IMG/VR virus record: IMGVR_UViG_3300025121_000282
Location: 124,001-188,000 of that record
Direction: 5' to 3' (one strand)
Length of the DNA stretch: 64,000 nucleotides
Below are positions 1 to 64,000 of this stretch, piece after piece; positions within the stretch are counted from its first letter, which is position 1; each line of letters begins with the position of its first letter. Below the pieces are notes generated by a model that searched no databases, was not told the origin of the DNA, and worked only from the letters and a program-made list of their open reading frames with translations. Made by a program: the position numbers and the translations under genes.

Positions 1-158
1 ACGACTTTTGAGTTTCTAGACAAGTTTTTGCCCGCGCTGTCGCGGACGAAATGCAGGTGTATTGTGGCCTCCGGAGGTATTTCTGTGTACTTACTCCTGA
101 GTATTTCCTTGACCTCGTTTAAGTCAAAGTACAGTTCCACAATTATTTTACGTCTCAT
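1..158 (-). CDS. hypothetical protein, runs off the window start
   Basis: ATG at 158, frame open to position 1 (MRRKIIVELYFDLNEVKEILRS...). Confidence 0.55.
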   Translation of the reverse strand, partial: MRRKIIVELYFDLNEVKEILRSKYTEIPPEATIHLHFVRDSAGKNLSRNSKV

Positions 159-215
159 TTTGATGGGTTGGTCCCACGAGTGTCTCCCCCGGTAAGACCG
201 GGTTTGAGAAGGCCA

Positions 216-1142
216 TCAGTCATCCAGGCCATACTGACCGGGGAAGTGGCGAGCCTCCATGGTGATCCCGTCCACCGAGATCTGCTTGAAGTTACCCTCC
301 TTAAGGATGTACTCGCGGAACTTGCCAGTGGGAAGCAAGGCTCGAACCACCTCGGCCGCCGCGCTGACCATGGTGCGATAACCGCGAACCTCGAAGGGGG
401 TGTTGGACTTGGTCGTCACCGTCTTCGAAGCCACGAAGCCGTAAATGCGGGCAGTCCCCTCGGTCTTGTTGTACTTGAATCCGAGGATGGGTTCTCCATC
501 ATTTCCGAGCAACTGCTCGTAATGAGCCTCACGGGCATCGATGGAGGCCGAACGAGCCCGCTCCCCGGTCTTCTCCGCCAGAATGTCCGCAATTGCGGCG
601 GCATAATCAGCGGCCGTGATTGCAAGGCCTTTCCCGACCAGAGAAAAGGCTTTTTTGACCACATTCTCATTGAGACCCAGGGACTCGATGGACACGTTGT
701 TCTGCTTCTCCAAGGCAATCGTCAGACCTGCCAGTTCCGTGAGCAACTTGGCGTCACGGGCCTTGGCCTTTTCGTAGTTGATGTGAGTGGCCAGAACGAG
801 ATCCATGACCTCGCCCGTAGCAAGGACACCCGCCTCCACGAAGGCGCGGATTTCCGCTTCATCCTTTCCCGTAGGGTCAAGATAGCGGCAGAAATCGTTG
901 AAATCGTCCTCCGCCTTGGGGTCATGGGCACCCTTGGGGTCGTTGAAGGTGGGGGTTCCGCCGTCACGTTTGGCCACAAGAGCCTTGGTGATGATGTCCA
1001 CTCGCCCCTTGGAGCTTGCTCGGGCGGCCCACTTGTTCTTGGGCTGGGCCTGATACCCACGGATGCCCACGAACTTTGCCTTGGAATCCAGAGCCGCGAA
1101 CACGGCCAGACCCAACTTGGTGACACCCTGATCAGTACTCAT
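216..1142 (-). CDS. hypothetical phage protein (308 aa)
   Basis: Long ORF with GGGAG SD and TTAAC-N17-GAA motif upstream; the overlapping + strand ORF is a shadow. Confidence 0.8.
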   Translation of the reverse strand: MSTDQGVTKLGLAVFAALDSKAKFVGIRGYQAQPKNKWAARASSKGRVDIITKALVAKRDGGTPTFNDPKGAHDPKAEDDFNDFCRYLDPTGKDEAEIRAFVEAGVLATGEVMDLVLATHINYEKAKARDAKLLTELAGLTIALEKQNNVSIESLGLNENVVKKAFSLVGKGLAITAADYAAAIADILAEKTGERARSASIDAREAHYEQLLGNDGEPILGFKYNKTEGTARIYGFVASKTVTTKSNTPFEVRGYRTMVSAAAEVVRALLPTGKFREYILKEGNFKQISVDGITMEARHFPGQYGLDD

Positions 1143-1187
1143 TGTTTTTAGTCTCCCTGATTGTTGATTACTAGCGGCTACACACTC

Positions 1188-1212
1188 TTCGACCCGAGTC
1201 GTAGTCGGTTAA
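1188..1212 (-). promoter_or_regulatory. TTAAC-N17-GAA promoter-like motif
   Basis: Matches the recurrent motif; overlaps the stop codon of 1209..2042. Confidence 0.65.
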
Positions 1213-2042
1213 TCTGCCGATTTGTCAGTGGTACTGCTAAACATCTTCCTGGTTTCTTCCACACGCCATTCCTTAAAACCCGGAGCAAGAGCGTCGAGGT
1301 AGTCCTCAGCATTGACCTGTCTGGCGTTCCACCTAATGTTTTCCAAGACACGCGGTTCCAATTTCCACAGCAGTCTGACGTTCTCTTGGTTTTGACACCC
1401 CAACGAGGTTACCCAGTATTCTCTGTTCACACGTTTGACAGTAAACGGATAACTCTTGGTGGAAATTACTCGAATACCCGGGTCCCTGTTGGTGTTCCCG
1501 TGCCACAACGGGTTCTTATACTTACACCATCCGGGGATGCCGTAGCGGTTCCACCACAAAGACTTGGCAGGCTTGTAATCAAAGTCCGCCAAATCAAGTA
1601 CTTCTGGGTCTTTCGCTTCGTGACCTGGGAATCCCATTTTAAAGACCCCCAACAATTGGTCATTTTGGTTGTAGACCGAGTCCACGTAGTCCCATTCGTT
1701 GCAGTCATTGAAAATGATTACTCTCCACCCGTTTGAGGCTTTGTACTCGACATTGCCCGCAAATACGAATTGAGGTTCTGTGTCAGAAGTGAGGGTGATG
1801 TAACCAGTCTCAATGAGCTTGAAAAAATCCAGAATCTTAGATTTCATGACTTTTGTGTTTGTCCTATAACCACAAACAGGTAGGGAAGCGCGGTCATAAG
1901 TGGGAAAACCCTCACACTTGTGTACAACCTCATCACATTGCCAATCTGGTTCAGCCCTGCAGACCACACACCAACCATCTGGAGTACTGTGTGCCATTCT
2001 TGCCAGTGTTGCAGCAGAAGGCGAGGATAGGTTGTCACTCAT
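1209..2042 (-). CDS. hypothetical protein (277 aa)
   Basis: Long ORF within the minus-strand block. Confidence 0.7.
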   Translation of the reverse strand: MSDNLSSPSAATLARMAHSTPDGWCVVCRAEPDWQCDEVVHKCEGFPTYDRASLPVCGYRTNTKVMKSKILDFFKLIETGYITLTSDTEPQFVFAGNVEYKASNGWRVIIFNDCNEWDYVDSVYNQNDQLLGVFKMGFPGHEAKDPEVLDLADFDYKPAKSLWWNRYGIPGWCKYKNPLWHGNTNRDPGIRVISTKSYPFTVKRVNREYWVTSLGCQNQENVRLLWKLEPRVLENIRWNARQVNAEDYLDALAPGFKEWRVEETRKMFSSTTDKSAD

Positions 2043-2386
2043 GGCATCTCACTTTTCCTAATTATTTCCAGTATTTCAGTCTCACAAACTGCAAGTTCGC
2101 CTTGAATAAAATTGATCACACGAAATAAGCCAAATTCCTGAATGGCCGAAACAGGACCCCTGAGGTAGATGTCGCCCAATGGTTTTCTGTATGCAGTTAG
2201 CCTAATCGGTCTGAATGGCAGATACTTTAGCAGTGTTTCAACAGGTTCTGCGGTTAGAAACTTGTAGCCACCCTGGATGTATACCGCACTATAATTTTCG
2301 TTGGTTTGGTGGACTGCCTCGATGGTGTTGGATTGAGGAAAGACAACGCGGACACCGTAAATGGTTACAAAATTAAGTATAACTAT
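2039..2386 (-). CDS. hypothetical protein with non-canonical start (not in ORF track)
   Basis: 116-codon open frame exactly filling the gap; its TGA overlaps the next ATG; begins at ATA, or at GTG 2395 followed by in-frame TAG. Confidence 0.55.
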   Translation of the reverse strand: MVILNFVTIYGVRVVFPQSNTIEAVHQTNENYSAVYIQGGYKFLTAEPVETLLKYLPFRPIRLTAYRKPLGDIYLRGPVSAIQEFGLFRVINFIQGELAVCETEILEIIRKSEMP

Positions 2387-2568
2387 GGCCTACACTCTTT
2401 CAATTTGTTTTCAAGTTCTAGAACCTTAGACTCCATCTGTACATAATCGATTGACACTTTGGCCAAAAGAATGGGTACACTGCAAATAAGTGCGATACCT
2501 ATGACTACGAACACCCGGTCTATAGATCGTTCGCGTCGTGTACGGGGAAGAATGAGAGGTACGGACAT
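2383..2568 (-). CDS. small membrane protein
   Basis: One hydrophobic segment followed by a short coiled coil. Confidence 0.6.
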   Translation of the reverse strand: MSVPLILPRTRRERSIDRVFVVIGIALICSVPILLAKVSIDYVQMESKVLELENKLKECRP

Positions 2569-2577
2569 TGTGAGTAC

Positions 2578-2814
2578 TTACCGCTTAAGAAAGGCAACTG
2601 CCACTTTCCAACCTGGGGACAAGATCCGTCCGTCCTTGCTTGAAACCCACCCCTTTTCTCTGGCATAATTCTGGTATATCTCTTCTCCTGGACGGAGAGC
2701 AGGCACCTCAAAAGCGGGGGCTGTAAAAGTCATGACTTGATTACACCACTCAACCATGAGTTTACGGGTGTACTGGTCTTTGAATTCGTCTCTTGGTGTT
2801 GCATTTTCTGCCAT
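2578..2814 (-). CDS. hypothetical protein
   Basis: First ORF after the minus-strand promoter motif at 2848. Confidence 0.65.
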   Translation of the reverse strand: MAENATPRDEFKDQYTRKLMVEWCNQVMTFTAPAFEVPALRPGEEIYQNYAREKGWVSSKDGRILSPGWKVAVAFLKR

Positions 2815-2823
2815 ATGTCACCA

Positions 2824-2873
2824 TTCCCACTGTATTCGTACAGGTTAATTAACCTAGGCTCAGTTGATGTGAA
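2824..2873. promoter_or_regulatory. back-to-back divergent TTAAC-N17-GAA promoters centred on palindrome AGGTTAATTAACCT
   Basis: Minus copy starts at 2848 (GAA at 2826), plus copy at 2849 (GAA at 2871); coincides with the strand switch. Confidence 0.7.
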
Positions 2874-2883
2874 TCTGATTGCA

Positions 2884-3300
2884 ATGCCAATCACACTTGA
2901 AATCACATACCTGAATCACACAGTACAGGACCGCCCTCGTCTACAAGAACTGACCAACCCGGGGCCATCTGTGTTTAAAAACTGGTTGGATGGGACAGAC
3001 CCCGTAAGAGTCGTATTGGCTAGGTCTGATGAGTCCATTTTAGGTTGGATGGGGTGTGACCGTTATGGGGTTATTGGTTGGTTTGTAGACCCTCGGTTCA
3101 GGCATCTGGGCATAGCTACGAAGATGACTAAGCTCATTTCCGAATTAGGCCTACTGGACAGTTACCTGAATGCACAACCTAATGACCCAGTTGTGCATCA
3201 ACTGCTCACCATAATTGGTTACAGGAAGATTTATGACGGAGGGTGGGACTTGTTAGAGTTTGCCATATACACAAATAGGGTTGACTCTGATTTGTTATAG
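2884..3300 (+). CDS. GNAT-family N-acetyltransferase
   Basis: Acetyl-CoA motif A FVDPRFRHLGIATKM. Confidence 0.7.
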   Translation: MPITLEITYLNHTVQDRPRLQELTNPGPSVFKNWLDGTDPVRVVLARSDESILGWMGCDRYGVIGWFVDPRFRHLGIATKMTKLISELGLLDSYLNAQPNDPVVHQLLTIIGYRKIYDGGWDLLEFAIYTNRVDSDLL

Positions 3301-3331
3301 ACGAACAGTGTTACATACTAAAGGAAGTACA

Positions 3332-3679
3332 ATGAACCCAATCGTTGATGAGATTCAGAAGCAATTTACCCAGCTGGGCCACACCTGGGTCAGTATGACT
3401 GTCAAAACTGAATCCAAAACTGAGCGTGCTACAATTCTGAGTTACCATAGGAACAACAACTGGTTCTGCACCTGGACTGCCTCAATGCGCGGTGGTGTTT
3501 TTCGAGGACTGGCTCACCCACACGACGGCCTGAACAACGTGGAAGGTCTGGAAGATTTTATCAGAAGGTGCCCCTCACACCACAAAATGATTCACAACCA
3601 GACCCGAGAGTTTAACAGGCTTCAATTCTTTATCACGGCCGACTACCTGACCAAGTGTGGCCTTGTTATAGTTGACTGA
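3332..3679 (+). CDS. hypothetical protein
   Basis: Promoter motif at 3281 and AAGGA SD. Confidence 0.65.
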   Translation: MNPIVDEIQKQFTQLGHTWVSMTVKTESKTERATILSYHRNNNWFCTWTASMRGGVFRGLAHPHDGLNNVEGLEDFIRRCPSHHKMIHNQTREFNRLQFFITADYLTKCGLVIVD

Positions 3680-4147
3680 GTGGCTCTTCGCGTGAAAAAT
3701 GACATGCAACATCAACTTACTGACCCCATCCAGGTACTAAAGTTCGTCACAGCGGGCAAGGCTACTTTTACCCTAAAATCAGTAAGTACGGGGGTCCACT
3801 ACACTTTTCAGGTCACCAAGGCTCCCCCGAAGCCTGATTTCCCCAATCGTACCCCCATTTACTTCGTGTCGGTACTGGTGGGACCGGATAACACGAAAAA
3901 TTACATGTACTTTGGTACCATTTCTGGGGCTTCAATGCTCTTCAAGATGGGGGCTAAGGCTAAAGTCATGGATGGGGCTAAATCGGTACAAGCCCTTATG
4001 TGGTTCTGGCGCAACCTCGTGGAATTTAGTGTGGTTCGTTCCGAGGTCAAGTTTTACCATGAGGGACGCTGCGCCCGTTGTGGGAAGAAACTCACAACGC
4101 CCGGATCGTTGGAACTTGGGTTTGGTCCCGAGTGCGCCAACAAATAA
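3680..4147 (+). CDS. DUF6011-like zinc-binding phage protein
   Basis: C-terminal CARCGKKLTTPGSLELGFGPEC. Confidence 0.7.
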   Translation: MALRVKNDMQHQLTDPIQVLKFVTAGKATFTLKSVSTGVHYTFQVTKAPPKPDFPNRTPIYFVSVLVGPDNTKNYMYFGTISGASMLFKMGAKAKVMDGAKSVQALMWFWRNLVEFSVVRSEVKFYHEGRCARCGKKLTTPGSLELGFGPECANK

Positions 4148-4220
4148 TTGACCACCACTCTCATAGTCTGAAGAACAATATAAGGGGTACAATCAAAAAT
4201 GGAACACTATCTTGACTCTG

Positions 4221-4478
4221 ATGGCGAAATTGTCCACACTATCTGACGCTCTTCGTTGGCCGGATAGTGTGGAAGAACGCGTTGCACAGCTTCGGGCCAT
4301 TGTCGCACAGAAGCAGTACCGGAATTACCAGGACATGGTTCTGGACCTGTTTACTGCTTCTGCCATTCTCGTTGTGTATGACAGCTTGAATGATAAGAAC
4401 AAGTTGAATCTTATCTCCCGCCCTCTGCGCGAAATGGCAGATATCGCTTTCCGGGTCTACGGGCTTACCAGCAATTAA
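4221..4478 (+). CDS. hypothetical protein resembling a domain of large myovirus proteins
   Basis: LDLFTASAILVVYDSLN motif (recalled, unverified); leader-like N-terminus. Confidence 0.6.
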   Translation: MAKLSTLSDALRWPDSVEERVAQLRAIVAQKQYRNYQDMVLDLFTASAILVVYDSLNDKNKLNLISRPLREMADIAFRVYGLTSN

Positions 4479-4498
4479 CTACCAGGAGGTTATCTACA

Positions 4499-4891
4499 AT
4501 GTCTGATTTTACTTATTCCGTAACTCAGTGGGAAGAGTACCGTGTTGGTCAGGTGGTCCGCATCGACACCATCGGTGCGTTCAACGACTGTGTCATCATG
4601 GGGTTCACCAAGCCCACTAAGCACGGCGATGTGTACGTAAAGCTTGGGCGGCCCATGGTCCATGTTACGTGCGCCGGCACCACTGGTCCGAGCACGAGCC
4701 TGTCCTGTGAAGAGTTCAGCTGCCTCGCCACCAAGCTCCGTTTTGACACGCTGGTGGACAAGGCCGGGCACTGGATTCATTGCGGACCGAGTCAGGTGGA
4801 TTTCAGCATGCTTTTCGGGGACCCTGTGACCGAAGAGTATGTAAAGTGCATTGCGGACAGAGTGAAACCCAAGGCGAGTAATGACACCTAA
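4499..4891 (+). CDS. hypothetical protein
   Basis: AGGAGG SD. Confidence 0.75.
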   Translation: MSDFTYSVTQWEEYRVGQVVRIDTIGAFNDCVIMGFTKPTKHGDVYVKLGRPMVHVTCAGTTGPSTSLSCEEFSCLATKLRFDTLVDKAGHWIHCGPSQVDFSMLFGDPVTEEYVKCIADRVKPKASNDT

Positions 4892-5078
4892 GTGTTCCCA
4901 ATGTGGCGTCATGTCTGTGCCCGGGGGTTTTCGGTTGAGCGGTGACCTGGGCTACAGTCGTGACTATAAAAATTTGGAAAATTTCTGGTGGAACCGGACA
5001 TTTCGATTGTCCCGTTGTGCTTAGCCTGTTACAGGTTGCTTCGCACCAAGATGAATGGTGCATTTGAGGAGTTCAGCG

Positions 5079-5852
5079 ATGCCCAAAACGATTGTGCACA
5101 ACCTCACCAATAAGGTGGTGGTTATCACCGGTGCCACCTCGGGAAATGGAGAGGCACTTGTATACAAGTTTTTGGCAGCCGGGGCTAAAGTCCATGCTGT
5201 GGGTAGGAATAAAGAGAAGCTGTGGAAACTACAGGACTTGGGGGTTATTGCACACCGGGCGGATTTCTCCAGTCTTTCAGACATCCGCACCCTGGTCTCT
5301 GCTCTGCCTGATAAGATCGATATGCTTTTTCACATGGCCGGGAATGCCATAACTGGGAACGATGAGGACAGGGTGCTTGAATTCTGGATTTCAGATTTCA
5401 CGGGACCCATGCTTTTTCTAAATACAATTCGTCCTCGGATGGCTGGGGGTAGTGTTGTAGCCATAAACACGTCGGCCTCTGTGGGTATGGGTAAAATCCC
5501 CTCGATGCACCAATACCAACTCTGCAAAATGGAGATGGTAAATTGGTGGTGGTCAGTACGGAATGACTGGGCAACATCGGGCATCCACATGATGCTGATC
5601 AGTATGGGGGTTGTAGACACCGCCATCTGGGACAGAACAGATGGCATGGGGACTGCGATCAAGACTTGGGTTAAACTGTTTGCCCCTAAACCCGGCGAGT
5701 GTGTTGACACAGTTATTAGCGATGCCCTGGGAAAAGAACTGGTGTCGTACCCTGGATTGTGGGCCAAATTAGTACCCATTGTGGACGGCAAACCGTGCCC
5801 GAAACCATCACACAAATTCGTAGCCACACTTGTAGCAAGGATGGTAACATAA
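5079..5852 (+). CDS. short-chain dehydrogenase/reductase (SDR)
   Basis: TGATSGNG Rossmann motif, catalytic YQLCK (YxxxK), GAGGAG SD. Confidence 0.85.
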   Translation: MPKTIVHNLTNKVVVITGATSGNGEALVYKFLAAGAKVHAVGRNKEKLWKLQDLGVIAHRADFSSLSDIRTLVSALPDKIDMLFHMAGNAITGNDEDRVLEFWISDFTGPMLFLNTIRPRMAGGSVVAINTSASVGMGKIPSMHQYQLCKMEMVNWWWSVRNDWATSGIHMMLISMGVVDTAIWDRTDGMGTAIKTWVKLFAPKPGECVDTVISDALGKELVSYPGLWAKLVPIVDGKPCPKPSHKFVATLVARMVT

Positions 5853-5856
5853 ATTT

Positions 5857-6201
5857 ATGCTGTACGTATACCTCGTATTGGCCTTTATTGCAGGACTACT
5901 GGTAGGTGGGCTTACAGTCAATTATCTAAAGAAAAGGAAACCACTTACAGCTGAGGACCTACGTGACCTAGAAATCAAAGCCTTACTGCTTTGTGCCGAA
6001 GCCTACGAAGAAACAGCCAGAGTGAATGCTCTCTCGGGTATGGGGACTTACGCAGAAACCGTGCGCAAATTCGCTGAAACCATGCGGGTCAAAGCAGCCG
6101 ATCTACTGAAAGATCCTGCAGAAGTGCCACTACCTGTGCAACGTATTGTGCAATTTTCAGTCCACAACGGTGGCAAGAGCGAACTGGACCCGGGGGCATG
6201 A
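5857..6201 (+). CDS. membrane-anchored hypothetical protein
   Basis: N-terminal TM helix followed by KKRK. Confidence 0.65.
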   Translation: MLYVYLVLAFIAGLLVGGLTVNYLKKRKPLTAEDLRDLEIKALLLCAEAYEETARVNALSGMGTYAETVRKFAETMRVKAADLLKDPAEVPLPVQRIVQFSVHNGGKSELDPGA

Positions 6202-6202
6202 G

Positions 6203-6397
6203 ATGAAAGAGAAGTGTGACGCTGTCCTTGAGTGGGAACAATTTCAGGGGGTCATGACACGCAGAGAGGTGGACGGGGTTTCTTTTTATAATTTCAAGTG
6301 TCCTAAATGTCGTATACACGGTTTTACGGATAAATATTACAAACTGTGCAAAAATCTTACCGCTTTCAATAAAGATTGTATGAAACCCCAACACTAA
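6203..6397 (+). CDS. small Cys-containing hypothetical protein
   Basis: CPKC motif; tiles with neighbours. Confidence 0.5.
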   Translation: MKEKCDAVLEWEQFQGVMTRREVDGVSFYNFKCPKCRIHGFTDKYYKLCKNLTAFNKDCMKPQH

Positions 6398-6417
6398 AGT
6401 AGTGGGGGTCCCACGTA

Positions 6418-6675
6418 ATGAACAAGATAAGTTCAGTTCTTTTTGTTCTAGCTGCTGAGTTTGAAAAGTACCAGCGGGTAGACATGGCAGAACTCAGACC
6501 CTACGTTCCAGGTGAGGACCTGAAGGGTGTATCCATTTCTGAGGCAGATTTGAAAGCCGGGTCGCCCAAACCCGGTGACATGGTTGCCAGAAACCCTAAA
6601 AACTATGATGACACTTGGCTAGTTGCAAAAGAGTACTTTGAAGATAATTTCGACCTAGCCGAAGCAGACCATTAA
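6418..6675 (+). CDS. conserved hypothetical protein (GSPKxGDMxARNP type) carrying an N-terminal leader
   Basis: AELRPY...GSPKPGDMVARNPKN..D.WLVA..YF..NF. Confidence 0.7.
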   Translation: MNKISSVLFVLAAEFEKYQRVDMAELRPYVPGEDLKGVSISEADLKAGSPKPGDMVARNPKNYDDTWLVAKEYFEDNFDLAEADH

Positions 6676-6728
6676 CTCTTGTACCCTCTGGTGTAATAAC
6701 CTCACCAGAAACAAGGAGTTATTTCAAG

Positions 6729-6890
6729 ATGAAAACCTTTGACCCCATCCAGGCTGATCGAGCCGCCGCTCGTCGTCATCACTTTGCTAACAATGGAACT
6801 CTTGCCGCTTGGCGTGGTCGTCCTTGTATCGTTGCCAACAAAAGAGCAGACAAAAATAAGAAACATTGCAGAAAGAGTGGCGGGGACTGA
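6729..6890 (+). CDS. small basic protein (53 aa, not in ORF track)
   Basis: AAGGAG SD; MKTFDPIQADRAAARRHHF...; stop overlaps the next ATG. Confidence 0.65.
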   Translation: MKTFDPIQADRAAARRHHFANNGTLAAWRGRPCIVANKRADKNKKHCRKSGGD

Positions 6891-7345
6891 TGTTTAAGGT
6901 CGTAATTGGAGGGAAAGTTATAAGTTTAACAGGTCACCCAATTGAAGACCTTGTAGACCAGACCTGCAGTATACTCCAAGTTACAAAAGAGGACTTTTTA
7001 ACTCGTGACTTGATTCAAGCAGTAGCCCACCAGTACCTCAGGTTCCACTATCTGGATTTGCCCTTCTTTTACTCCAGCACAGTTAGAGACGTATTGTTAG
7101 GTGCGGGATGGCTAATAAACGATACCTCGATTTTAGTTCGAATAAGAGAAGTAGGGGAAGAGGCTATTGCCCAATTTTCTGGAGAAGTGGATGGCCACAA
7201 AATAGGTGACATTGTCACCCACGGGCGGGACGAGGTGTGGATGGGGCCCATTGTACTAATTTGTAGGATGGGTAACGTCTGGGGTGCCAGCATTTGTCAC
7301 ATGGGCTCTTGGTTTCCACTGAGTGAGATTACAAAATGTCCGTAG
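6890..7345 (+). CDS. hypothetical protein
   Basis: TGATG overlap with the upstream gene. Confidence 0.6.
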   Translation: MFKVVIGGKVISLTGHPIEDLVDQTCSILQVTKEDFLTRDLIQAVAHQYLRFHYLDLPFFYSSTVRDVLLGAGWLINDTSILVRIREVGEEAIAQFSGEVDGHKIGDIVTHGRDEVWMGPIVLICRMGNVWGASICHMGSWFPLSEITKCP

Positions 7346-7536
7346 AAAAAGCGCTTCAACGGCCTATAAACTACAGTGCCGTGGATACGAGTGAACAATA
7401 CCGGGTGGACAAAAAGCTAGGGATTTTGGACTGGGAGCCAACAGCCAAGGAGGCCAGAGAATACTCCCGAAAGCGAAGCGAAATGGGCGACCCTGAGTAC
7501 ACAGGGTTGGACAATGACATAGCTTCCAATTTTTAG
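7336..7536 (+). CDS. hypothetical protein
   Basis: Tiled ORF. Confidence 0.55.
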   Translation: MSVEKALQRPINYSAVDTSEQYRVDKKLGILDWEPTAKEAREYSRKRSEMGDPEYTGLDNDIASNF

Positions 7537-7546
7537 AGGTTGTTTT

Positions 7547-7777
7547 GTGAAGGCAACACTAGAATTTGACCTAAGCGACCCCCAAGGCAAAGATGACTTG
7601 AACTGTGCCATATGTGGTCAAGACATACGAGCGGTAATTCTCAAAGTGCTGGAAAACCTAAGAAATAAACGCAAGCACGCTCAGCTTCCCAGGAATCAAA
7701 TCAAACTTATAGAAACACTGGAAACTGATGTAAGAGAATTGATCATGGACCACAAATTAACCGACCTGTTCTATTGA
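7547..7777 (+). CDS. hypothetical protein
   Basis: MKATLEFDL start; GAGG SD. Confidence 0.65.
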   Translation: MKATLEFDLSDPQGKDDLNCAICGQDIRAVILKVLENLRNKRKHAQLPRNQIKLIETLETDVRELIMDHKLTDLFY

Positions 7778-7828
7778 CCAATTATAAACAGAATAGAACT
7801 CCCCCATAACAGGAGGTGATTATAAACT

Positions 7829-8095
7829 ATGCGATCCCCCATCATGTACGATACTGGAACTCCAGAAGGTTTTATTGAAGCGGTAGAAGGCGCTCTGAAC
7901 AAACGCCAGAGGATCAAGGTCACATATCCCGATGGGTGGTCCGAATCAGGATACATCGGTTGGTCTACGGGTTCTCAGAAGGCCATGCTTCTGGCATATA
8001 ACTCTCGCTCCATGGGTGGAGGTAGCATTCGTACCGATCAAGTGGTCAAGGTAGAGACCACCCGAGGTAAACAAGTTTTGTGGGAAAAGAAGTGA
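7829..8095 (+). CDS. conserved phage hypothetical protein
   Basis: AGGAGG SD, promoter at 7774, GYIGWSTG...RSMGGG. Confidence 0.75.
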   Translation: MRSPIMYDTGTPEGFIEAVEGALNKRQRIKVTYPDGWSESGYIGWSTGSQKAMLLAYNSRSMGGGSIRTDQVVKVETTRGKQVLWEKK

Positions 8096-8134
8096 GTTTG
8101 TATAGTTACCCACAACTTTCTAAGTGGGTAACTA

Positions 8135-8674
8135 ATGAAGCGCAAGCTTGCAGCAGAGGGTGGGGTTAAAGACGAGTGGAGAACACCACCCGCTCTCTTT
8201 GAATTTTGCGACCAGTTTATGGGTTGGATGTGTGGAATAAACATCAGCCTTGATGCTGCAGCCAACGACAACAACACAAAGTTTTCTGCAAATTTTATCA
8301 CTAAGGAACAGGACTCCCTAGTCCAGAACTGGAGTGATTTTTGCCCTAAAAATAAGGGCATATTCATAAACCCTCCGTTTAGCAGAGTTTATGACTTTGT
8401 AGGCAAGATTAAGAGGTCCTCAGAACAAGGCTTGTCTACAGTAGCCATCCTGCCAGGGACGTGGTGTGTCCGGTGGATGCATCAGTTCGTGTTCGGGTCT
8501 GCTAGTCACATTTTGGTCCCCAACAAACGTCTCGCGTACCTGGACTGTAATGGGGACAAACAGAATTCTCCCAATTTTGAAACCATCATAGTACTTTGGG
8601 ACGCACTCAGCCATCCCAACACTCCCAGGGTGAGACCTCTCATCGTCAAACCAGACGGAACGTATTCTATCTAG
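8135..8674 (+). CDS. phage N6-adenine DNA methyltransferase (Dam-like)
   Basis: DEWRTP, LDAAA..N.K, catalytic NPPF, R..Y motifs. Confidence 0.85.
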   Translation: MKRKLAAEGGVKDEWRTPPALFEFCDQFMGWMCGINISLDAAANDNNTKFSANFITKEQDSLVQNWSDFCPKNKGIFINPPFSRVYDFVGKIKRSSEQGLSTVAILPGTWCVRWMHQFVFGSASHILVPNKRLAYLDCNGDKQNSPNFETIIVLWDALSHPNTPRVRPLIVKPDGTYSI

Positions 8675-8722
8675 TATTAACTATTAGGTCACACATCTGT
8701 AATTATAACACAGTAGTACAGT

Positions 8723-9088
8723 ATGGCAGAACCTGAATTTTTGACTTGGCTCACTAATGCTCTCAGTGGTTTTCAAGCAGTAGATTCTCTATTAGCGGGT
8801 GAGTTTAAACATTCTGGTGCAGTTTGGCTTTACGACAGTCCTCAAATTGTAGGCATTGCTCACACTGCCCCCAAATGGTTACTAGCCAAGTCTTAGCTGC
8901 CTCACGTTAATTGGAAGGACGACCCAGTACTGCTGGGTTTTGTGCAGCAGGCTGTCCACGCCTCGTTGATGAACCTAGCAGCCAAACGCCCCTACAGGGA
9001 AGCAATTTTGGCAGGTCTCGGCCTTGAAGAGACTCACGCCCATCATCCTATGTACAGGACTCAAAATGCAACTGAGCAGCTACTTTGA
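8723..9088 (+). pseudogene. hypothetical gene with an in-frame TAG at 8894-8896
   Basis: 121-codon frame filling the gap and overlapping the next start; single internal amber. Confidence 0.5.
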
Positions 9089-9575
9089 GGCTTTTCCTGA
9101 GGCTGAAAAGTATCGAGGCTACATAGAGACTCATACTTCCAGGCACTTGCCGAGCGGCGTTTTTGTATTTACTTCAGAGAGTTCACACAACTGGTCTGGT
9201 CCTTTTCCGGGCCATGCAGCCGTTTGGGTAATACAGAGAAGTGTAGGCTGTCCGCCAACCTCCCAAGTATTGATGGAAGTAACAAATAAACTTACTCATC
9301 TTGCAGAAAGGGGCAAGCTGGAGTACCGTGCCGGATTTGCAGCAGACTTATTGAAGATCGAATCCGGTGACCACACCCTGCTCCACCAGTACTCGGGGTG
9401 GGGTACCCTGGAATACCCCTTCCGCATCTGGGTCATGGGAAATGACGACACTAGTTATTCTAAGTGGTTTAGAAGTCTAGAAGAGGCCAAAGACACTGTT
9501 AGCCTACTTGAGGCTAATGAGCCATTGGACTTCATCACAGACTTCTTGTCTTTAGGGTGGACATTTACAAACTAG
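9066..9575 (+). CDS. hypothetical protein
   Basis: AGGA SD; 169 aa. Confidence 0.65.
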   Translation: MQLSSYFEAFPEAEKYRGYIETHTSRHLPSGVFVFTSESSHNWSGPFPGHAAVWVIQRSVGCPPTSQVLMEVTNKLTHLAERGKLEYRAGFAADLLKIESGDHTLLHQYSGWGTLEYPFRIWVMGNDDTSYSKWFRSLEEAKDTVSLLEANEPLDFITDFLSLGWTFTN

Positions 9576-9966
9576 GAGTTACAATAACCAATTTAGGTCA
9601 GGTTTTCCAATTCATAAGCTCAAGAATACTTGAGTTGGAAACACTTATAAGAGAGAACACCAGAGAAAGGGATATATGGCTGATCCACACACGTGAGGTG
9701 GGATTAAAGCCTGATAGCTCTACACCCGGAGTAGTCTCGTTGGTTTCTCCGTCCATGTTCTTTTACGTTGAGAACCGGATTGTAGCTACGCTCAATAAGT
9801 CTGAAGAAGCTCGGCGGGAAATAGATTTGTTAAGGGCATACAGGGCAAGTCTGTCTCCTTGTTATAACTGCGGTGGAAAAGGTGATATTTTATTTTATTT
9901 TATTTCGCACAGGCCGACGCTCATTTTGAGAAATGCCCTAAGTGTAATGGTTCAGGTCGTCCATGA
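9557..9966 (+). pseudogene. coiled-coil protein with a DnaJ-type CxxCxGxG zinc finger, frameshifted in (TATTT)4
   Basis: CYNCGGKG in one frame and CPKCNGSG in another; the repeat at 9886-9905 lies between them. Confidence 0.6.
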
Positions 9967-10220
9967 AGTACAGCGGATCAGAAATGGTTATAGACTCGAC
10001 CCCTCCCAGGGAGTTTAACCAGTTGTACCGTGGGTACCTGGAAGGAGCCGTTGTGGACACCACTTTCCTGCCCAAGTGGGGTGGCTATTCAGACGCTATT
10101 CGTAAGGATTGGGTTAGAATTGTCAAGCTGCCTCGGTGCCACCATCACAAGTACCGTTGTCGTAGTATTGACTCTGACGGACTAGTAGCAAATGGGTGTA
10201 AACGTGAAAAGCTGGCTTAA
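9963..10220 (+). CDS. hypothetical protein
   Basis: ATGA overlap. Confidence 0.5.
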   Translation: MKYSGSEMVIDSTPPREFNQLYRGYLEGAVVDTTFLPKWGGYSDAIRKDWVRIVKLPRCHHHKYRCRSIDSDGLVANGCKREKLA

Positions 10221-10509
10221 GCCTATCCCCGTGATAGCGTTCCTGACTCTACTTGGGATGGGGTTTGTAGACTGGTGGTTGTCTACTCAACCCATGCCAG
10301 ATCGTGCCCACTGGGTCCACCATGGGTTTATAGCATTTCTCAGCCTGGGGTTTGTCATTGCTATCTGGAAGATCAGTAGAACTTGTGATGCCCGGCATCC
10401 ACATGAGAACTTCCAGTGTATTTTAACAAAGGGACACCAGGGCTGTCACACGGGAATTTACATACGTACAGAGAAAGTAGAATGGTGGACAGACGATGGC
10501 CAAAGATGA
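10192..10509 (+). CDS. membrane protein (2 TM) with C/H-rich tail
   Basis: Two hydrophobic segments; C..GH.G.H. Confidence 0.6.
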   Translation: MGVNVKSWLKPIPVIAFLTLLGMGFVDWWLSTQPMPDRAHWVHHGFIAFLSLGFVIAIWKISRTCDARHPHENFQCILTKGHQGCHTGIYIRTEKVEWWTDDGQR

Positions 10510-10699
10510 CGCCGAGAGACTAGAAGTAAGTGTCAACATCCACTCGTGTGGTACCCTGGAGTCGTACAATTTCCACTACGACGCAAAGTTTTGTCCAAAG
10601 TGTGATGTGTGGACGGAAAAGAAATGTGGGTACGAATATCCAGAGTGTAGAACCATGTGTTCTACCAGACCTGACAAGCCATCGGGGACAGACAAATGA
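10496..10699 (+). CDS. small Cys-rich zinc-binding protein
   Basis: DA.FC..C..W.E..C...C..C..RP. Confidence 0.6.
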   Translation: MAKDDAERLEVSVNIHSCGTLESYNFHYDAKFCPKCDVWTEKKCGYEYPECRTMCSTRPDKPSGTDK

Positions 10700-10980
10700 C
10701 ACCTTGGAGACTGTGCGATAAAACATGGTGGGTAGCCTACTGCGTGGGGCTTGTTGTAGGCTCAGCCTACGCGCAATACGTGGCACGAGAAGTACTTAAC
10801 GTCACCGTATTTTTCCTGGTTGTTGTGGTGTGCCTTGTTATAATCAAGAGGCTCTTTTTCAAATATGTACTTAAGCTACGTAAACACCCTATCCGCGATT
10901 GGTCCAGTAGCAGATTTTGCCACATTTGTGGTGCAGACGCCGATAAGAGAGAGCCTTGCAATACAAGTTTGCACTCCTAG
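10696..10980 (+). CDS. membrane protein (2 TM) with CxxC
   Basis: Hydrophobic segments; CHICG. Confidence 0.55.
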   Translation: MTPWRLCDKTWWVAYCVGLVVGSAYAQYVAREVLNVTVFFLVVVVCLVIIKRLFFKYVLKLRKHPIRDWSSSRFCHICGADADKREPCNTSLHS

Positions 10981-10994
10981 TTGTATACTTTTGT

Positions 10995-11492
10995 ATGAAA
11001 CTAGACGATGCAATTCTGGAAGTGCTCAAGCCGCTAGACCGCCCCTCCGAAGTTCCTGAAATATGTAGGTCTTTGAAGAGATACGGGCTAGACTCGTCGT
11101 GGAAAGAAATATCCAACACACTATTTGACTTGAAATCTAGAAATCTAGCGGACTCGGTTTCTATAGGCCCCGGAAAATTACAGTGGGTTTATAAAAACGA
11201 CACTGGTGGTGTCCCTTCTACAAATCAGGACCAAAGAATCAAGGAACTGGAAACTCGTTGTGACCAGTTGTTGACTGCACTTTGCCTTGTAGTGGAGACT
11301 TTTGGCGACCCAAGTGTTCTACTAGAACTGCAAGATAAGGTGGCTGGCTTGGAGTTTATAGCCGAAGAGCCACAATCCACAGACCAATCAGAATTTATAG
11401 TTGATGAGCCTGTCCCTCCGACTGTGACACCCCGGCCAGAACCCAAACTTGTAGACACTCAGTGGGACCCTGACGACCCTATACCTTTCTAA
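10995..11492 (+). CDS. winged-helix protein with coiled coil and an SSB-like acidic C-terminus (DDPIPF)
   Basis: IL..L.....EI...L......EI...L..L......W pattern; ends WDPDDPIPF. Confidence 0.6.
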   Translation: MKLDDAILEVLKPLDRPSEVPEICRSLKRYGLDSSWKEISNTLFDLKSRNLADSVSIGPGKLQWVYKNDTGGVPSTNQDQRIKELETRCDQLLTALCLVVETFGDPSVLLELQDKVAGLEFIAEEPQSTDQSEFIVDEPVPPTVTPRPEPKLVDTQWDPDDPIPF

Positions 11493-11532
11493 TATCACGA
11501 TTAACCGTTTCAAGTCGTAGTAGAATTATAAC

Positions 11533-12126
11533 ATGATCAAGGTATACTCAATCCCTAAGACAGGAGTGTGGGCCGCCGTATCCGGAGGTGTGGACTCTAT
11601 GGCTATGCTTTCTTTTCTTACGACCGGCAAGAAAAGAATCGAGGGCGTAGTCAACATCGGGCATGGTACGGAATACGGTAAGCGAGCCACCGAATTGGTG
11701 GAGAAGTACTGTGCAGAAAAAGAAGTCCCATTCCACTTTGCCCAGGTTACGGGCTCTAACGAGATGGAATGGAGGGATGCCCGCAGGGAAATTTATTCCA
11801 AGTACTCGTGGGTGGCTACTGCGCACCACTTGGACGATGTGATTGAATGGTGGTTGATGACCTCGCTTCGAGGGTCTCCCAAGCTGACTCCCGTAAGGTC
11901 TGGGAACGTGGTCCACCCATTTCTCAGAACTCCGAAGTCTGAACTTGCCCATTGGTGTGAACGGCACCATGTGCCCTACCTGGACGATCCCACCAATGTT
12001 GGTAATTTTAACGAACGGGCCAAAATCCGGGTTCTAATGCCCAGCTTGCTGAACATTTATCCAGGAATTCACACTTCTATCGGCAATTTGCTTGAACTTA
12101 GGGGAGATGCACCACCCAATGAGTAA
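11533..12126 (+). CDS. tilS: tRNA(Ile)-lysidine synthetase-like PP-loop ATPase (catalytic domain only)
   Basis: AVSGGVDSM PP-loop, TAHHLDD, HPFL..PK.E, DPTN....R..IR. Confidence 0.8.
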   Translation: MIKVYSIPKTGVWAAVSGGVDSMAMLSFLTTGKKRIEGVVNIGHGTEYGKRATELVEKYCAEKEVPFHFAQVTGSNEMEWRDARREIYSKYSWVATAHHLDDVIEWWLMTSLRGSPKLTPVRSGNVVHPFLRTPKSELAHWCERHHVPYLDDPTNVGNFNERAKIRVLMPSLLNIYPGIHTSIGNLLELRGDAPPNE

Positions 12127-12490
12127 CGCACCTATTCACTGGGTTACAACCCCCAAAACTGAGCAGTCTCCAGAACCCACCACAAGAGAACAAGAGAACA
12201 AGCCCTCACCCCCGTTAAAGGAAATGGCTGAGTATATGTTGGGAAAAGAGGGCTATACCTTCAAGGGCTCTAACAGAGTGGAATTTGAGGGTGGAGTCCT
12301 TTTGTCTTTCCGTGGTACCAAAAAAGTCGGCTCCGAAAATAGTGCTCGGTATGCTGTGGCTATGATAGAGTCTGACGGCACCATGGCTTGGTTTGAAACC
12401 ATGAGCCGAAAAGAAAAAGAAAAACACACCAAGTTTGTGGGTAATCGTAATCGCGGCAACCGCAGGTCTCAATTGGCAAATAAGGAGTAA
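12119..12490 (+). CDS. hypothetical protein
   Basis: Tiled ORF. Confidence 0.6.
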   Translation: MSNAPIHWVTTPKTEQSPEPTTREQENKPSPPLKEMAEYMLGKEGYTFKGSNRVEFEGGVLLSFRGTKKVGSENSARYAVAMIESDGTMAWFETMSRKEKEKHTKFVGNRNRGNRRSQLANKE

Positions 12491-12496
12491 CTGTAA

Positions 12497-13081
12497 ATGG
12501 CCGCCACTCTGATTGAGCGCCTCATTGCTTATGGTGTTGCAACCAATAAGTCCGAGGAACTAGAAAAGGTTATTCCTGCGAAGTTTGTCCAGGTTGGTGA
12601 TGTGACTGCAGGAATGTACGAACAGGCTTGCAAACTGCTAGGTATCGATTCCACAGCTTTTTACAGGGGTATAGTGGAACTGCTTCCTGACCCATTCGTC
12701 TGGTTTGAAGACAAAAGCGTTGAGACTGGGCATGGCTGGCGGTACTGCAAACATAAGCTGGAACTGCACTCCCCAGATGCGGGCATCAAAGTCAGTGTGA
12801 TGGGACTCGGCACCGACGAGAATGGCAACGAATATGAGGAGTGGGTGGACACCCAGTCTTTTGTTGAGTGCTCTTATGCCTGGATTTTCCCCAAATCGTA
12901 TTGGGACGAGCACAAGCACGTGATGGACAACATTAGACTGCCTCACGTACAGAAATCGCACCCTGGCTTCAAAGCGGGGTGCGACATGGAGTCCCACTTT
13001 GAGTTTAATCAGACTCCGCGTGCAATGAGGGCCTATCTAACTGATTGTGGTTTGATCGAGGTAGAGAGCAAATGGGACTGA
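12497..13081 (+). CDS. hypothetical protein
   Basis: AAGGAG SD; 194 aa. Confidence 0.75.
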   Translation: MAATLIERLIAYGVATNKSEELEKVIPAKFVQVGDVTAGMYEQACKLLGIDSTAFYRGIVELLPDPFVWFEDKSVETGHGWRYCKHKLELHSPDAGIKVSVMGLGTDENGNEYEEWVDTQSFVECSYAWIFPKSYWDEHKHVMDNIRLPHVQKSHPGFKAGCDMESHFEFNQTPRAMRAYLTDCGLIEVESKWD

Positions 13082-13317
13082 GCCTAAGCCTACGAGATAT
13101 AACGGAAAAAGCAGAAAAAACAGAGTACATAGCGTGTGAAGTGAGCCCGTACAGAGTTATCTTGAAGGGTACACCGACAGGACTACGAACGCATCCTGTT
13201 TGGATTGTCCAAAAGCAATCTCCATATGGGCCTTGGGTCGATGTCACCTATCACAATTTCTTGTGCTTTGCAATGAGTACTTTTGCCAATCTAGCGAAAG
13301 TAACTCTGGAGGACTGA
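13072..13317 (+). CDS. hypothetical protein
   Basis: Tiled ORF. Confidence 0.5.
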   Translation: MGLSLSLRDITEKAEKTEYIACEVSPYRVILKGTPTGLRTHPVWIVQKQSPYGPWVDVTYHNFLCFAMSTFANLAKVTLED

Positions 13318-13318
13318 A

Positions 13319-13660
13319 ATGCAGTATTTTTGGATGGACGGCGTCAAGATGTTTGACGGGCCGTACCATGATGTAGAAGAAGCCATCAACTACGCAAAGG
13401 GGATGAAGTCTTTTGCCTCTCCTGAGCACATGCACATTTTTCTTGCCACATTTGATCCAGAGTCTAAAATCCTAGACCTGTACAGAGACGAGTCTGACAA
13501 TGTTATAACTTGGAGGCACCTTGCTTTTCAGGCCCCGAATCCCACTGTGCTTGCTAAGCATGTCACCAAGGAATTGTGGAAGGCTGCTGCTGTAACTGCA
13601 CCTCAAGTTACTACTGTGCACACTTCACACTTCACACTGTTGCATAAACTGTGGATGTAA
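13319..13660 (+). CDS. hypothetical protein
   Basis: GGAGG SD. Confidence 0.65.
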   Translation: MQYFWMDGVKMFDGPYHDVEEAINYAKGMKSFASPEHMHIFLATFDPESKILDLYRDESDNVITWRHLAFQAPNPTVLAKHVTKELWKAAAVTAPQVTTVHTSHFTLLHKLWM

Positions 13661-14059
13661 ATACGGGGACAAATGCTGTGATGTGACCGTTGGGCGTTTG
13701 AAGCAAGAGTACGAATGCACTGGGTCCTGTAGGGACTATTGACTCTTGAACATACCTGTTCTGGCCCACAAGATCAAAAATTGCCGTAAACCAATCGTTC
13801 ACATGGTGGGTCCAAACAGGCCTGTCTTGTGTCGCATGTCCCGCCTTCCTGGTTCTAAATACCTCTCAGACGTAACTTGCAAAATCTGTCTGCGGATGGT
13901 GCACAGTCCTTACTACAACGTATATTGACCGCACCATGATAATGTAGAATGACTCTGCCGCAGTCACGTTGATTGCAATGTCAACGGGGTAACCAAATTT
14001 AAACTAAGGTGAACGGGGTGTAGACTGCACACCCCTAGTAACTTTACCCCTGTTTTAAT

Positions 14060-14749
14060 TTGAGCACTATGATGACTGCAGCCTACTACTATGGCAACAA
14101 GTCCGTTCCTGTTCCCAAGATGGAAACCCGCAAATACAATCGCAAGATCCGCAAAGCGCGCCGCCACTTCAAAATTACATTTGCTGCAAAAAGTTTCCCT
14201 CCTGGAGTTCCCCCGTCAGAAGAGTACTCGCCCAATGTCGAGGAGCCCTGGAATCAATATTTGAAGTCTGGCGTGTACACAAGGTGGCACCGACGCCGGG
14301 CCAAGAAAAACACAGCAGCACGGGGCAGGCAGAACCTCAACAAGATTGCAATTGGGGACAAAGTAGAGCTTGATGGCTTTATTGGTGAGGTTCTGCAACG
14401 TTTGGGGCGTAAGACCTTTAAGGTTAAGGTGTTGGGTTACATACCACAAGTGTCTCGTCCCATGGATGTGTACATCCCGCAGAATGAACACATTGGCAAC
14501 ATCTTTACCATCAAGGTAAGAAATTCGCTGTACACCGCCAGGACTGCTCCGGTCGACGTTTATGGCTATGCCGCAAAACACATCGAGTACTGTGATGTGG
14601 TTTTGAGTACCCCGCACACTCTTAAAGACGAAGGATGGGGGAAAACGTGGCTTGAGTGCAGAGCCATGTGGTTCTGTCTTGGGTGGAATTTTTCAGCGGG
14701 CGTAGAATTCGATAGCTGGCGGGCCCGAAAACTAATTGGAGTTGTCTGA
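14060..14749 (+). CDS. basic hypothetical protein
   Basis: 229-aa ORF with R/K-rich N-terminal half. Confidence 0.65.
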   Translation: MSTMMTAAYYYGNKSVPVPKMETRKYNRKIRKARRHFKITFAAKSFPPGVPPSEEYSPNVEEPWNQYLKSGVYTRWHRRRAKKNTAARGRQNLNKIAIGDKVELDGFIGEVLQRLGRKTFKVKVLGYIPQVSRPMDVYIPQNEHIGNIFTIKVRNSLYTARTAPVDVYGYAAKHIEYCDVVLSTPHTLKDEGWGKTWLECRAMWFCLGWNFSAGVEFDSWRARKLIGVV

Positions 14750-14751
14750 AA

Positions 14752-15117
14752 ATGAAAACATTGCACGTTTGTGTGAATGGTCAAGACTCGGTGGTTGTGC
14801 TAGACCTGTCTAGCGAGATTAAGTCCAGTTGTCAGCTTCGTGTCAACCTAGCTAACACAGTTGGACGGACTGATGGCGGGTTATTGCATGTAAGTTTCCA
14901 GTCCCGTGTGAAAGTGTATCAATACCTACTGACAGGGACAGAAACTTCTTTGTTTGATACCTGTGACACTGCAATTGTAGAGAACTGGGACCAGGAATCA
15001 GCACTCGCGGTTCGTGTCATCTATTGCGAGTTTCATGTGATGTCTAACGGACGCGTTAGGTTTTATAGTGACAAATACCAAACCAATTGGTTTCCCTCTG
15101 CTTTAATCCTGGGCTAA
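14752..15117 (+). CDS. hypothetical protein
   Basis: GGAG SD. Confidence 0.6.
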   Translation: MKTLHVCVNGQDSVVVLDLSSEIKSSCQLRVNLANTVGRTDGGLLHVSFQSRVKVYQYLLTGTETSLFDTCDTAIVENWDQESALAVRVIYCEFHVMSNGRVRFYSDKYQTNWFPSALILG

Positions 15118-15211
15118 AATCGCAGTAGTAACTGCGAGCGGGAACCCGCGAGAACACATTTCAAAACGTTGTGTTGTATTTACCGGACAACATGACAGCA
15201 AGGATAACAAA

Positions 15212-15409
15212 ATGAGACCAGACAATCAATCTTTAGATAAGCCGCTGAGCAAAATTCTTGAAGGCACTAAAGAGTTTTCGAGCGCGGTTACTGAACGGAT
15301 TCGTAGTCCCGATTGGGGTGACGCACACAAGCGTGAAATCTCCCACATTAGGACTAAACTTCTAGAGTTGGAAGCAGAACTGTCCAACCTTCAGATAAAC
15401 AACTGGTAA
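15212..15409 (+). CDS. small helical protein
   Basis: AAGGA SD. Confidence 0.6.
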   Translation: MRPDNQSLDKPLSKILEGTKEFSSAVTERIRSPDWGDAHKREISHIRTKLLELEAELSNLQINNW

Positions 15410-15877
15410 GTTGCAATCTGTAATTATTAATCTGTGGTGTTGTTCTCAGGACCCCACAGCAGAACCTTGTAAGCACACCCACTTCTGTCCGCTATGCTTT
15501 ATTGACGAAATCTGTGACTGCACCTGCTCGGTCACAGATGACCTTGGACTTTCAAAACACGGTCTACCTCGTGGGCACCACACTTTATGTGTGAATTGCT
15601 TAAATAGTATTACTTAGTACCCTACCTTATCTAGTACACCTACTACCAATCATTATCTCTTCAAACATAGTACTTGTGCACAGACAGCGTGTACTTATTA
15701 TTATGTTATGTCGCCCAGCACCAACCAGAACCACTTTCTAGAACCCACAAGAAGGCACACAATAGACCATTGACGGTGTATTAATGACACTGAAGAACCC
15801 CAGAAGAGAGAGTCGGTCAGGCAATCAGGCAGGATCGGCTCGGGGTTTTCAACTGGTTTTTAAGTGGAGATTGAAAA

Positions 15878-16483
15878 ATGCGTCTCGTTGCCCTTCAGAC
15901 TCAGGTTTTTCTTGCTGGTTGCGCTGTCCTCGTTCAGTCGGAGAGTGGTCGGCTCCAGTTTCGCCCCGCGTCGAAGGACGCCAAGGCGGCGCTGGCCCTG
16001 GTGACCATCGACCGGACGGACCCGGCGAATCCGGTGGAGACGGAGACGGTCCTTTTCGAGGGTCGCTACTCGTCCCAGACTTTCGACGCGGTCCGGTCTC
16101 AGGTCGAGATGGCGCTGGGTTGCCAGCTTCCCGACCTTCCTAACCGTCAGCAGACGGTGGAAGTTCAGGCTGATGCCCCGGCCAAGACCCCGAAGTCGAA
16201 GCTCCCTCCGAATGCGTGTCTTTGTGGGTGCGGGGCTACCACTTCGTCTCACAAGTCCCGGTTCGTTCAGGGCCATGACCAGCGGCTGGTTTCCATGATC
16301 CTCAAGGGGGACACGGCGAATCTCTCCCCGGAGCAGCTGACTGTCGGTCAGGCGATCATCGCCAGCAAGGCTGCGGCCCGTGCGGCAAAGGCTGCGACGA
16401 AGCCGGTCCTGCAGGCTGCGGACACGTCGGCCCCCACGTCTGCTTCCGCTCCCGCGGACACTGCTTCGGTGGCTTCTAACTGA
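15878..16483 (+). CDS. protein with a CxCGCG...F..GHD zinc-binding motif and Ala/Lys/Ser-rich tail
   Basis: CLCGCGATTSSHKSRFVQGHDQRL; GGAG SD; own promoter motif at 15770. Confidence 0.75.
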   Translation: MRLVALQTQVFLAGCAVLVQSESGRLQFRPASKDAKAALALVTIDRTDPANPVETETVLFEGRYSSQTFDAVRSQVEMALGCQLPDLPNRQQTVEVQADAPAKTPKSKLPPNACLCGCGATTSSHKSRFVQGHDQRLVSMILKGDTANLSPEQLTVGQAIIASKAAARAAKAATKPVLQAADTSAPTSASAPADTASVASN

Positions 16484-16484
16484 T

Positions 16485-16697
16485 TTGGGTAATGTGGCGC
16501 TGACCGGTATGTCAGCAGCTGCCCTCATCTTGTGAAACACACCATGATTTGCATCCCGGCAAGGAAGGGAAAGAATTGGGTGGGCAGTCACCCACTTGAG
16601 TACTGGAGCCGCGTGGGACCAAACCTCCCATTTGGCAGTCAAGGTGCGCAACGAGGGTAGTAAAATTAATCAGGTAAGACTCCTGAACATTACCCAA
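16485..16697 (+). ncRNA. candidate structured RNA: tRNA-like cloverleaf with a 125-nt insert in the anticodon arm
   Basis: Terminal stem 16485-16495/16687-16697; D-like arm GCTGAC-CGGTAT-GTCAGC; stem GCTGCCCTC/GAGGGTAGT; T-like arm TCAGG-TAAGACT-CCTGA; G-U pairs imply the + strand. Confidence 0.6.
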
Positions 16698-16704
16698 TTT
16701 CTTT

Positions 16705-16740
16705 CAAGGCCTGTGCTGACTTCGGTTGGTGCGGGCCTTG
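16705..16740 (+). other. 16-bp hairpin capped by a C(UUCG)G tetraloop (3' stabiliser or atypical terminator)
   Basis: CAAGGCCTGTGCTGAC-TTCG-GTTGGTGCGGGCCTTG with several G-U pairs; no U-tract. Confidence 0.7.
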
Positions 16741-16744
16741 TCGT

Positions 16745-17233
16745 ATGTATAGTCGTTGCATGGATTACACAGACATACTAAAACAACAAGTAATAGAAGT
16801 GGCCTCTACAGTTTGCCCTAAACTGGATGACATTTCGTCAGACACATATACAGGTATCTGTTCTTATGACCTTAGGAAATTGCATGCCGTTCTTTCAGAT
16901 TTGACTGACTATCAGCAAAATGAATGGAATCTTCGTCCCATCCTAGAACTAACACATTGCAACATTTTTAAAATCTGGATTTCTGCTGCAGATTTTATCA
17001 TTGTGGGAAAACACTCACCTATTGAGTTAAATCCACTACCTAAAGCTGAAGAACCCTGGGCTTGGTTGACGTTGAACTCTGGTAGGACCATCTATTTCCA
17101 CATAAGTAGAAGAATCATGAGTGGTGCCTGCTACCTAGACCAAGAAAAGAGACTCCCCGAAAATCTAGACCTAAGTTTATTTCGTCTTTTGCCTTGGACT
17201 GAAAAATGTGAAAGACCAATTGCTTACATCTGA
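16745..17233 (+). CDS. hypothetical protein
   Basis: 162-aa ORF. Confidence 0.55.
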   Translation: MYSRCMDYTDILKQQVIEVASTVCPKLDDISSDTYTGICSYDLRKLHAVLSDLTDYQQNEWNLRPILELTHCNIFKIWISAADFIIVGKHSPIELNPLPKAEEPWAWLTLNSGRTIYFHISRRIMSGACYLDQEKRLPENLDLSLFRLLPWTEKCERPIAYI

Positions 17234-17267
17234 CATTAACCGTCACATCTGATTATAGAATTATCCT

Positions 17268-17516
17268 ATGGCACAATCTAAGAAATTGACTAATCTTCAC
17301 GTGTTGATGGCGATTGATGTCCTTGGCATTGGCGCCTCGCCACCCACATTGGCGGAAACACTCGGTGTTAGTATTACCACTGTGTACAAATACCTGAACG
17401 AAATGTACTCATTGAGCCTAGCAGAAGCCATGCACATTGGGAATGGCCCAACTGTGTACTTTGTCTTGCCGTTGGGTCGTCGTCATTTGTACACCGAATA
17501 TCATGGTAATTACTGA
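17268..17516 (+). CDS. winged-HTH DNA-binding protein
   Basis: TLAETLGVSITTVYKYLNEM HTH with C-terminal wing. Confidence 0.7.
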   Translation: MAQSKKLTNLHVLMAIDVLGIGASPPTLAETLGVSITTVYKYLNEMYSLSLAEAMHIGNGPTVYFVLPLGRRHLYTEYHGNY

Positions 17517-17541
17517 ATTATAACAAGAAGGACTGATTGTA

Positions 17542-17772
17542 ATGACCGTGCAAGAACTCATTCATCATCTTGAACACTTTCATCCTGACCTGGAAGTGCG
17601 GATTGGGACCCGACCGGTGGGTTACCCCGCGCAGGCCTCTGTGGCTGGGGTAACCCAGATTGTAAATGAGAACCCGTCTGAGGACGAAGACGTGCTAGAA
17701 CCTGGGGTTGTGCTTGTCCTTCAGGGTGAACACCGGGGCTATCTCACCCGTAGTGCCTGGGGTGGGGTTTGA
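17542..17772 (+). CDS. conserved phage hypothetical protein
   Basis: MTVQELIHHLEHFHPDLEV start. Confidence 0.7.
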   Translation: MTVQELIHHLEHFHPDLEVRIGTRPVGYPAQASVAGVTQIVNENPSEDEDVLEPGVVLVLQGEHRGYLTRSAWGGV

Positions 17773-17790
17773 CAATGGCTGATCAATGCT

Positions 17791-18024
17791 TTGGCAATTG
17801 GAAGATTTTTGCATGACGATGGTACGTTCCACCTCAAGGTCATTGGCTTTCCCGGGCATGAGTCCATGTGGGTCTTGGTGAACTTAGAAGAGGGGAACGA
17901 CTTTGAGGGTTGGGGTACATTGGACAATGACCCCATCATGTCCAATTTGAAATGTGGAGACCGAATCCAGTACGGTAATGGTTCTGCCACCGACAAGCCG
18001 CAGTACATAACCCACACAACCTGA
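17791..18024 (+). CDS. DUF2314-like small beta protein
   Basis: E.MWV......G.LDNDP...L..GD.I. Confidence 0.5.
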   Translation: MAIGRFLHDDGTFHLKVIGFPGHESMWVLVNLEEGNDFEGWGTLDNDPIMSNLKCGDRIQYGNGSATDKPQYITHTT

Positions 18025-18037
18025 GAGTCTGACACAG

Positions 18038-18199
18038 ATGAGCGACACAGACTTTGACACACTCGCTGCTGAGATTTTGCAAGACCCTGTAGCTCGTGTA
18101 GCTTACCTGGAAAACAAGCTTCGCAGAGAGATTGCAGACACTTACGGACTTGAGGTGACACTTTCTGTCAAAAAGCGTGAAGACCAGAAGAAAGCCTAA
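18038..18199 (+). CDS. 53-aa protein resembling a HigA-type antitoxin with the HTH missing (not in ORF track)
   Basis: MSDTDFDTLAAEILQDPVARVAYLENKLRREIA joined to DTYGLEVTLSVKK. Confidence 0.5.
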   Translation: MSDTDFDTLAAEILQDPVARVAYLENKLRREIADTYGLEVTLSVKKREDQKKA

Positions 18200-18204
18200 T
18201 TGTA

Positions 18205-18585
18205 ATGAATTTTACCCTCACTCTCGACGAAGTAGACACCCTCATTTTGATCAAGGCTTTGGACCTGTACGCCCGCCTTGGCACAGGTCAGATTGAAGAA
18301 GTGAAAGAGCTTTTTCGCGACACGATGCCCATTGACAACATGGATGAGGCATTGCAACTATTGCTTGAGGCCAAGTTGTTGATGACTGGCATCCATGGCC
18401 GCGGTTCTCACGGGATTGCCAACCCTGAGGTTGGGTTAGGCACTCAGCGCGCCTACGAGATTTGCGACACACTTCGGCATAGTATGGTACTCAATGCCCC
18501 TGCTACACCCTCTTACTCTGTATACTTTCGAGAGCCTCTTCCTCTAACGGGCAAAGCATTCCCCAAAGTTACGATTGAAGAGTGA
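18205..18585 (+). CDS. hypothetical protein
   Basis: ALDLYARLGTGQ-type conserved phage ORF. Confidence 0.7.
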   Translation: MNFTLTLDEVDTLILIKALDLYARLGTGQIEEVKELFRDTMPIDNMDEALQLLLEAKLLMTGIHGRGSHGIANPEVGLGTQRAYEICDTLRHSMVLNAPATPSYSVYFREPLPLTGKAFPKVTIEE

Positions 18586-18805
18586 CGTGTTGTACCTCGC
18601 CCGCATCAAAGTCATAAGCAATAAATACATGGGTGATAGGTCAACCCACGAAATCTTGAGGCTCGTGGTCGCTCCAACAGACGACGAAGCATACGCACTG
18701 ATTGAACAGGCACTCGACCGCCCCGACCCTTATGGAGACAGTATTCGAGTGGAAGTGCTGGAACTGTCTGAAACCATTGGGGACCTCAGTGGAATTCAAA
18801 CCTAA
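18575..18805 (+). CDS. hypothetical protein
   Basis: LVVAPTDDEA motif. Confidence 0.6.
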   Translation: MKSDVLYLARIKVISNKYMGDRSTHEILRLVVAPTDDEAYALIEQALDRPDPYGDSIRVEVLELSETIGDLSGIQT

Positions 18806-19264
18806 GTCACTTGAAGTCACTGACATCACCAGCCTTGGTATTGCTGGTTGGGGTCTTTTGGTTGAACTGGCAATCTCTCTAGGTGCATCAGATTACTGCA
18901 ACGAAATAGAACCTAAAACTGGTAAGCAAATTGCGCAACACCTGGGATGTAACGGGTGGAGAGTCGGGCACCTTAGATACCTGAAGTATGCCTACGAGTC
19001 CGGTAGGTTTCATGTTAAGCATACCGGGATTGATTGACTAGACTATGGTTCGTAGTTTATTATAAAAATAGTGTATGTCTACAACCGGACTGTAAAAATC
19101 ATGAACAGTGACCTTGAAAAAGAAATTGAACTCATAAAAAGGTCCTTGCGGTCAGCAATAGCTGTAACCAGAGGATTGCGCACCATCGATGTAGAATTGG
19201 AAGGACCCGATAATAGGGTGGTTATTAACAAGAAAAAGCTAGACGAATTGGTAAAGATTAAAAA

Positions 19265-19459
19265 ATGAAACCCCTGTACAAGACCACCCTAATTATTTGG
19301 TCAGAATTTCCTGGGGGTGCAGATGAAGCAGACCTCGCCGAGTTTGCTGACGCTGTGGTTACATATGAAGACGCGTTCTGCTCCAAACAAGAATCAATTC
19401 TTGTTAATAATCCAAAAGAAGACCCCGATTGGGTGAAAACAGATATTTTTGGTGACTAG
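19265..19459 (+). CDS. small acidic protein
   Basis: Tiled ORF with ATGA overlap. Confidence 0.6.
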   Translation: MKPLYKTTLIIWSEFPGGADEADLAEFADAVVTYEDAFCSKQESILVNNPKEDPDWVKTDIFGD

Positions 19460-19646
19460 TTATGAAAACTATCTCAGTTAAAATCGGCACCATGTCACTC
19501 AGTAAAGTCAACCACGTCAAAGGCAGGTTGGCCCTCAATGAATTCATCACGTGGCGCGAAAAAGGCCACATGACCCGTCCTGAGACCGGAATTATAGACG
19601 AAATCCGGTCCATCGGTGGGGAAACCGTTTATTTTGTGTGTAGGAT

Positions 19647-20102
19647 ATGAAAATGATTTTTGAACACGTCGAAATTGTCAAACAGGCTCGTGAGTATTTC
19701 AGTGGTCGTCACGCAAACTGCCTTGAGTCCCGCCTGATCGCGGGATTACTCCAGGTGATCGACTGCAACGTGGGTCAAGTGGTAACGGTGTATACCGTCC
19801 ACAAAACTCTTGATGACCATGGCGCACTCGGTGCACTTGTGGGTGTGACTAAATCTGAGATGGACGCACGGGAGATGGCTGTAGGCCACGGTTGGTTCAG
19901 GAGTGGTGGTAAGATAACCAGCTGTTGTGGGTTTGAGACTGTGGCTGGTATTTACCTGTTGCAATCTTCCGAGTTGATTCCACTGAACGTGGATCTGATC
20001 AGGACCCAGGACGAGGTCCGCAAGGGTGCTTTAGCCAAGCTCACTTCGGCAGAAATGGCTGCTTTAGGGATAAAGGACCCGCTGCAAAATGGGAATTTGT
20101 AA
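19647..20102 (+). CDS. hypothetical protein, distant paralog of 49096..49440
   Basis: VYTVH...A..G.G...ALAKLT.AE..AL. Confidence 0.65.
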   Translation: MKMIFEHVEIVKQAREYFSGRHANCLESRLIAGLLQVIDCNVGQVVTVYTVHKTLDDHGALGALVGVTKSEMDAREMAVGHGWFRSGGKITSCCGFETVAGIYLLQSSELIPLNVDLIRTQDEVRKGALAKLTSAEMAALGIKDPLQNGNL

Positions 20103-20448
20103 AGAGTGTGGACACCAGCTTACTGGTGCCATGGTGCTTGGTCTCGTCTATTGCAGAGATTGCCTCACATGCTTTACAACAGCCAAACTAGTAGCTGCCT
20201 CAGGCGGTTGGACACCCGGCCTCACCGTTAACATAGGAGACAAGTTGCTGACCATTGCAAATCGAATCGACCCCACTCCATATGCAATTGCTGCAGCAGC
20301 CAGCTTTGGGGTCACTCCTGAGGTCGTCCAAGCTATCAAAGCTGGGAAGCCGCACCCCACAACGCATCCCCTCGCTTCGCTTCCAATTAGGGCTGAGGGG
20401 CCAGCCAAGATTGATTACTCAGAGTGGTACGACACTGACGTTGATTGA
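20089..20448 (+). CDS. hypothetical protein with N-terminal zinc ribbon
   Basis: CKECG...CRDC. Confidence 0.55.
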   Translation: MGICKECGHQLTGAMVLGLVYCRDCLTCFTTAKLVAASGGWTPGLTVNIGDKLLTIANRIDPTPYAIAAAASFGVTPEVVQAIKAGKPHPTTHPLASLPIRAEGPAKIDYSEWYDTDVD

Positions 20449-20493
20449 CCCGCACTCTCTGTAGACGAAGAAGTGTGGAGGCTAACAACTACA

Positions 20494-20805
20494 ATGATCA
20501 ATATCTACCTGGACGATGAGCGCAACACCCCCGAGGGCTTCAAGCGCACCTACACTGCCCAGGAGACAGTTGAACTTTTGTGGAAGAATAGCGGGAATGT
20601 CGGTGCCCTGAGCCTGGACCATGACCTGGGGGACGAAGCTGTGGTGGGGAGCGGGTATCACGTCCTCACGTGGCTTGAAGACAGGGTATTTCACAACGAG
20701 ATGGACCCCCCAGAAGCTATCTGGGTCCATTCCGCCAACTCTTCTGCTCGCATCAAAATGCTACTTGCCGTCAAAAAGATTTACGAGATTTACAGGAACA
20801 GGTAA
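20494..20805 (+). CDS. cyclic-phosphate-processing receiver domain protein
   Basis: YLDDER.TP, SLDHDLG, GY..L.W, VHSAN motifs. Confidence 0.8.
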   Translation: MINIYLDDERNTPEGFKRTYTAQETVELLWKNSGNVGALSLDHDLGDEAVVGSGYHVLTWLEDRVFHNEMDPPEAIWVHSANSSARIKMLLAVKKIYEIYRNR

Positions 20806-20811
20806 TTAAAA

Positions 20812-21093
20812 GTGGACATCAACAACACAGACACGGGTCGGTTGCTCACCAAGCTGGTAGGACCCAACCCAGGGATTCCGAAGCTTGTCTCTGAAATGAC
20901 CACAACGGAAGTGGCGGAGGTTTTGTACCTCTACTGTAAAGACCACTCCCACGGGACTAACACAGAGCAGAAGACGGTTTCCGCCCTGGAAGAGATGGGA
21001 TTTAGAATGAGCCCCACAAAGAAATCTGACAACCTGCAAGGCTACCAACTGGAGTTGTATGGGTTCATCTCGTCCATTAAAAATCCAATTTAA
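20812..21093 (+). CDS. hypothetical protein
   Basis: Tiled ORF. Confidence 0.55.
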   Translation: MDINNTDTGRLLTKLVGPNPGIPKLVSEMTTTEVAEVLYLYCKDHSHGTNTEQKTVSALEEMGFRMSPTKKSDNLQGYQLELYGFISSIKNPI

Positions 21094-21240
21094 AGACACA
21101 GCATACACAAAACTAAAACGGGTTGTCTCAGCCGTTATTGACGTCTCACTTGCAATAGCGAATGAGACTATCAGGCTCCCCTGTGATATTACAAGTGTTG
21201 TGTTGAACCTTATCGTTCTTAATATGGAGGACTAATTACA

Positions 21241-21597
21241 ATGCCCGCTGTACCCCGCACTTCTCGTATCTCCCCTGTGAACAATGAGCAGGTCCTGTAT
21301 GCTCTTCTTTGGTCGATGTGTGACGCCTGGGAGGGTGGTGACGCAGCAGACCTGGGAGGGTCGGGCGGCCATATCAATGGGGAGTACCTGCGTGGGGTGA
21401 TGGAACACACCCTCCGAACCCTGATGTTCCTGTTTCCTTGGCCAATTGGCGTCGGTTTGAGCGATGCAATGGAAACCCTTTCCAAGGACACCATTGACAT
21501 TTTGACTCTGGTGTGCGAGCAGAATTTGAATGCAGACACGGCAACCCCCGCTCTGTACGCTCGTTGGGTTGAGAAGTTTTTCACCAATCTGGGGTAA
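21241..21597 (+). CDS. hypothetical protein
   Basis: GGAGG SD. Confidence 0.7.
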   Translation: MPAVPRTSRISPVNNEQVLYALLWSMCDAWEGGDAADLGGSGGHINGEYLRGVMEHTLRTLMFLFPWPIGVGLSDAMETLSKDTIDILTLVCEQNLNADTATPALYARWVEKFFTNLG

Positions 21598-21599
21598 AA

Positions 21600-22013
21600 T
21601 TGACAATGGCCCGTCCGTTGAAGGTCCTGGTGACCACCGCTCACTCCCTCCGTTGCCGAGTTGTTACACCGAATGGTGAATACGAAGTGCACCCGTCCCA
21701 CACTTTTGAAGTAACGGGCGACCACGACCCTGAGTCCTCGATTCACCACAGATACAAAGACTTTTTGAACAGACTAGAAGAACCTGACAACTTGAATCTG
21801 GCAGTGTGTATTCAGCTGACAGAAGAGGGTGTGCCTACGAGTCTGAATTGCTATAAGACAACCCGAGAACTTGGAATACTTCAGCTTGGGGCGTTTGGCA
21901 TCAAGCCGCACAACTATAGCTTAGATTTGCTGGATGATAGAGACTTGTTTGGGAACTTGTGTCGCGCCGTTGACAAAATAAAAGCAGCTATAAAGAAACA
22001 AAAATGGGATTAA
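21600..22013 (+). CDS. hypothetical protein
   Basis: Tiled ORF. Confidence 0.6.
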   Translation: MTMARPLKVLVTTAHSLRCRVVTPNGEYEVHPSHTFEVTGDHDPESSIHHRYKDFLNRLEEPDNLNLAVCIQLTEEGVPTSLNCYKTTRELGILQLGAFGIKPHNYSLDLLDDRDLFGNLCRAVDKIKAAIKKQKWD

Positions 22014-22060
22014 CTCCTACCCTGTCTAGGTGAATAGTTATAACAGGAGGACACACTATA

Positions 22061-22420
22061 ATGAGAGTAGCTTTTTTCGCCCACACCACGCCTACCGATG
22101 ACTCCAGCACAGAATGTATTATCAACCTGGAATTGGAGCGGGAGCCCCAGATCGGGTCTTCTATCTTTCTGAAGAAAGCGGAAGAAAGCGGGATTGTTCA
22201 CTCCACCATGTACAAGGTCATCGACGTGCACTATGCCATGGCGGAGGTGCACGACATCACGGAAGAAGAAGCGGACAAAGCGTGGGCTGACGTGTGTAGC
22301 ACCATGCAATTTGCCTCTCGCCGTCCCAAGATCCGTGACCTACACCCTATGGTCCTGGACATGATTCTCCAGTCCAAGGGGTGGAATCGCGTTGAAGTCA
22401 TGGTGGAGGCAGTGAAATGA
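22061..22420 (+). CDS. hypothetical protein
   Basis: Promoter at 22010; AGGAGG SD. Confidence 0.75.
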   Translation: MRVAFFAHTTPTDDSSTECIINLELEREPQIGSSIFLKKAEESGIVHSTMYKVIDVHYAMAEVHDITEEEADKAWADVCSTMQFASRRPKIRDLHPMVLDMILQSKGWNRVEVMVEAVK

Positions 22421-22629
22421 AATCCCGCCTTGACACCTGGAAACAAAATACTCCTCGTCTCCAGTTGGTGGCTTTGATGGCTGGCATCGCTGGCGATGCT
22501 CACAACTTGGTTGATGGTACGGTAACTGACGCAGACCGTACCCAGACATACCATGAACGTATTTATGACAACACCCAAGAGGCCCTGGACATCCTGCGGT
22601 ACTGGCCTAACCTGGATAGTTGGGACTGA
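22417..22629 (+). CDS. hypothetical protein
   Basis: ATGA overlap. Confidence 0.6.
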   Translation: MKSRLDTWKQNTPRLQLVALMAGIAGDAHNLVDGTVTDADRTQTYHERIYDNTQEALDILRYWPNLDSWD

Positions 22630-22632
22630 CAC

Positions 22633-22887
22633 ATGCTGCTGAGTGAACTGGCGGAGGCGATTCAGTTTCTACGTGCTCATCGAATTGAGGGTGTGGTACA
22701 CGCTGGCTATGTGCCTGCTTCATACCCAAACATGACGCCGGCTCACCCATCAGACACCTATATTGTGATTGAGTTGAACGAGGACGACTACCCGGTACCA
22801 GATGTGACCCACAAAGGCCTTCGCAAATTGGGTTGGGTACCCGAAGACGAAGGTAGGATGTGGTATAACCACACAGGAAGACCCTAA
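22633..22887 (+). CDS. hypothetical protein
   Basis: Tiled ORF. Confidence 0.6.
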   Translation: MLLSELAEAIQFLRAHRIEGVVHAGYVPASYPNMTPAHPSDTYIVIELNEDDYPVPDVTHKGLRKLGWVPEDEGRMWYNHTGRP

Positions 22888-23042
22888 TTAACTGATTGGC
22901 CTCAGTGTAGAATTACTCTGGACAGTTAGACCCACCCTAACCTCTGGAGTCGTTATGTAACCCCTGCAGTTTATGACCTTATTTGAGCCTCTCGGCTGTT
23001 AACCAAGAGGCTCAAAAGTACTGTAGACAGAAAGTGTGTACC

Positions 23043-23285
23043 ATGACTTGGCAACGTGAACTCCCTACCCTCCCTCCAGAAGAAGACCCAAAACAACACT
23101 GGTGGTTTTATGGGACAATTGGGCGCGGGGCGTCTATTGAGTATCACATAATCTCTGTGTGGCGCGTGGGGGGCCCCAAAGCGCCGTGGGTTATGTATGG
23201 GCTCCGCAGTTCAATCGTAGAGCCAGTAAACGAAGAGTGGTCTGGCTGGTGGTGTCCCGTTGCAATCCCTGATCCGCCCGTTTAA
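23043..23285 (+). CDS. Trp/Pro-rich protein, paralog of 58970..59218
   Basis: Shared WWFYGT, V.RVGG, MY and W.G.W..I..P. Confidence 0.65.
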   Translation: MTWQRELPTLPPEEDPKQHWWFYGTIGRGASIEYHIISVWRVGGPKAPWVMYGLRSSIVEPVNEEWSGWWCPVAIPDPPV

Positions 23286-23306
23286 AGAATTATAGAAAGA
23301 ACTAAA

Positions 23307-24137
23307 ATGTCTGCAGGAGCCCATTTCCTTGCAATGGACCTTAAGCAGTTGCTTGCAACTCTTACCATCAAGGTGGGTAAGAAAATTCATGGTCACACAT
23401 CTCGGGACCACATTCTTTTGGAATGCGGTTATTCTCATGTGCGAATTGATCGTAGTGGCAGTATTCAAGCTAGGAAGGAAGGGGAAGGGGAAAGGAATAA
23501 CCTTGACCGGGTCTGTCCAGATGTGGATTTTGAAACTGCTTACGTCTGGATGGTAAGTATTCTCATTGCTGGTCGTACGGTAGAGGTTGGCCAGGGTGTT
23601 GATTACAAGTCTATTTGCGGGTGGTGGCCCAGAAGCCATGTCAACATGTCACCCAAAGAACTGGTAAGGCAAGTTGTAGACCGTGGGTGGGACCTAAATC
23701 CTGATTATCAACGAGGGCATGTGTGGACCCCAAGCCACTCTGAAAGATTCATGGGTCATTTTCTTGAGGGCAATATGGTTCCGCCCTTTTATGTGCAGCG
23801 GTGGGACTCAGAAAAGAACGCACCCCCACACCTTAAGGCTGATTACTGGGACCACGCCGAAGTGGTGGATGGCCAGCAGCGCATTCGGGCCATCACAGCT
23901 TGGCTCGATGGGAGTATCCTGGCTGAACTGAGCGACGGGCGTCGGATTGCGTACAGGGACTTTGACGAGGTGGAACGGCGATGCCTTCCTGTGTTTAGCA
24001 TTTACTTCTTTGACATTTCTCGTGCAGAGCGTCTCAAGTTCTATCTTAAACTAAACAGAGCAGGTGTTTACCACACAGACGCCGAAATCGACAAAGTCAG
24101 AAAGTTGTTGGAAAATGAAACAACAACGCGGGAATAG
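23307..24137 (+). CDS. DUF262 (GmrS/ParB-like) domain protein
   Basis: LNPDYQRGHVW, VVDGQQRI, F..LN..G motifs. Confidence 0.8.
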   Translation: MSAGAHFLAMDLKQLLATLTIKVGKKIHGHTSRDHILLECGYSHVRIDRSGSIQARKEGEGERNNLDRVCPDVDFETAYVWMVSILIAGRTVEVGQGVDYKSICGWWPRSHVNMSPKELVRQVVDRGWDLNPDYQRGHVWTPSHSERFMGHFLEGNMVPPFYVQRWDSEKNAPPHLKADYWDHAEVVDGQQRIRAITAWLDGSILAELSDGRRIAYRDFDEVERRCLPVFSIYFFDISRAERLKFYLKLNRAGVYHTDAEIDKVRKLLENETTTRE

Positions 24138-24429
24138 GAAACCTGGGTCCACAGTTTCAAATCGACTGTGGAAACTTACACCTTGTAAACCGGGTTGGCA
24201 ATCAGAATACCCCAAAGACGACGGTGGGCTGTTCACGCGATACCATACCTGGAAAAAGGTATTCGTCTGCCGGAAGTGCGACACTACAGCAAGACGTACA
24301 ACCGACTGTGCAGAGCACCCTAAGTGTCCCGGCTGCCAAACTGTGATGGAAGAATTGCCCTGGAAAGCACAAATCCGCAAGAAGGGCACCAAGAACAGAT
24401 TCGACAAACCTGAGGCAGCTTATGTATAA
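24115..24429 (+). CDS. zinc-ribbon protein
   Basis: CRKC...CPGC. Confidence 0.55.
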   Translation: MKQQRGNRKPGSTVSNRLWKLTPCKPGWQSEYPKDDGGLFTRYHTWKKVFVCRKCDTTARRTTDCAEHPKCPGCQTVMEELPWKAQIRKKGTKNRFDKPEAAYV

Positions 24430-24736
24430 GATGGTATTTTGGAGGTGGCGGATTCTCAGGAATGGGCGGTCCGACAACTGGACCAACGCCCACTCAGTGG
24501 TCGGTATCGAGTTAGACCTGAAGGCAACGATCAAAGCGGTGGAAAAAATCGCGGAACAGTTATACGAGAATAAGAGTTCTCAATTTAGTGTGGAAAGGTG
24601 GACCAAGTTCGAGTGGGAACTTTTGGGAAAACAACCGGCTGATTATATAGACGCCAAAATGCTTGAGAGGTACGAGAAACTCGTGTACCGCGCCTCGATT
24701 GAATATCAGTTGCTACTTGAGAACATCAATCCATAA
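24422..24736 (+). CDS. hypothetical protein
   Basis: Tiled ORF. Confidence 0.55.
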   Translation: MYKMVFWRWRILRNGRSDNWTNAHSVVGIELDLKATIKAVEKIAEQLYENKSSQFSVERWTKFEWELLGKQPADYIDAKMLERYEKLVYRASIEYQLLLENINP

Positions 24737-24742
24737 TTTTAT

Positions 24743-25045
24743 CTAACAACTTGTTACGTTGCCATCCGTAACCCATCCGTGCCAACCACAATGACTGATC
24801 CGTCGAATAGATGGTTTCAGTGTGATGGTTTCAAACGTGTCACCCGTACGCTGCCACCTAGGCGATTTCGATTCCATATCGTATGGCACACCTGCAAGCA
24901 CGTTCGCAAACTGAACATAAATCGGTATACACTGTTTGTTACCACATGGGCAGTCAAACTCAATCCCTACGCCCTTGACTGATTCTGATTCTGATTCTGA
25001 CTTGTAGCCGTCCAGAAAATGTGGATTTAAATCAGACAATCTCAT
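24743..25045 (-). CDS. DUF6527-like zinc-binding protein
   Basis: FDCPCG...W.......TL.PSI....C.WHGW...G. Confidence 0.6.
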   Translation of the reverse strand: MRLSDLNPHFLDGYKSESESESVKGVGIEFDCPCGNKQCIPIYVQFANVLAGVPYDMESKSPRWQRTGDTFETITLKPSIRRISHCGWHGWVTDGNVTSC

Positions 25046-25057
25046 AATTGGCCCACC

Positions 25058-25291
25058 TTAGTATCCGAGGTATTTGAATTCTAGAGGTTCAATCTCACCC
25101 AGTTCGTTCCAAATCCGTTTCCAGTCTTTACCGTCCTCAGTTTCCATATCAATAAGGCTTATGGCATCGTCCTGGAGCTTGTCTAAATCAAGCTTGAATT
25201 GTCTTACAAGCTTCTTACGCTCCGACAATGACAAACTAGGCGCTTCAAAACCACCAGCAGCTTCTCGAAGTTGAGCAGAGAGTCTTTTCAT
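25058..25291 (-). CDS. hypothetical protein with the shared N-terminal leader
   Basis: AAGGAG SD; MKRLSAQLREAAG. Confidence 0.7.
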   Translation of the reverse strand: MKRLSAQLREAAGGFEAPSLSLSERKKLVRQFKLDLDKLQDDAISLIDMETEDGKDWKRIWNELGEIEPLEFKYLGY

Positions 25292-25363
25292 TTATAAACT
25301 CCTTTGCTTGTTGATTGCTATTAAGATGTTATTGACAAGTTCTTCTTAACTAAGAATAGGTAC

Positions 25364-25801
25364 ATGGACACCACACACAACACCGCTCTGACTGTTGCCT
25401 CTCTCGTACGCCACCTGACTCCTCTTTTTGGTCCCCGTTTTGCAATTGAGGAATACCCCGCCGACAACCACGATGGGCGAGACGGAAAGCCCGTTGCCTA
25501 CGTAGAGGTAGACGGCCAGTTCGACTTGTACCCCTTCTCTCAGGAGGTTACGTGTTCCATCCTCGGCACTATGTCTGTGAAAACGGTCTGGCACATCGAC
25601 ATCCTGGTTGACGCATCAGACCCGAGTGTTGGGATTTTTGGGTGTGAGCCTGTGGAGCACACCGAGCACATCGCTCTTGGAGACGCAATTGTGGAAATCG
25701 CACGACTGATGGCGGCCGACCGTGTTGAACTGAGTCTGGACCGTGAAGCAGATGAATTGATCGACGCACAGATGCAGGCGGCACACGGAGCAGAGCGATG
25801 A
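25364..25801 (+). CDS. hypothetical protein
   Basis: Promoter motif at 25332. Confidence 0.7.
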   Translation: MDTTHNTALTVASLVRHLTPLFGPRFAIEEYPADNHDGRDGKPVAYVEVDGQFDLYPFSQEVTCSILGTMSVKTVWHIDILVDASDPSVGIFGCEPVEHTEHIALGDAIVEIARLMAADRVELSLDREADELIDAQMQAAHGAER

Positions 25802-26046
25802 ACTCAAGAAATCAGTATCTTTCAGAAGAAGAATGGAATCAGCTTTGGAACACAGCCGATACCTTGGTGTGCAAGGCGGGCAATTTCGAACTGCGATCCG
25901 GATGTGACATCAAAGAAAGAACCGCTGAAAACCGCCCTGTAATTCGAAAAAATAGGTGGGCCGTTTGGGACTTTTCCAGTGGTGCTGTCTATGTGTGTGC
26001 CAACGAAGAGGTGGCGCATAGGATTTTTAAGGCGTGGACCACATGA
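25798..26046 (+). CDS. hypothetical protein
   Basis: ATGA overlaps at both ends. Confidence 0.6.
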   Translation: MNSRNQYLSEEEWNQLWNTADTLVCKAGNFELRSGCDIKERTAENRPVIRKNRWAVWDFSSGAVYVCANEEVAHRIFKAWTT

Positions 26047-26088
26047 ATACTTTCACTCAGGGTGATGTCATTCGCATAGGTGGACAGA

Positions 26089-26160
26089 GTTCTCCCTGAA
26101 ATAATCACTTATTTCAGTTGATTTTTAAGCCTGGGGGACTCTAAGCTCCCCAGGAGCCGT
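26089..26160 (-). ncRNA. 3' part of the putative omega/reRNA scaffold (5' boundary unknown)
   Basis: Hairpins at 26130-26154 and 26096-26117 (CTGAAATAA/TTATTTCAG) overlapping the tnpB 3' end and finishing in GAAC. Confidence 0.5.
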
Positions 26161-27200
26161 AAGGTTCTGGATCTGATGTTTGTGGCGCCGACGAAGTCGG
26201 CGTCTTGACCGTATCCGCAGGATACGCATCTAAATCTTTCGCCTTTACGGTTCTTTTCCGACTCCTTTAAACACTTTGGACAAATACGGGAAGTATAAGC
26301 AGCTAAAACAGGCACCACTAAAACACGGTTTTCTTGGGCCTTATGTTTTAAGCGCTCATGGACTCTGCGGACCGTCCAAGGAGCCATAGCTTTTCGGAAA
26401 CCTTTATTTCTTTTAGGGTTCTTCCCTTTCTTAATCCCTTTGAGGTCCTCTATTCCGAGAACTGAAATTTGATTCCATGGAATTTTGTTTAAAATTCTCC
26501 CAATATAATTTTCCCGTTCTTTCTGGGCTCTACGGAAACCATTAGAATCAGGAACACGTCTTCTGAGTTTATCTCTTATTTGACGGAATTCGGTACCTAA
26601 ATAAGTGGGCTTAGAACCATCAGACAAAGTAAGAAGTTTGATCACTCCTGAGTCAGCACCCACAGTGGTTTCAGGGTTTGGAACCTTGAGGTCTTGATCA
26701 GGTAAGTCAACCCACACAGCCAAAGAATTTTCAGAAATCTGAATTCCCTTCCCCATTTTAGCACCAGGGACAGCCAACCATTTATTAAGAACCCTTGTTC
26801 TTCTGGTCGGGATTATAATTCGCTCGCCTTTGGCGAGCGACGATAGTTTGATTACTAAATCGAATGACTTTTCACCATTTTCAATGCCCACAACCTTTGC
26901 ATCAAAAACACAATCACCAGTGAAATGAGGTAGACTAAAGCTTTGTCCCGTCTCCGCGGCTGCTTTGCAGCCGCTTGACAAGATCGACAGAGCCTGTCTA
27001 AGTGCTATCGATTTATAGCGTTCTGTGAGTCTCGTGTTTGTTAAACGAGCTAAGGTTTCTTTGTCCAAGCCTCCCGGCTCGGACCACAAGGATTTCAAAT
27101 AAAAGTTTACACCAGCCCGATAAGCTTGAAGAAGATTGGAAATCTTCTGCTTCTTTGAAGCAGTGATAAAATCCAAGCTTACTATGGCTGCTCGTCTCAT
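26109..27200 (-). CDS. tnpB: TnpB / Cas12f-like RNA-guided endonuclease
   Basis: RuvC-I VGADSG, RuvC-II IEDL, zinc ribbon YTSRICPKC..CVSC, RuvC-III DADFVGATNI. Confidence 0.9.
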   Translation of the reverse strand: MRRAAIVSLDFITASKKQKISNLLQAYRAGVNFYLKSLWSEPGGLDKETLARLTNTRLTERYKSIALRQALSILSSGCKAAAETGQSFSLPHFTGDCVFDAKVVGIENGEKSFDLVIKLSSLAKGERIIIPTRRTRVLNKWLAVPGAKMGKGIQISENSLAVWVDLPDQDLKVPNPETTVGADSGVIKLLTLSDGSKPTYLGTEFRQIRDKLRRRVPDSNGFRRAQKERENYIGRILNKIPWNQISVLGIEDLKGIKKGKNPKRNKGFRKAMAPWTVRRVHERLKHKAQENRVLVVPVLAAYTSRICPKCLKESEKNRKGERFRCVSCGYGQDADFVGATNIRSRTLRLLGSLESPRLKNQLK

Positions 27201-27355
27201 TTGGACTTCTGATTTTCCAAATAGTCATCACAAATACGTCGAATAAGTTCTGACAAACCAATTTGTTTGGCTTCAGCTTCTTCTCGTAAAAGTTTTTCTT
27301 GATTCACTGTCAAAAGTATTTGGCATCTTCGAGTTTTTAGTGTTTTAAATTCCAT
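27197..27355 (-). CDS. CopG/ribbon-helix-helix protein (52 aa, not in ORF track)
   Basis: RRCQILLTVNQEKLLREEAEAKQIGLSELIRRICDDYL; ATGA overlap with tnpB. Confidence 0.75.
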   Translation of the reverse strand: MEFKTLKTRRCQILLTVNQEKLLREEAEAKQIGLSELIRRICDDYLENQKSK

Positions 27356-27638
27356 ACACTAAATGGTGTATAAAAGGGTTAACGATTTTGATAGAAACGA
27401 TCATTGACGAGTGTTTCTGACTATTGGAAGAACAACTGGTGAGGAGACATACACGTTTCGGAATGTATATACCAATGATGAGGTCGTTGCTGTCTGGTTC
27501 GTTCAGGACAAAGGCAGCAAACACTACAGCCTAGAGGACCTTGCCAGTGTGTCCTACGATGTTATATGTATGTCCGACAAAATGAAGGATTGACTCCACT
27601 TCTCTAGGGATGAATAACTATAGGAGGTTACAATTACA

Positions 27639-28109
27639 ATGTCTTTTGATTTTATTAATTTCGTCGTTTGCAGTGCCATTCCCGGCGACCTTATCCTGGT
27701 GGATGGTGCAGATTACCAGTACTGGGACGTGGGTGTGGACGACGAACCGTCTGGGAACATCCTCTGGCGCAACAGAGACACCGGGGACACCCTCACCCCT
27801 ACTGACATCATTGATGGTGGATGTAAGGTTGTGGTAGGGTTTCTCACCTCGCTGCTTTACGTGAATGCCTACCGGGTTTCTACTTGTTGGGGCGGACCGG
27901 AAGAGGGTGGTTGGACCTACGAGGTTGGGGAAGCCCTCGCTTCTATCCCCCTCGCTCCTGGCCAGCTGAACGGGGAGGAAATTGACCGCATCTCTTCTCA
28001 GCTTGAGGTGGCCTTGGCCTCCGAAGCTAACCGTCGTCAGGAAATCCGGGTGGTTGTCCAGCGCAAATTTGCCGAGAACTGGCCCGATGAGCGACCCTAT
28101 TATGAGTGA
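27639..28109 (+). CDS. conserved phage hypothetical protein
   Basis: YVNAY....WGGPEEGGW motif; AGGAGG SD. Confidence 0.75.
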   Translation: MSFDFINFVVCSAIPGDLILVDGADYQYWDVGVDDEPSGNILWRNRDTGDTLTPTDIIDGGCKVVVGFLTSLLYVNAYRVSTCWGGPEEGGWTYEVGEALASIPLAPGQLNGEEIDRISSQLEVALASEANRRQEIRVVVQRKFAENWPDERPYYE

Positions 28110-28115
28110 TGCCTC

Positions 28116-28583
28116 GTGGAAGATCCAATCCTCAGCTTCGAGGGGGAGTACTTTTTCCTGTCGAATTTCTACCCGAGTCTTATTGTAATTAAGGGTACGA
28201 CTTTTCCTGCCTTGGAGCATGCCTATCAGGCGATGAAGTCCACCGATGCCTCCGAGCAGCAGAAAATTGCCCGTGCGTCGACCCCTGGCAGGGCCAAAAG
28301 AATGGGGCGTCAGATTGTCCAGCTACGTCCGGAGTGGGAGTCTATTAAGATCGAGGTAATGACCCGACTAGTCAGAATCAAATTCTCAGTCCCTGAACTG
28401 AGACAAAAATTACTGGCCACCGGTGAAGCCAGACTTGAGGAAGGAAATCGGCACTACGACACTTGGTGGGGTATCCACCCGATTGGTAGTGGGAAAGGCA
28501 GGAATGAACTTGGTAGAATACTGATGCAAATCAGGAACGAAATCAGGTACAACTGCGATGAGAATAATCCAGAAGAACTGTAA
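28116..28583 (+). CDS. NADAR (YbiA-like) family protein
   Basis: FLSNFY, EHAYQA.K, AK..GR, KF...L...LL.TG...L.EGN...D..WG, G.N.LG..LM. Confidence 0.9.
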   Translation: MEDPILSFEGEYFFLSNFYPSLIVIKGTTFPALEHAYQAMKSTDASEQQKIARASTPGRAKRMGRQIVQLRPEWESIKIEVMTRLVRIKFSVPELRQKLLATGEARLEEGNRHYDTWWGIHPIGSGKGRNELGRILMQIRNEIRYNCDENNPEEL

Positions 28584-28761
28584 GCCTGAAAATGTGATTT
28601 ACACAGTTCAGTGCAAACATTGTAATAACATAATTGAATTTCTTCAGTCTGAGACAGAACGGATAGCGGACCAATCTTTAGTCAAAATTACTTGTCCGTC
28701 TTGTTCTGAGTACATTTATACACTTAAACGACAACCAAACGTGCCTATCCTCAGCTTATAG
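28558..28761 (+). CDS. zinc-ribbon protein
   Basis: CKHC...CPSC. Confidence 0.6.
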   Translation: MRIIQKNCKPENVIYTVQCKHCNNIIEFLQSETERIADQSLVKITCPSCSEYIYTLKRQPNVPILSL

Positions 28762-28772
28762 GAGAAACCAAA

Positions 28773-29657
28773 ATGACCATTCCCCACATCCAGAGACTGA
28801 CTGGACTTGACGTTACCCTGGGACGTGTTTGGGCACTGATGCCACATGAATACGACATTGCAGGGGCTGCGGCCAAGTACAATGAGATTGCAAACGGGGA
28901 CGCTGACAAATATCCTGCTTGGTATTTCACGTCTCCCGGGACCAAAGTGAAAGGTGCTATCCACACCTATCGTCTGTCCAAAGGCCCAAGCGGGCTCGAA
29001 TTGTCCAACGCGTTTGTCAAGAACGCACAGAGTAGGGGCAGCAGGGAAGAGTTTGAGGCCTGTTTTAACTGGCAATCGGCAAATCTGGAAGGCCTGATCA
29101 ACCCTCCCTCCGATTACATGGGTGGCTTCGGGTGGCGCGTGTTCTACGAAAATTCCATCGCCGACCCGAGCCGCCGAGTCCCTGATTTTTGGGCACTACA
29201 GCGGGGTGCCAGTCCTGGTGCCTATCCCGTGAACAAGGGTGTGGCTGAGGGTAGACCATTGCGATTGGCCGGCATTGGTTTGGCCTACCCGCACGGCAAA
29301 GACCCGAACACGACCCAGAATCATTCCAATCTGGCAGCTTTGGAAGAAGATTGCGACCTTGTGGTTCATGGTGAGGATAAACTGCTGTGGGCGGAAGTTC
29401 GCGGGTGCAGTGCAAACACCAGCGGTGCACCCCAACAGTGGTGTGCTCTGTGTGGCCGAGCTTTGGGGCTCACGGGCTGTGCCCACTGCAACTATCTTTA
29501 CAGGGACAATGGGTTTGATTGCGGCGGAGGCCCGCCGATCTGGGCACGAGTCCAGAAATTGGTGGAAGAACGCCTGTGGCTATTTGCAGAAGACCCGTCC
29601 ATCGCTCGACTGGAGTGGGCTGCTGAAATGGCTAAGTATCAGAAATCTGAGGATTGA
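28773..29657 (+). CDS. hypothetical protein (294 aa) with a Cys cluster
   Basis: AGGAG SD; CALC...CAHC. Confidence 0.7.
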   Translation: MTIPHIQRLTGLDVTLGRVWALMPHEYDIAGAAAKYNEIANGDADKYPAWYFTSPGTKVKGAIHTYRLSKGPSGLELSNAFVKNAQSRGSREEFEACFNWQSANLEGLINPPSDYMGGFGWRVFYENSIADPSRRVPDFWALQRGASPGAYPVNKGVAEGRPLRLAGIGLAYPHGKDPNTTQNHSNLAALEEDCDLVVHGEDKLLWAEVRGCSANTSGAPQQWCALCGRALGLTGCAHCNYLYRDNGFDCGGGPPIWARVQKLVEERLWLFAEDPSIARLEWAAEMAKYQKSED

Positions 29658-29695
29658 CCGGGTTTGTTTCCATGTGAATTATGACATAGAAGGAG
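29652..29695 (+). repeat. promoter+SD cassette, near-identical at 42469 and partly at 30214 and 55007
   Basis: GATTGACCGGGTTTG(T/A)TTCC(A/G)TGTGAATTA...AGAAGGAG. Confidence 0.75.
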
Positions 29696-29707
29696 GTTGT
29701 AATTCAC

Positions 29708-30004
29708 ATGGCCACTATGACTGTTTCCAACCCCGGCAATATGGCAATCGAGACCCACGTCTGGGCTCTCAGCATGGCTGAGGCCAAGAAGGTGCTCAAG
29801 CACACCAAGTCCTCTGCCTATTGGAAACCCCTGCTCAAAAACGGTGGTTATTGGTGGTCCCACTTCGTTCATCCGGTGAACACGGCCATTCGTAACCACC
29901 GAGATTATGTCACGCTCTTCACGGCCGGCTTTGCCACCCCCGAGTTTTCTCAGATGCTCCGCGACTCTGGAGTTGACTACGAAATTATCAAGGGAGGGAA
30001 CTGA
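29708..30004 (+). CDS. hypothetical protein
   Basis: Follows the promoter cassette; AGGAGG SD. Confidence 0.7.
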   Translation: MATMTVSNPGNMAIETHVWALSMAEAKKVLKHTKSSAYWKPLLKNGGYWWSHFVHPVNTAIRNHRDYVTLFTAGFATPEFSQMLRDSGVDYEIIKGGN

Positions 30005-30006
30005 AA

Positions 30007-30219
30007 ATGGCCCGTCGTAAGCCTGAATTCAAATACGAGGTGGTAGTGGAAATTCTGTCTGGAATCACCGATAAGCCTGTGCACTTGGATGGCATCTTCG
30101 TCCACGCTTACAATGGGGAAGAGGCCCTAGCTAAAGGTGAACAGTACGTCCGTGAGAGCGAGTATTGGGACGAACGTATCCAGCCTTCCTACCGAGGAAA
30201 GTGCCAGCGGGTAGATTGA
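30007..30219 (+). CDS. hypothetical protein
   Basis: GGAGG SD; V.A...EEA motif. Confidence 0.65.
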   Translation: MARRKPEFKYEVVVEILSGITDKPVHLDGIFVHAYNGEEALAKGEQYVRESEYWDERIQPSYRGKCQRVD

Positions 30220-30264
30220 CCATCATTTTGTTCTTATGAATTATCGCAGAAGGAGATTATAACA

Positions 30265-30498
30265 ATGGACAACACCAACCTCAAGAATCCAAACGCCCTT
30301 CTCCAGACCCTGGGTGCTGCTTTGAATCAGCACGACCACCACAAAATTGGTGTTCTTAACGTCACTTTTGTCTGTGAGAATGGGGACCGCTTCGAATTTG
30401 GTCTCCCTCAGGCTCTCGATGCCATCGCCAACGACCTTTACTGGGACGAGCGTGGCAACTGGGCCGACGCCACCCACTGCACTGTGGACACCTTCTGA
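30265..30498 (+). CDS. hypothetical protein
   Basis: Promoter at 30216; AAGGAG SD. Confidence 0.7.
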   Translation: MDNTNLKNPNALLQTLGAALNQHDHHKIGVLNVTFVCENGDRFEFGLPQALDAIANDLYWDERGNWADATHCTVDTF

Positions 30499-30779
30499 TG
30501 AGTACTTCTCCCAAGATTGGCGACCTTGGTGTCGAAGCTATTGATGAAGAGGTGGAAAACCGGCTCTTCGGCACTGTCCCCGATGCCACTTTCTCGGTGA
30601 TTTCGTTCTTGTTTAAGGGCACGACGCTGATCTCCATCGAGGTCGAGTCTATCTTGGTTGGAATCTCCAGGTGTTATCGGTGGTCTCAACCCTTGGAAGA
30701 AGTTCTTGTAGACCTTGAAAGTGCCGTTCTCAGAGAAATTTCAGAATTGCACAAGAGACTGCCACCAGAGGCACTCTGA
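30498..30779 (+). CDS. hypothetical protein
   Basis: TGATG overlap. Confidence 0.6.
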   Translation: MSTSPKIGDLGVEAIDEEVENRLFGTVPDATFSVISFLFKGTTLISIEVESILVGISRCYRWSQPLEEVLVDLESAVLREISELHKRLPPEAL

Positions 30780-31126
30780 TAACGCCTGTAGTATCATAAG
30801 TCTGAACCCATAACTAGGAGAAAACTGTTGAAAGACCCGAACGAACAGCCCGCCGAGACGACCTTGACCTTGACCCTGGTCGTTCCTGAGGGGACGACTG
30901 AAGCAGACCTTCGCAATGCCATCGCCCAGGGGGCGCGAACCATTTTGCCCCTCCTTCCTAAGGATAAAGCGTCTCGGCCCCTCTACATGGCGCTCAACAA
31001 CGCCTTTCCACACTAGGGGGTTGCTGTAGAATAAAACCATGTTTGGAATTTTTGTAATCTTGATAGTAGCAATCATCCTTTGTTTGGTCGAACTCGTTGT
31101 GGACATTTTGACGGAGGGCTAGGCTC

Positions 31127-31330
31127 TTGTTTGCATACGAAGGATTCATGACCATCAAATCAAAGGTTGATAACAGAATAATTAATCAGGACTCCTACGT
31201 GGTTGAAGCGCCCAGTAGACAAGAGGCAGTCTTTACCATCATGAAAATGGTCGAGGCGAGCCATCATTTTAAGTCTGCTCCAGAATTGTTATGTTATTTT
31301 GGTCGGGTGTACCGCATCGGGAGGTGTTGA
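31127..31330 (+). CDS. hypothetical protein
   Basis: VVEAPSRQEA motif. Confidence 0.55.
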   Translation: MFAYEGFMTIKSKVDNRIINQDSYVVEAPSRQEAVFTIMKMVEASHHFKSAPELLCYFGRVYRIGRC

Positions 31331-31333
31331 AAT

Positions 31334-31564
31334 ATGAGTCTTCTTGCTGAGTACGACATCTCCTCTCTAAAAGACTTCTTGTTTCCTCCAGAAGTGTGGC
31401 AGAGAAGCCCCTTGGTGAAATACGAGGGTGGGACTTACGATCTAAGTGAAAATGACGTACACATTTACACGCATGACGGCGTCTGGTTTGTGTGCATGGT
31501 CGAGGGCGATACCCTGGCTACTGTTGATTCCCGCCATGTAGCACAATTCAAGTGTATTGATTGA
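31334..31564 (+). CDS. hypothetical protein
   Basis: GGAGG SD. Confidence 0.6.
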   Translation: MSLLAEYDISSLKDFLFPPEVWQRSPLVKYEGGTYDLSENDVHIYTHDGVWFVCMVEGDTLATVDSRHVAQFKCID

Positions 31565-31619
31565 CTTGTGCTCCCCCTGAGTAGAAGAAATTATATCCAA
31601 TATAAGGAAGTCAAATACA

Positions 31620-32252
31620 ATGCCCGCTCCATTCCTCCAGACTCTTAGGCTCCCCATCCAGGGACAGATGGTTGAATTTACCTCTGTGGTTGCAGACCAG
31701 GAAGACTTTGACCGGGCTTTTGAAGTCATGAAGTCAGCTTTTCCTGATGAACCTGGGCTGGCTGCAATCAAAGAGGCTGGGCATTTACCCCTGGCAAAAG
31801 CGGGGTCTAAAACTCAGCCTCTGTTCGACATGTTTGGTGTTAAGACTGAGTTCATGTCCCTCATTGTGCGCGGTACGGGCAAGAAACTCCTTGAGGCTAA
31901 GGACGACAGTAATGTTGTCCATTACGCAATCACGGATGAGGTGGCCAAGGCTATGGAGGCCGCTTTCCAGACCCTTCCTGGTGAAGTGCAGATTGTGATC
32001 CGAAATACGGTAAACAACTCCGTGGACGCTTTGTTGTCGCCCACACCTGACCGCCTGATCCAGATCATCTCGACCTTTATCAGGAAGAACGGGCAAGATA
32101 AAGATACCATCGCTCACATGCTCGTAGCCGCTAAGGAAAGTGTGTATGAGACACTGATGCGGAATACCAATGTTCCAGAATTCGACCCTACCGGGTACTT
32201 TACCCGGTTTTATACCAATTGTTATCTGGCTCTCAACCGATCGGTGCACTAA
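31620..32252 (+). CDS. hypothetical protein (210 aa)
   Basis: Promoter motif at 31561; AAGGA SD. Confidence 0.75.
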   Translation: MPAPFLQTLRLPIQGQMVEFTSVVADQEDFDRAFEVMKSAFPDEPGLAAIKEAGHLPLAKAGSKTQPLFDMFGVKTEFMSLIVRGTGKKLLEAKDDSNVVHYAITDEVAKAMEAAFQTLPGEVQIVIRNTVNNSVDALLSPTPDRLIQIISTFIRKNGQDKDTIAHMLVAAKESVYETLMRNTNVPEFDPTGYFTRFYTNCYLALNRSVH

Positions 32253-32253
32253 G

Positions 32254-32822
32254 ATGAACATTACTGTAACCCAAGGGAACATCGTTGACCACCCTGTAGA
32301 AGTCATCGTGAATGCTGCAAACTCTGACCTTCGGGTTGGAAGCGGGGTTTGTGCTGCCATTCATGCGGCAGCGGGTCCTGAACTTGAGGAATTGTGTAAC
32401 TTTGCTTTGAAGACTTGGGGTCGAACCCCTCCTGGCGAAGTTACGTTTACGCTTCCGGGTAATCTGAGTGCTCGGTTTGTATGCCATGCGGTTGCGCCCA
32501 TTTATCATCAGACCCCTGTTTCCATACGGGGGCCATGCTGATGTCGGTTTATACGCGCGCTATCGGAGACTCTGCCGGGTATCGTTGCAAGTCGATTGCA
32601 TTCCCAGCCTTGGGTACTGGGGTTTATGGTTGGCCCAAGCTTGAGGCTGCGAAGATCGCGGTGTCGGTTGCTCGCATGTACCAAGCCGCAGGCATGGACA
32701 TGGACATCGTATTTGTGGCATACGACGACGAGACCTTTGACATCTACAGTAGCCTGCTTGAATTGACCGACATGGGCAATTACAGGCCTCATCCCGAGGA
32801 TGTGGAACACGTCCCGGCCTGA
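32254..32822 (+). CDS. macrodomain ADP-ribose glycohydrolase (YmdB/MacroD-like), split by a 1-nt frameshift at G5 32528-32532
   Basis: GNI, IVNAANS.L..GSGVCAAIH.AAG and HAV.P in one frame; SIAFPALGTGVYGWP in the next. Confidence 0.8.
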
Positions 32823-32950
32823 CCCTCTTGTACAGTGAGCGGAGAGGGGGTGCAGGAGACACGCCGCACCATACCCGCCATTGTCACCAGCCCAGACGCC
32901 GTGCAGGCCGCATGGAGTCAGGGAGACCGGTCCGTAGGGGTGTCGCACGC

Positions 32951-33226
32951 ATGTCGGTACAGATACGAGTGGCCCGCATCTCGGTTAGGGCCAAAGAGGC
33001 TGTAATTAGAGCAAATGGGAACATGTACCTTGAATTTAGGGAAGTGTACATCCCACTAGCTACTTCGTTCCTTTTCAGGGTTGGGGCTCTTCTCCACTTG
33101 AAAACCCAGATCGGGAACACTTGGTTGGTTTACTACGAAAAAGACTCTAAGCTTCTCCACTGGCGTGACTTAGATCACGACGATTTTCAGTCTATTCTTA
33201 ATAGGACTACATATGAACTCACCTGA
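32951..33226 (+). CDS. hypothetical protein
   Basis: Tiled ORF. Confidence 0.5.
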   Translation: MSVQIRVARISVRAKEAVIRANGNMYLEFREVYIPLATSFLFRVGALLHLKTQIGNTWLVYYEKDSKLLHWRDLDHDDFQSILNRTTYELT

Positions 33227-33399
33227 ACAGGTCATTTCTCGCCGCGAGTACGCCGAGGTTGCTGCATGGAATGTGTACCCATCACGTCGGGACGACAGTC
33301 TCCGGCAACTCTTGGTCCGGTTGCTGGAGAGTGATTTGCTCAAGAATTACACTCCGGACGGATACCGACGCGAAGACAGGCCTTGCAAGGGAATTAAAA

Positions 33400-33786
33400 A
33401 TGCGTAGTCCGTGGTTTGTTGTGCTTATTCATGCAAGCGGGTGTCTTGAAGAGAAACTTCCAGAAATTGAGATTGTTGACTTTCAGGTTAAAGATGCTCA
33501 GGTTAAAGATGCCCTCAATAACCAACCTGACGCCATTCTGAAGAGTCCTGTGAGCCTAAACTGGACCGAGGACATCTCACCCGGTCTAAAGCGATACACC
33601 GGGCAATTCTATCTTGGGAATTGTAATTATGGGGTGGAGGGATTGATGTTCCCTCCCATCTCGGGTATTTCCACTCTAAGGGCAGCAATAGAACCGGATG
33701 GATACCCAGTACCTGACCCAAATTGTCCAAGCCCCAGAGACATTATTGGGTGGGGCTTCAACCACTACAAGGGATCTAAACAATGA
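33400..33786 (+). CDS. hypothetical protein
   Basis: Tiled ORF. Confidence 0.55.
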   Translation: MRSPWFVVLIHASGCLEEKLPEIEIVDFQVKDAQVKDALNNQPDAILKSPVSLNWTEDISPGLKRYTGQFYLGNCNYGVEGLMFPPISGISTLRAAIEPDGYPVPDPNCPSPRDIIGWGFNHYKGSKQ

Positions 33787-34106
33787 GTAATTCTATTGCT
33801 ATGTTTGTGTGCGGGTCTGCGCTCCGTGACGGTTTTCGGCGCCTGCCTGAAGACCTTGTAGAAGAGATTCAAGATTACATGGTAGACCAGTCTTTTTTGG
33901 TAGGGTGGCACCGTACCTATTCTTGCAACGAGGACATTGTCTGGTTTGGAGTTAGTTATGGTTCTGCTAGCAATGGGTTTGACACCATTCCGGAGTGCTC
34001 AGCAGAAGCGGTGGTGAAGGTGCAGGCACTATACGACCAGTTGTCAGACAACCTGAAAAAGCTTGTTGGACTACCAGTGTTGGGCATACTGGTGTACCAA
34101 TCATGA
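33783..34106 (+). CDS. hypothetical protein
   Basis: ATGA overlap. Confidence 0.6.
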   Translation: MSNSIAMFVCGSALRDGFRRLPEDLVEEIQDYMVDQSFLVGWHRTYSCNEDIVWFGVSYGSASNGFDTIPECSAEAVVKVQALYDQLSDNLKKLVGLPVLGILVYQS

Positions 34107-34330
34107 ATTGTAGATGTAATTGTGGCTACACCTGTGGTGGGCCGGAGGTTTGTCCCGTTTTTGGTGAGAATCCAGGTAAATGTATGGAAGACCATCATAG
34201 GTTTGACTGCGACCACAATTGGAATGGGCCCATAACCTCAGTTACAGTGTTCGGGTGTGATAGTGAGTCGGAGACTTGCTCTGTCTGTAAAGCTGTTAAG
34301 GTGTTCCACGATTTGAGTGTGGGCTTGTAA
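34103..34330 (+). CDS. Cys-rich zinc-binding protein
   Basis: CRCNCG..CGG..C...CDHNW...CSVC. Confidence 0.6.
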   Translation: MNCRCNCGYTCGGPEVCPVFGENPGKCMEDHHRFDCDHNWNGPITSVTVFGCDSESETCSVCKAVKVFHDLSVGL

Positions 34331-34649
34331 AACCATCCGGACACGTGGTAATACTCAAATAAACACGCTTCCACTCTAAAAGTGGAGCTTGTCGTGTTTA
34401 AAAATAAACAGTGGGATGGCTATCCAGACCCTGCGACTGTGGACCCAGACCATAGGTCAGACCTAGTTAGGGCTAGGGTCAAAGCAGGCCTCCTTCCTTT
34501 CCCGTCATTGCCCCTAAGTCACAAATACAACACGGTTGCGGCCGTCTGCTCCAGGTGCGGCATAAAGATTTATCAAGGAACTGGGATGCTCTGGTCCAGG
34601 AAATTGGTGTTGTGTAAGTGTTGTATGGTGGGGTAAAAGGACGATTAAG

Positions 34650-34892
34650 ATGCTTTACAGAGTAACTTTCCCTCCAGATACAAATGATGCCCGTCAAGCT
34701 GCCCAGATGCTATCAAGTGCCCCTGGGTACAGGATATTCAGCCAAGATAGGCACGTTATACAGTCTGTAGCCGTTGACGGGGTACAACCAGCTGGTAATA
34801 ACCCCGTATTAGTAGAAGCCACCCCAAAAAGTATCGAGAACGTCCGTTTTTTGGTCACCAACAAGGGTGGATCAATTTCAGTAATTGGGTAA
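34650..34892 (+). CDS. hypothetical protein
   Basis: AAGGA SD. Confidence 0.55.
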   Translation: MLYRVTFPPDTNDARQAAQMLSSAPGYRIFSQDRHVIQSVAVDGVQPAGNNPVLVEATPKSIENVRFLVTNKGGSISVIG

Positions 34893-34906
34893 GGAGACCA
34901 TTTACA

Positions 34907-35245
34907 ATGCACATCTATTGTTGGGACGAAGTACACGAAGAGACAGAAACCCGCTACGTTCCTAAAGAGTTTGAGTTGTTACTGGAGGCTAGTGGCGCCA
35001 ATAACCTCGCTAAAGCCAAGATGATTGCTGCATGGCAAGACAACTCTGAGTACTATGGGAAGGATGGCATCAATACCCAGATCACCTCTTGTGAAGTGGA
35101 GGATGGCGTAATTAAAGCGGTCGGTTTCTTTAAACTCAATAACACTGATTGCAGGGTACTCATTTACTGGAGTGACAACACAATTTCAACCGAAACCCTT
35201 ATCAACAGAGACGCTGCAAAATGGACAACCCTGAAATCGTCCTAG
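34907..35245 (+). CDS. hypothetical protein
   Basis: AAGGAG SD. Confidence 0.65.
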   Translation: MHIYCWDEVHEETETRYVPKEFELLLEASGANNLAKAKMIAAWQDNSEYYGKDGINTQITSCEVEDGVIKAVGFFKLNNTDCRVLIYWSDNTISTETLINRDAAKWTTLKSS

Positions 35246-35526
35246 ACCTAGTTAAAGGGTCTAAGATAGTGGCACAATGGCTTGAAGCATGGCCCCTAGG
35301 TTCCCACTCTCTAGCCGGCATGCAGATGAAAACTGCGGCCACAGAGCACTATGTGGTTGGCACTTGTGTTCACTTCTATTCTAAAGGACCTGGACTCCCT
35401 TGTGAAGTTGTAATGGTAGACCCGGACCCAGAAGGAGGGTCTACCGTTGAAGCCACGATTCAGGACTGTAGCTGTGATAAGCCACATGTAGCTATTAAGC
35501 CAGCGTGGATTAAAGGAGTCAAATAG
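35221..35526 (+). CDS. hypothetical protein
   Basis: Tiled ORF. Confidence 0.55.
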   Translation: MDNPEIVLDLVKGSKIVAQWLEAWPLGSHSLAGMQMKTAATEHYVVGTCVHFYSKGPGLPCEVVMVDPDPEGGSTVEATIQDCSCDKPHVAIKPAWIKGVK

Positions 35527-35552
35527 CATGGTTTGGGATTCTGACGATTTTC

Positions 35553-35801
35553 TTGATGCGAGCAGAAGAGTGTATTGATTCCACACTTTTTGCAAAATGG
35601 CCGGTCATAGTAATACTTTTAATAGCGGCAGTTATACTCACCTATTTAGCTGCCCAACAGTCATCCAAAGAACAAGAGTCGTGTGCTTTTGCCTGCGGTA
35701 CGAATTTGCCGTCTAAACTCGTAAAAGAGCAGGGTTCTGACGAGTTTGAATGTTATTGCAATGGGATGGTCAAAGCTGAGGGCTGGAAAGAACCCGAATG
35801 A
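35553..35801 (+). CDS. membrane protein with a Cys-containing ectodomain
   Basis: TM helix followed by C...C...CYC. Confidence 0.55.
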   Translation: MMRAEECIDSTLFAKWPVIVILLIAAVILTYLAAQQSSKEQESCAFACGTNLPSKLVKEQGSDEFECYCNGMVKAEGWKEPE

Positions 35802-35802
35802 C

Positions 35803-36051
35803 ATGGAACAAACCCCCAACAGCAGAGACAACAAACGGAACATCAGCGGGGGTGTGTTTGCAAAGAAACTTGAAACACCACCCGTGGTAGGTGAGTACAT
35901 TAAGCAGTACACGCGGGCTAATGGCAAGGAACCTGTAATTGTCCGCAAGGGTTCCCGGTTTTTTGTTGGTGAAGGCCGTACCGTCTCCTTCACCCTAGCA
36001 GGACTAATGACTGCAGCCCAAGTCCTGAAAGAAAGAGCAGACCGCAGTTAG
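35803..36051 (+). CDS. hypothetical protein
   Basis: Tiled ORF. Confidence 0.5.
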   Translation: MEQTPNSRDNKRNISGGVFAKKLETPPVVGEYIKQYTRANGKEPVIVRKGSRFFVGEGRTVSFTLAGLMTAAQVLKERADRS

Positions 36052-36074
36052 TATTTTTGTGTTAGTCTAGGAGT

Positions 36075-36536
36075 ATGAACAAACTATCTTCTATCCTCCG
36101 AAACACTGCTCTCAATTTTGACCCAACTCTGTTCGAAGAGGCTAAGAAAAATGCTTCCAAGACCAAATGGGTAAAACCATCGATTTCAGAAGAAATTGAA
36201 GAATTAGAGCGTACTGCTGAAGAAGAGGGTATAGCTCTTGAAGTATTGTTACAGGCCTGTGAAACAGCTAAACTTGTAACCCTGACTGATGACGTATGGT
36301 CTCAACTCGACAACTCGTGGTCGTGGGAAACTGAAACTATAGAGTTGGCAATCGAGTACGCCGACGAGATTGGTAGAGACACAACCCGCATTCTTAGAGG
36401 TGTGGGTGGGACACTGCCTGCCCCTATGGTATTGTTTCGTGAAGGGCACAATCCCTACCTGATAGGGGGAAACACCAGATTATCGGTGTTTAGAGCCCTA
36501 AATGCAACTCCCAAGGTGCTGGCCGTCCATATTTGA
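36075..36536 (+). CDS. ParB/Srx-like domain protein with the shared N-terminal leader
   Basis: LPAPMVL......YLIGGNTRL; starts MNKLSSILRNTA. Confidence 0.6.
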   Translation: MNKLSSILRNTALNFDPTLFEEAKKNASKTKWVKPSISEEIEELERTAEEEGIALEVLLQACETAKLVTLTDDVWSQLDNSWSWETETIELAIEYADEIGRDTTRILRGVGGTLPAPMVLFREGHNPYLIGGNTRLSVFRALNATPKVLAVHI

Positions 36537-36550
36537 GGCATAAGGTTACC

Positions 36551-36943
36551 ATGGACAAAATTGTAAAAGCTGAGGACTTAGACCAGTGGGGCGATGACTA
36601 CGCTGGCACCATTCGGGACCTTTTTGCTGAAAACTACATGGCCATTGCGCCATATGAGCACCCATATGAGGCTTTAGTAAACGAGGATGGTGACATTCTT
36701 GGGGCCTCCACCTTTGGATTTAGACATAGGGATGAAGGAAGTTTTTCCATAACTGTGACCCCAGATGCCCGTCGTCAGGGTGTGGCTAAAAAACTAGTTC
36801 AAAGTATTGTGGACCAGCACAAAAATACCACGCTTAGGCCCTGGGTTGTGAACCCTGTTATGGCCCACTTACTTGAAGGAATGGGCTTTGAGCCTGATGG
36901 GGAATGGTCTCAAGATAATCCGTACATGGAAAGAACACCATAA
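36551..36943 (+). CDS. GNAT-family N-acetyltransferase
   Basis: FSITVTPDARRQGVAKKLV, VVNP.M..LL..MGF. Confidence 0.75.
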   Translation: MDKIVKAEDLDQWGDDYAGTIRDLFAENYMAIAPYEHPYEALVNEDGDILGASTFGFRHRDEGSFSITVTPDARRQGVAKKLVQSIVDQHKNTTLRPWVVNPVMAHLLEGMGFEPDGEWSQDNPYMERTP

Positions 36944-37170
36944 ATATGTACAGAACCGAACTTAGAGACGGTGTAATTGCAATACGATTTGATGGAACTG
37001 AGACCCTGCTGTATGTGGCAAAGCAGGTGAGTCTGTCTGAGGAAGAAATTGATGTTTTAATCAGTGTACTGTCTAAAGCCAAAGAGCGACGGGCTGAATT
37101 TAAAGAGAGACGTCTACCAGATTAACTGTACCCATTCTGAATGGAATTACTGTACAAGGAGACAATTATA

Positions 37171-37347
37171 ATGACTTACGCTGACGCCTGCACACAATTC
37201 AATTCCAAGATTTTGCCCTTCCTTCCTCACGGAGATGCACCCGCTCGGAGAACGGCTTGGAATAACTGGACTGATGGTCTGTGCAAAGACAAGATCATTA
37301 CTCAGAAGCAGTATGACACCTGGGTTCACCCCAAACCCAAGGGTTAG
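37171..37347 (+). CDS. conserved small phage protein
   Basis: D.PA.R.AWNNWTD.LCKD..IT..QY..W; AAGGAG SD. Confidence 0.7.
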   Translation: MTYADACTQFNSKILPFLPHGDAPARRTAWNNWTDGLCKDKIITQKQYDTWVHPKPKG

Positions 37348-37352
37348 TTGCA

Positions 37353-37763
37353 ATGACCGAGGCCTATACCACCTGGATTGCACAGTATGCCGTCAGGAAC
37401 AACAATGTACTGGCGGGTTTCTGTTACAGTGCGTCCGTAGAGATGCAAAAAGCGTTTCCAGAACTTATTCTGTGCCGCGGGTACGTCTATGAGAGCCGTG
37501 AACACTGGTGGCTCAAAACCTTAGATGGTGAAATTGTAGACCCCACGGCTGCTCAATTCACAATCTTCTGCGAGGTACTGTTAAAATCAGACTACGAAGA
37601 GTACTCTCCGGAGATTCACGGGCCAGAGCCAATTGGTCGGTGTATGAAGTGCGGAGACTACTGTTACGAAAGCGTAGAGGGTGCCAGTTCTATTGCCTGT
37701 GGTACTGAATGTCTTGCTGAGTTAAATGAGTATTATAACGGCAAAATCAAATTTGCCAGATAG
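37353..37763 (+). CDS. putative papain/transglutaminase-like (Cys-His-Asp) protein with C-terminal zinc finger
   Basis: GFCY, HWW, IVDPTAAQF; CMKCG...C...C. Confidence 0.55.
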   Translation: MTEAYTTWIAQYAVRNNNVLAGFCYSASVEMQKAFPELILCRGYVYESREHWWLKTLDGEIVDPTAAQFTIFCEVLLKSDYEEYSPEIHGPEPIGRCMKCGDYCYESVEGASSIACGTECLAELNEYYNGKIKFAR

Positions 37764-37830
37764 CGATTAACCATACTGCTCGCCAACAGAATTACTGTAT
37801 CAGCCAATCTAATAAGAGAGCACTTCTATA

Positions 37831-38100
37831 ATGAGCAACATCAAAATCACTATTGTGTATATCGGCGCTCCTCAGGCAGCCGATTACGAACCTACCACCA
37901 AGCACCTGGAAACTTTTGAGGCGGCTCCGTTCCTGGGCGCCGCTTTTAAAACGTGGCGCAAAGTGGAAATTACCAATGACGACTATCGCACGAGGTACCA
38001 GCGCGACCGTTATAGGTCCTTCTTGGGTGGCTGTCCCACCTTGGACGACCCTCGTGAATTCCCTATTGGTACTGGCCGTCAAGCCCCGTCTAACTGTTAA
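37831..38100 (+). CDS. hypothetical protein
   Basis: Promoter at 37767. Confidence 0.6.
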   Translation: MSNIKITIVYIGAPQAADYEPTTKHLETFEAAPFLGAAFKTWRKVEITNDDYRTRYQRDRYRSFLGGCPTLDDPREFPIGTGRQAPSNC

Positions 38101-38117
38101 AACCGGAGGTAATTATA

Positions 38118-38495
38118 ATGGGCATGCGCGGTAAAGACTGGTCCCCCAACGAACTGGTTATATTCATCAATCGAGTCATGGCACAACTGGAATACCCGGA
38201 AGAGAATGACGAGAATGACCTCTTGCGAGAGTGTACGTCTCGTCTCCTGGACATTGAGCGCCAGTGTGCTGCCACCTTTGAGGAACTCCAGATTGTTTTC
38301 CCTGAGAGCAGTGAGCCTGTGGGGGTCATCAAGGTGGAAGACCAAACCTGGGAGTACGTATCTGACCTGGATCGTGTCATGTTTGACACGGATACCAACC
38401 GCTACCCCTGCACCTTTGAAGGACATGACGTGGTGGATTATGACTCTACTGCTTATGCCGGGGTTACCCGTCTCTATAGGCGTGTGAAGGAGTAA
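38118..38495 (+). CDS. hypothetical protein
   Basis: GGAGG SD. Confidence 0.7.
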   Translation: MGMRGKDWSPNELVIFINRVMAQLEYPEENDENDLLRECTSRLLDIERQCAATFEELQIVFPESSEPVGVIKVEDQTWEYVSDLDRVMFDTDTNRYPCTFEGHDVVDYDSTAYAGVTRLYRRVKE

Positions 38496-38501
38496 ACCAC
38501 A

Positions 38502-38846
38502 ATGGAACAGTATTACGGTGACACCATCGTCTGGATGGCCCGCTGCTTCCCTGGTGACTGGACCTGGGAACGTGTTTACGACGCTTTGAACAATGGTACT
38601 GGGCTGGACCCAATTATCATAGCGTACACCTACGACATGCTCACAGCTTGGTGCATCCAGCGTCTCGTCGAGAAGTATGGCGTGTTTGATGGAGACCAGA
38701 TCTTCCGCAACATGGGGCCCGGTCGCACTTGTTATAGAGTGAAAGAGGGAATGTGTAATGCCCTTCTTGCATCGGGAATTCCAGCCCATGTGAAAGGGGT
38801 ATTTTATCCCTGTGGCGATGAGACCAATTCTCTTCTCCCTCTGTAA
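38502..38846 (+). CDS. hypothetical protein
   Basis: AAGGAG SD. Confidence 0.7.
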   Translation: MEQYYGDTIVWMARCFPGDWTWERVYDALNNGTGLDPIIIAYTYDMLTAWCIQRLVEKYGVFDGDQIFRNMGPGRTCYRVKEGMCNALLASGIPAHVKGVFYPCGDETNSLLPL

Positions 38847-38863
38847 TAACAGGATGTTACAAG

Positions 38864-39124
38864 ATGAACGGCAGAGTTTTCTTTAGGAAGTACGGTAGTG
38901 GCCCCAATACCACCTACATGGTTTTGGGTATTATCAAAGCTCCAGAGGGGACATTCCCTGTAGACACGGTTTGCCCTGTTGTGGGTTACACCATCGGAAA
39001 CACTTCAGTCATCACTGTGGTGACAGACCCTGCTGTAACTTTGGACAGAGCGGAAATGACTAGAGGTATGACTGCTACTGAAATTCTCACCAGTGGCATC
39101 TGGAACAAACACCCTGGGGAGTGA
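38864..39124 (+). CDS. hypothetical protein
   Basis: AGGA SD. Confidence 0.6.
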   Translation: MNGRVFFRKYGSGPNTTYMVLGIIKAPEGTFPVDTVCPVVGYTIGNTSVITVVTDPAVTLDRAEMTRGMTATEILTSGIWNKHPGE

Positions 39125-39564
39125 ATTATATGGACGAAGAGTACCTCAACACCGCACTGCAGGTGTGGGCAGATGTCCGATGTAAAGCTGGACTTGCAGA
39201 AATCGAGGCAGCAGCCCTCAACATTTTGAAAGGTGTACCCCCAGACCCGCGGGGCAACAATACCCATGATGGGCACATGCTCGACCCAGAGCGGGGTACC
39301 TTGTGTCTGTGTGAGGTTTGTATTGCAGCGCGCCAATCAGAAGTGGACGAGATTAATCGTAGCGGGTGCGAACCATTCACCCCAGAAGATGTACAGGAAA
39401 TCCGCTATGCGTGGGCACGACTGGCTTTGAGCGATCAGTACGTCAATACGGTTAAAACATCTGTAGGCTTATACTGGGTGGAAATCCATCGAGAAACCCA
39501 ACCGTTTGTCTGGGGAGGGGATAAGAACATAATAACTTATATGGAAGACCTTCCCAGTAACTAA
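39121..39564 (+). CDS. hypothetical protein
   Basis: GTGA overlap. Confidence 0.6.
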   Translation: MNYMDEEYLNTALQVWADVRCKAGLAEIEAAALNILKGVPPDPRGNNTHDGHMLDPERGTLCLCEVCIAARQSEVDEINRSGCEPFTPEDVQEIRYAWARLALSDQYVNTVKTSVGLYWVEIHRETQPFVWGGDKNIITYMEDLPSN

Positions 39565-39774
39565 TTATGCTTTGTAATTTGTAGCTACGAAAATGTGGGC
39601 TACTAACTCAGCTTTTCTCTTAAAGTGATGGTTAGGGTGTAGAGACTTGTACGAGTGGAATACAAGTCTCCAGAATTCATCCCCATCCTTCTCATTTAAC
39701 CCATCAGTTCTAGCCATTTCCTTGGCCTGTTCCCATAATAGTATGTCTCGGTGATTGTCTGTAATACCCGCCAT
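39565..39774 (-). CDS. hypothetical protein
   Basis: AAGGAG SD on the minus strand; convergent with 39121..39564. Confidence 0.6.
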   Translation of the reverse strand: MAGITDNHRDILLWEQAKEMARTDGLNEKDGDEFWRLVFHSYKSLHPNHHFKRKAELVAHIFVATNYKA

Positions 39775-39827
39775 TGTAAATAACTCCTTCTAATAGTATA
39801 ATTGCCGAATAAAGGACCAATTGTAAC

Positions 39828-40118
39828 TTGCAATGTCCACTATGCAAACGCGAAGTCCCCAATTCTTTATTTGAGGAACATCACTTATCCACACGTCGAA
39901 AATCCGACGAGGTTGAGAAGGTGTGCTCGTCATGTCACAGAACCATCCACGTTCTGTTCAGAGACTCAGACTTAAGGAACTCCACCTTGGATTTAGACTC
40001 GGTGGAAGGGTTGCTAGCCAACGAGCAATTTTGTAAAGCGTTGGTTTTCATCCGGAAGCAACCTCCCGAAAGCTCTATAAAGGTAAGAGAGTCGGCCCGC
40101 AGACGAAAGGGACATTGA
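39828..40118 (+). CDS. small HNH-like zinc-binding protein
   Basis: CPLC.R......HHL........C..CH..IH. Confidence 0.7.
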   Translation: MQCPLCKREVPNSLFEEHHLSTRRKSDEVEKVCSSCHRTIHVLFRDSDLRNSTLDLDSVEGLLANEQFCKALVFIRKQPPESSIKVRESARRRKGH

Positions 40119-40178
40119 CTCGTGCCCTCTCTGCAAGAACAATTATAACAGAACTCATCTACAGAGGATTAAACTAAA

Positions 40179-41363
40179 ATGAAAATCAACCTTGCCATGG
40201 TCGAAGCGGCAGTTGCCGGGTGCACCTCATTCGTACGTCGGGAGTTTGTCACCCCCTACGGCAGAGAGTGGGTCTCGTACGATTATTCCTATGCTTACCC
40301 GGCTCTCTTCGAAGAGCACCCCGCACGCCTGGAGTGCCGCGGCATCGTGTTTGACAAGGACACGGGTCAGGTGGTCTGCCGTCCCTACCACAAGTTCTTC
40401 AATGCGGGCGAGATTCCGGGTACCGGGCTGGACAAGCTTGGTCTGGACCGCCCCCACTACATCTTGGAGAAGCTGGACGGGTCGATGATTCGTCCCATGT
40501 GGGTCCATGAAGGTGAAGTCCATTTTGGCACCCGTGCGGGTGTTACCGAAGTTTCGGAGCAGGCCACCGAGTATGCCCGTACCCGGCCTCAGTACCATCA
40601 ACTGTGCGAAGACTTGATGAACATCGGGCACACCCCCATTTTCGAGTGGTGCAGCCTCCAGAACCGGGTGGTGATCGCACACCCTGTCGACCGTCTGGTG
40701 CTGACTGGCATCCGGGACAATCTTACCGGTCTGTATCAGCCCTACACTACCATGCGAGCGATCGCCAACGACTATGGTGTGGAGTGTGTTCGGGCTTTCG
40801 ACCTGAATACCTCTGACCGAGAGGCTTTTGCGGCCTACGTCGCCGACCTTTTGGACATGGAAGGCTTTGTCATCCGATTCGAAGATGGCGAACACCCCGT
40901 GATGGTCAAGGTCAAGGCTGATGACTACGTTCGCCGTCATAAGACCCTGGGCATCCTTCGATCGGAACGAGCCATGTTCGAAACCCTGCTCGACGGTCTG
41001 CTCGACGACGCCAAATCTCGGCTGAATGAGAATGACCTTCCCGCTGTGAATACCTTCGAGGCAGAATTTTACGAGATTCTGAATTGCCGGTCTGCCCATG
41101 CCCTGGAGTTGTTGACCAAGGCCCGGGAGTCTGGGTGCACCCGCAAGGAGTTTGCAACTGAAATCGTCGGGAAGCGCGGGGACCGGGGTGTGCTGTTCAA
41201 CTTGTTCACTCGGGAATACCTCACCATGAAAGAGGTTGCCGATGAATTCATGGCTGTCCTCTCCAAAGAGGGCACCAAAAACGACCCCGACAAGATCCGG
41301 CGCATCCTGATGGCCGATGTGTCGTGGAACCCTGGCCGCAAGATTTCCACCGGAGATGAATAA
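40179..41363 (+). CDS. T4 Rnl1-like ATP-dependent RNA ligase
   Basis: ECRGIVF, RPYHKFFN, motif I EKLDGS, FEW, EGFVI, VKVK...Y...H. Confidence 0.9.
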   Translation: MKINLAMVEAAVAGCTSFVRREFVTPYGREWVSYDYSYAYPALFEEHPARLECRGIVFDKDTGQVVCRPYHKFFNAGEIPGTGLDKLGLDRPHYILEKLDGSMIRPMWVHEGEVHFGTRAGVTEVSEQATEYARTRPQYHQLCEDLMNIGHTPIFEWCSLQNRVVIAHPVDRLVLTGIRDNLTGLYQPYTTMRAIANDYGVECVRAFDLNTSDREAFAAYVADLLDMEGFVIRFEDGEHPVMVKVKADDYVRRHKTLGILRSERAMFETLLDGLLDDAKSRLNENDLPAVNTFEAEFYEILNCRSAHALELLTKARESGCTRKEFATEIVGKRGDRGVLFNLFTREYLTMKEVADEFMAVLSKEGTKNDPDKIRRILMADVSWNPGRKISTGDE

Positions 41364-41364
41364 A

Positions 41365-41613
41365 ATGAAACAAATTAAAATTGGCTCCCGGTCTTTCAAT
41401 ATTCTGACTGTTGCCGAGATTGCCAAGCTTACAAACCAACGGTTGTACCAATACCTTCGTACTGCACGAAGTTACCGGGGGTTGTTTGTTTACCACTGTG
41501 CAACGTGTTATGGTCCTTGCGTTCGACCTGAACCTGTAGGCCGTGACGAGCGTATTCCGGCGCTGGATTGGGCTGTTGCGGCGGCAGACCGTGAAAAACA
41601 GCGTAGGAAATGA
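41365..41613 (+). CDS. hypothetical protein
   Basis: GGAG SD; CATC. Confidence 0.55.
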   Translation: MKQIKIGSRSFNILTVAEIAKLTNQRLYQYLRTARSYRGLFVYHCATCYGPCVRPEPVGRDERIPALDWAVAAADREKQRRK

Positions 41614-41635
41614 CCAACTGACCTAGGACTATAAA

Positions 41636-42271
41636 ATGAACGCCACTCAAATTCGTAAAGAAGCAGAAACAACCGGCACAGACCCCAAAAACTGGGGCCC
41701 TGAAGGTTACCATAGCCTACACTATAATACTCAAAGGGCTGTGCGCAACTTGTATCTGGAACCCGCTCCGTGGGGTACCCCTCAGTATGACACTCCGTTA
41801 ATGTTTACACGCAAACGGGCCATCGAGATGCAGCCGGATTGCGCTGGTAAGCGTTTGGCCGCCCATTTCAATGAGGTCAACGGCGGGCGGTTTGTGTTGG
41901 GAATGGGCATTTATCAAGCCTACTGGCAGTGGCGTCCTGACACTTACAAAGACGCAAATGGTGTCCCTAATCAGCTTGTGGTTGCAGGGGACGGTTTCCC
42001 CATGGCCCGCATCCGGTTTGGTACTGATGGGCTTTGGCGGTGGGACTGGATGCGAAACCCTGACGTGCTTAAAGCCAGTTGTAATTCTGAGATGTGGGGG
42101 ACCTTGACGCAGCCTTACAAGGAATGGACCCCATTTGATCAGTACATGGCTGGTGTGGTAACCAAGAACCTTGGACTCGAAGCTGGTACAGACCTGACCT
42201 TTATGATGGGTGTACCAGTGTCTGAAGACGAATTCATCCGGCTCACCTACGCTGGGCGCAAACTATGCTAG
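41636..42271 (+). CDS. hypothetical protein (211 aa)
   Basis: AGGA SD. Confidence 0.7.
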   Translation: MNATQIRKEAETTGTDPKNWGPEGYHSLHYNTQRAVRNLYLEPAPWGTPQYDTPLMFTRKRAIEMQPDCAGKRLAAHFNEVNGGRFVLGMGIYQAYWQWRPDTYKDANGVPNQLVVAGDGFPMARIRFGTDGLWRWDWMRNPDVLKASCNSEMWGTLTQPYKEWTPFDQYMAGVVTKNLGLEAGTDLTFMMGVPVSEDEFIRLTYAGRKLC

Positions 42272-42474
42272 ACGCGACAAAAATCCTCCAGGGGCTGAAT
42301 GACGAGATTGTGTCTGCTGAATTGCGGGTTGCCAAACTTAAGAACATTGAGTACTTGGTTTCCAGTCTTTTGAAGCTGGAGGGGTGGAACGAAGAACAGG
42401 AAGCCGATTGGATGGAACTCTGCAAAATAGCCGCAAACATCGGATATCCTCGACTGGAGAGACACGGGGATTGA
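42265..42474 (+). CDS. hypothetical protein
   Basis: Tiled ORF. Confidence 0.55.
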   Translation: MLDATKILQGLNDEIVSAELRVAKLKNIEYLVSSLLKLEGWNEEQEADWMELCKIAANIGYPRLERHGD

Positions 42475-42522
42475 CCGGGTTTGATTCCGTGTGAATTACC
42501 GCAGAAGGAGATCACTATTACA

Positions 42523-42921
42523 ATGGGTACTCGGACCTACGTCGTTTTGACTGCCACCAAGGATGATGACAAGAACACCATCATCGCAGTTGCTACCCAC
42601 TCTGGCCGTTTGGCCACTTTCGAGCGACGCACTCGGGTGTGGGTCTGCCATGAGTGCGCGACCGCACCTCAGCTTGGACAGGACATCTCGGAGCTTCCTG
42701 GTGGTGTATCCCGCATCTACCACCCTCGCAGCGGAGACCCTGTGGTGGTTACTGGATATTTTAAGGAGCCCACCAAGGCTGAGGTCGGTTTTTATAACTG
42801 CGTGGTCTTCAAAGAGGGCCAGTACCCGAGTGTTGTACCTGCCTCGGCTGTCCTGAATGGGAAACCTGGGGTAGTTATCGATTACCAACCTGATGGTATG
42901 GGAGCTTGGGAAGAGACTTGA
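42523..42921 (+). CDS. hypothetical protein; N-domain is a tandem paralog of 42934..43161
   Basis: D.KN.I..VA...RVW....C...PQ.GQ. Confidence 0.7.
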   Translation: MGTRTYVVLTATKDDDKNTIIAVATHSGRLATFERRTRVWVCHECATAPQLGQDISELPGGVSRIYHPRSGDPVVVTGYFKEPTKAEVGFYNCVVFKEGQYPSVVPASAVLNGKPGVVIDYQPDGMGAWEET

Positions 42922-42933
42922 AAGGTGACCACA

Positions 42934-43161
42934 ATGTCTGAACTTCATAGTTACTATGTTGCAATCCTTCCTAACGAGGATAAGAAGAATGTCATTGGCA
43001 CAGTGGCTGAAAAACTGTCCGACTTGCCAGAATACCCGGGAAGGCGGGTCTGGCTACTCGAAGGGTGCTGCAACGTACCCCAAGTTGGACAGAATTTACT
43101 CGATACTGTGGGGACTGCTACGCACCACTTTCACTCTTACACACCCCTAAACGCAAGGTAA
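42934..43161 (+). CDS. hypothetical protein (tandem paralog)
   Basis: Same motif as 42523..42921. Confidence 0.65.
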   Translation: MSELHSYYVAILPNEDKKNVIGTVAEKLSDLPEYPGRRVWLLEGCCNVPQVGQNLLDTVGTATHHFHSYTPLNAR

Positions 43162-43166
43162 CCTCA

Positions 43167-43451
43167 ATGGTCAGGGAAAACACCCCAGAACTTGAACCGG
43201 CCAACTACGTCTGGATTTATACCGTCGAGTTTTGGCGGCAAGGGGACCGAGACATATACGAGTACGGCCCCTTTGCCAGTTTGAGCGAGGCTGAAACCGT
43301 GTTCCCCATGTTTAAGGACAGGATGGGTGGGTACCAAGGACGAATTGCTCCAACTGCTGTTCCCAAGCCTGTGGCACTAGAGAAATTGAAACACCCCTAT
43401 TTGCATCACGGTGAAACCCAAGCCAAAGCTGTTCTGTTGTTGGGTTGGTGA
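43167..43451 (+). CDS. hypothetical protein
   Basis: YGPFASLSEAE motif. Confidence 0.6.
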   Translation: MVRENTPELEPANYVWIYTVEFWRQGDRDIYEYGPFASLSEAETVFPMFKDRMGGYQGRIAPTAVPKPVALEKLKHPYLHHGETQAKAVLLLGW

Positions 43452-43505
43452 TTAAAATAGATGTTTTGTGGGTGGTGAGACCTACCAACATAGGGAGACC
43501 CCACA

Positions 43506-43925
43506 ATGGACAAAACATCTGGCGCTCTGCGCGACATTGTAAAAAGCCCAAAACTCAAAGAGATAGAGACACTCCTGGCGAAGCGACTTACCCAGGACTT
43601 ACCCAAAGCCCTGGAGAACATGGGCTGGAAGTTTCTGAGTTCTTGGGCTCCATCCATTCTCAAGGACAGGATTGATAGTTCTTCTTCCGCCAGGAAAGCT
43701 GTAAACGATTTGAGACTGGTGGCTGACTCCGTGGAACGCAGCGAATCGGCTACCGACAAACAAAATTATAAGCGAACCATGGCTATTTTCCATCATTTGA
43801 TTTCTGCCCTGAGTGTATACCAGGAAATCTTCTTCGAAGACCAAGATAAATATATTGAGGACTACTTGTCTGATAGGGTGTGGGACAAGTTTTTGAGTTA
43901 CACCGGAACAGTCGCAGGGGAATAG
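43506..43925 (+). CDS. helical protein with a leader-like N-terminus
   Basis: GGGAG SD; MDKTSGALRDIVK. Confidence 0.65.
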   Translation: MDKTSGALRDIVKSPKLKEIETLLAKRLTQDLPKALENMGWKFLSSWAPSILKDRIDSSSSARKAVNDLRLVADSVERSESATDKQNYKRTMAIFHHLISALSVYQEIFFEDQDKYIEDYLSDRVWDKFLSYTGTVAGE

Positions 43926-43958
43926 ACTAACCAACTGGTCGCATTATGGAATTATAGT

Positions 43959-44279
43959 ATGAACACCGTACCCGACCATCTAGAAGGTAAGGCCCGCGAG
44001 GCCGCCCAAGTAATCATCGACTGTGTGCTGATCCAGAACTCACAAGCACAACTTTCAGAGTCTGTCTTCCTGAGTCCTGAATTTAACCACACCGGATACG
44101 GCAACAACGCGGTTTTGGTTGTTTTGCACGAGGAAGGACCCCACAGGCCTTTCTTCTTGTACAACAATCCCCGCTTGATCGAGATGTACGAGGCTCTCAC
44201 GGAAGAGTTAGCCCTGGTCAGCCTGTGGTGCGAACAGTGTACTGACTGGTGCTCCGCAATCTACACTATGGACAAATAA
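43959..44279 (+). CDS. conserved hypothetical protein
   Basis: F.SP......YG..A.LVV.HE.G...E....W.S.IY. Confidence 0.7.
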   Translation: MNTVPDHLEGKAREAAQVIIDCVLIQNSQAQLSESVFLSPEFNHTGYGNNAVLVVLHEEGPHRPFFLYNNPRLIEMYEALTEELALVSLWCEQCTDWCSAIYTMDK

Positions 44280-44280
44280 C

Positions 44281-44676
44281 ATGCCCTCTATCACCTTTTC
44301 TATCACAGTTGACGCCCCCATCGCTGCCACCGCTCTGGAAATGGCAGTGGTACTCAATCAGGCCCTGACCACGGGTCTTGAGACGACTGATACGAATGTT
44401 GTCATTGTAGACAACAAAGGATTCTTTATTCCCGCTCCGCGAGTTGGGGCAGAAACCGTTCGTGCAATTTCTGAAGAGTCGATGAACCACTTCAGGGCCA
44501 GTGCCGTTCTTGAGTCGGTGCCAGCGGTTTTTGCTCACAACTTGGTTGCTGCTCTCAAGCAGGCCTGTGTCGCCTGGGCTCTGAATGATGACGTGACTAA
44601 GGCTGATCTGTACCTTGCCCGAATGAATCTCATTCTAGACGAGGTTAAGATCGGGTTAACGAAAAGTAGGCTGTGA
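44281..44676 (+). CDS. hypothetical protein
   Basis: Tiled ORF. Confidence 0.6.
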   Translation: MPSITFSITVDAPIAATALEMAVVLNQALTTGLETTDTNVVIVDNKGFFIPAPRVGAETVRAISEESMNHFRASAVLESVPAVFAHNLVAALKQACVAWALNDDVTKADLYLARMNLILDEVKIGLTKSRL

Positions 44677-44960
44677 TGCCCAACACCGAAAAGTCTGAGT
44701 GGTACCTGTGTCTACTTAATAGTGATTCGTCTGTAGACAAAGACGGCATCAGACGGTGGGGCGACGGGGTGATAATTTCTCCGTTTGTGCTGCAGGAAGC
44801 CGGGCTGCAATGCACGCCGGCTCACATTAACGCGTTTCTAGCTGAGACGTATGACTATGTGGGGATGATCGAGAACCAGAGTCTGGAATCAGCAATACGA
44901 GAATTCGGTCATAACACCCACATTTTTGACACTATCACGGGACACACCTGGACTACCTGA
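44673..44960 (+). CDS. hypothetical protein
   Basis: Tiled ORF. Confidence 0.55.
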   Translation: MMPNTEKSEWYLCLLNSDSSVDKDGIRRWGDGVIISPFVLQEAGLQCTPAHINAFLAETYDYVGMIENQSLESAIREFGHNTHIFDTITGHTWTT

Positions 44961-44978
44961 TTATAGGGGCCTTCTAAA

Positions 44979-45335
44979 ATGTACACTCTTGAAACTCTCC
45001 CCATCACCGTACATTACCCCTGGATGGAAAAAGAGGTTCTCACCAAACGGGCAAACCTGACGAACGAGTCCAAGTCGTACTCTGACGAGAACGGAATTCG
45101 ACGTTGGCACTTCAACCGTCGTGTGATTCCGTATTGGGTTTTCAAGGAAGCATTTTGTGTTTGTCCCGACACTCAACGGGAAACCTACGAGCGGGAGACA
45201 CAGGAATTTCTGGAATCCTACCGCAGGAATCAGCCCTCCGAGCCCTCCGATGAAGAGCGGTTTGAGGCACTTGCGGCCCACGGTTCTGGTGTACAGCTTG
45301 TAAATGTTTTTACCGGACGAGTCTGGGTGACTTAA
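44979..45335 (+). CDS. conserved hypothetical protein
   Basis: Y......PS.EE.FE..AA.G.G...VNV.TG. Confidence 0.7.
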   Translation: MYTLETLPITVHYPWMEKEVLTKRANLTNESKSYSDENGIRRWHFNRRVIPYWVFKEAFCVCPDTQRETYERETQEFLESYRRNQPSEPSDEERFEALAAHGSGVQLVNVFTGRVWVT

Positions 45336-46029
45336 ATGGTAATTGTCATCGACCTGAGTACAGGCGAAGAAACACGGGAAGAGAATTGTGAAGTTGAGGT
45401 GGAACCAGTCCCTGTGACCCTTCTACCAATTTTTCCCGAATTAGGACTCCAGGTTGTAGAGGACTCACACTATAATGAAGAAATCTCTGATTAACTGGAC
45501 TCTGATCGGCCACGACCTCCCGTACTATATGACCGGGGATGCGCACCCGGACCTCGATTATGGAAATCCTCCAGCCGGCACCGGGAGGTGTAATCCGTGA
45601 AACGGCAGAAGAGTCACTGGCCAGAATTTTTTCTGGGGCTGACGACCTGCTGTGTAAAATGTTTCCAGGCTAATTGTCCGCGTTTTTTCCCTCAAATTTG
45701 GCTATAATCCTGTCCGCAGCTTCCACCATTGAGGCCCAAGTTACAGTTCCATCTGGCAGCGCCCCAAATGGACGGGAAGACTTGTGGTACTGAACCTCCC
45801 TGTTTCGATGGTTGGCTCTGTAAATAGACACAGCCTGCAAAATTACAGCCCTTGGAACATTGTAGTCTTTGGCCCATTGATCAAAATCACAGGGTCCAGG
45901 GACCCGCAGGCTGTCCTTTAGTCTTCTAAAAATCTTGCTAAATAGAAGTTTCTGCCTTTTAGAGTCCACAATTGACTCCACCAAATTTCGTGTGAAGTAC
46001 ACTATACAACACATTATAAGGTAATTACA

Positions 46030-46314
46030 ATGAACCCTATCACCACTATCCAGCAGCTTGGCGGCATGGGTCGACTTTCGGCCATGATCGGCGCCCACAG
46101 TTTTGTGACTGGCCCCGACTCTCTCACTTTCAAGTGGAAGGTCCAGAGCAGGGCAAATTGTGTTCGCATCATACTGGACCGAGACCTTTACAACCTCTCT
46201 TTCCTCAAGATTCGCGGGACTACGGTGAGGGAGGTCTCTACTGTGGAAATGGTGGACTCCATTGCCCTGAAAAGCGTGTTTGAGCGCGAAACCGGCCTTT
46301 TCCTCAGCCTGTGA
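46030..46314 (+). CDS. conserved phage/plasmid hypothetical protein
   Basis: QLGG...AMIGA...DLY...F...L...FE..TGL; promoter at 45972. Confidence 0.75.
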   Translation: MNPITTIQQLGGMGRLSAMIGAHSFVTGPDSLTFKWKVQSRANCVRIILDRDLYNLSFLKIRGTTVREVSTVEMVDSIALKSVFERETGLFLSL

Positions 46315-46655
46315 AGGAGATTGCAAAATTGGCAAACCACAAATATCTGGAACGTATGCTCCTGTTGCCCATCAACAAAGACGGACCCTGCGACGACGAA
46401 TACCGAGAAGCCGCCTTGCAGGCAATCCACACCGCGGATGTTGTAGCAGTCCGCGGAAATACTGTGGCCACTCACGGCAAAGATGGGGTGGTGTGGATGG
46501 AGACAGCCGGTGGAATCGTTAAGTTCAATTGGTTGCCCGCCAGCGACATTAACCACTATGTCTTTGCGATGAATACCTCGTCACTCCGGGATGTCAGTTC
46601 TGCGTTGGCCGCAAAGTCTCGGATTACGATGGATGAGTTCATCACCCGGTATTAA
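46311..46655 (+). CDS. hypothetical protein
   Basis: GTGA overlap. Confidence 0.6.
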   Translation: MKEIAKLANHKYLERMLLLPINKDGPCDDEYREAALQAIHTADVVAVRGNTVATHGKDGVVWMETAGGIVKFNWLPASDINHYVFAMNTSSLRDVSSALAAKSRITMDEFITRY

Positions 46656-46682
46656 CTTGTACAAAAATCTGGAAAGGACGGG

Positions 46683-46916
46683 GTGCACCGAATGGGTCTC
46701 ATTAACGTTCTTGGTACGTGTGTCGTTTGTAGTTTGGCAGTCAGGGCCGCACACTACTATGCCATGAAATCCATGTTTGGCCTGTTTTATCACCCTGAGT
46801 TGTTCACTGAGGTGGTTTACACGGCTGGACCCCACATTGTTGTTTTCGTGGCTTGTTTGGCACTGCTTGTTGGACTTTTGAAGGTAAAACAACACAAACT
46901 GGCCAGGGGATTTTGA
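46683..46916 (+). CDS. small membrane protein (2 TM)
   Basis: Two hydrophobic segments. Confidence 0.55.
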   Translation: MHRMGLINVLGTCVVCSLAVRAAHYYAMKSMFGLFYHPELFTEVVYTAGPHIVVFVACLALLVGLLKVKQHKLARGF

Positions 46917-46917
46917 G

Positions 46918-47132
46918 ATGCGATTTTCAGAAATGACTGTTGACGAGTTGAAGGCAATTCAACCAGGGACACGGGTCCACACCACCCGAGGCCCTGGTGT
47001 GTTCTCTTACATTCGATTTGGTCCTCCTACGTGGGCTGTCTCTGAGGCTGCTTGTGTTCATCTTGACCACTACCAGGAGACATTGGGTACCAGGGGACGA
47101 CGTTCTCTCTAAACAATGTGGGGTTAATTTAA
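46918..47132 (+). pseudogene. SH3-like small protein, apparently frameshifted at G3 47085-47087
   Basis: Adding one G gives the C-terminus LGYQGTTFSLNNVGLI ending just before the next ATG. Confidence 0.45.
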
Positions 47133-47134
47133 CA

Positions 47135-47437
47135 ATGCGAATGCACAGACGTGTTGCTTGGAACATTACCACTTTTGACCCATTTGTGTACGTAGAGAGA
47201 CTTGACCGTTTTTTCCATCAGGACGACCTCCCTAACTTTCGTGGGTTAACGGCAGGAACCACCTGGGTCAGTTCTCACAGCCGTCTTTTCCGCACCAAAG
47301 CCAAGATGCTCAAATTTCTCAATTCCGATACCCGGTGTCCTGTTGGCGGAGCCGAGGGTTGGATCGTGATGAGGGTGACTTGGAGAGGCGGTCATGTCTG
47401 GACTGGCGAATACGCTGTCATGAAGAAGCCTAATTGA
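47135..47437 (+). CDS. hypothetical protein
   Basis: Tiled ORF. Confidence 0.55.
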   Translation: MRMHRRVAWNITTFDPFVYVERLDRFFHQDDLPNFRGLTAGTTWVSSHSRLFRTKAKMLKFLNSDTRCPVGGAEGWIVMRVTWRGGHVWTGEYAVMKKPN

Positions 47438-47494
47438 CTGTTTCCGCCGTTAGTTGAATAACTGTGTAACTATTATCCTGAGGAGAATCCTGAA

Positions 47495-48088
47495 ATGAAC
47501 CGCATTGTAACTCTTGACCCTGAGGCCCGGAGACTGATGGCCATCGGTTCGGTAACTGTTGGCCTGAGGGGCAGCGCAAATCTTGCGCGTGCTTTGAGTG
47601 CTCTCAAGACGCCTGAAGAGTCCTCTGAACTGGAGGCCCTTCAGGCGTCTTACCAACTTGGGGTTGCCACAGGTAGCATTACCCTCGCTTTCATGAAGGC
47701 CGCTGCCCTGCACACTCCAAATGACCACAGTGTGTTGGGGGCCATCATCGCCATGATCGAGGGTCTCTCATCGCTTCGCGATGAAATGACTGAAACGCTG
47801 GCGCCTTTCAACAACCTGCTCAGTCAGGTGCTCGCTGCAGTTCAGAATTTGGAGTGGGGCACTGACCATGTTCGCGTCAATGGAGACACAATTCACATCG
47901 AAGTGGGCCTCGGTGTGTACTTGACAGTGAATATGGACGAAAGTGGGAAGTGCAAGGTTTGGTACCTAACGAAAGACCGCCACTACCATATTGAAGTGAA
48001 TCACCCCGAGATTGGGTCTCGTGACATCTTTTCTTGTCAAAAAGTTTTTGCGGGGGCTCTGGTTGCTCTCGGGGTTGCGATGGCATAG
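47495..48088 (+). CDS. hypothetical protein
   Basis: Promoter at 47434; AGGAG SD. Confidence 0.7.
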   Translation: MNRIVTLDPEARRLMAIGSVTVGLRGSANLARALSALKTPEESSELEALQASYQLGVATGSITLAFMKAAALHTPNDHSVLGAIIAMIEGLSSLRDEMTETLAPFNNLLSQVLAAVQNLEWGTDHVRVNGDTIHIEVGLGVYLTVNMDESGKCKVWYLTKDRHYHIEVNHPEIGSRDIFSCQKVFAGALVALGVAMA

Positions 48089-48332
48089 TCGGTCTTAGGG
48101 GGCAAAAGATGCAAGTATTGGTTACAAAATGCTGGGGCAATAAGCACGGTTTTTACTACCGACTCGTCCTCTCTGATGGGAGGAAAACAATCGTACCCGG
48201 GACGAGTTGGAACGAGTCGGTAATTGCCGAGGCTTTGAACCGTCTCGCTTCTGTGTATCGCCTCAGAAGCAAGAATGTCAGGTTCTTGTTGGGGTATTCC
48301 TGATCCACGCCTATTACAGATAATGAGTTGAA

Positions 48333-48680
48333 ATGAGCCTTTATTGGTGTACCCGGCATGCTGCGCACCCTCCCGGTTCTGAGGGGTATGCTGACTCTTT
48401 CCTCCGACGAGAGGGAGTTCTGATTCAGGCGGGCTATGAGGAAGCGGCATTTGATGCTATGGAGAGCATGTACCCAAATGACTGCTTGGAATCGCCACTT
48501 AAACTCAGGTTTATGGTGTCACCATTCAAAAAATGGTACGAAGCATACCGGAAATGGGTCTCAGCAAACGGATGGTGTGCTAAGTGTACTCGTCCGTGGC
48601 AAGAAAGTATCTGCATCTGTGGGAATTTCCACAGAGTACCAGAGGGGCTCTTTTGTCTTACGGACGAAGACGTGGGTTGA
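48333..48680 (+). CDS. hypothetical protein with zinc-binding C-terminus
   Basis: CAKC...CIC. Confidence 0.55.
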   Translation: MSLYWCTRHAAHPPGSEGYADSFLRREGVLIQAGYEEAAFDAMESMYPNDCLESPLKLRFMVSPFKKWYEAYRKWVSANGWCAKCTRPWQESICICGNFHRVPEGLFCLTDEDVG

Positions 48681-48697
48681 CCCCACGTCTTCGTCCG
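48661..48697. repeat. perfect 16-bp inverted repeat whose loop is TTGAC
   Basis: CGGACGAAGACGTGGG-TTGAC-CCCACGTCTTCGTCCG. Confidence 0.9.
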
Positions 48698-48742
48698 GTG
48701 AAGAATCCTAGACATCAATCAACTATAAGGACATTATTCACA

Positions 48743-49090
48743 ATGAAGACCGCTTACCTCATCGCCACCCTGGACACCTCAGTCTGCCCTCCCATCGTTG
48801 TCAAGGTCAACACCTACTCCGAGGCCAACCCTACGGTCATGGGGCGGATGACAAATGCGGTTCTGCTCAGCGTGAATGGCTCAGACCTGGATGAGGCCTT
48901 CGACACCATCGAAGTCACGGTGAGGAACCACCCGTCGTATGCCTGGGTCAAGCCCTACATGCCCAAGACCGAGAATGGGCGTAACGATTTTACGGCCTCA
49001 ATCCGATTTCAGGACTACCTCCGCGGTTTCAAGTCCCGGATGGTCTGCTGGAGCCGAACCCGTACTGCTGCCAAGCTGCTGAAAGGGTAA
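48743..49090 (+). CDS. hypothetical protein
   Basis: AAGGA SD. Confidence 0.7.
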   Translation: MKTAYLIATLDTSVCPPIVVKVNTYSEANPTVMGRMTNAVLLSVNGSDLDEAFDTIEVTVRNHPSYAWVKPYMPKTENGRNDFTASIRFQDYLRGFKSRMVCWSRTRTAAKLLKG

Positions 49091-49095
49091 ATCCG

Positions 49096-49440
49096 ATGGA
49101 AGTCACTGATGAGAGAAAAGTGTATGTTGTCCACCACAACATTGGTATGCCAGAGGCATACCCTGGTACTTACGTTGCTATGTGTCTGATCGAGGCCACA
49201 GCAATTCGACTTGCCAGGGGTAAGGGCCCTCAGGGTGCTAATGACGACATTTCCCACGCTTGCGCCAAACTGATTGATGGAACGTGGTACGCCCCGATCA
49301 CACTGCTGAAACCCACAGACGAGGACACAAGACATCAAAATCACAAAGACAGTGTGGCAGCAGTGATGGCTAAAGCCCGCGCAGCAGGCCTAACCAGCGA
49401 AGAAATCTCCCTCTTGAAGTCTGAAGGATTAACAAAATGA
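49096..49440 (+). CDS. hypothetical protein, distant paralog of 19647..20102
   Basis: VYVVH...A.RLARGKG..G...AGLTSEEI..L. Confidence 0.7.
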   Translation: MEVTDERKVYVVHHNIGMPEAYPGTYVAMCLIEATAIRLARGKGPQGANDDISHACAKLIDGTWYAPITLLKPTDEDTRHQNHKDSVAAVMAKARAAGLTSEEISLLKSEGLTK

Positions 49441-49718
49441 ACCTCGCCGAGAAGTATACTGGCAAGACGTTTGTTTTCCATTCCCCGTTCGAGTCGACTC
49501 CCGGCTGGAAGGATGGAGACAGGGGAGAACTTGTCCGACTGATTCCCGAAGGAACGGAGGGCGTGGAAGAGGGCGTTGGTGACCTGTGGATTGGTCGCAA
49601 TCTGGGCTCTGGTGAAGAACATCAGCTTTGGGGTGGAGAAGCCTTCACCGAAACTGGCGAACCTGTAATCTACGAGCACGCGTTCACAAACTGGAAACCG
49701 TCTACGTCGAGAAAGTAA
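49437..49718 (+). CDS. hypothetical protein
   Basis: ATGA overlap. Confidence 0.6.
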   Translation: MNLAEKYTGKTFVFHSPFESTPGWKDGDRGELVRLIPEGTEGVEEGVGDLWIGRNLGSGEEHQLWGGEAFTETGEPVIYEHAFTNWKPSTSRK

Positions 49719-49721
49719 CAC

Positions 49722-50399
49722 ATGGACATTTATCTTGTGCGACATGGCGAGTCAATGGGCAATGTGAACCACAAGGTTCATGAAACCACAGCCGACCACG
49801 CCATCCCGCTTTCATCTGATGGTTTCATGCAGGCTGCAAAAGCGGGAAACTGGCTCAAAGACAATCTCCCCGACCGGAGTTCTCTTGGATTTTTCAGCCG
49901 GGGTCCTAAGAGAACCCACAGGCGGTTGTGGAGTTCCCCCTACCTTCGTACCCGTCAAACGGCAAAGGTCATTCACGAAGTGGTTGGGGAACCTCTGATC
50001 ACGGATTATAAGGAGCACGTCCTGCTTTGTGAACAGCAATTTGGGCTCTTTGACGGTGTGCCTGATGAGGAGTTGCCGGTCAAGTACCCAAACGAGCATG
50101 CCCACTACGCAAAGTGCGAAAAGTTTGAAGGTCGCTTTTTCGCCCGTCTTCCGCTCGGAGAAAGTAGGTTTGATGTAGCTCAGCGAGTACATCAGGCATT
50201 TGGCACTCTTCATAGGGACGCTCAGCGGAATAACATTCACGACCTTGTCATTGTGGCCCATGGGGTGACAATCCGCGCTTTTGTGATGATGTGGTTCAAC
50301 CTACCTTATGAATGGTTTGAAGCTGAACCCAACCCGAAAAATTGTTCAATCCGCCATATTACTGACGGTAAAGACAAGGGTTATGTCTTCACTCCGTAA
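49722..50399 (+). CDS. histidine phosphatase (phosphoglycerate mutase-like) family protein
   Basis: LVRHGES, SSPYLRTRQT, L.EQQFG, GES, VAHG. Confidence 0.9.
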   Translation: MDIYLVRHGESMGNVNHKVHETTADHAIPLSSDGFMQAAKAGNWLKDNLPDRSSLGFFSRGPKRTHRRLWSSPYLRTRQTAKVIHEVVGEPLITDYKEHVLLCEQQFGLFDGVPDEELPVKYPNEHAHYAKCEKFEGRFFARLPLGESRFDVAQRVHQAFGTLHRDAQRNNIHDLVIVAHGVTIRAFVMMWFNLPYEWFEAEPNPKNCSIRHITDGKDKGYVFTP

Positions 50400-50471
50400 T
50401 TGACGGTATGTTCTTCTGTGTGAATTATACTGTAGAGACAGTAATCAACCAATTATAGGAACTACCTAAAA

Positions 50472-50972
50472 ATGCAAAATGCTCGCGTACTCGTTTTCGT
50501 TGACGGGGCCAACATCATGGCCCAGGCGCAAGACTTTTCTCGTCGCCCCAACTTCCGTACGTTGATCGACAGTTGTGTGGGCCACAATTTCCTGGTAGAC
50601 GCCTACGTCTACCTTCCGCTTCCCCACACCAATGGGGAGGGCGTTCTCCGCTTTCACGACCACCTCCGCTCCATGGGGTTGCAGGTTGTCGCCAAACGGG
50701 CGAAGATGCTCCCTGACGGGACCACCAAGTGTGACATGGACATGGAACTCGGGATGGACGCCATGGAACTGTGCCAGGACATCAAGCCCGACATGATGGT
50801 CCTGGCCTCGGGTGACGGGGACTTTGCCCCGCTCATCCAGCGTATCCGTCGTCGTGGAATTGTGACGGCTGTGGCGTCATGCCATGGTAGCTTAGCCAAC
50901 GAGCTTCGGCTCGTCTCCCAGAATTTCGTTGACCTTACCAAGTGGCGTGAATCTCAGAAAGAAAACCAGTAA
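50472..50972 (+). CDS. NYN domain (LabA/DUF88, PIN-like) nuclease
   Basis: FVDGANI, K.D.D..L..D, LASGDGDFAP, S...L. Confidence 0.85.
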   Translation: MQNARVLVFVDGANIMAQAQDFSRRPNFRTLIDSCVGHNFLVDAYVYLPLPHTNGEGVLRFHDHLRSMGLQVVAKRAKMLPDGTTKCDMDMELGMDAMELCQDIKPDMMVLASGDGDFAPLIQRIRRRGIVTAVASCHGSLANELRLVSQNFVDLTKWRESQKENQ

Positions 50973-50998
50973 TTACAACCATAGGGGGCTATTTTAGT

Positions 50999-51259
50999 AT
51001 GAAAACTTTTACAATCTCGGTAACTGTAACCCTAAGCTTCGATGTCATTGCTCTCAACCAGGAAGAAGCGGTGGTAAAGGGGCAGAAGGAACTGAACCGT
51101 TTTGCCTCCAGAAATGATGAGGACCCTGTTTTAGCAGTATCGGAGCTTCTGTCACCCTATTTCAACACGCTGGACACCCCTGAGATCAACCTGTGGCACA
51201 TCACGGACGAGACGGATGGCCCTGGTGTGTCTGACGACAGTGACGTGGAGGGAAAATAA
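50999..51259 (+). CDS. hypothetical protein
   Basis: V.A.NQEEA motif. Confidence 0.6.
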   Translation: MKTFTISVTVTLSFDVIALNQEEAVVKGQKELNRFASRNDEDPVLAVSELLSPYFNTLDTPEINLWHITDETDGPGVSDDSDVEGK

Positions 51260-51261
51260 AA

Positions 51262-51888
51262 ATGAATCCGTTTGGACATCTTGCACTCGCACTCAGCAAG
51301 ACCAATGGTCCTGCCAAAGGTATTGACGAGGCTGTCGGAATCATGAATGCCGTCAACATCGGACTGATTCCTGATTGTGACGTCTTCCGCAAGGCACTCG
51401 CTGCGTGGGGGATCGCAATCAAGGGGAAGGGTGACAACATTAGCAAGATGATTGGATCAGAGCGGACCATGAAAGTGGACCTGCCCAACGGTTGGGAAGC
51501 CCGACCCCATGGTAGTGGTGGCCATAACGCTCTTTTCGACAACTCGGGGGCAACCCGACTCCGGTGGCACATTCACCCCTGGGACCCCATTGCAACCTGG
51601 GTTGAAAATCGCTATTCGATCCGCACCGAGGACCTGTCTGTCTCGAAGGTGGTTTACCGGATTCTCGATGGAGCGGTGGTCATCCATACTTTCCCGTTCG
51701 AATACCCGCACGCTCGAACCATTGCTGACCGGGAAGGTGGAAGGACCTATTACAACCAGCCTGAAGACCGTCAGCAGAGCCGTGCAAATTACATGGCGGG
51801 AGAGGCCGCCCAGGAAATGGCCTCAAAATGGCTCGATGAAAACCGCCCGGGGTGCCGTGATGCCTTGAAATCGTGGAGCATCGATTGA
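51262..51888 (+). CDS. hypothetical protein (208 aa)
   Basis: GGAGG SD. Confidence 0.7.
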   Translation: MNPFGHLALALSKTNGPAKGIDEAVGIMNAVNIGLIPDCDVFRKALAAWGIAIKGKGDNISKMIGSERTMKVDLPNGWEARPHGSGGHNALFDNSGATRLRWHIHPWDPIATWVENRYSIRTEDLSVSKVVYRILDGAVVIHTFPFEYPHARTIADREGGRTYYNQPEDRQQSRANYMAGEAAQEMASKWLDENRPGCRDALKSWSID

Positions 51889-51935
51889 CTTGACGTCTTG
51901 TAGGGTGAAGACTCGTAACAAGGAGTTATAACCCT

Positions 51936-52640
51936 ATGGTCATTTCCGTCGTTTCTGATGTCCACTGTGAGCACGACACCACAAATAAGCTCGCAGCCAT
52001 CCGAGAGATGCCCAAGAAAGAGTTTCTTGTACTGGCAGGCGACATTGGCACCCGGTCGAGCCTGGAGGCCGCTGTTGAGGCCTTCTGTGGCCGCGCAAAC
52101 CATGTCATCATGGTGGCTGGAAATCACGAAGCGTGGGGCCGCACCATTCAGGCTTCACTCGACCAGTGTAAAGAACTGGAATCAAAGTTCCCCAATTTCC
52201 ATTTCCTGAACAACAGTTCCGTCGTGATTGATGGCCAGCGATTCGTGGGCACTTCGTTGTGGTTCCCTGACCACCCTCTCAATTTTGCGTTTCATCATCT
52301 GGATAACGATTTCGCGCGCATTGACAATTTCGTATCTGACGTGTATGCTCACGCGACTGCAGCCAAACGTTATCTGGAAGGAGCCGTTGACACAGACGAT
52401 GTGGTCATCACCCACCATCTTCCGAGCCATGAGTCTGTACACCCCCGGTTCCGTGCGTCTGAGGGAAACAGGTTTTACGTCCACGATGTTTCCCGACTGG
52501 TAGAATACGCTCAGCCGAAGCTGTGGATTCATGGTCACACCCACGACCCCGTGGACTACATGATTGGTGATACCCGAGTAATTTGCAATCCGATGGGGTA
52601 TTATATCTGTCCGATCACAACTGTTGACGTGGAGCAGTAA
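51936..52640 (+). CDS. calcineurin-like metallophosphoesterase
   Basis: SDVH, LAGDI, GNHE, THH.P, HGHTH, NP.GY. Confidence 0.9.
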   Translation: MVISVVSDVHCEHDTTNKLAAIREMPKKEFLVLAGDIGTRSSLEAAVEAFCGRANHVIMVAGNHEAWGRTIQASLDQCKELESKFPNFHFLNNSSVVIDGQRFVGTSLWFPDHPLNFAFHHLDNDFARIDNFVSDVYAHATAAKRYLEGAVDTDDVVITHHLPSHESVHPRFRASEGNRFYVHDVSRLVEYAQPKLWIHGHTHDPVDYMIGDTRVICNPMGYYICPITTVDVEQ

Positions 52641-52641
52641 G

Positions 52642-52920
52642 ATGAACAAACTAACCATCCGTAAACCTACCACCATTCCGCCCGATGTGTACACCCCATC
52701 AAACGATGTTTATGACGGCGATCGGTTGGTTGCGCGCATTCGGGCAACCCACCATATGGGTAGATATCAGATCCTGTGGGTCTTGGGTTGTAGTGGGCTA
52801 AACGCAGAAAAGGTCCCCCAAAACCCCATGTTGATGGAAGAAATCAAATCCGCAATTTGGAAGTTGTGGTCTGAGATCGGGTCTGTGGCTATGGGGGTTG
52901 AAATCCCATCAGTTGATTAG
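52642..52920 (+). CDS. hypothetical protein
   Basis: GGAG SD. Confidence 0.6.
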   Translation: MNKLTIRKPTTIPPDVYTPSNDVYDGDRLVARIRATHHMGRYQILWVLGCSGLNAEKVPQNPMLMEEIKSAIWKLWSEIGSVAMGVEIPSVD

Positions 52921-52960
52921 TGGATTATAAATTTATAAACAGAAAAGGAACACAACAGCC

Positions 52961-53176
52961 ATGAAACTCGAATTCATGACAGTCAAAATTGCAATCCGAA
53001 CGGCCGGGTCCCACAAAACCGGTGCCGATGTGGTTGACTCATGCAACGAACACTTCCGGGCCCTTCGTGACGCGGGCGCCATTGTGGACTGGTGTTACAA
53101 CCCGGATGGCATTGATGGACATGAGACGGTGGAGGCGCCTGAGCCGTACGTGGAAGACAGCGTGTGGTTCCTGTGA
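52961..53176 (+). CDS. hypothetical protein
   Basis: AAGGA SD. Confidence 0.6.
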   Translation: MKLEFMTVKIAIRTAGSHKTGADVVDSCNEHFRALRDAGAIVDWCYNPDGIDGHETVEAPEPYVEDSVWFL

Positions 53177-53421
53177 CTCAAGCCGAAAAACTGACGAAAG
53201 CGTTATTGCTCAGATTCCTCAACCAAAGCTTCGCCTTTGGCTACAACACTACCGTCGAGGTAAAGGGCAAAGAGTGGGATGTTACTTTGAATCAGAAGGG
53301 CCAGATTGTGCTTCGTCCGGTTGATGGCAAGGGTAAAGTCATCAGAATTCACATCACCTTGACAGAACTGCACCCGATTCGACGGGGCGAAGACCTGTTT
53401 AATTTACTCTCGGGGCTGTGA
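53164..53421 (+). CDS. hypothetical protein
   Basis: Tiled ORF. Confidence 0.55.
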   Translation: MVPVTQAEKLTKALLLRFLNQSFAFGYNTTVEVKGKEWDVTLNQKGQIVLRPVDGKGKVIRIHITLTELHPIRRGEDLFNLLSGL

Positions 53422-53425
53422 GAGT

Positions 53426-53980
53426 TTAATTGCCTAAACGCTTGAGGGGCTCACCATTGCGGGTGTATACAGCCTTCTTCTCTACCAAAGACTCAAGCCC
53501 CTTCTTGATTTTATCTTTTGCTTTCTCGCTGAGAAAACCGTTTTCATAATCAGTAGTGTCACCCTCAGAAAGCATGATGTGAACTGAATGCCCAGCAAAA
53601 CTTGGGGCATTCGGCACGTCTCCAAACAACTGGAACTGGTGTTCGTTGCTTAGTGCCTGGAACTTGACGTTCACCTCAGGTAGAAGCCTGCTAACATACT
53701 TTTTAAACTCTTCCTCTAATTTTCGAAGAATAGCTTTGTCGGCCTTGATTTCGTTCCACACAGACGGACCAATGAGGCCTGCCAGCTTCCCGAGCCTTTT
53801 GTAGTCCGAAATTAAGCCATCAATGTCCTCAATTTTTGAGGCTTCTGGCTTCGGAGAGTCTACCACTGTTTTGATAGCTTCCAACAGTTCTTGGGGAGAC
53901 AGCCTCTTAAAGTATACCGTGCGATTTGGCTTGTCCGAACTACCAACTACAGCTTTCAGAGCAGATGCTAGTGTTTTCAT
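53426..53980 (-). CDS. hypothetical protein with the shared N-terminal leader
   Basis: GAGG SD; MKTLASALKAVVG. Confidence 0.7.
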   Translation of the reverse strand: MKTLASALKAVVGSSDKPNRTVYFKRLSPQELLEAIKTVVDSPKPEASKIEDIDGLISDYKRLGKLAGLIGPSVWNEIKADKAILRKLEEEFKKYVSRLLPEVNVKFQALSNEHQFQLFGDVPNAPSFAGHSVHIMLSEGDTTDYENGFLSEKAKDKIKKGLESLVEKKAVYTRNGEPLKRLGN

Positions 53981-53992
53981 TATAGCCTCTGA

Positions 53993-54415
53993 TTATTTGA
54001 ATAGCTTGGTAAAATGATTTGGCCGCATACCCTCGGGTCCTACCCGACGTTCAAATTCCTTTTCTAGGGAAGTTTCTCTTCTTAACTTTGCAATGTCTCC
54101 AGCCTTTATTGTAAAGCTCGTGCCTCTGGAATCAGTAACCAGAGGTACGCTCTCGCCTGTTTCCATACGAGGATAAATGCTGGTGGCTGTTGTAAAACCT
54201 TTTCCATCAGCTGGAAAGATAATCGAATACAACCCCATACTCGGGGACCCGCCATCTCCAAAATCCACTACTCCCACTTTCCCTGTGTGTGGGATGTCTC
54301 GACCGTTGTTATCTTTTACCGAACCCTCTAATCTAAAGAATCCAACACCTAAAGAATCATACTCTGTTTTGTCAGCAGCAATTACACTTCTTAAGGCAGC
54401 AGCTAGTTTTTGCAC
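53993..54415 (-). CDS. hypothetical protein with the shared N-terminal leader (GTG start)
   Basis: AAGGAG SD shortly before GTG 54415; MQKLAAALRSVIA. Confidence 0.7.
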   Translation of the reverse strand: MQKLAAALRSVIAADKTEYDSLGVGFFRLEGSVKDNNGRDIPHTGKVGVVDFGDGGSPSMGLYSIIFPADGKGFTTATSIYPRMETGESVPLVTDSRGTSFTIKAGDIAKLRRETSLEKEFERRVGPEGMRPNHFTKLFK

Positions 54416-54522
54416 GGTAGTTTTCTCCTTTGTTATAAATCGTACAAACTCATTAAAGCACAACCAGATTGACGCTGGTATACGTCAGGTGAAGAGTTAT
54501 AACAAAGGAGGGTTATAACAAA

Positions 54523-54753
54523 ATGAATTCCAAGGACCTCGCAATTTTCGCCAAGTGTGGGGATGGCTCCTTCCTTCCCAGGTACGAGACAGAGATGGAC
54601 TCCGTCCTTAAGTTGGTGGATAAGGGGCTACTGGAATCTGATCCGAGAGGGTACACACCCCTGCTGGACAACCCCAATCGTTCAGTGTGTTCTGTTCGAC
54701 TCTCTCCCCGAGGCGCCCGTGTCCTTGAGGGGGTCTTGAAAATCCTGGACTGA
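54523..54753 (+). CDS. small winged-helix-like protein (tandem paralog 1)
   Basis: KD..IFAKCG...LP......LV...L...SV.L.P.G....G.L.IL. Confidence 0.7.
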   Translation: MNSKDLAIFAKCGDGSFLPRYETEMDSVLKLVDKGLLESDPRGYTPLLDNPNRSVCSVRLSPRGARVLEGVLKILD

Positions 54754-54760
54754 TTAAGGG

Positions 54761-55003
54761 GTGTACTTTATGGCTTCTGCCAAAGATATGATCGTTTTTG
54801 CCAAGTGCGGCCTAGTTACATACTATCTTCCCGAGGACGAGGAAGAAGACGCGATCGCCTCCCGTCTGGTAAAAGCGGAACTGGTGGTCCGTCGTACTGA
54901 CGAGGGACACTGTTTGAGGGACTCCAGACGGATGGTGGATTCCGTCAAACTGACTCCCAAGGGGTCCATCTTCATGGACGGAATCTTGGCGATTCTGGGG
55001 TAA
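54761..55003 (+). CDS. small winged-helix-like protein (tandem paralog 2)
   Basis: Same motif as 54523..54753. Confidence 0.7.
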   Translation: MYFMASAKDMIVFAKCGLVTYYLPEDEEEDAIASRLVKAELVVRRTDEGHCLRDSRRMVDSVKLTPKGSIFMDGILAILG

Positions 55004-55056
55004 AAGGATTGACCGGTTTCGTTTCCATGTGAAGGTCCCCAGAGGGGATTATAAAA

Positions 55057-55560
55057 ATGTCTGTAGATTTTACCGCCTCTCAGTCCCAGACGACCACCAT
55101 CACCAATCCGTGCGACTTCATCGGGTGCTGCGAGTCTGACCGTTGCGGGTACTGCGACAACGGCATTTCAGAAGAACGGGAACACGAGGCGAGCATCAAT
55201 CTCAGCAACGCTAGCATGGCCAAGCTAGTCTATTTGCTGAACCTTCAAGAGTTCTGTGACTATGAAGAATCACACGGAATCCTTCACACAGCAATGGGTG
55301 GTGTGCGTCAGCGGATTTTCCGGATGAGGAATCAGCCTGAGGCCCGGGAGGCCGCTACGGAAGCCCCGTCTGTTATTACCCCCGGTGGGTGGGCGGGCAT
55401 CCGCACAGAGACGGTGGATGGTGTCATCCAGATACATCGGATGGGCCCCACGATCATCCACTGCGGCGTGACTGATGAGCGGATCATAATGCAGTTGGAA
55501 GCCATGGACGCCATTTTGGCGTGGGCACAGGAACGGAATGACCGGGTGTGGTGGGGTTGA
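55057..55560 (+). CDS. conserved hypothetical protein with a Cys cluster
   Basis: INLSNA motif; ends V.WG; promoter at 55009. Confidence 0.7.
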   Translation: MSVDFTASQSQTTTITNPCDFIGCCESDRCGYCDNGISEEREHEASINLSNASMAKLVYLLNLQEFCDYEESHGILHTAMGGVRQRIFRMRNQPEAREAATEAPSVITPGGWAGIRTETVDGVIQIHRMGPTIIHCGVTDERIIMQLEAMDAILAWAQERNDRVWWG

Positions 55561-55612
55561 CCCGTAGACCTCGGTATAGAATTATAGTGCTACAACAGAA
55601 GGAGAAACTAAA

Positions 55613-55858
55613 GTGGCGCTCTGGCATGTACTGATTCTTCGCAACGACGACACCGAGGCCACGGACCAGGAAGCGTACGACGTTTGTCACCAGCTTGGGT
55701 GGGGAAAGCCTGAAGGAGTGGAGCATGGGATTTGGCATGTGCAGCCTACCCCTGAGGAAGAGGCCACCCGGGGCGCCCTGTTCGACAACGGTGGCCAGAT
55801 TCCGGATGTGGTGTGTGAAATCGGTGACTCTTCGTATCGGATCGAAATCCCCAATTGA
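55613..55858 (+). CDS. hypothetical protein
   Basis: Promoter at 55557; AAGGAG SD. Confidence 0.65.
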   Translation: MALWHVLILRNDDTEATDQEAYDVCHQLGWGKPEGVEHGIWHVQPTPEEEATRGALFDNGGQIPDVVCEIGDSSYRIEIPN

Positions 55859-55876
55859 CGATCAGGAGAAAAGTAA

Positions 55877-56206
55877 ATGACACCCGAAGATCGAGACCGG
55901 CTGATTGAGGCCGGGGAAGAACTGAAACGTCAGAGGACTCTGGAAACTTGTTTGCGCACCATTGTAATGTTCCAGGGAAGAGAGTGGGCACCTGGGCGCC
56001 CGATGAAATCCCGATACTTTATTGTGAACGTGCCCAAGGACTGGGCCGGGATTGACAATCCGTTTGACCGGGCTCAACACTACATTAACAGTCCTCACCG
56101 GTTTCCGTTGTTTTATGAAATGCATACGGAGTGGGGTCGATTCGATTCCGCCCGCGTTACTGCCGTCCTGCCTGATCTGGGTGATGACGCTGTAGAAATC
56201 ACGTAA
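55877..56206 (+). CDS. hypothetical protein
   Basis: AGGAG SD. Confidence 0.65.
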   Translation: MTPEDRDRLIEAGEELKRQRTLETCLRTIVMFQGREWAPGRPMKSRYFIVNVPKDWAGIDNPFDRAQHYINSPHRFPLFYEMHTEWGRFDSARVTAVLPDLGDDAVEIT

Positions 56207-56221
56207 TTGGGGTTATTCCCC

Positions 56222-57745
56222 CTATTCCCACTCGATGGTGGCAGGTGGCTTGTGGGAAATGTCATAGACTACCCGACAGATGCCTGGAACCTCGTTGGTG
56301 ATTCTGGTCGAAATCTTGTCCAGGACGTCATAGCCCATCCTGGACCAGTTGGCGGTCATCCCGTCTAAAGAGTCGCAAATTCTGACGACAACAGTGTCAC
56401 CATAGGTCCGCTCGTCCCCCACTACTCCTACCGATTTTACTGGTGCATACACAGCAAAATACTGCCAAAATTTCTTACTGGCATTGGTGGAGTACTCAGC
56501 CTCAACTACTTCAGAAACTATGTGGTTTGCTTTACGTGCAGCTGAGACCCGCTGCGGCGTAACCTCCCCTACAATTCTTATGGCCAAACCCGGGCCGGGA
56601 AAAGGCTGTCTCCAGAGCATCTTGTCGGGGATGCCGAGTTCTTTCCCCAACTCTCGGACCTCGTCCTTGAACATGAACCTAAGCGGCTCACACACCTTTA
56701 AACCAAGTTCTTTGGGTAAACCCCCCACGTTGTGATGACTCTTGATCACACTGGATGGGCCCTTGGTTGACATACTTTCGATAACATCGGGGTATAAAGT
56801 CCCCTGGGCTAAGAAGTCAAACTTCTCCCTACCCACTGCTGTCATGAATGCATTAATAAACTCGCGCCCAATAATCTTGCGTTTGGTTTCGGGGTCGGTT
56901 ACCCCCCTCAATGCATATAGGAATTGTTCTGAGGCGTCGTAGCACTTCACCCCAATCCCGTACCCGTCAAACATGTTCATGGTGTCTTCTACTTCTTCTT
57001 GCCTGAGAAGACCAGTATCCACAAACACACAAGTCAACCTGTCACCTATGGCATCATGAAGGAGTTTGGCAACTACGGTTGAATCCACACCTCCGGAAAC
57101 ACCACAGAGCACCTTGCTTGTGGGGCCAAGCTGTTCCTGAAGCTCTATCTGGATATTTGATAGTATGGTGTACGAGTTTTTCCTTAACGGAATCCCAGCA
57201 ATTTTTAAAAAGTTGGATAGTATTTTCCCACCAATTGCTGTATGGGAGACTTCTGGGTGAAACTGGACACCATAAAAATGAGCGTCGTCATTTGAGATAG
57301 CAGCAAATAGACCAGATTCTGACAGAGCATCAACTCTGAAACCGTGCGGTACTTGGTCCACTGAAACACCGTGGGACACCCACACTTCGAATTCGCCTTC
57401 AATGCCCCCCAATAATTTTGATTTCTGGAGTGCCTTAATAGAGGCCCGCCCGTACTCACCGTCACCCGTGGTACAAACAGACCCGCCCAAAGCAGTGGTT
57501 AAAAGCTGCATACCATAACAGATTCCAAGTATAGGCGCACCAAAATTTAGAATGCACGGATCTAGCGTAGGTGCTCCAGAGTCGGTGACGACAGCAGGGC
57601 CACCACTCAAGATTATCGCACTTGGGAACAAATCGTCAGTTACTTTATCCCATGGTAAAATTTTGTTTGCAGCACCCATCTCCAGTAGTCTTCTGGAGAT
57701 AAGTTGGGTGTACTGGCTGCCGTAGTCTACTATCAAAATTTCCAT
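56222..57745 (-). CDS. guaA: GMP synthase (glutamine-hydrolysing)
   Basis: DYGSQYTQLI, GICYGMQ, QFHPEV, SGGVDS, QGTLYPDVIES, KSHHNVGGLP, PFPGPGL, KPPATIEWE. Confidence 0.97.
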   Translation of the reverse strand: MEILIVDYGSQYTQLISRRLLEMGAANKILPWDKVTDDLFPSAIILSGGPAVVTDSGAPTLDPCILNFGAPILGICYGMQLLTTALGGSVCTTGDGEYGRASIKALQKSKLLGGIEGEFEVWVSHGVSVDQVPHGFRVDALSESGLFAAISNDDAHFYGVQFHPEVSHTAIGGKILSNFLKIAGIPLRKNSYTILSNIQIELQEQLGPTSKVLCGVSGGVDSTVVAKLLHDAIGDRLTCVFVDTGLLRQEEVEDTMNMFDGYGIGVKCYDASEQFLYALRGVTDPETKRKIIGREFINAFMTAVGREKFDFLAQGTLYPDVIESMSTKGPSSVIKSHHNVGGLPKELGLKVCEPLRFMFKDEVRELGKELGIPDKMLWRQPFPGPGLAIRIVGEVTPQRVSAARKANHIVSEVVEAEYSTNASKKFWQYFAVYAPVKSVGVVGDERTYGDTVVVRICDSLDGMTANWSRMGYDVLDKISTRITNEVPGICRVVYDISHKPPATIEWE

Positions 57746-57752
57746 TTTGTAA

Positions 57753-58859
57753 TTAGCCCTTGTAATTTGTGGTGGGTGTAACAGAAAGCATGTCGTGGAC
57801 GTGAGATTCAGACCTACCAGCTTGGGTTACGGTTGTGAACCGCATCCCACCTCTTAGCCGATTGATAGTTTTAGCGCCCACGTATCCCATGCCCGATTTG
57901 AGCCCACCAACTAACTGAAATAATACTTGAGAAACAGGACCCGTGTATGGGACCAACCCCTCTACACCTTCCGGGACCAGTTTGTCTTGGGCTACCCCGT
58001 CTTGAGAGTACCGGTCGCTGCTACCACTTTCCATAGCACCCACGGAACCCATACCTCTGTATTTCTTATAGTATTTTCCGTCATTAATACCTATTACTCT
58101 CTCTCCAGGGGCCTCGTCGCATCCAGCCAAAATGTTGCCAATCATGACAGCATGAGCACCTGCTGCTATGGCTTTGGTTATGTCTCCGGAGTACCGGATT
58201 CCACCATCAGCTATAATTGACAACCCATCTTCGGAGTCACAGACCGTGGCACAGTCAGAAATAGCCTGAAGTTGTGGAACCCCCGCACCAGAAACCACCC
58301 GGGTGGTACAGATGGAACCGCCACCTATGCCCACTTTCACTACATTTGCGCCAGCTTTATAGAGTCTGTAGGTGCCGTTTGCGTCTGTCACGTTACCGGC
58401 TATAATGGTAATGTCGGCGTCCAGTCCCCTCACATACTCCACCATTGAAACCACATTTTTGCTATTTCCGTGGGCGGAATCTATGACTATGGCGTCGGTT
58501 CTGGCCTCTACGAGTGCCCTGGCTCTAAATCTATTTGGCAAAGAGACACCGATAGCAGCTGCAGTTCTAGTGCCCCATTCTTCTCTGCTTTCTTTGATAG
58601 TGGTACACTGCTTTTCTATGGACATGTTTTTATGTAGTACACCCAAACCGCCACATTTCCACATTTCTCTCAGCATAGCTTCGTCCGTAACAGTGTCCAT
58701 AGCTGAACTTAAAATAGGTATAGACAGTCTTATGCTTCCGATGGTTGTGCCAGTGTCCGCTTCGTTTGGTGTGAATTCGGCATATGCAGGACACAAAAGA
58801 ACGTCATCGTAGGTGAGCCCGTGTGTGCGCTCTAACTCAAATCGGGTAAAATTCTTCAT
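57753..58859 (-). CDS. guaB: IMP dehydrogenase lacking the CBS/Bateman domain
   Basis: LTYDDVLL.P, SSAMDTVT, DSAHG, GIGGGSICTTR, IADGGI, YRGMGS, DRY flap, PEGVEG; only 368 aa. Confidence 0.93.
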   Translation of the reverse strand: MKNFTRFELERTHGLTYDDVLLCPAYAEFTPNEADTGTTIGSIRLSIPILSSAMDTVTDEAMLREMWKCGGLGVLHKNMSIEKQCTTIKESREEWGTRTAAAIGVSLPNRFRARALVEARTDAIVIDSAHGNSKNVVSMVEYVRGLDADITIIAGNVTDANGTYRLYKAGANVVKVGIGGGSICTTRVVSGAGVPQLQAISDCATVCDSEDGLSIIADGGIRYSGDITKAIAAGAHAVMIGNILAGCDEAPGERVIGINDGKYYKKYRGMGSVGAMESGSSDRYSQDGVAQDKLVPEGVEGLVPYTGPVSQVLFQLVGGLKSGMGYVGAKTINRLRGGMRFTTVTQAGRSESHVHDMLSVTPTTNYKG

Positions 58860-58969
58860 TTTGTGTGAGCACCTTTCGACATAGGGTTACCGATTATACA
58901 AACTATTATTAACATAGGGGAAAGGAAGACGAACTATAAGGACACAATCCTTACGGAAAGACTCTTGGT

Positions 58970-59218
58970 ATGTGGCAAACAAGTGTGCCTGAGATGCCAG
59001 ACGATGGCCGTCAATATTGGTGGTTTTACGGGACAAACGGCTTCGAAAGAAGAAGTGGAAAACCACCTCACCTCCGATTTGTGACAGTACGGAGAGTTGG
59101 GGGAGACACTAAACCGCACCCCATGTACATTGCGGACGGCACGTTCATGTTTCCTGAGGGCGGGGGGTGGGTCGGACATTGGCAACGCATTCCAACACCT
59201 GTACTTCCGAGCGAGTAA
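58970..59218 (+). CDS. Trp/Pro-rich protein, paralog of 23043..23285
   Basis: WWFYGT...RVGG; promoter motif at 58909. Confidence 0.65.
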   Translation: MWQTSVPEMPDDGRQYWWFYGTNGFERRSGKPPHLRFVTVRRVGGDTKPHPMYIADGTFMFPEGGGWVGHWQRIPTPVLPSE

Positions 59219-59225
59219 CACCAAA

Positions 59226-59566
59226 ATGACTATTTTGCCAGAACGAACGGTAGAAGAAACAGTGTTCATTACCCCGGAGCAAGCTCAGATTTTCGGCGAC
59301 CAGAGATACCGTTACACCTTGTTCGACAATCTGTCGGAAGGAGACAAACGCCATATCCAAAGGCCATGTACCCGTACAAAAGCCACTTCCAGGATTGCCA
59401 TTACTACTACCCAGTGAATCTCAAGGGTGAGCTAGCTTCTGCTCGACGAGTACTAGCCATTTCAATGGCGACTTTTGGTAATGCGCCTGTGCTGGCTTCC
59501 ATTGGGTACTCAAAAGAGTGGTTCAAGCAATTTGGTGGGCGACAAACCACGAACCCGTCAGAATAG
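59226..59566 (+). pseudogene. hypothetical gene apparently split by a 1-nt frameshift at A3 59359-59361
   Basis: Adding one A fuses MTILPERT... to ...AMYPYKSHF. Confidence 0.4.
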
Positions 59567-59573
59567 AGTGGCA

Positions 59574-59780
59574 ATGCCTGTTCAAACTTGTGATAACTGT
59601 GGCGAAGAAACCAGGGTGATTGACTCCAGACATGGCGAGCATTTCATCCGTCGTCGTCGAGAGTGTATGGCTTGCAAAGTTAGGTTCTCTACCGTAGAAA
59701 TTACTGAGAAAGAGTATAACAGGTTGACGCGGGACTCTGATTTCGTAAAATCAGTCAAAGAGTTTTTCAAGGGGCTGTAA
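59574..59780 (+). CDS. NrdR-like zinc-ribbon protein lacking the ATP-cone
   Basis: CDNCG..TRVIDSR.....IRRRREC..C..RFSTVE. Confidence 0.8.
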   Translation: MPVQTCDNCGEETRVIDSRHGEHFIRRRRECMACKVRFSTVEITEKEYNRLTRDSDFVKSVKEFFKGL

Positions 59781-60059
59781 GTGGACCCAACACTTGAGGT
59801 CGCACGCAAGCTTACGTTTCGGCGACTAAAACCCACCTGCCCCAAAGTGCGGGAGTGTGAGGATGTTCTGTTGGGTGCCATGGCCCAATTGGAAACAAGA
59901 GTAAACAACTCTCCCGACAGGGAAAATCTTATTAATGGGTTTGTTGCAATAAAAACTGCTGTGTACGATTTCTTCTTATTAAACGATGAAATAAGAAATA
60001 AACTCCGCAATGAGTGGGTAGAACACATAGCTGAGTTGATTGACAACCACAATCTATAA
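59781..60059 (+). CDS. hypothetical protein
   Basis: Tiled ORF. Confidence 0.55.
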   Translation: MDPTLEVARKLTFRRLKPTCPKVRECEDVLLGAMAQLETRVNNSPDRENLINGFVAIKTAVYDFFLLNDEIRNKLRNEWVEHIAELIDNHNL

Positions 60060-60071
60060 CTGAATAGTTAT

Positions 60072-60313
60072 ATGAACACTATCAACATTCTCCCAGATGC
60101 CGGCTTTTTCACCCACTCGCGTTTCAGGCTGCCGAAATCATCGGTAAGCCCGAGTACTTGATGCACCCCGCCTGCATTGCGGGCTACCGCGATTATATGA
60201 AGGGCGATTTTGAGGCCATGTTTCACCGACTTGCCATTGACATGGACAAGTGGGGTGAAACCGATGAGGGCCGCAAATTGAACAGTCTCATCTTTCAGTA
60301 TAACGAGGAGTAA
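60072..60313 (+). pseudogene. hypothetical gene apparently frameshifted at T5 60105-60109
   Basis: Adding one T gives a continuous ~80-aa ORF filling the gap. Confidence 0.5.
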
Positions 60314-60318
60314 ATAGA

Positions 60319-61368
60319 GTGGAAAATCTGCCTAATTGTACTTGTGGTGCTTTCTCTTGGGTGGGCGGTGGTGGGTCGTTTGGTCCCAGCTACGCGTTCA
60401 CGCCCCGAGAATGTACAGAATGTGGCGCTCGTCTCCACCGTGTCGACCGTGACGGCTGGTGGTTGGCCCTGATTGTCCAGCCCACAGTCAGCGATGAAAC
60501 TTTCGAGACGTATGCAAACAGTGTTCTGACCATTCAGGCCCGGGTTTACAAGAAAGGGTGGGAAGCGGCTGTAAACGCCGAAGAGGACATCAGGTACAAC
60601 AACCTCGTGGCCTCGTGGGGACTGAACCCTTCGAAAGGCTGTAAGTACACCCCTCGAAAACTTCTGGACGAAAACGGGACCCAGATCGGGTGGGTGGAAG
60701 AGGAAGAAACCCACACCTATCCCGACAGGGAGCCTTACACCTACAAAACCATTGTGTACGATTTCCTCGACCACAATGGAAACAAGATCGAAATCGATAC
60801 CAAAGCCTTCCGCAAGGCCTGGATTGAGATGTTGGATGCCCATCCCCGAAACCCCGGGATCGTCCGAGCGCCGGACCCTATCAATCTTCCTGAGGGGATT
60901 ACGGCTTACGTGCTTCGAAACCAGATTTGGGAGAAAACTCCTCCGCAGGCTGAAGTGTTGCCGTTGCCAAACGACCCCCTCCGTATGGGGTGGGAAGATT
61001 ACTTTGGTAAGGTCTTTGATGCAGTTTGGGCGGCAACTGGCGTGGCCTGCAACCTCACGGAAACCCCGAACCAGTACTATACAGACCGAACTCAGTCCGA
61101 GCCGTGGTACCGCTTTGAGGTTGCAGGCTCCAAATTTACGGTTGGGCCTAGGAAGCGGGTTATTTCGCTTGAGGTCAACTTCCCAAGGTCTTGCAAGGTC
61201 GTTGCAATCCGGGATCTGGCTCTGCGGGACAACACCACCTACGAGGCCAATGCGGCATGGAAAAATGAAACCGAGGTTGCAGATAGCGTTTTGGTCCATG
61301 CCTGGACGCAGGATAAGCTGATCGAGTACCTCACCATTCTGGTCCGAATCGCAACTGAACAGAATTGA
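60319..61368 (+). CDS. hypothetical protein (349 aa)
   Basis: GAGGAG SD; N-terminal CTC...CTEC. Confidence 0.75.
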   Translation: MENLPNCTCGAFSWVGGGGSFGPSYAFTPRECTECGARLHRVDRDGWWLALIVQPTVSDETFETYANSVLTIQARVYKKGWEAAVNAEEDIRYNNLVASWGLNPSKGCKYTPRKLLDENGTQIGWVEEEETHTYPDREPYTYKTIVYDFLDHNGNKIEIDTKAFRKAWIEMLDAHPRNPGIVRAPDPINLPEGITAYVLRNQIWEKTPPQAEVLPLPNDPLRMGWEDYFGKVFDAVWAATGVACNLTETPNQYYTDRTQSEPWYRFEVAGSKFTVGPRKRVISLEVNFPRSCKVVAIRDLALRDNTTYEANAAWKNETEVADSVLVHAWTQDKLIEYLTILVRIATEQN

Positions 61369-61386
61369 CCATTCTGGGGGTCTTGT

Positions 61387-61737
61387 ATGAATGGGAGGTC
61401 TTACGCGAATGTGAACTCAGAGATTTTGCTGCGGGGGCCTGCGCAGTTTGACATGTGTGGCCAATTTCTCGGGTACCCTCTACAAGTGACTGCAGAAAAA
61501 GTATCTCCCGGGTTGGTCAAGAGGTTGGTGAAGTACGCTGTCAACCAGATGGTTGATCACGGTTTTCCGTGTTTTGGAAAAGTACGTGTTTATACCATGG
61601 ATGGCGACGAGCGACCAGCAGACCGAGACTACTGTGTCGAGTTTATCAATAGTAAGGGAAATGGTTTGGGTGTTCAGAGAATTCTCATGAAGAATGGACA
61701 CCCGTTTTTGGACCATGGATTCTATGTCATTAACTGA
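61387..61737 (+). CDS. hypothetical protein
   Basis: Tiled ORF. Confidence 0.55.
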   Translation: MNGRSYANVNSEILLRGPAQFDMCGQFLGYPLQVTAEKVSPGLVKRLVKYAVNQMVDHGFPCFGKVRVYTMDGDERPADRDYCVEFINSKGNGLGVQRILMKNGHPFLDHGFYVIN

Positions 61738-61782
61738 GACTGGTCTGGGCAGAAGTACGCTACAATCTGTAAGGGAGTCTAC

Positions 61783-62586
61783 ATGGACCACAATTCTTTC
61801 CCCATCGGCGCCAAGGTTACAATTGCAATTCCCGCTGAGAATTGGGGTTGGGGCTATCGACCTTTCCCTCAGGAGACGGAAGTCACCGTAACCGGGTATA
61901 GCTGGATCGACTATGGCCGCATTGGTACTGGTGCCAACACTCCTGGTTTCTTTACCAACTCTTGTTGGTTGGTGGTGACTGATGGTACCAAGACAGAGAC
62001 TGTCAGCCACCACTGTCTGAGGGGGGAACAGGTTCGTATCCCTCAAGAAAAAATTGGTGACCTTCCGGACTCTGACTTCTACGAAGATGATGTCGTTGCT
62101 TTTACCCGAGACCATGCTTGGCCCAAGGGCACTGAGCTTGTGGTTTGCAACATCGATTATAACAGTGACATGAGAACTGTCAGGCACTACAGTGTGGGGC
62201 CCAAAGACGGTGGCACTACCTACGCCGACACGGAAGACCTGCGGCTTGTCTCGCGTGGAAACGTGTGGAAGAAGTATCACGGTCTGCCGATGACGTTTCC
62301 TTTCCTCCAGGAAGAGATGGACTTTGCCCTGAGGATTGCAGCATGCGACGAGATGAAAAATCCTCGCCAGGATAACATGTACTCCTGGAATCTAGCAGAG
62401 ATCATGGATGCCATCAAAGCAGGGGAGGTGGATTGTTTCACCAACGGAAGCATCATTGGGTCCCTGGCAGGTGGTAGACCCCGGCTCGTTGCCTACCGGC
62501 TCCATGACCGCGACTTGGCGGAGCGGGCCCGGAAGCACATGCTTACCCGGTTTACGGATGAATTCGTGCGTAGCAGGAGCCGATAA
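61783..62586 (+). CDS. hypothetical protein with SH3-like repeats
   Basis: GGGAG SD; promoter at 61730. Confidence 0.7.
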   Translation: MDHNSFPIGAKVTIAIPAENWGWGYRPFPQETEVTVTGYSWIDYGRIGTGANTPGFFTNSCWLVVTDGTKTETVSHHCLRGEQVRIPQEKIGDLPDSDFYEDDVVAFTRDHAWPKGTELVVCNIDYNSDMRTVRHYSVGPKDGGTTYADTEDLRLVSRGNVWKKYHGLPMTFPFLQEEMDFALRIAACDEMKNPRQDNMYSWNLAEIMDAIKAGEVDCFTNGSIIGSLAGGRPRLVAYRLHDRDLAERARKHMLTRFTDEFVRSRSR

Positions 62587-63158
62587 TGAACGACAACAAC
62601 CTTATTGCTGCCACGGTTTTGCTTGGTGGGCCTGCCGTCTCGATGGCGATGGGTTGTAAGCACCCGATGCAAACCGAGGACGGGCGTGTTTTGGTGTGTA
62701 TGGCCCAGGCTGGAGAGTGTCGCCACAACTCGCGCCACTACGAATCCGGGATGAGTTCTGAGCGGGCTTGGTCGCTTCCGCAGATCGAACCCGGCTGTGA
62801 CCGTAGGTGTGGGTACAGGATGGAGGTAGCCGACCCATCTGTGGACACCGTGTGGACTCGGTACCACAGGCAATACGATTTGGCCGGGTTTGAGTATTAC
62901 AAACGGGCTCAGGACGCTTGCGGCTACAATATCCGTCTTCATGCTCAGCGGAAAGAGCAGGCAAAACGGGATGGGGTACCCATCGACAGTGTGCGTTTTA
63001 CGTACAGTCATGATTCACGAACCTGTCCTGAGTGTTCCAAACCCCAGGTTGTCCCTGCCAACAACTGGGTCGACACGGTTCGTGAGAAACTTAAGGCCGC
63101 GTCTCGTGTGGAAATGTCCAGGTACGGTTATAACTGTACCTACTACGACAATGAATAA
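62586..63158 (+). CDS. Cys-rich hypothetical protein
   Basis: TAATG overlap; AGGAG SD. Confidence 0.6.
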   Translation: MNDNNLIAATVLLGGPAVSMAMGCKHPMQTEDGRVLVCMAQAGECRHNSRHYESGMSSERAWSLPQIEPGCDRRCGYRMEVADPSVDTVWTRYHRQYDLAGFEYYKRAQDACGYNIRLHAQRKEQAKRDGVPIDSVRFTYSHDSRTCPECSKPQVVPANNWVDTVREKLKAASRVEMSRYGYNCTYYDNE

Positions 63159-63435
63159 AACTAAGCCCACCTATGGGAACCCCGAGCGGGCTTTTGAAGT
63201 GCGTGTTCTCGAATTGCACATCGAGTCACTGGAAGACCAGATAGAAGTATCCAGAGCTGGACTGGACAGCCTCAAGAAAGCGGCCGTCGTCCAGATTCTG
63301 GGTTATAACCCAGGCACAATCCGCACTTTAGGATGGAGTTGTCCGGAGTCCCCAATCGGAGAGTGCGTAGTGCCGCTTCGAGGGAGTGACAGAGGGTGCT
63401 GCCTGTTTTGTGATCTGCCTGACGAAAGAAAATAA
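63151..63435 (+). CDS. conserved phage Cys-rich protein
   Basis: C..SPIG.C......C.FC..P.ERK. Confidence 0.65.
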   Translation: MNKTKPTYGNPERAFEVRVLELHIESLEDQIEVSRAGLDSLKKAAVVQILGYNPGTIRTLGWSCPESPIGECVVPLRGSDRGCCLFCDLPDERK

Positions 63436-63439
63436 TTTT

Positions 63440-64000
63440 TTAGTGAATGTTAATCTTGAGGGTCTTATAGCCCTGATACTCATCCTTACCTAACTCGTAC
63501 TTCCACCCCAACTTGTCCAACAACTTCTTCGCCTTTTCAAGCTGGTCGGACTTGCCAGAGATGTAGGTGGTTCCGTTTGGCTCAAGCGGACACATCTTGG
63601 GGTCTCTCGGGTCCATTTCCTTAAAGAATTCCTCAGCCTGCCTAAACTGGGTGGGGAATTTCTTCTGGGCCTCTATTCGGTCTTTCCACCCACCACTTGC
63701 TTCTTTATGCTTAACCACACCATTTTCAATCAAAAAATCTAATAGTTCGTCGATGCTCTTACTGTCAATTTTCCCAAGCTCGTGGGTGTACTCGTTCTCC
63801 CAGGCCAGTTCATCTGGGTCTGTAGACCAAGACCTGGAAATCATGTCTCTGAGTTTATCAGCCTCAGGGTTACTAGTGTGGCGGTCGATGTGGACAACAC
63901 CACCGTAATTGCTCACGTGGGTCTCGTTGTCATTTTCAACAAACTCGTGGCCCAACCACTTAGTCGCTGCTTTAATAGCGTCCTCTTTGGTCAGGTTCTT
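63440..64000 (-). CDS. hypothetical protein, N-terminus beyond the window
   Basis: Frame open to the window end. Confidence 0.65.
   Translation of the reverse strand, partial: KNLTKEDAIKAATKWLGHEFVENDNETHVSNYGGVVHIDRHTSNPEADKLRDMISRSWSTDPDELAWENEYTHELGKIDSKSIDELLDFLIENGVVKHKEASGGWKDRIEAQKKFPTQFRQAEEFFKEMDPRDPKMCPLEPNGTTYISGKSDQLEKAKKLLDKLGWKYELGKDEYQGYKTLKINIH

What the first reader, a model, noticed from the sequence alone, without database searches (positions are those of the whole stretch)
26043..27593. RHH+TnpB mini-element with readable ends, guide and target motif
Excising 26089-27408 restores a 76-aa host gene with no duplication, which fixes the ends to +/-1 nt. The element has no transposase. 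It encodes an unannotated CopG-type RHH coupled (ATGA) to a TnpB with an intact D-E-D triad. An ATACAC-N6-GTGTAT palindrome (27354-71) overlaps the RHH start and may be an auto-operator. The right end has only ~20 nt after the tnpB stop and ends in GAAC, as some Cas12f repeats do. The predicted guide is TCTGTCCACCTATGCGAATG and the predicted 5' TAM is ...CACTC. Inference: a compact, autoregulated homing nuclease that cuts empty alleles in co-infecting phages.
Basis: partly seen in the sequence, partly recalled or inferred. Interest (0 to 1): 0.6.

Follow-up and report, generated by a model that had tools for sequence, protein, structure and literature searches.

The report
RHH–TnpB insertion element in jumbo phage

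Summary
The genes are real. tnpB (26109-27200, minus, 363 aa) has the D-E-D triad and zinc finger. A 52-aa ribbon-helix-helix gene (27197-27355) overlaps it by ATGA. The phage genome has no transposase.

The ends are not as claimed. A related phage carries an intact 63-aa gene at the same syntenic place. It is collinear, without gaps, with window 26043-26088 joined to 27448-27593. The element is therefore 1,359 bp (26089-27447, sliding by 3 nt), not 1,320 bp. The "76-aa host gene" is an artefact: 13 of its codons come from the left end.

About 80 relatives place the nuclease in an IS607-type clade; 41 of 79 have a serine-recombinase TnpA directly upstream. These relatives share a left junction GTCT and a right end ...AACTCT, and this element has both. 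The likely target motif is GTCT, not CACTC.

A hairpin with many compensatory changes lies inside the tnpB 3' coding region, which supports a guide-RNA scaffold.

RHH+TnpB elements were described in 2026 ("Arc"). Homing between co-infecting phages and autoregulation are plausible but untested. No cleavable empty allele was found.

The parts
26043..26088 (+). N-terminal 15 codons of the interrupted 63-aa phage gene. Its ATG overlaps the stop of the upstream 82-aa gene (ATGA).
   Evidence: Collinear with L151:5763-5954 of a related phage.
26066..26085 (-). Flank that templates the predicted guide (GTCCACCTATGCGAATGACA on the tnpB strand). Its length was not determined.
Evidence: Lies directly after the conserved AACTCT end. 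It is the only match in the 315-kb genome.
26086..26108 (-). Right end after the tnpB stop. It ends ...GGGAGAACTCT, and its last 3 nt (TCT, 26086-26088) are repeated at the left junction.
   Evidence: The AACTCT end is shared by nearly all of about 50 distinct homologue loci, and flanks diverge after it.
26096..26117 (-). Terminal hairpin over the tnpB stop codon (CTGAAATAA-GTGA-TTATTTCAG).
   Evidence: A comparable hairpin with different stem sequences is predicted in most of the 46 homologues.
26121..26145 (-). Conserved hairpin inside the tnpB 3' coding region (over the LGSLESP codons). It is taken as part of the guide-RNA (omega RNA) scaffold.
   Evidence: RNAalifold on 46 sequences. Six stem pairs have 15, 7, 24, 10, 1 and 7 sequences changed on both sides with the pair kept. 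The covariance model R1 finds only this copy in the genome.
26109..27200 (-). tnpB, 363 aa, an RNA-guided nuclease of an IS607-type clade.
   Evidence: 41 of 79 homologue loci have a serine-recombinase tnpA abutting it.
27197..27355 (-). 52-aa ribbon-helix-helix (Arc/CopG-like) gene, ATGA-coupled to tnpB.
   Evidence: Its closest homologue (57% identity) also sits directly upstream of a TnpB, but one from a different clade.
27354..27371 (.). Palindrome ATACAC-N6-GTGTAT over the RHH start; an operator candidate.
   Evidence: Unique in the genome, but not beyond chance for its size. The leader of the homologous RHH-TnpB in L144 has GTATAC and TGTATAA around a TTATTG-17-TATAAT promoter.
27381..27407 (-). 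Two tandem copies of TCAA-N(1-2)-ATCGTT in the left end; a second operator candidate.
   Evidence: the motif occurs only here in 314,886 bp.
27356..27444 (-). Left end (89 nt before the RHH ATG). It includes the family-type box CAGTTGTTCTTCCAATAGTCAG at 27417-27438.
   Evidence: Compared with the left ends of tnpA-bearing relatives, which read GTCT, about 14 nt, CTTGACA, then ATAGTC.
27445..27448 (-). GTCT at the left junction: the predicted target-adjacent motif. Its TCT (27445-27447) equals the last 3 nt of the right end.
   Evidence: GTCT (GTCC in a distant subgroup) lies 50-62 nt before the tnpA ATG in most relatives, and nothing is conserved before it. Homology to the related phage's intact gene resumes exactly here.
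27448..27593 (+). C-terminal 48 codons and stop of the interrupted 63-aa phage gene.
   Evidence: The 60-aa ORF at 27411-27593 is this plus 12 chance codons from the left end.

Best explanation
This is a non-autonomous IS607-family insertion element of 1,359 bp. It sits antisense in a non-essential 63-codon gene of a 315-kb groundwater phage. It entered at a GTCT site, and TCT is present at both junctions, as expected for a serine-recombinase crossover.

It keeps a family-type left end and right end. Where relatives carry tnpA, it carries a 52-aa Arc-like ribbon-helix-helix gene coupled to tnpB.

Shown here:
- the anatomy and the ends;
- family membership;
- intact catalytic and zinc-finger residues;
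- a conserved RNA hairpin with covariation in the tnpB 3' end.

Inferred:
- The tnpB transcript's 3' part is processed into a guide RNA. Its scaffold ends ...AACUCU and its guide is GUCCACCUAUGCGAAUG....
- TnpB with this RNA cuts phage genomes that have the uninterrupted site (GTCT followed by the guide match). Its own right junction (CTCT) is spared.
- Repair from an element-bearing genome copies the element in, either retaining it or homing during co-infection.
- The RHH dimer binds repeats in the left end and represses the RHH-tnpB operon, as shown experimentally for Arc proteins of IS605-family elements.
For: Ends:
- A related phage has identical gene order (145, 82, 63 and 157 aa, then NADAR) and an intact 63-aa gene.
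- That gene aligns without gaps to the two flanks once 26089-27447 is removed.
- In 9 contigs of that relative, all 6 places shown have the intact gene.

Family:
- 111 homologues were found, 45-57% identical at about 357 aa.
- tnpA (serine recombinase) abuts tnpB in 41 of 79 loci.
- The right end AACTCT and the left junction GTCT are shared.
- This mirrors CboIS607, where the motif TGGG and the scaffold end TCGG share the GG core (PMC10690162).

Nuclease.

Guide RNA: covariation, terminal hairpins, and a single copy in the genome.

RHH:
- The fold is supported.
- The homologue P0116 sits upstream of another TnpB.
- RHH-like ORFs also lie upstream of tnpB in L044 and L115.
- Arc binds and represses transposon promoters, including in arc+tnpB-only elements (bioRxiv 10.64898/2026.09.24.754181).

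Other:
- No tnpA in the phage genome.
- The element is present in every assembly of this phage, from four studies.
- The guide matches only its own flank.
Against: - No RNA data exist, so the guide RNA, its 3' end and expression are unverified.
- No cleavable empty allele was found in contigs or collections. Homing has no observed substrate.
- The related phage's site has GTTT and 6 of 20 mismatches.
- No sigma-70-type promoter was detected in the left end.
- The palindrome is not beyond chance.
- The RHH was not compared directly with the published Arc clade.
- Only two SNPs separate strains inside the element, so selection on tnpB cannot be measured.
Confidence: 0.6

Rival explanations
1. 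Fixed, inert passenger. The element inserted once by a host-supplied TnpA, lost mobility, and now only rides along. TnpB and the RHH do nothing for it or for the phage.
For: There is one copy per genome and no tnpA. It is present in all assemblies, and no empty allele is seen. A sister RHH-TnpB locus, L143, already has an in-frame stop in tnpB, which shows that such modules decay.
Against: Both ORFs, all catalytic and zinc residues, both scaffold hairpins and the conserved AACTCT end are intact. The strains are too similar to tell recent arrival from selection.
Confidence: 0.2
2. Toxin-antitoxin-like or inhibitor pair. The RHH binds TnpB and holds the nuclease in check, as proposed for archaeal RHH/MazE-TnpB pairs, rather than acting mainly on DNA.
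For: The genes are tightly coupled by ATGA. The RHH model resembles the DNA-binding domains of RHH antitoxins such as CopA, AtaR and ParD. The hypothesis is published (PMC10691335).
Against: The protein is only the 52-aa RHH core and has no C-terminal toxin-binding tail. The TnpB has the canonical DAD motif, not the D-to-H rearrangement of that archaeal clade. It has family-type transposon ends, so it is not an immobile cellular module. The one experimental study of transposon Arc proteins found promoter binding and repression.
Confidence: 0.12
3. Still a transposon. The element is mobilised in trans by an IS607 TnpA of the bacterial host. TnpB then serves the classical role of restoring the copy after excision, rather than phage-to-phage homing.
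For: The left end has a family-type ATAGTC box. The right end has GATTAT where relatives have GACTAT. TCT is matched at both junctions. Relatives with tnpA are common.
Against: There is only one copy in 315 kb. The host and its IS content are unknown. No excised form appears in any assembly.
Confidence: 0.15

Closest known systems
IS607-family elements with TnpA (serine recombinase) and TnpB, e.g. the Clostridium botulinum IStron/IS607 (PMC10690162)
   Same: The TnpB clade is one whose members mostly carry a serine-recombinase tnpA abutting tnpB. There are no inverted terminal repeats and no target duplication. The last bases of the target motif equal the last bases of the guide scaffold (TGGG/TCGG there, GTCT/CTCT here). 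The guide is templated by the flank after the right end.
   Different: This element has no tnpA and no group I intron. Its ends finish in CTCT after a GTCT site, not in GG after a G-rich site. An RHH gene sits where tnpA would be. The carrier is a phage genome.
Arc-containing IS605-family elements (Moon et al., bioRxiv 10.64898/2026.09.24.754181)
   Same: A small RHH protein is encoded inside the element next to tnpB, and arc+tnpB-only architectures exist. Repeats or palindromes lie in the promoter-proximal leader. Small arc genes are often missed by annotation.
   Different: That clade is described with Y1-type TnpA (IS605), often divergently oriented. Here the RHH is co-directional and ATGA-coupled to an IS607-type TnpB. 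Homology of this RHH to that Arc clade was not tested, and binding was not tested.
Archaeal RHH/MazE-TnpB pairs (PMC10691335)
   Same: An RHH gene lies directly upstream of tnpB.
   Different: Those are non-mobile and archaeal. They have a rearranged RuvC-III site (Asp to His) and a long 3' untranslated region. Here the triad is canonical, transposon ends are present, and 23 nt follow the stop.
ISFba1 and ISDra2 TnpB and AsCas12f (PDB 8iaz, 8h1j, 8j12)
   Same: The fold matches (Foldseek E from 1e-13 to 1e-16, query TM 0.60-0.66), as does the C-terminal RuvC/zinc-finger sequence.
   Different: Sequence identity is only 15-18%. No Rfam RNA family matches, RAGATH-18 included. The RuvC-III motif reads DADFVGATNI rather than DADxNAAxNI.
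Free-standing homing endonuclease genes of T4-like phages (Seg, Mob), and 'transposon non-restorative homing' (PMC13565253)
   Same: This is what it would work like. A nuclease gene in a phage genome would cut the allele that lacks it in a co-infecting relative and be copied in, together with flanking markers.
   Different: Recognition would be by an RNA guide plus a 4-nt motif. No homing was observed here.

Membership tests
TnpB (OMEGA RNA-guided nuclease) | RuvC D-E-D catalytic triad | tested here: met
   D183, E251 and D335 are invariant in an alignment of 30 homologues.
TnpB (OMEGA RNA-guided nuclease) | CxxC...CxxC zinc finger / TNB domain | tested here: met
   C307, C310, C325 and C328 are invariant. 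Pfam PF07282 scores 9e-15, above its cut-off.
TnpB (OMEGA RNA-guided nuclease) | TnpB/Cas12f fold | tested here: met
   AF2 pLDDT 89. Foldseek top hits are AsCas12f, ISFba1 TnpB and ISDra2 TnpB.
TnpB (OMEGA RNA-guided nuclease) | Structured guide-RNA scaffold overlapping the 3' end of tnpB and reaching the right end | tested here: met
   A hairpin with compensatory changes lies within coding sequence. A terminal hairpin occurs in most homologues. The 3' tail AACTCT is conserved. The RNA itself was not observed.
TnpB (OMEGA RNA-guided nuclease) | Guide- and motif-dependent DNA cleavage | not testable with these tools
   Needs an interference or motif-library assay.
IS607 family | Serine-recombinase TnpA in the element | tested here: not met
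   None in the element or in the whole phage genome (control positive in 13 of 14 genomes). Present in 41 of 79 relatives. This is therefore a non-autonomous derivative.
IS607 family | No inverted terminal repeats and no target duplication; the same core nucleotides at both junctions | tested here: met
   TCT lies at 26086-26088 and at 27445-27447. The empty site was inferred from the related phage.
IS607 family | Ends in GG, inserted after a G-rich motif | tested here: not met
   This whole clade ends in CTCT after GTCT. The GG rule is taken from PMC13565253.
Arc-type RHH of TnpB elements | Ribbon-helix-helix fold | tested here: met
   The AF2 model has an extended N-terminus plus two helices. 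All top Foldseek hits are RHH proteins with TM 0.7-0.8, though E-values are weak for so small a protein. Pfam hits are below cut-off.
Arc-type RHH of TnpB elements | Encoded inside the element, next to tnpB, behind the element's leader | tested here: met
   The same arrangement holds for its 57%-identical homologue in L144.
Arc-type RHH of TnpB elements | Sequence-specific binding to, and repression of, the element's promoter | not testable with these tools
   There are only candidate sites, and no sigma-70 promoter was called.
Arc-type RHH of TnpB elements | Membership of the published Arc clade by sequence | not tested
   The published Arc sequences were not retrieved.
Archaeal RHH/MazE-TnpB (toxin-antitoxin-like) | RuvC-III aspartate replaced by histidine; non-mobile | tested here: not met
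   The DAD motif is intact and transposon ends are present.
IStron | Group I intron at the left end, in sense with the interrupted gene | tested here: not met
   No Rfam intron match. The element is antisense to the host gene.

The most novel reading that the evidence does not exclude
Swapping tnpA for an Arc-like repressor may have turned an IS607 transposon into a pure RNA-guided gene drive that spreads between co-infecting jumbo phages. The footprint would be the near-identical 1.53-kb tract (26034-27563: the element plus 55 and 116 nt of flank) shared by strains. Next to that tract the strains differ by about 42% over 120 nt (25914-26033). That pattern would be a co-conversion tract from a homing event between diverged lineages.
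Probability: 0.2. Interest if true: 0.65.

Novelty: new member of a known kind. Interest (0 to 1): 0.4.

Why it matters
It gives a fully delimited natural example of an RHH+TnpB element. The left end, right end, 4-nt target motif, guide start and empty site are all fixed by comparison with relatives and with a related phage. Each prediction is directly testable: the GTCT motif, the guide GTCCACC..., self-avoidance at CTCT, and RHH binding in an 89-nt leader.

It extends the newly described Arc-TnpB association to an IS607-type clade and to a huge phage. There the published idea of non-restorative homing between co-infecting genomes could be tested.

The nuclease is compact (363 aa) with a short predicted motif, which may interest genome-editing work. 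None of this is conceptually new.

Tried and rejected
Searches that found nothing or too little:
- DNA searches of 50,697 phage records found nothing.
- A single-protein scan of IMG/VR for tnpB found nothing. The profile scan worked.
- The first search for neighbours of the 156-aa gene in IMG/VR gave only short weak hits.
- A protein search with the 60-aa ORF found only itself, because 12 of its residues are not host-gene sequence.
- Logan contigs of four runs showed no skipping joint at the element. Only contigs were available, so rare empty alleles could not be seen.
- My first pattern search for an empty site used GTGTTTCTG... as the right flank. That sequence turned out to lie inside the element, so the search was void.
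- The corrected search for target motif plus guide in IMG/VR found nothing.
- Rfam gave no credible hit.
- A sigma-70 scan found no promoter in the left end.
- A search for orphan guide scaffolds in the genome found only the element's own.

Analyses that failed or gave no verdict:
- Fixed-column pair counts for the terminal hairpin failed because of register shifts. I replaced them with per-sequence folds.
- Complex prediction of TnpB with two RHH copies gave no verdict and is not used either way.

Models considered and rejected:
- Before the related phage was found, I weighed excisions of 1319, 1320, 1322 and 1324 nt around GTCA/ACTC at 27405-27412. All are rejected: that GTCA is internal to the left end.
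- An IStron reading is rejected, because there is no intron and the element is antisense.
- An RHH that is a tnpA remnant is rejected, because it shows no similarity to tnpA and has an RHH fold.
Full report
**What the window is.** The window is bases 124001-188000 of a 314,886-bp virus record that CheckV rates complete. The same phage occurs on ENA, JGI and Logan contigs from groundwater and soil metagenomes of four studies.

**The genes.**
- On the minus strand, 26109-27200 encodes a 363-aa protein, and 27197-27355 encodes a 52-aa protein. The stop of the second overlaps the first's start as ATGA.
- The large protein hits Pfam Cas12f1-like_TNB at 9e-15 and PHROG "transposase" families.
- It has 111 homologues, mostly 45-57% identical and about 357 aa long.
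- In an alignment of 30 homologues, D183, E251, D333/D335 and the four zinc-finger cysteines are invariant.
- An AlphaFold2 model (pLDDT 89) matches AsCas12f, ISFba1 TnpB and ISDra2 TnpB. It is a TnpB with nothing visibly broken.
- The small protein has only sub-threshold Pfam hits (DUF6290, NikA-like). Its model is an extended N-terminus followed by two helices. Every top structural match is a ribbon-helix-helix protein, such as ORF56, CopA, CopG, PutA, NikA, ParG and Arc.

**Which family.**
- Profile scans fetched about 100 related loci.
- Of 79 loci with at least 200 nt upstream, 41 have an IS607-type serine-recombinase tnpA ending at or overlapping the tnpB start.
- The phage itself has no serine recombinase; the same search rings in 13 of 14 control genomes.
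- The element is present once in the genome.
- A second, unrelated TnpB-like gene (26% identity) lies outside the window.

**The right end.**
- In nearly all relatives, the 20-40 nt after the stop form a hairpin over the stop codon. They then read (C)TAACTC followed by T, and beyond that the flanks differ.
- The window has ...CTGAAATAA-GTGA-TTATTTCAG-GGAGAACTCT and then GTCCACC....

**The left end.**
- In tnpA-bearing relatives a GTCT lies 50-62 nt before the tnpA ATG. It is followed by about 14 nt, then CTTGACA and ATAGTC. Nothing is conserved before it.
- A motif that the nuclease must read has to survive excision, so GTCT is the likely target-adjacent motif.
- GTCT shares TCT with the scaffold end CTCT. 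This is the arrangement shown experimentally for an IS607 element, where TGGG and TCGG share the GG core (PMC10690162).

**The empty site.**
- The neighbouring 156-aa protein has a 68%-identical homologue. It lies on 9 contigs of a related phage with the same gene order (GmrSD_N, 99, 77, 145, 82, 63, 157 aa, then NADAR). All 6 places shown have that order, with no TnpB at this place.
- The relative's 63-aa gene (L151:5763-5954, P0122) starts with the same ATGA overlap.
- It aligns without a gap to window 26043-26088 joined to 27448-27593. The joined ORF is also 63 aa.
- Homology on the right resumes exactly at a GTCT (27445-27448, minus strand). AGA/TCT is present at both junctions (26086-26088 and 27445-27447).
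- The element is therefore 1,359 bp: 26089-27447, or equivalently 26086-27444.
- Before finding this relative I had weighed several junction models near 27405-27412. All are void.

**The guide RNA.**
- In 46 aligned 3' regions, RNAalifold finds a hairpin lying over the LGSxESP codons. Its six stem pairs have 15, 7, 24, 10, 1 and 7 sequences changed on both sides with pairing kept. Such covariation inside a coding region argues for selection on RNA structure.
- The window's copy is at 26121-26145. Its terminal hairpin (26096-26117) is a perfect 9-bp stem.
- A covariance model of the last 105 nt finds only this site in the genome, so there are no orphan guides.
- Rfam has no match.
- The predicted guide, GTCCACCTATGCGAATGACA, matches only its own flank, where it follows CTCT rather than GTCT.

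**The RHH.**
- A search of 1.8 billion representatives gave five relatives.
- The closest (57% identity, 45 aa) lies directly upstream of, and overlaps, a TnpB of a different clade (26% identity). That TnpB is intact in L144 and has an in-frame stop in L143.
- Two further loci of the window's own clade (L044 and L115) have unrelated RHH-like ORFs in the same position. The pairing therefore recurs.
- A 2026 preprint shows by ChIP-seq and reporters that such "Arc" proteins bind and repress the promoters of IS605-family elements, including arc+tnpB-only ones.
- An older proposal makes archaeal RHH-TnpB pairs toxin-antitoxin-like. That clade has a rearranged active site, which this one lacks.
- Candidate binding sites are the palindrome at 27354-27371 and a tandem TCAA-N(1-2)-ATCGTT repeat at 27381-27407. 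The palindrome is unique in the genome but expected by chance in about 19% of shuffled leaders. The tandem repeat is found nowhere else in 315 kb.
- No sigma-70 promoter was called in the left end. A jumbo phage may not use one.

**Population data.**
- All assemblies carry the element at the same site.
- Across strains the element has two SNPs: G105D and one synonymous change.
- A 120-nt patch at 25914-26033, 55 nt from the right end, is only about 58% identical between two alleles of the upstream 82-aa gene. Each allele is about as far from the related phage as from the other allele.
- This could be a co-conversion boundary or ordinary mosaicism. Similar but smaller patches occur elsewhere nearby.
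- The related phage's site reads GTTT, with 6 of 20 guide mismatches. This nuclease would probably not cut it.

**Verdict.** The genes and the general idea are right. The ends, host gene, target motif and guide start needed correction. The object is a non-autonomous IS607-type element with an Arc-like RHH and an apparently active TnpB, in a huge phage. Guided cleavage, homing and autoregulation are inferences from well-studied relatives, not observations. It is a new member of a known kind.

Noticed in passing
window 25914-26033: Two alleles of the upstream 82-aa gene coexist in the phage population, in one run at depths 18.6 and 7.9. They differ at about 42% of bases over 120 nt (75% aa identity over the protein), while the surrounding DNA is 99-100% identical. 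The patch ends 55 nt from the element's right end.
   Followed up: partly
G000:C1:92176-93597 (L003:976-2397), outside the window: There is a second TnpB-like gene: 473 aa as listed from a TTG start, 26% identical to this one, with an HAD in place of the first D of DAD. It lies tail to tail with a NADAR-family gene. The element studied here also lies two genes from a NADAR gene (28116-28583).
   Followed up: partly
L143:3001-4330 and L144:571-1894: An unrelated RHH+TnpB module has a 45-aa RHH that overlaps a 389-aa TnpB by 17 nt. Its leader is TTATTG-17-TATAAT with GTATAC motifs, and its right end finishes ...GTCTCTCT. The tnpB reading frame runs on into the flank. In L143 tnpB carries an in-frame stop.
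   Followed up: partly
L151:6467-6751: The related phage has an extra 94-aa gene between the 157-aa gene and NADAR. The window's phage lacks it. Otherwise gene order is conserved over more than 12 kb.
   Followed up: no
window about 23340-24170 (-): A GmrSD_N-domain gene (267-277 aa, with length variants among strains) lies upstream in the same conserved block. A BubE-domain gene nearby varies between 98 and 136 aa among assemblies.
   Followed up: no
window 27617-27645 (-): This is the only sigma-70-like site in the scanned region (AAGACA-17-TATAGT). It is on the tnpB strand, about 170 nt outside the left end and antisense to the start of the 156-aa gene. It is within chance expectation.
   Followed up: no
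loci L104, L107, L110-L115: A more distant subgroup of the TnpB clade (about 41% identity) ends in ...CAACCAT instead of AACTCT and has GTCC at the left junction. This suggests a different target motif. L115 of this subgroup also has an RHH-like ORF before tnpB.
   Followed up: no
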